NCBI RefSeq assembly: GCF_049969415.1
Contig: NZ_JBMFOX010000027.1
Coordinates: forward strand, 1-14,592
From: Candidatus Hadarchaeum sp.
Lineage (GTDB): Archaea > Hadarchaeota > Hadarchaeia > Hadarchaeales > Hadarchaeaceae
Length of the DNA: 14,592 nt
Direction of reading: 5' to 3'
This document shows positions 1 through 14,592 of this stretch, piece after piece (position 1 is the first letter of the stretch; the number at the start of each line of letters is the position of its first letter). The notes beneath the pieces were generated by a model. It saw nothing but the letters and a program-made list of their open reading frames with translations. It searched no databases and had not been told where the DNA came from. Made by a program: the position numbers and the translations under genes.

Positions 1-99
1 GAACCATCTCCGCCACAGCAGCGTTTATTTTGATGAAATTATGTTGATTAGTCGAGGAGCTACTAGAGTTTATCTCAAGAAATCAGAATTTTAACCGGG

Positions 100-933
100 A
101 TGGAATTGACGACCCTACGTGAACTCCTGCGGGGGACACTCACTGAAAGCGAGCTGAGACTCCTGCCCAAGAGGTTCAAGCGAATCGGACACGTGGCAAT
201 CCTCAATCTTCCGAAAGACCTTTTCCACCGGAACCAAGAAATCGCGCAAAGGACAATGGACTTCACCGGCGCCAAAACGGTGGCGATCAACGAAGGAAAA
301 ATAGAAGGTAGGTTTCGGGAGCCCCGGTTGAGAGTAATCGCCGGCGACCCCAACACCGAGACCGTCCACGTGGAAAACGGCTGCCAATTCAGGCTGGATG
401 TGGCAAGGGTCATGTTCTCCCCGGGCAATGTCCACGAGAGGGGTAGAGTTGCCCATCTGGTTTCACCGGACGAGGTCGTCGTGGACATGTTTGCCGGCGT
501 GGGGCAGTTCAGCATTCCCATCGCCGTCCACGCCCGGCCCAGCCTAGTTTACTCCATCGAGATTAACCAAGTTGCCTTCAACTATCTTCTGGAAAACATC
601 AGGATCAACAAGGTGGGCCACATCTTAAGGCCGATTCTGGGCGACTGTAGTGAAGTTGCCCCGCGCGGCGTGGCCGATCGGGTAATAATGGGTATCCTCC
701 ACGTGACCCACCGCTACCTGCCCCTGGCAATGAAGGTTCTCAAGCCAGAAGGAGGCGTGATTCACTATCACGAGACGGTGCCCTCACGGCTGGGGTTCAA
801 GCGACCGGTGGAGAGAATCATCCGAGCGGCTAGTGGTCGGGAGGTAGAAATAATCAACCAGCGAGTGGTGAAAAGGTATTCCCCAGGCGTGGATCACGTG
901 GTTGTCGACGCAAAGATCGGGAAAAAGAAATAG
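100..933 (+). CDS. taw2: tRNA(Phe) wyosine-pathway aminocarboxypropyltransferase Taw2/TYW2 (Trm5/Met-10 class I SAM-dependent fold)
   Basis: 277-aa ORF with ENGCxFxLDV, MFSPGNxxER, the SAM motif DMFAGVGQF, ADRVIMG (Trm5 has DRxxMNLP), HYHE and YSPGVxHVVVD. It lacks the Trm5 N-terminal D1 domain, which fits Taw2 rather than Trm5. Confidence 0.8.
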   Translation: MELTTLRELLRGTLTESELRLLPKRFKRIGHVAILNLPKDLFHRNQEIAQRTMDFTGAKTVAINEGKIEGRFREPRLRVIAGDPNTETVHVENGCQFRLDVARVMFSPGNVHERGRVAHLVSPDEVVVDMFAGVGQFSIPIAVHARPSLVYSIEINQVAFNYLLENIRINKVGHILRPILGDCSEVAPRGVADRVIMGILHVTHRYLPLAMKVLKPEGGVIHYHETVPSRLGFKRPVERIIRAASGREVEIINQRVVKRYSPGVDHVVVDAKIGKKK

Positions 934-986
934 CGGGTAATATTTTTACCTCGCAAGAGATAGGCTAACGGGGGACTGGTCAAATC

Positions 987-1505
987 CTGCAGGAGACTAC
1001 TCAGAAGGAACTCGCCAAACTCAGGGCCATGGCTGACTACCTCTTTGACCGGGGGGTTGGGAACCGGCTGTTTCCTGATGGTGTCCGCGTGGTCAAGACC
1101 CGCGGTAGGATCCGGCAGGTCTGGCTGGGCGAAGAAATCCTATGCACGATCAGAGCATCGGACGGGTTCATCGTGCTCAACCGGAGGGGGGCAGAACTTA
1201 TCCACTCCGCCTTGAGCCCCCCGCGCCTGAGGGTCACCGTAGGTCCGGAAGCCGCACCCTTCGTGGCGGCGGGCAAAACCGTCTTCGCAAAGCACGTGGT
1301 GGCGGCGGACCCGGAGATCAGGCCCTACGAAGAAGTTCTTGTCGTTGACCCGGATGACAGACTGCTCGCGACCGGGAAGGCCCTGCTCAACGGGGCGGAG
1401 ATGGTGGCCTTCAAGACTGGTGTGGCGGTCGCGGTGAGAAGAGGCCTCAGAGATGCTAAGGTTTTAGGCAGGGGAGATAACATCTGCAGGGAAAGGGACG
1501 AGTGA
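987..1505 (+). CDS. Stand-alone C2-PUA domain protein, probably the C-terminal subunit of a split archaeosine tRNA-guanine transglycosylase
   Basis: Motifs LRAMADYLF, TRGRIRQV, TIRASDG, PFVAAGKTVFAKHV, IRPYEEVLVV, LLATGKA and GVAVAVRRG. The frame is open upstream of ATG 1029 back to TAA 966-968 and encodes the conserved ELAKLRA helix, so CTG 987 is the inferred start (ATG 1029 is the alternative). Confidence 0.8.
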   Translation: MQETTQKELAKLRAMADYLFDRGVGNRLFPDGVRVVKTRGRIRQVWLGEEILCTIRASDGFIVLNRRGAELIHSALSPPRLRVTVGPEAAPFVAAGKTVFAKHVVAADPEIRPYEEVLVVDPDDRLLATGKALLNGAEMVAFKTGVAVAVRRGLRDAKVLGRGDNICRERDE

Positions 1506-1506
1506 G

Positions 1507-1854
1507 ATGGTGTTTCCGAAGAAGATAGACCGGCGCCAGATGGAGAGGGCCATGCGTCAGATGGGGATCAAGATGCAGGAGCTGGAGGGGGTTCAGGAAG
1601 TGGTAATAAAGTTCTCCGACCGGGAAATCATCATCCCGGGTGCACAAGTGACGCTCACCGAGATGGCCGGGCAGAGGAGCTATCAGGTCGTCGGCAGGGA
1701 AATCGAGCGAAAACTGGCGCTGGAAATAACTGAGGAAGACATCAAGCTGGTCATGGAGCAAGCCAACGTGGACCGGGAAACCGCCAGCAGGGCGCTTCAG
1801 GAAACCAACGGGGACATCGCGGAAGCAATTTTGAGGCTGAAGGGGAAATCCTAA
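1507..1854 (+). CDS. nac: Archaeal nascent polypeptide-associated complex protein
   Basis: MRQMGIKMQEL..VQEVVIK NAC domain plus the C-terminal UBA-like EEDIKLVMEQANV...NGDIAEAIL. It starts 1 nt after the PUA gene stop. Confidence 0.95.
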   Translation: MVFPKKIDRRQMERAMRQMGIKMQELEGVQEVVIKFSDREIIIPGAQVTLTEMAGQRSYQVVGREIERKLALEITEEDIKLVMEQANVDRETASRALQETNGDIAEAILRLKGKS

Positions 1855-1880
1855 CCGCGCGGGGACCGCTAAAATTTAGT

Positions 1881-2099
1881 TTATCTGGCAAATATCGCAA
1901 TTATAATTGAAATGGCCGAAATGATCAGCAGTATTGGCGAGGTAACGAAAACGAAGCCGTTGCTGCGATAGACGTAGATGAGCCACCAGGGGACCTTAGA
2001 CAGATCGATATAGCTCCCAATGACCGGCAGCAGCACCAGAGCCACTCCGATGAGGATGAACGCTATGCCGAGCAGCGTTATCGCGTTCGTGGCGACCAC
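1881..2099 (-). CDS. Small two-TM membrane protein of unknown function (loosely DUF2905-like)
   Basis: 72 aa with two hydrophobic segments flanking PWWLIYVYRSNGFVF. GTG start 3 nt after the stop of the B3/B4 gene, suggesting co-transcription. Confidence 0.65.
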   Translation of the reverse strand: MVATNAITLLGIAFILIGVALVLLPVIGSYIDLSKVPWWLIYVYRSNGFVFVTSPILLIISAISIIIAIFAR

Positions 2100-2102
2100 C
2101 GC

Positions 2103-2765
2103 CTAAAGTACCTCAACGTGCTCAACGTATCCGCCGCAGTATCTCCGCGCATAAAGGGCGAGGGAGTTGACCGCGGCCTCAACGCGCTCGCGAGATATTC
2201 CGGGCGCATTCCAGACCACGATGGCTATCTTGGAAGTCTTGTAGGTAACCATGGTGGCCTTGGCGTCCCCAGCGGTGTAGGCGGAAAGCACCCGCTGGTC
2301 GTCACGGAGAATCACCTCTCCCGGCCTCGGGCTGACCTTGCGGCCGTCGATGAGCTCAAAGGGCGCCGTGTCGGTGGCCAGCGTCGTCCTCAGCTCCCCC
2401 TTGACCTTCTCCAGATCATAGACGCCGGCGGAAACCCAGTGTTCAACGGTGGCGAGCAGGCAGGAGTCGACAACGTTGTTCACCGAGGGAAACCTGTCAT
2501 CAAGGGCGCGTCTCACCAGATACTCCGGCGCGGGATGGTGGCTGGACGGATCCACGCCCATCGCGCTGAAGAAATCCCGATAGGCCTTGACTTCAGGAAT
2601 CTCCGCTAGATTGGCGGCGCCCAGCTTGGACTTTAGCTCGCTTAAGACCTGGCTCTTTCTCTCCTCCAATCTTTCCACTGTGGGCTCAACCGTTACCCCG
2701 CTGGCCCGAACATAACCGGCGATGAAGCCAGGATATTTCTCCCTGACTGCTGGATCCAGTTTCAA
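2103..2765 (-). CDS. Stand-alone B3/B4 domain protein (PheRS beta editing-domain-like)
   Basis: Motifs AYRDFFSAMGVDPS..PAPEYLVRR, FPSVNNVVD, GVYDLEKV and GEVILRDD. TTG start with SD GGAGGT at 2772-2777. Confidence 0.85.
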   Translation of the reverse strand: MKLDPAVREKYPGFIAGYVRASGVTVEPTVERLEERKSQVLSELKSKLGAANLAEIPEVKAYRDFFSAMGVDPSSHHPAPEYLVRRALDDRFPSVNNVVDSCLLATVEHWVSAGVYDLEKVKGELRTTLATDTAPFELIDGRKVSPRPGEVILRDDQRVLSAYTAGDAKATMVTYKTSKIAIVVWNAPGISRERVEAAVNSLALYARRYCGGYVEHVEVL

Positions 2766-2798
2766 GCTTCAACCTCCCTGTATATTTTGATCGGGTTC

Positions 2799-2811
2799 TT
2801 TTTTAACTTTC
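2799..2811 (-). promoter_or_regulatory. Putative BRE/TATA promoter of the B3/B4 gene
   Basis: The minus strand reads GAAAGTTAAAAAA about 22 nt upstream of the SD GGAGGT. Confidence 0.5.
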
Positions 2812-2832
2812 TCATCTTCGCCTGCCTTTAAG

Positions 2833-2923
2833 GATTTTGGCCAACCGGCGTAGAGTCAGAAAATCTTGAGACAACTCAACACAGAGCCATGGTTGACGAA
2901 TTCCCGGTCAGCCGAAGCTGACC
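2833..2923 (-). other. Structured intergenic element (candidate ncRNA or structured 3' UTR)
   Basis: Perfect 7-bp stem with a cUUCGg tetraloop (2906-2923) and additional GU-supported helices on the minus strand. Confidence 0.35.
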
Positions 2924-2972
2924 TGTAAGTTAGGGTTGCTGAAATTTTAACGATTAAAATTTTCTCCCCGAA

Positions 2973-4319
2973 CTATTCTCCGGCTATTTCCTCAAGGACC
3001 TTCCCCTTCGTTTCAACACCCAGCACTGCGACGGCAACTGCACCCAAAAAGTGCATTAAGGCAAAAACAGTGAAGGCAGCTGCCAGCCCGCCGTAGGCAT
3101 ACAAGAGGGGGGTTGCCGTTGGCGCGATTACGCCTGCCAAGCGGCCGATGCTTGCGGCAGCACCCGAGCCGGTTCCCCGGATTTCCGTGGGATAGAGTTC
3201 GGGGGTGTACGCGTAAAGCGCCGACCAAGCGCCCAGATTGAAGAATGAGATGACAACGCTCCACAGGAGTATGGAGGTGGGCTCCACGGCGAGGCTCAGC
3301 AGGACGCTTCCGACGCCGGCAAGGGCGAGATATATGAGCGCGATCGGCTTTCTGCCCGCGCGGTCGAGCAACAGGGCCGCGCTGTAATATCCCGGGACCT
3401 GCGCCAGTGTGACGATTAACACCCACTGTATCGATTTGACGACGGTGAAGTTCAACGGCGGGCCCGCGTAAAAGGTGGGCAACCATACGAAAATTCCGTG
3501 ATAGGTGTAGACTAGGACTGCCCAGACTATCCAAAGCAGGGCAGTTCTCCGGCGGAGGGATGATGACCAGAGCTTCCTCAATGCCTTCCGGAGGCTGTAC
3601 TGCTTGGGGGAAAATGCTGAAACTTTCAGGCCGCTAATATCTGCTGGAGCTATCCTGTATTTTTGGAGCAGGGCCACTGCCTCGCCAATTTTTCCCTTCA
3701 GATGGAGATATCTCAGGGACTCGGGCAGATAAAGGGCGACCACAGGGATTAGGAAGAGGGGAATCAAGGCCACTAGGAACGTTGCCCGCCAGCCGAAGGT
3801 TGGGAAGAGGAAAAATGGAAAAAGCAGCGAGAGGAGCGCACCGTAGACCCAAGCCGTTTCGACCAAACCCAGAAAACGCCCCCGGTACTTCGCCGGGATG
3901 TATTCCGAAATGTAGACGCCCGGCTGGGGTAGCGAACCGCCTAGGCCTACCCCGGCAAGGAAGCGCAGCAGCGCCAAGGTGGCCGGGTCGGGGGCCAGCG
4001 AGTTCAGGGCGGTGAAGATGGACATCGTTGCTATCGTGAGGAGCAAGGTCTTCTTCCTGCCGATGCGGTCGGCGAGGATGCCGCAGCACAAGGCACCGAC
4101 GAACATCCCCAGATAACCCGCGCTCAGCAACAGGCCGGAGACAAGCGGTTGCTGCCCCAACCCGAACTCCTTGATGATGGGTGTTAAAACTGCCGCGATG
4201 AGCAGGACGTTCATCGCCGTGAAGCCGTAGATGAGGCTGCCCACTAACAGCAGCCCGTAATGAAAGCGAGTGAGCGGAGCCCTCTCTAGATATTCCGCAA
4301 TGGTCTCGGTCATCCTCAA
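2973..4319 (-). CDS. MFS transporter (aromatic acid/niacin NiaP/SV2-like group), substrate unknown
   Basis: About 12 TM segments, motif A GILADRIGRK, RFLAGVGLGG, YISEYIPAKYRGR, PES, LLDRAGRK, ELYPTEIRGTG and GVETKGK. The start could be ATG 4313. Confidence 0.9.
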   Translation of the reverse strand: MRMTETIAEYLERAPLTRFHYGLLLVGSLIYGFTAMNVLLIAAVLTPIIKEFGLGQQPLVSGLLLSAGYLGMFVGALCCGILADRIGRKKTLLLTIATMSIFTALNSLAPDPATLALLRFLAGVGLGGSLPQPGVYISEYIPAKYRGRFLGLVETAWVYGALLSLLFPFFLFPTFGWRATFLVALIPLFLIPVVALYLPESLRYLHLKGKIGEAVALLQKYRIAPADISGLKVSAFSPKQYSLRKALRKLWSSSLRRRTALLWIVWAVLVYTYHGIFVWLPTFYAGPPLNFTVVKSIQWVLIVTLAQVPGYYSAALLLDRAGRKPIALIYLALAGVGSVLLSLAVEPTSILLWSVVISFFNLGAWSALYAYTPELYPTEIRGTGSGAAASIGRLAGVIAPTATPLLYAYGGLAAAFTVFALMHFLGAVAVAVLGVETKGKVLEEIAGE

Positions 4320-4473
4320 TCAAACGAGGCCCTGATTGCATTTAAAGCTCTTCCGAGGTCACTTTCAGCTACCCGCTGCCAAGTTGTTTGAGCCGGTGAA
4401 AGGTCTAAAAATGATAAAGACTTAAAGAGGCAAAATCTCTAATCATTTTGTTTTTACTTCGGGAGAGGGTCAA

Positions 4474-6025
4474 ATGAAAACAAGGCCGGACGCAATAGTG
4501 GTGATTGATTTCGGGGGACAGTATGCCCACCTGATCGGCCGAAGGATCAGGGACTTTAACGTTTACTCGGAAATATTGCCCTGTGACGTGACCGCCGATG
4601 AGATTGAAGAACTGAGGAAAAAACTCAACCTCAAGGGAATAATACTCTCGGGCGGCCCATCCAGCGTTTACCGGGAGGGCAGCTTGGAAAAAATCCAGCA
4701 GCTCTTTGAACTCGGCCTGCCGGTACTGGGCATCTGCTACGGACACCAGCTCATCGCCCACGTTGCCGGCGGAAAGGTGAAACCCGCCGCGAAAAAGGAG
4801 TACGGGATAACCGTCGCCACCATCGACCGACCGCTGGGCGTTCTGCAGGGGTTGAAGAAAAGGGAAAGTGTGTGGATGAGCCACAGCGACACCGTCTACA
4901 GGCTTCCGCCGGATTACCTCGTCCTTGCCCATACAGAGAACTGCCCCGTGGCCGCCCTCAAGCACCGGGAAAAACCCATTTTCGGCCTGCAGTGGCATCC
5001 GGAGGTGACCCACACCGAAAGCGGCGAAAAGATGCTGCGCAACTTCATCTTTGAGATCTGCGGCTGCCAGCCCAACTGGGTGATGGGCGACTTCGTCAGG
5101 GGTGCTATCAGAGAGATAAGACAGGCGGCGGGAGGCAAAAAATGCATCATCGCCCTTAGCGGAGGGATCGACTCCAGCGTGGCCACCGCCCTGGCTGCCA
5201 GGGCCCTAGGAAAAAAGCTGACCGCGGTCTTCGTCGACCACGGCTTCATGAGGGAGGGCGAGCCTGAATTCGTCAGGAGAACCTTCGGGAAGATGGGGAT
5301 CAACTTCATCTCGGTGGCCGCCCGGGAGAGATTTTTACGCAGGTTGAGAGGAGTGACCGACCCCGAGGAAAAGAGGAAGATCGTCGGGGAGGAGTTCATC
5401 AAGGTCTTCGAGGAGGTTGCCAGAGAGGTCGGCGCCGAGTATCTCATCCAGGGCACCATCTATCCGGACAGGATCGAGTCGGGTTTTCGGAGGAGGTCTG
5501 AGAAGATAAAGACCCACCACAACGTCGGAGGGCTGCCCACCAAGATTGAGTTCAAGGGGATAATTGAGCCGCTCCGGGACCTCTACAAGGACGAGGTGCG
5601 CAAGGTCGCCGAGAGGCTGAAGCTGCCCTGGGAGATCATCCGCAGGCAGCCTTTCCCTGGCCCAGGACTGGCGGTGAGGATAACGGGGGGGGATCACTCC
5701 AGAAAAAATCAGGATCGTCAAGACCGCGGATAGGATCGTCAGGGAGGAGATTGAAAGGGCCGGGCTGAAGGACGGCCTTTGGCAGTACTTCGCCGTTCTG
5801 ACCGACACCAAGAGCACCGGAGTCAAGGGCGATGCCCGCGCCTATGGCTACACAGTTGCCGTAAGGGCCGTGCAGAGCCGGGAGGCGATGACGGCCAGCT
5901 TTGCCAAAATCCCGTATGAGGTACTGGAGAGAATTTCCACCAGGATAACCAACGAGAATCCCACCGTCACCCGGGTCGTCTACGACATCACCCACAAGCC
6001 GCCAGCCACCATCGAATGGGAGTAG
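4474..6025 (+). CDS. guaA: GMP synthase (glutamine-hydrolysing), fused GATase + ATPPase + dimerisation domains, interrupted by a frameshift at G8 (5685-5692)
   Basis: Motifs [45 protein letters not shown] and [10 protein letters not shown] in the first frame. The conserved C-terminus ([13 protein letters not shown]...WQYFAVL...[10 protein letters not shown]...[17 protein letters not shown]) continues from 5693 in the +1 frame to TAG 6023-6025. Confidence 0.93.
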
Positions 6026-6604
6026 CTAAAGGCGCCCGGATCTGAGCCTCCGGTAAATATAGACAGCGATTATCAGCACAGCCATCACGGTCAACAGCCC
6101 CGAGGCCGCGATGACTAGGATATCGTTGGTCTCAGCGATGAAGGCGATTGAAACCGCCGCCATGAAAACTCCGATGTAGAGGCTGGCGTTGCTGCTCAAG
6201 AACCTAGTGAATTCCAAGCGGATGACCCTAGAGTAACGGTTCAGCAAAATCAGCAGCGTGGCGAGGATGATGAACGTTATCACCAGCGTGTAGGTGATTC
6301 CACTCCGGTAATCTCCGAAGGTGAGCAGGAGCCCGACCTCGTCCCCGATCAAACCCCCGCCCGCACCAAAGAGGATGGCGGCCAGACGATCGGCCCTTTC
6401 GTCGCGATAGCTGATCCCGATCCAGCCGCCTATCGCCATCATCGCTAGGCCAAACCAGAAGTGGTGGATGTGAAAGCCGCCGCTGATTAGGACGATGTTG
6501 GGGTAGAGGGTGGTGAATGACCGCGCGACCAAGAAGGCCAGGACGAAGGAGACTAACGCCAGCACCGAGAGATTGGGCCTGAGCTCCGACTTTTCCGAGG
6601 ACAA
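6026..6604 (-). CDS. Uncharacterised integral membrane protein with HIHHxxxG and GxGLxxDE motifs
   Basis: 192 aa, about 6 hydrophobic helices. TTG start preceded by GGTGGTGG. Its stop directly abuts the guaA stop. Confidence 0.8.
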   Translation of the reverse strand: MSSEKSELRPNLSVLALVSFVLAFLVARSFTTLYPNIVLISGGFHIHHFWFGLAMMAIGGWIGISYRDERADRLAAILFGAGGGLIGDEVGLLLTFGDYRSGITYTLVITFIILATLLILLNRYSRVIRLEFTRFLSSNASLYIGVFMAAVSIAFIAETNDILVIAASGLLTVMAVLIIAVYIYRRLRSGRL

Positions 6605-6710
6605 CCAACCACCCTGCGAGACAGAAAATAATCTAACGATTACCTTTTAAAAATCGCCAGCGCCTGTGCCGGTGGCGAACCTCGGGGCTTAAGTTTCTGG
6701 TCAAAGGGGT

Positions 6711-7475
6711 TCATCCAATGGCGGCGATCTCGCTGTATCTCTTCAACTGAAACCTTTTCCTGATTTCATCGTCCCGGAGCAAATCGGTTATCTCCCTAAC
6801 CTTCCGCTCGGCCTCTAGCGCCAGCTCACGGTGCCGGCGCAGAAACTCGAATATCTCGGCGTCTTCAAGGTCCAGACCCTTGAGGCACAGGATCAAGGAC
6901 TCATCAAGCGGAGTCAGACAGATATCCTCAATAATTACCGTCTTCAGGGCAAATTTCTTTTCAAGCCTGCTGGCGACGTCCGGGGCGTGAAGCCTGCCCA
7001 TCACCACGTGGAGGTCGCCCAAGGCACTGACGAGGGCACCCAGCCTCTCGGCTATGGCAACGTTTCTCCTTCTGGTCTCACTCACGAGTTCCCGATAGAT
7101 GCCGGCGATCAGATCCCAATCCTCGTCGCGCAGCAGGGCTAAGGTGAGGTCGTCCCTGCAGAGGACCCAGTCATTATAGAGATCAAGATCCTCGTAGCAA
7201 TGAGCGCCGAAGTTTTTGTCCCTTTTGTAGAGCTCGGGGAGAACCTGAAGCAAGGGACGGAAACCGGGTTCGAAATGGGGGGATATGACTTCGCCGCCGA
7301 TGAGAAACGCCACCAATTTATCGTAGGAAATTTTGCCCCTGGCATAATCGTTCAAACGGGCTTCAACTTCCTGGGGAAATTCCAATCCCAGATGCACGCA
7401 ACCTTCCTTCAGCAGATACTCTGCAACCAGCTGACCAAACTTTCTCTCATGAGGGGCGGGAATTAAACTAATCAC
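6711..7475 (-). CDS. Hypothetical soluble protein, probable TraB/Tiki/ChaN/EreA superfamily
   Basis: Ordered motifs ISLIPAPH, HLGLEFP, RRRNVAIAERL and LHVVMGRLH match the H..E..RN..GxxH signature of that superfamily (recognised by eye). Confidence 0.6.
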   Translation of the reverse strand: MISLIPAPHERKFGQLVAEYLLKEGCVHLGLEFPQEVEARLNDYARGKISYDKLVAFLIGGEVISPHFEPGFRPLLQVLPELYKRDKNFGAHCYEDLDLYNDWVLCRDDLTLALLRDEDWDLIAGIYRELVSETRRRNVAIAERLGALVSALGDLHVVMGRLHAPDVASRLEKKFALKTVIIEDICLTPLDESLILCLKGLDLEDAEIFEFLRRHRELALEAERKVREITDLLRDDEIRKRFQLKRYSEIAAIG

Positions 7476-7600
7476 TGTCTAAATAATCTTTCTTCCTTTA
7501 TTTATCATTTTTTAAAGCTGCCTCCAAGAGGGGCGAACTAAACCCTCAGAAATTTTCACCTGGAGTTTTCCGGTAAAAATTGGTTGTTGAAAACCAGTGT

Positions 7601-8785
7601 TTATTTACTACGTCTCAAAACTAGCGAGATTACTACAGCCACCGCGCAAAGGATGCCTGCGATTTGGAAAGCCCAAAGATAGCTCTTGGTAAGGTCGAAG
7701 AGATATCCGCTCAGGTAGGGCCCAAGCACGCCGCCGATGCCGTAGGCGGTGAAGACAAAGCCGTAGTTTATGCCGTAGTATTTGGTGCCGAAAAGATCTG
7801 CCGTGGCCGAAGGAAACATGGACAGGTTGCCGCCGAAACAGAACCCCACCACGGCCACGGCGATGAAGAGCGCAACGCCGGTGGCGCCGATAAGGAAGAA
7901 CATCACCGCAGCCTGAATGATGAACATTATCGTCATTGCCTTGGGCCAGCCAATCCGATCGGAAATGCCGCCCCAGGAAATCCTGCCCAGCCCGTTAAAA
8001 ATCGCCAGCACGCTAACGGCCAATGAGGCCGTCAGGGCGTCCATTCCGGTTTCCTGCGCAAACTTGGCCACGTGACCGATAACGCCAAGACCGGAAGTCG
8101 TGCCGAAGGTGTACATCACCCAGATCATCCAAAACTTCTTCGTCCTAAGCATCTGCTGCCAATTGTATTCTTGGACGGGTGCGGCCTTGGCCTGTCCCGT
8201 TGCCTTCCATCCCTCCGGGCACCAACCCGGCGGCGGCACCCTGAGTCCCTGGGCCCCACCCACGGCCACAACAAGAAAGGTTATTCCCAAAAGCTGGAAG
8301 GCGGTCTTCCAGCCAATCGTGCTTATCAGATAAGTTGCCAGTGGTGCTAGAAATGCCGAGCTGAGGCCGAAGCCGCAGATAATGATCCCGGTGATCAAGC
8401 CTTTCTTGTCCGGGAACCACTTGACGCAGGTCGCGATCGGGGTCACGTAGGCCAATGCAACTCCGGCGCCCGCGATGAATCCATAAGTCAGATAAAGCCA
8501 AGGCAGGGATGAGGTGAAGCTGGTCAAGAAGAAGCCGAGCCCCAACAGCAGGCCCCCGGCTGAGGCCACTTTTCTGGGACCAATCTTATCGTTGAGACGG
8601 CCGGCGGGAATCATTACGAAAGCAAAGGTAAGGAGCAAGATGGTGAACGCCAGCGATGTCTCCGCGGCCGTCCAGCCAAATTCACCCATGAGCGGCTTGA
8701 GGAAGACGCTCCAGGCATAGACCACGCCAAGCGTCAGGTTGATGGCGAAGCCGCAGGGCACTACTATCCAGCGATTGAATCCCAA
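7601..8785 (-). CDS. OFA-family MFS transporter (oxalate/formate antiporter or L-lactate transporter-like)
   Basis: Motifs LGVVYAWSVF, GRLNDKIGPR, KWFPDKKGL, FNGLGRISWG.ISDRIG, FGGNLSMFP and FGTKYYGINYG. TTG start with SD GGAGG at 8794-8798. Confidence 0.9.
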   Translation of the reverse strand: MGFNRWIVVPCGFAINLTLGVVYAWSVFLKPLMGEFGWTAAETSLAFTILLLTFAFVMIPAGRLNDKIGPRKVASAGGLLLGLGFFLTSFTSSLPWLYLTYGFIAGAGVALAYVTPIATCVKWFPDKKGLITGIIICGFGLSSAFLAPLATYLISTIGWKTAFQLLGITFLVVAVGGAQGLRVPPPGWCPEGWKATGQAKAAPVQEYNWQQMLRTKKFWMIWVMYTFGTTSGLGVIGHVAKFAQETGMDALTASLAVSVLAIFNGLGRISWGGISDRIGWPKAMTIMFIIQAAVMFFLIGATGVALFIAVAVVGFCFGGNLSMFPSATADLFGTKYYGINYGFVFTAYGIGGVLGPYLSGYLFDLTKSYLWAFQIAGILCAVAVVISLVLRRSK

Positions 8786-8833
8786 CTTCAGTTCCTCCGT
8801 GAGTGCTGATTAGTTAGAGTGAAGACATCCTAC

Positions 8834-8847
8834 TTTTTAAACTTATT
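8834..8847 (-). promoter_or_regulatory. Putative BRE/TATA promoter of the OFA transporter
   Basis: The minus strand reads AATAAG-TTTAAAAA about 50 nt upstream of the start codon. Confidence 0.45.
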
Positions 8848-8903
8848 GTTGGCGCTTCGGTGTTGATTTTTATCATTGAGGAAACACTTTAATGGTGTTC
8901 TTT

Positions 8904-9359
8904 TTGAGGCTCTGGACCATCAATCCGAAATATCTCGACGCCAAAGGGCTGCTGGCGCTGTGGAGGGAGGCGCTTCTTGCCCAAGAGGTCCTGCGGGGGA
9001 GGACCAAAGGCTGGAGAAACCACCCCCAGCTGGACAGGTTCAAGTCCCACCCGGATCCCGTCTCAGCCATCGGGTTTTACCTCTACTTCATTTACCTCGA
9101 GGGGAAAAGCCGAGGATACCGTTTCAACGAGGACAAAATTTATCGCCGGCCAAAATGTATCCCGGCGATAACCGTATCAAGGAAATGGTTAGCCGAGGAA
9201 CTAAAACAGCTGAAGAGAAAACTCAGGGAAAGGGACCGTAGCAGGTATCTGGCTCTTTTGAAAACAAGAAAAATCGAGCTTCATCCATTATTTCAGCTTT
9301 CGACACGGCGGCGAAAAAGTAAAGGCTCGACGATCGCTATTTTTGAACCTGAAAAATAA
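8904..9359 (+). CDS. Pyrimidine dimer DNA glycosylase / T4 endonuclease V-like family protein
   Basis: RLWTINPKYLDAKGLLALWREALLAQ, GWRNHPQLDRF, EGKSRGYRF and HPLF motifs. Family members begin MRLW, so TTG 8904 is preferred over ATG 8892. Confidence 0.8.
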   Translation: MRLWTINPKYLDAKGLLALWREALLAQEVLRGRTKGWRNHPQLDRFKSHPDPVSAIGFYLYFIYLEGKSRGYRFNEDKIYRRPKCIPAITVSRKWLAEELKQLKRKLRERDRSRYLALLKTRKIELHPLFQLSTRRRKSKGSTIAIFEPEK

Positions 9360-9367
9360 TTTATTCC

Positions 9368-9447
9368 GGCGGCGGAGACCAGCTAGCCCTGACTGCCGTT
9401 GGCCAACGCTATGGAGGACGGGCACACACTAACCGCCGCCTACATGA
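9368..9447 (+). ncRNA. Candidate box H/ACA pseudouridylation guide sRNA
   Basis: P1 GGCGGCGG/CCGCCGCC (9368-9375/9433-9440), internal-loop pocket, P2 GCCC/GGGC, K-turn (UGA 9390-9392 opposite GAG-GA-C 9414-9419), apical CGUU-GGCC-AACG hairpin and ACA at 9442-9444, 15 nt from the top of the 3' guide. Confidence 0.6.
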
Positions 9448-9489
9448 AATGGCAAGTTTTACAAAAAATTGCCGAATAATGGGGCCGAT

Positions 9490-10071
9490 TCACAGAGGCA
9501 ACAGTTTTCTTTTGTAAACTTCATTGAGGATTTCAGCGGCGGCTACATAAATCGCGCTTGCTCCGCAGAATATTCCCTCAACCCCGGCGATCATTTTCAC
9601 CACGATGACACCGCTGAGATCGGCGGCGGCTAGCAGGAAGAAGAGGATGACCAAGGTTAGAAAAACCAGTTGAAGGCCTTTTCCCAGCTTCAGCGTGCCA
9701 ACAAACATGACACTGCTAAAGACCCCCCACACAATCAGGTAGGCGGCCATTGACCTTGGGTCCACAGCGCCCGCCCAGCCCAAAGATGGAAAGACCAGAA
9801 GTGCAACTAAGGAAATCCAGAACATGCCATATGAAGTAAAGGCAACCATTCCGAAGGTATTTCCTTTTTTGAACTCCAATGCGCCAACAATCACCTGTGC
9901 TACGCCTCCGTAAAATAACCCCATTGCAAATATCACACCCATGCCGCTTGGGGGCATGATTCCAGCGTTAACCAAGTTGAGCAACACCGTCGTCATACCG
10001 AATGCCATCAAACCCAACGGGGCTGGATTGGCAGCTCCTTGAACCCTCGGGGTCCCGGCATCATGTGACAG
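9490..10071 (-). CDS. satP: Acetate uptake channel, SatP/AceTr (GPR1/FUN34/YaaH) family
   Basis: The family signature [15 protein letters not shown] lies upstream of the tracked start 10017. Also FYGGVAQ, GNTFG..AFTSYG.FW and [13 protein letters not shown] 10071 sits 6 nt after SD GGAGGTG (10078-10084), with an in-frame TGA two codons upstream. Confidence 0.9.
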
Positions 10072-10160
10072 CGCTCACACCTCCCAATATACATATATTT
10101 AGTATATAAAAAAGGATTTGAACCATTACCGCCGATTTTGAACGGAGAAGATCGACAAAG

Positions 10161-10188
10161 CAAGATTTTTATGTCCAAGATTTTATGT
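10161..10188. repeat. Tandem direct repeat CAAGATTTT(T)ATGT x2 in the satP/acyP divergent promoter region
   Basis: CAAGATTTTTATGT at 10161-10174 and CAAGATTTTATGT at 10176-10188. Confidence 0.6.
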
Positions 10189-10226
10189 AAAGCCTAAATT
10201 TTGCAAAAGATAAATATGATGATAGT

Positions 10227-10514
10227 ATGAAGGTCCGGGCTCACGTCTACGTCAGCGGGCTGGTCCAGGGCGTCTGCTTCAGGGCCTACACCCAAGAGCT
10301 GGCGCGGGAACTCGGCGTCACCGGCTGGGTCAGAAATCTCTACGATGGCCGGGTCGAAGCGGTTTTTGAGGGCGACCGGGAAAGGATGGAGGAGATGATC
10401 GACTTCTGCCGCCGCGGTCCTCCCGGCGCTGACGTGAGCGGTGTCGAGGTCAAGTGGGAGAGCTTCAAAGGCGAGTTCTCCGACTTCAGCATCAAGTACG
10501 GGTGGACGGGATGA
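10227..10514 (+). CDS. acyP: Acylphosphatase
   Basis: 95 aa with VSGLVQGVCFR, GWVRN.YDGRVE and GPPGADV motifs. Confidence 0.95.
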   Translation: MKVRAHVYVSGLVQGVCFRAYTQELARELGVTGWVRNLYDGRVEAVFEGDRERMEEMIDFCRRGPPGADVSGVEVKWESFKGEFSDFSIKYGWTG

Positions 10515-10972
10515 GCGTTCGTTCCATTTCCGAGATCATGGAGGAGATGTTCCGGAAGTACCGGCAGAGGCCAGAACTTCAGAACCAATGGCGTTTTCTG
10601 GCGGGACGTGACGATCGCGGCTACAACGATTTTTTCATCTACGGCCCGGGCTTCGGGATTTGGCAGATAAAGGGCGAACTCAAGAATCCCTACGAGCTCA
10701 TCGGCGCCGGGGCGAGGATGGCCGCCCGAAAGATAGACGACGAGATAAGAGAGATTCTGGAGCAGGGTTCACCGCTCCCCTTCGGCTTCCTCTCCCCGCA
10801 CCCTAGGCTGAAGGACCGCGTCATCGTGGCCTCCGGAGTCGGTCGCTATCAGGAATCGATGGACGAACTCCGCGCCGCGCTGCCACAAAAACACCATCGG
10901 GTGGAGCGCGGATTGAGGCAAAGTCTCGAGGAGCTGCGCCGGAAACTTGATCTCGACAAGGCCTACCTGTAG
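10511..10972 (+). CDS. Hypothetical protein resembling a conserved euryarchaeal uncharacterised family
   Basis: ATG 10511 overlaps the acyP TGA (ATGA coupling). W..LAG.D..G..D.FI..P..GIWQIK...KNPYE..G.G.R..RKIDD recalls uncharacterised halo/methanoarchaeal proteins (from memory, unverified). Confidence 0.7.
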   Translation: MSVRSISEIMEEMFRKYRQRPELQNQWRFLAGRDDRGYNDFFIYGPGFGIWQIKGELKNPYELIGAGARMAARKIDDEIREILEQGSPLPFGFLSPHPRLKDRVIVASGVGRYQESMDELRAALPQKHHRVERGLRQSLEELRRKLDLDKAYL

Positions 10973-11044
10973 CTTGAAGGGTATAGACCGACTTTATTCA
11001 GCAAAGAGATAAGCTCCAAAAATTAAATATTCTTGGTGTGTATT

Positions 11045-13900
11045 TTGGCCGCCAACGCCTTTGACCTTCTGGCCAAGCCCCTCCGCAGGCTACTGGAGGA
11101 GATGGGCTTCAGGGAGCCAACTCTGCCCCAGCAGGCGGCGCTACCGAGAATACTGGAGGGCAAAAACGTCCTGCTGATTTCCCCAGCCGGGACGGGTAAA
11201 ACCGAGGCCGCCTTTCTGCCTGCGCTGCACCTCATCCTCACCGCACCGGCGCGTGAGCCGGGAATAAAGATAATCTACATCACCCCGCTCCGGGCGCTGA
11301 ACCGAGACCTGCTGGACCGGCTGGGACGATGGTGCCGCGAACTCGACCTGAGGGTCTCGGTGCGGCACGGCGACACTGCCAACAGGGAAAGGCGCCTGCA
11401 GGCGCTGATTCCGCCTGACGTGATGATCACCACCCCGGAAACCCTTCAGATTCTGCTGCTGGGCAGAAGGCTCAGAAACTATCTGCGAAGCGTGCGCTTG
11501 GTCATCGTTGATGAAGTTCATGAACTGGCCGACAACAAGCGCGGTGCCCAGCTCGCTGTCACGCTGGAGAGGTTGAGGAATCTCAAGGGAGGCGACTTCC
11601 AGGTGATCGGTCTTTCCGCGACCATCGGGGCCCCCGAGGAGGTGGCGAAGTTTCTGGTCGGCAGGGACAGAAATTGTGAAATCGTTGACGTCAGCGTGGC
11701 CCGCGAGGTGAGGCTGAGCGTCATTTATCCCACCCCTAAGAAGGAGGACGAGGCCCTAGCTGCGGAACTCTACACCTTCCCCGCCGTGGCCGCGCGGCTG
11801 CGGGCGATGCGCGGGTTCATCGAGAGGCACGGCTCAACGCTGGTCTTCACCAACACCCGGGCCACCGCCGAGGTGCTCGCCAGCAGGTTCCACCTATGGG
11901 ACGTCAAGTTCCCCATCGGCGTGCACCACGGATCGCTCTCCGCGTTCACCAGGCTGCGCGGCGAGAGGGGTCTGAAGCAGGGGGGGCTCAAGGGGCTCAT
12001 CTGCACCTCGTCGATGGAGCTGGGTCTGGACATCGGTGGGGTCGACTTGGTCATCCAGTACAATTCACCGCGGCAGGCGACCCGTCTGCTCCAGCGCGTG
12101 GGGCGCAGCGGGCACAGAATCGGTGAGATCTCCAAAGGTGTGATCATCGTTCAGGACCCGGACGACGCCCTCGAATCCATCGTGATCGCCGCCCGCTCCC
12201 ATGAATATCAGCTGGAGCCCGTTCAGGTTCCGGAGAAACCGCTCGACGTGTTGCTCCACTTCCTGGCCTCGATTCTGGCCTCACAGCGGTCGACTTCGGT
12301 CGATGAGGCCTACGAAACAGTGCGCCGCGCCTATCCCTTCCAAGACCTGACCCGAGAAGAACTGCTCAGCGTGCTCAGGTTCGCCCAGAGCCTGGAAAAA
12401 CGCCTGCTGTGGGTCTCCGATGACGGTCGCGAGTTCTCCCGCCCGAGGTCCACCGAAAGGCTGTTCGATTACTACTACAGCAACCTCTCGATGATTCCAG
12501 AGCTGAAACAGTATCTGGTGATCGACGACCAGCACAACCGCCCGGTGGGGATCCTCGACGAGTCGTTCATCGCCGAGTATGGGGAGCCGGGGGTGAAGTT
12601 CATCATCGGGGGGGAGCTTTGGAAGATAATCCAAGTCTTCCGGGACAAGGTCTTCGTGAAACCGGACCGAGACCCGGTGGGGGCCATCCCGACCTGGATC
12701 GGGGAGGAGATCCCCGTACCCTTCTCGGTGGCGCAGGAGGTAGGTCGAATCCGGGGCCGGGCCGAGGGGTTGCTGAAATCGGGCAGGAAATTCGAAGAGG
12801 TGGTTTCGGAGCTTGCTGCCGCCTATCGCGCCGAACTGGAGACGGTGCAGCTTGCGCTCGCCGACGTGCACCAGCAGGTGGACGCCAGCCTGCCCGTGCC
12901 CACCGACCTGCGCCTCACCGTGGAAAAGGTGAAGGACATCTGCGTGGTCAACGCCTGCTTCGGCACCCTGGTCAACCGCACCCTCGCCCGCGTGCTCGCC
13001 CACCGGGCCTCCGAGGAGACTGGGGAGGCCACCGCCACGACAATCGATCCCTACCGTATCCTGGTGCGCTCGAGGTCGCTGGAGCCCGATCACGTCGTGG
13101 CCCTGCTCCGGGAAAGGCTGGCCGAGATGCAGCGGGACGTCAGGAAGGTGATCGAGGAGAGCCGTTTCTTCCGGTGGCGTTTGGCCCAAGTGGCAAGGAG
13201 AATGGGGGTGTTGGAGAAGGAGGCCGAGATAACCAGCTCGGCACTGGAAAAGCTCTCGCGGGCGCTGCGGGGCACCCCGGTCTTCGAGGAGACCTTCAAG
13301 GAGGTGGAGCGGAAGGACCTCGACCTGAGGAAGACGCTGGAGGTACTGGAGATGATAAAAAATGGGGAAATCGAGGTGGTCTCACTCGGCCGGTTAAAGG
13401 AGCCGAGCCCGATCTCCAAGCTCGCCTGGGCGCAACGCTATCTGGCCCTAGAGCCGGTGATGCCGGAGCGGACAAGGCTGCTCGCCCTGGCCGCGGCCAA
13501 GGCCCGCCTGCTCAGCGAGGCCCGCACCTTTGCCTGCACCGACTGCAGGAAGTACGTCCGGGAGTTCCAGATCCACGAGCTGGAGGAAAAACCCCGGTGC
13601 CCCAACTGCGGCTCGAGCCGGCTGGGGATGGTCGAAGAAGCTGAGGAGGAGGTGCGGCGGGCGATAGAACTGGTGGAACGCGGCCGGGAGGTTGCCCTCT
13701 GGAAGGAGATGCTGGAGAGCGCCAAGCTGATCGCCCAGTTCGGGAAACTGGCCGCGCTGGGGCTGGCCGGACGGGGGCTGACCCCTGCGGCAGTGAGGGA
13801 AATCCTAGCTAAGGAGCCAAGGTTCTCCAACCGGTTCCTAGAGCTGGTGCTGAAGAAGGAGCGGGAACTGCTCTTCCGGAAATTCAAGTGGAGCGGCTGA
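11045..13900 (+). CDS. lhr: Lhr-family SF2 DEAD/DEAH-box helicase with C-terminal Cys4 Zn-finger (aLhr1-like)
   Basis: Q motif PTLPQ, Walker A PAGTGKT, TPLRALNRD, TTPETL, DEVH, SAT, HHGSLS, TSSMELGLDIG, QRVGRSGH, SMIP, PTWIGE and C-terminal CTDC...CPNC. TTG 11045 after GGTGTG is preferred; 11033 is the alternative. Confidence 0.92.
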   Translation: MAANAFDLLAKPLRRLLEEMGFREPTLPQQAALPRILEGKNVLLISPAGTGKTEAAFLPALHLILTAPAREPGIKIIYITPLRALNRDLLDRLGRWCRELDLRVSVRHGDTANRERRLQALIPPDVMITTPETLQILLLGRRLRNYLRSVRLVIVDEVHELADNKRGAQLAVTLERLRNLKGGDFQVIGLSATIGAPEEVAKFLVGRDRNCEIVDVSVAREVRLSVIYPTPKKEDEALAAELYTFPAVAARLRAMRGFIERHGSTLVFTNTRATAEVLASRFHLWDVKFPIGVHHGSLSAFTRLRGERGLKQGGLKGLICTSSMELGLDIGGVDLVIQYNSPRQATRLLQRVGRSGHRIGEISKGVIIVQDPDDALESIVIAARSHEYQLEPVQVPEKPLDVLLHFLASILASQRSTSVDEAYETVRRAYPFQDLTREELLSVLRFAQSLEKRLLWVSDDGREFSRPRSTERLFDYYYSNLSMIPELKQYLVIDDQHNRPVGILDESFIAEYGEPGVKFIIGGELWKIIQVFRDKVFVKPDRDPVGAIPTWIGEEIPVPFSVAQEVGRIRGRAEGLLKSGRKFEEVVSELAAAYRAELETVQLALADVHQQVDASLPVPTDLRLTVEKVKDICVVNACFGTLVNRTLARVLAHRASEETGEATATTIDPYRILVRSRSLEPDHVVALLRERLAEMQRDVRKVIEESRFFRWRLAQVARRMGVLEKEAEITSSALEKLSRALRGTPVFEETFKEVERKDLDLRKTLEVLEMIKNGEIEVVSLGRLKEPSPISKLAWAQRYLALEPVMPERTRLLALAAAKARLLSEARTFACTDCRKYVREFQIHELEEKPRCPNCGSSRLGMVEEAEEEVRRAIELVERGREVALWKEMLESAKLIAQFGKLAALGLAGRGLTPAAVREILAKEPRFSNRFLELVLKKERELLFRKFKWSG

Positions 13901-14298
13901 GGCCCAACCGCTGCCCGGTCGAAGATTAAGCGGATGTGTCGGAGCTGCAGCTACATAGCTATGTCACCGGCGCCGCTTCAACTGCTCGATGGAGAGGGCA
14001 CCGGGAACTCATCCGTGATGATACTCGTGTATCAACCATAAATTTTCCTCGCCGCGCAAATCAAGAGCAAACAAGCGCGTTTTTTGCGATCTGAAGTGTG
14101 CACGGCCGTGAACTGTCCAAGTTTCTAAACAGATTTCCGCATCGTAACTTGAGGTAAAAAACGAAACTAATCAAAGAATGATTTGGAAAAGCCTGAAAGC
14201 GCCGATAAACTTAAAAAATCCACATCGCCGGAGTCGAATCCGAATCCAACGCCCACCGTGAATTTTCCCCAACTTTAATTCCGCGCCCGGTGGCGGCG

Positions 14299-14307
14299 TT
14301 TTAAATA
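14299..14307 (+). promoter_or_regulatory. Putative TATA box of the glyA-like gene
   Basis: TTTTAAATA about 30 nt upstream of GTG 14338. Confidence 0.5.
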
Positions 14308-14337
14308 CACTCCGGCGTCATTAACTGTGGAGTTTTC

Positions 14338-14592
14338 GTGGTCAAAAAACGCCCCCGATCCGGAATCGCGGCCCTGGTGGGAAAGCACGAGAGGCTGCGG
14401 GCCAGCGGAATCAACCTCATCGCCTCGGAAAACTGCCTCTCCGCCGCGGTCCGCGAGGCCTTGGCCAGCGACCTCGCCGGCCGCTACCACTCCGACTTCT
14501 ACGGCGGGACGAGGTTCGCCCGTGAGATCATCGAGAACACGGAGAGGCTGGCGGAGAGGCTATTCCGGGCCAAACACGCGCTGGTCTCACCG
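14338..14592 (+). CDS. glyA: Serine hydroxymethyltransferase-like PLP enzyme, 5' part (runs off the window; absent from the ORF track)
   Basis: My translation: MVKKRPRSGIAALVGKHERLRASGINLIASENCLSAAVREALASDLAGRYHSDFYGGTRFAREIIENTERLAERLFRAKHALVSP. INLIASEN, SD..RY, YGG and LF.A are SHMT N-terminal motifs. Confidence 0.8.
   Translation, partial: MVKKRPRSGIAALVGKHERLRASGINLIASENCLSAAVREALASDLAGRYHSDFYGGTRFAREIIENTERLAERLFRAKHALVSP

Follow-up and report, generated by a model that had tools for sequence, protein, structure and literature searches.

A single-hairpin archaeal box H/ACA guide sRNA outside Rfam, with tRNA U13 as a plausible target

Positions 9368–9444 (+ strand) of the window, the whole 14,592-nt stretch of Candidatus Hadarchaeum DNA analysed here, encode an archaeal box H/ACA guide sRNA that folds as a single hairpin and whose family is absent from Rfam. 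We consider it very probably a genuine and new H/ACA sRNA. U13 of tRNAs is a plausible target, a proposal that we judge about evenly balanced between right and wrong, in a class of archaea where the protein that normally modifies this position, TruD/Pus7, is undetectable.

Architecture, conservation and protein partners

The element is a 77-nt hairpin that runs from an 8-bp lower stem to a terminal U-ACA, in the order lower stem, open pocket, upper stem, K-turn, apical hairpin and U-ACA. It occupies a 130-nt intergenic gap between two convergent ORFs. The parts and their flanks are listed below; every coordinate given in an earlier note on this DNA proved correct in the sequence.

8892–9359, + strand: ORF for a Pyr_excise protein, upstream flank of the element
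9338–9347, + strand: TATA-like A/T box TATTTTTGAA, 21–30 nt before the first base of the lower stem
9368–9375, + strand: lower stem P1, 5′ strand GGCGGCGG, pairs with 9433–9440
9376–9383, + strand: 5′ guide strand of the pocket, AGACCAGC, unpaired in the MFE structure
9384–9389, + strand: upper (GA) stem, 5′ strand, U9384 A9385 G9386 C9387 C9388 C9389
9390–9392, + strand: non-bulged strand of the K-turn, U-G-A, with G9391/A9392 facing A9418/G9417
9393–9413, + strand: C-stem of the K-turn and apical hairpin, closed by C9393-G9413
9414–9419, + strand: bulged strand of the K-turn, with the bulge G-A-G (9414–9416), G9417-A9418 and C9419
9420–9426, + strand: upper stem, 3′ strand GGGC, followed by bulged A9424, C9425 and A9426
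9427–9432, + strand: 3′ guide strand of the pocket, CACUAA, with 15 nt from A9426 to ACA
9433–9440, + strand: lower stem P1, 3′ strand CCGCCGCC, pairing across 15 sequences
9442–9444, + strand: box ACA, one nucleotide (U9441) past the lower stem
9451–9473, no strand assigned: small hairpin GGCAA...TTGCC with T and A runs, 7 nt past ACA
9490–10017, − strand: ORF for a GPR1/FUN34/YaaH protein, downstream flank of the element

The TATA-like box overlaps the 3′ end of the upstream ORF, and the small hairpin at 9451–9473 is a possible terminator for the sRNA, the convergent gene or both. Within the element, GCCC (9386–9389) pairs with GGGC (9420–9423) to form the core of the upper stem, and the apical stem (9394–9400/9405–9411) is capped by a GGCC loop. 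As judged from the K-turn motif, G9391/A9392 and A9418/G9417 would form tandem sheared pairs. No pairs form in the pocket in the MFE structure, the centroid structure or the RNAalifold consensus.

The geometry of the hairpin depends on a single base pair. With U9384-A9426 as the closing pair of the upper stem, the distance to ACA is 15 nt, nine layers plus one bulged nucleotide lead to the second G-A pair, the 3′ single strand measures 6 nt, and the lower stem consists of 8 bp plus 1 nt; counting the GCCC/GGGC stem alone gives 18 nt and seven layers. A structural study describes a productive archaeal H/ACA fold as ‘10/6/9’, with 14–16 nt between closing pair and ACA and 8–11 stacked layers, typically 10, from the closing pair to the second G-A pair (PMC4652768). 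Taking U9384-A9426 as the closing pair thus yields a canonical geometry and the guide register that the earlier note had proposed.

Folding by itself beats chance only mildly. The + strand has a minimum free energy of −33.6 kcal/mol (z = −1.79), a value matched by 11 of 200 shuffles; the fold of the − strand has z = −0.78, and both strands fold to about −34 kcal/mol. The comparative evidence shows more than chance. Blastn finds the element in seven relatives (E ≤ 1e-13), with identity whose borders coincide exactly with the opening G of the lower stem on one side and with ACA on the other. A covariance model matches 15 of the 65 genomes of the order, and within the archaeal family 14 genomes besides this one carry a homologue, with two to four weak ones in addition. 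In the alignment of 15 sequences, 91.1% of cells pair, compared with 22–57% in slid controls, compensatory changes occur in 10 of 22 pairs, and none of 500 shuffles reaches the observed covariation score. RNAalifold recovers the same lower stem, upper stem, C-G closing pair and apical stem from this alignment, which was fitted to the model and is not fully independent of its structure. An Rfam scan of the window returned no match at gathering score; the best weak one was SCARNA15 (15.2 bits against a threshold of 65, E = 1.9).

Each moiety of the hairpin is conserved in its own way across the 15 sequences. The lower stem, whose 8 bp fall within the 7–9 bp expected before the ANA/ACA box of an archaeal H/ACA guide, pairs in 98.3% of cells and carries compensatory changes in five of eight pairs. 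At the base of the upper stem, U9384-A9426 pairs in all 15 homologues, and position 9424 is A, C or U, as fits a bulge. The next layer, 9385/9425, is A·C in genus g1, to which the assembly holding the window (G000) belongs, and in genus g8; it is G-C in three of five sequences from genera g10 and g2, G-U in G016 and unpaired in G061. Above it follow a G-C, a C-G and a Y-R pair, the last of which switches both sides in six sequences. The K-turn retains G9391 in 14/15 and A9392 in 15/15 homologues on one strand, and G9414, A9415, G9417 and A9418 in 15/15 on the other, where 9416 varies. The closing pair C9393-G9413 is present in 15/15, three of the eight pairs of the apical helix show compensatory changes, and the apical core GUUGGCYAAC is almost invariant.

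The guides and the box vary more by genus. The 5′ guide keeps A9381-G9382-C9383 across genera and differs in its distal part, and the 3′ guide reads Y-A-C at 9427–9429 in 15/15, followed by U or C at 9430. Eleven of the 15 sequences have ACA as their box and the four genomes of g10 have UCA; two weak homologues in g2 have CCA, and the consensus is thus NCA. An A/T-rich box at about −32 to −22 occurs at 15/15 loci, the remaining flank diverging, and we regard it as a putative archaeal promoter of the sRNA. A run of at least four T lies within about 25 nt 3′ of ACA at 10/15 loci. The earlier note had read the hairpin as a Cbf5/L7Ae-type H/ACA RNA and asked whether its stems, K-turn and ACA persist in relatives. 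The covariation across 15 homologues bears out that architecture, and the guide register is upheld by K-turn G-A pairs in 14 of the 15 together with the 15 nt between A9426 and ACA.

The proteins named in the same note for such a particle are all encoded in G000: Cbf5 (with DKCLD, TruB and PUA domains), Nop10, Gar1 and L7Ae. The assembly also contains a second H/ACA candidate, of the K-loop type (C15, minus strand, 18138–18196), with 10 layers and 14 nt to ACA. In 23S it forms 5 + 4 bp on either side of a U within the conserved stretch GGAUGC-UA-UCUU, which indicates that a 9-bp match is within the working range for this organism.

Candidate substrates of the guide pocket

The virtual target of the pocket, UUAGUG-UA-GCUGGUCU, falls into tRNA register at U8, R9, G10, Y11, R15, Y16, Y17 and G18-G19. 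The exact target predicted in the earlier note, UAGUG-UN-GCUGGUCU, failed to appear in any tRNA or rRNA of the G000 assembly and occurred at chance level in five relatives, and the tRNAs and rRNA of G000 contain no site with at least 10 contiguous bp. The G000 assembly is 95% complete and lacks several expected tRNAs; genes for tRNA-Tyr, Phe and Asn were not found in it.

Among the 1785 uridines of 40 tRNAs, 16S and 23S, U13 of tRNA-His and U13 of tRNA-Trp share the highest score. Here the pairing comprises 5 bp on one side, then 3 bp, a bulge (U17a) and 4 bp, and its score is also reached by 6 of 400 shuffled guide pairs. For tRNA-Asp in the same genome, the 5′ arm pairs through 2 bp, a 1×2 loop and 5 bp. 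The dinucleotide U13-A14 occurs in 15 of 38 tRNAs of G000. Across the whole genome (2.9 Mb), 21 sites, mostly in coding sequence, equal or exceed the score of the tRNA sites.

Other candidates were rejected. In the C19 rRNA operon (16S 13989–15466, 23S 15670–20342), a scan that allowed 0–3 unpaired guide nucleotides and up to one mismatch gave 10 bp with a mismatch as its best match. In a foreign 23S fragment (C68), the conserved site GGUGA-U-AGCUGGUU matches the two arms; it was discarded because genus g1 has a C at this position of its own 23S in G000, G001, G002, G003, G004 and G007. A site in the pre-rRNA leader of G001 and G016, CUCUUGGUG-UG-GACU, has a weak 5′ arm and shows no co-variation. 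By analogy with the Sulfolobales, U35 of tRNA-Tyr was considered and set aside, as the conserved C9429 would then lie opposite position 32, usually occupied by a pyrimidine.

Searches in relatives gave a mixed picture. The pattern RGTRTNGYTGGT matched 16 times in five relatives, compared with 33 times for the reversed control, and the 10 places fetched were coding or unrelated, none of them tRNA-like. No rRNA site was shared among the 23S-gene stretches of G000, G001, G016, G014 and G060, each searched with its own guides; the 16S marker motif is present in four of these stretches, and that of G014 covers only 23S and the region upstream.

The strongest complementarity was found in G019, whose guides UCCGGGC and CACCG complement UGGUG-UA-GCCCGGA in the D-arm of its own tRNA-Asp through 12 bp, 11 of them Watson–Crick, with U13 as the target. 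The G019 homologue itself is a weak model match (22 bits) with a C in place of the K-turn A, and its sister G059 fits tRNA-Asp less well (6/7 and 4/6). In genus g10 the guide is (S)CCAAGC, and its complement GCUUGG is again a D-loop, namely the exact D-loop of an intron-bearing tRNA-Trp in three of four g10 genomes (6–7 contiguous bp); the matching tRNA-Trp was not found in G060. Guide variants therefore follow D-loop variants in G019 (Asp), in three of the four g10 genomes (Trp) and in G004, where a G lies opposite C20. There are also counter-examples. In the 3′ guide of g10, the C equivalent to C9430 is mismatched with A9 of tRNA-Trp, and in g1 a U lies opposite G9; this pairing pattern at position 9 is the reverse of what co-evolution would give. 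In G014 a G of the 5′ guide faces G19, and G059 departs from the pattern as described above. Of the earlier proposal of guided Ψ13, then, the choice of U13 stands as the best candidate, through imperfect complementarity in G000 and the perfect case of tRNA-Asp in G019, and the exact target was not found.

The same results bear on a possible but less probable alternative, in which the hairpin is a genuine H/ACA guide for something other than tRNA U13: a missing tRNA, another small RNA, a crRNA, a pre-rRNA spacer or an mRNA, or an orphan guide. The structural evidence holds equally for such a guide, no stable RNA of G000 has the exact complement of both guides, and the assembly, 95% complete, lacks several expected tRNAs. 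Several non-tRNA sites score higher than the tRNA sites, such as C31(−)10262 with 6 + 6 bp in a 5′ leader, and H/ACA guides of crRNAs as well as multi-target ones have been described (PMC11077068). However, these higher-scoring sites are not kept between relatives, the fetched places were unrelated and mostly coding, and the pattern counts stood level with the reversed-pattern control. No rRNA site is shared in the stretches compared, including the 23S and upstream region of G014, and the one 23S site that fits has a C at the critical position in g1. The tRNA register of the virtual target persists through two guide variants, which is hard to explain otherwise.

TruD/Pus7 and a model for RNA-guided Ψ13

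TruD/Pus7 (PF01142) was detected in none of the 65 genomes of the class, the class-level and order-level searches having covered the same 65 genomes. A search of G000 with TIGR00094 returned nothing at E ≤ 1, and the PF01142 search detects TruD in four archaeal controls (7 of 14 controls positive). G065, the single outgroup genome (same phylum, outside the class), encodes TruD (E = 1.4e-93) and has no match to the sRNA model R2. The check for truD called for in the earlier note thus came out as expected for a guide-dependent system: undetectable in G000 and its class, present in the outgroup. The contrast with G065 carries little weight, since it rests on one genome and most TruD-less genomes are also without an sRNA match. 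The model detects the sRNA in 15–19 of the 65 genomes, all TruD-less, so that it is not a general substitute for Pus7 unless it has diverged past detection elsewhere.

An H/ACA sRNA with tRNA U13 substrates, and hence RNA-guided Ψ13, is the best explanation of these observations, on a judgement as finely poised as that on the target itself. In the predicted course of transcription, RNP assembly, substrate recognition and catalysis, the sRNA would be transcribed from its own TATA-type promoter, its K-turn would be bound by L7Ae, and its lower stem and ACA by Cbf5-Nop10-Gar1. The pocket strands (9376–9383 and 9427–9432) would then pair with a substrate, holding one U and its 3′ neighbour free in the Cbf5 active site. 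The likeliest substrates would be (pre-)tRNAs with a G10-U11-G12-U13 D-stem, namely His, Trp, Asp and Glu. In these the 3′ guide would pair with nucleotides 8–12 and the 5′ guide with G15-Y16(-U17) and G18-G19-Y20-Y20a, and U13-A14 would be left free, giving RNA-guided Ψ13 in a class without TruD/Pus7. It speaks against the U13 reading that folded tRNA buries the D-arm, which would restrict access to unfolded or nascent molecules. We offer tentatively, and with slightly less than even confidence, the fuller scenario in which the class lost TruD/Pus7 and at least one family gave Ψ13 of the His, Trp, Asp and Glu tRNAs to one tolerant H/ACA guide RNP, whose pairing across D-stem and D-loop would require unfolded or nascent tRNA.

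A non-catalytic role for the hairpin, as an H/ACA-shaped RNA that binds L7Ae, is unlikely, whether as an antisense or chaperone RNA on the nascent tRNA D-arm or as a structural RNA with an apical-loop contact. Such a role would accommodate several observations: U9384 and A9385 could pair over A14 and U13, leaving no free uridine, a caveat already raised in the earlier note; the D-loop of tRNA-Met(CAU), a tRNA with C13, forms 8 bp (−15.3 kcal/mol) with the 5′ pocket; the self-complementary apical GUUGGCYAAC shows more conservation than a simple stem would call for; and the box is degenerate (UCA or CCA) in some genera. However, the 15 nt to ACA and about 10 layers are the geometry that places a U in the Cbf5 active site, and NCA boxes are tolerated in known H/ACA-like guides, according to the same structural study (PMC4652768). 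The invariance of U9384-A9426 and the G-C or G-U pairs at 9385/9425 in four of five g10/g2 sequences speak for placing these bases in the upper stem rather than in an antisense stretch.

That the locus holds no RNA gene, only a palindromic DNA element or a bidirectional terminator hairpin, is very improbable: its place between convergent ORFs, the similar folding of both strands and the modest z-score would suit such an element, but the asymmetric motifs (GA/GA K-turn, ACA and pocket) are conserved only as a + strand reading, the pocket is conserved though unpaired, the G-U pairs are strand-specific, and the element and its upstream TATA-like box are kept while both flanks diverge.

Relation to known guide RNAs and enzymes

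To our knowledge, archaeal H/ACA guides come almost exclusively from a few cultured genera and are mostly directed to rRNA; the present element adds a well-supported new H/ACA family from an uncultured lineage. If the U13 reading is true, a universal modification of the tRNA core, normally made by a dedicated protein, can pass to the guide-RNA machinery, and an H/ACA RNP can act on a segment buried in the folded tRNA. It would place an RNA-guided modification inside the tRNA D-arm for the first time and add a second, independent instance in which a site of Pus7 has passed to a guide RNA, with a bearing on how modification enzymes are replaced during genome reduction and on the stage of tRNA maturation at which guide RNPs act. 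Guide-dependent Ψ13 appears in none of the literature matches listed, most of them covered by title and abstract opening.

The closest parallel is Sso1, or sR115 in S. islandicus, which guides Ψ35 in pre-tRNA-Tyr(GUA) in the Sulfolobales and Aeropyrum. H/ACA sRNPs make Ψ35 of tRNA-Tyr where aPus7 is defective (PMC2651775; PMC11077068). Both cases involve a single-hairpin H/ACA RNA and a tRNA site otherwise made by Pus7, here as a prediction, and the defective Pus7 in the one corresponds to a Pus7/TruD that is undetectable in a whole class in the other. Unlike Sso1/sR115, the hairpin described here has a predicted site at U13 in the D-arm instead of U35 in the anticodon loop, and probably serves several imperfectly paired tRNAs instead of one well-matched pre-tRNA. 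The two share no sequence similarity, and the present RNA and its target are predictions from sequence.

In architecture, the element resembles the Pyrococcus-type H/ACA sRNAs (‘10/6/9’ and ‘10/5/9’, the Pab and Pf rRNA guides). Both have 8 bp plus 1 nt in the lower stem, six nucleotides of 3′ guide and a K-turn whose sheared G-A pairs are reached after about 10 layers, and in both ACA follows at 15 nt (PMC4652768). The present element differs in its two pocket-side layers, a U-A pair and an A·C mismatch with a bulged nucleotide, and the upper stem therefore looks short if Watson–Crick pairs alone are counted. Also unlike the Pyrococcus type, it has no rRNA target among those searched and no Rfam match at gathering score.

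A model for one guide tolerating different D-loops is sR435 of S. islandicus, a single H/ACA RNA with many sites, including U38 of tRNA-Pro(CGG) (PMC11077068). The targets of sR435 are mainly in rRNA, whereas tolerance of a bulge is a proposal in our case.

The product would be the same as that of TruD/aPus7, Ψ13 in tRNAs with G-U-G-U13-A-R. Such Ψ13 is made by aPus7 in S. islandicus and P. abyssi (PMC11077068; PMC2651775), and tRNA-Asp, Glu and Gln are reported as TruD substrates in T. thermophilus (PMC12084886). TruD/Pus7 is a protein-only enzyme that reads a motif of sequence and structure, whereas in the system proposed here the substrate would be recognised through base pairing with a guide RNA, and Cbf5, a member of the TruB family, would be the catalyst.

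Organization and conservation of the element

The element, a candidate H/ACA hairpin, sits in the 130-nt gap separating two convergent ORFs in an archaeal metagenome-assembled genome (G000; 1.47 Mb in 138 contigs, completeness 95%, contamination 2%), of which the window is contig C27.

Features of the window at the element (coordinates, strand, description)
8892-9359, plus strand, ORF for a pyrimidine-dimer glycosylase family protein, one of the convergent pair around the element
9338-9347, plus strand, TATA-like box TATTTTTGAA, the window copy of a box seen at 15 loci
9368-9444, plus strand, element, 5' half: GGCGGCGG, AGACCAGC, UA, GCCC, UGA, C, then the apical hairpin
9368-9444, plus strand, element, 3' half: G, GAG, GA, C, GGGC, ACA, CACUAA, CCGCCGCC, U, ACA
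9490-10017, minus strand, ORF for a GPR1/FUN34/YaaH family protein, the other member of the convergent pair

A tRNA search of the window returned nothing, and an Rfam search gave no match at the gathering score; a permissive scan of 9250-9560 retrieved only a eukaryotic H/ACA scaRNA model at 15.2 bits (E = 1.9, threshold 65 bits). The plus-strand fold only slightly beats its shuffles (z = -1.79, with 11 of 200 equally stable; z = -0.78 for the minus strand), and the case therefore depends on comparison with relatives.

With 9340-9480 as the query against 40 relatives, blastn matched the element in 7 of them (E <= 1e-13). Aligned identity starts with the lower stem's first G, stops at the ACA, and gives way to unalignable flanks on both sides. 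Searching the 65 genomes of the order with an 8-sequence covariance model gave single-copy matches in 15, all within one family: G000 and five of its seven relatives in genus g1, 4/14 genomes in g8, 1/3 in g2, and 4/4 in g10. In distant genera the lower stem GGCGGCGG/CCGCCGCC is replaced, for example by GGGGCGA/UCGCCCC, and pairing is retained. Across the 15-sequence alignment, standard pairs fill 91.1% of cells, a share that drops to 22-57% after sliding the partners by 1-3 columns. Compensatory changes are seen at 10 of the 22 pairs, and none of 500 column shuffles reaches the observed covariation score. RNAalifold recovers this lower stem again, along with 3 bp of the upper stem, the C-G pair closing the K-turn, and the apical stem; because its input was the model-fitted alignment, the result depends in part on the model structure. 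The K-turn purines are nearly invariant (5'-strand G in 14/15 and A in 15/15; 3'-strand G-A in 15/15), and its bulge reads G-A-N with a variable third base.

A second model, built from all 15 sequences, added weak candidates in four genomes. Those in G019 and G059 have common flanks and retain P1 and the GCUGGCU, GGAC, GGAUG, and ACAC blocks; those in G035 and G010 are doubtful homologues.

A TATA-like A/T-rich box stands ~22-32 nt 5' of the lower stem at 15/15 loci, where the remaining flanks differ, and at 10/15 loci a run of at least four Ts lies within ~25 nt 3' of the box ACA; both features hint at an independent gene. Separately, a short GGCAA/TTGCC hairpin with T and A runs (9451-9473) begins 7 nt 3' of the ACA, before the convergent gene's end is reached, and may be a terminator.

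Across genera the apical hairpin CGUUGGCCAACG (9397-9408) hardly varies. Its 4-nt loop reads GGCC, GGCU, or GGUC and in 14/15 sequences is self-complementary. A spacer on top of a K-turn should not need to be so well conserved, and a loop-loop contact or another binding partner is possible.

Guide register and protein partners

Counting GCCC/GGGC alone as the upper stem puts 18 nt between its closing pair and the ACA, with 7 layers up to the second G-A pair; neither value falls in the range given for productive archaeal guides (PMC4652768). A further pair, U9384-A9426, can form in all 15 sequences. Next to it, 9385 faces 9425 as A.C in g1 and g8 and, in the five g10 and g2 sequences, as G-C (three), G-U (G016), or unpaired (G061), with the variable base 9424 bulged out. 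With the U9384-A9426 extension, 9 stacked layers and one bulged nucleotide lead up to the sheared pairs, the 3' single strand measures 6 nt, the lower stem 8 bp plus 1 nt, and the ACA falls at 15 nt. These values correspond to the '10/6/9' fold that Toffano-Nioche et al. describe as productive (PMC4652768). The extended fold equals the register read in the earlier note, so the guides are 9376-9383 (AGACCAGC) and 9427-9432 (CACUAA). The box is ACA in 11/15 sequences, UCA in the four g10 genomes, and CCA in the two weak g2 homologues; NCA and CCA variants are described in Pyrobaculum (PMC4652768).

G000 encodes Cbf5 (domains DKCLD, TruB, PUA), Nop10, Gar1, and two L7Ae-family proteins. A genome-wide scan for H/ACA hairpin motifs gave 63 raw matches, mostly in coding sequence, and retrieved the window element together with one convincing K-loop hairpin on another contig:

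C15 18138-18196 (plus strand 10806-10864), minus strand, second H/ACA hairpin, K-loop type, from the motif scan of G000

Its lower stem is 7 bp long, and the hairpin counts 10 layers up to the G-A pairs and 14 nt up to the ACA. The two guides form 5+4 bp on either side of a U within GGAUGC-UA-UCUU, a conserved 23S stretch that corresponds to the E. coli 2604/2605 pseudouridine region. This provides an internal control: for another guide of this genome, the canonical rule points to a sensible rRNA site with only 9 bp.

All coordinates in the earlier note are correct, and its structural reading is confirmed. The element is very probably a true box H/ACA guide sRNA belonging to a new family.

Candidate targets

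By the pairing rules, the window guides predict the target 5'-UUAGUG-U-N-GCUGGUCU-3'. The earlier note read its predicted target as a tRNA D-arm. The exact sequence is absent from the 45 tRNA-model matches of G000 (some on small foreign contigs), and the pattern occurs at chance level in five relatives. No fitting site was found in the rRNA operon of G000. Stretches of rRNA taken from four relatives, and searched in each case with the guides of the genome concerned, shared no site. An attractive 23S site was ruled out, its position being C rather than U in this genus.

Target searches can be misled by short contigs carrying extra rRNA fragments and bacterial-type tRNA-Ile/Ala pairs (C41, C62, C68, C69, C73, C74, C80, C84, C85, C87, C136), as happened with C68; these look like pieces of foreign rRNA operons binned into G000. 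The 23S gene of G000 (C19 15670-20342) spans 4673 nt against a 2987-position model, implying ~1.7 kb of inserted sequence, possibly one or more introns; the 23S of G060 is likewise long (~3.9 kb).

U13-A14 occurs in 15/38 G000 tRNAs. A G10-U11-G12-U13 D-stem is present in tRNA-Glu, -His, and -Asp, an intron-bearing tRNA-Trp on C18, and a partial Glu-like match; in these GUGU-stem tRNAs the 3' guide forms 5 bp with U8-G12.

Pairing of the 5' guide with GUGU-stem tRNAs
tRNA-His, tRNA-Trp: G15-C16-U17, bulged U17a, then G18-G19-U20-U
tRNA-Asp: G15-C16, a 1x2 loop, then GGUCU (5 bp)

With one bulge allowed, U13 of tRNA-His and tRNA-Trp scores highest among 1785 uridines (40 tRNAs, 16S, and 23S), a score reached by 6/400 shuffled guide pairs. 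Genome-wide, 21 sites equal or exceed it, and the signal therefore has meaning only on the assumption of a stable RNA as substrate.

The tRNA-Trp(CCA) gene (C18, minus strand, ~4340-4510; locus L091, also L108, L111, L112, and L113) was missed by ARAGORN and the Rfam tRNA model. By eye, its long intron contains motifs resembling box C (UGAUGA) and box D (CUGA), with a parallel in Haloferax, and the tRNA-Trp genes of G000 and G008 carry a second short insertion just 3' of the D-arm. In an intron-bearing tRNA-Met(CAU) (C1 23232-23351), the D-loop AGCUGGUC and the 5' pocket strand are perfectly complementary over 8 bp (-15.3 kcal/mol); this tRNA has C13 and a D-stem unfit for the 3' guide.

Comparison across relatives cuts both ways. 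For a tRNA substrate, the virtual target holds U8, R9, G10, Y11, R15, Y16, Y17, and G18-G19 in register. The g10 5' guide, (S)CCAAGC, has the complement GCUUGG, again a D-loop, with one extra base before G18-G19; this is the exact tRNA-Trp D-loop in G016, G023, and G061 (6-7 contiguous bp), and the match in G008 (genus g2) is 5 bp. The G019 guides, UCCGGGC and CACCG, complement UGGUG-UA-GCCCGGA, the D-arm of that genome's own tRNA-Asp (12 bp around U13); a wobble-tolerant pattern has three matches there, one being the tRNA, and none in the control. In G004, an A-to-G guide change lies opposite C20 of a tRNA with a GGCC D-loop. Against a tRNA substrate, the g10 3' guide places C opposite A9 of tRNA-Trp, the g1 guide places U opposite G9, and G014 has a guide G opposite G19. 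The guides of G059, sister of G019, fit tRNA-Asp less well; a matching tRNA-Trp was not seen in G060; and the G019 copy has C where the K-turn requires A. Among the tRNAs recovered from the relatives, no one species is canonically matched in every genome.

U13 of GUGU-stem tRNAs is the best-supported substrate candidate, and we give this reading as a whole roughly even chances. Were a tRNA the substrate, the guide would have to be tolerant and multi-substrate, like one described from S. islandicus (PMC11077068). The earlier note's proposal of guided psi13 is only partly supported: complementarity in tRNA register and the lack of TruD are real, but the exact target is absent from the assembly. 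An unknown or unassembled target ranks second and is less likely. A non-catalytic role ranks third and is unlikely, the extended geometry being a productive one. A mere DNA palindrome or terminator is very improbable.

Absence of TruD/Pus7 and a precedent for the proposed guide takeover

TruD/Pus7 was not detected in G000 with the Pfam model, nor with the NCBIfam model at E <= 1. All 65 genomes of the order, equivalent to the entire class, were negative, whereas the search was positive in four archaeal control genomes. Among phylum genomes at least 85% complete (n = 44), the sole positive is the only one outside the class, G065 (E = 1.4e-93). Of the 65 genomes lacking TruD, the models detect the sRNA in no more than 15-19, and as far as they can tell it does not stand in for the enzyme across the class. 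No tRNA-Tyr gene was recognised in G000.

A limited literature search found no description of guide-dependent psi13. In S. islandicus, aPus7 is reported to make psi13, and its loss slows growth (PMC11077068). In Sulfolobales, an H/ACA sRNP is described as compensating for defective aPus7 at U35 of tRNA-Tyr (PMC2651775). A takeover like that proposed here for tRNA U13 thus has a described counterpart at a different Pus7 site.
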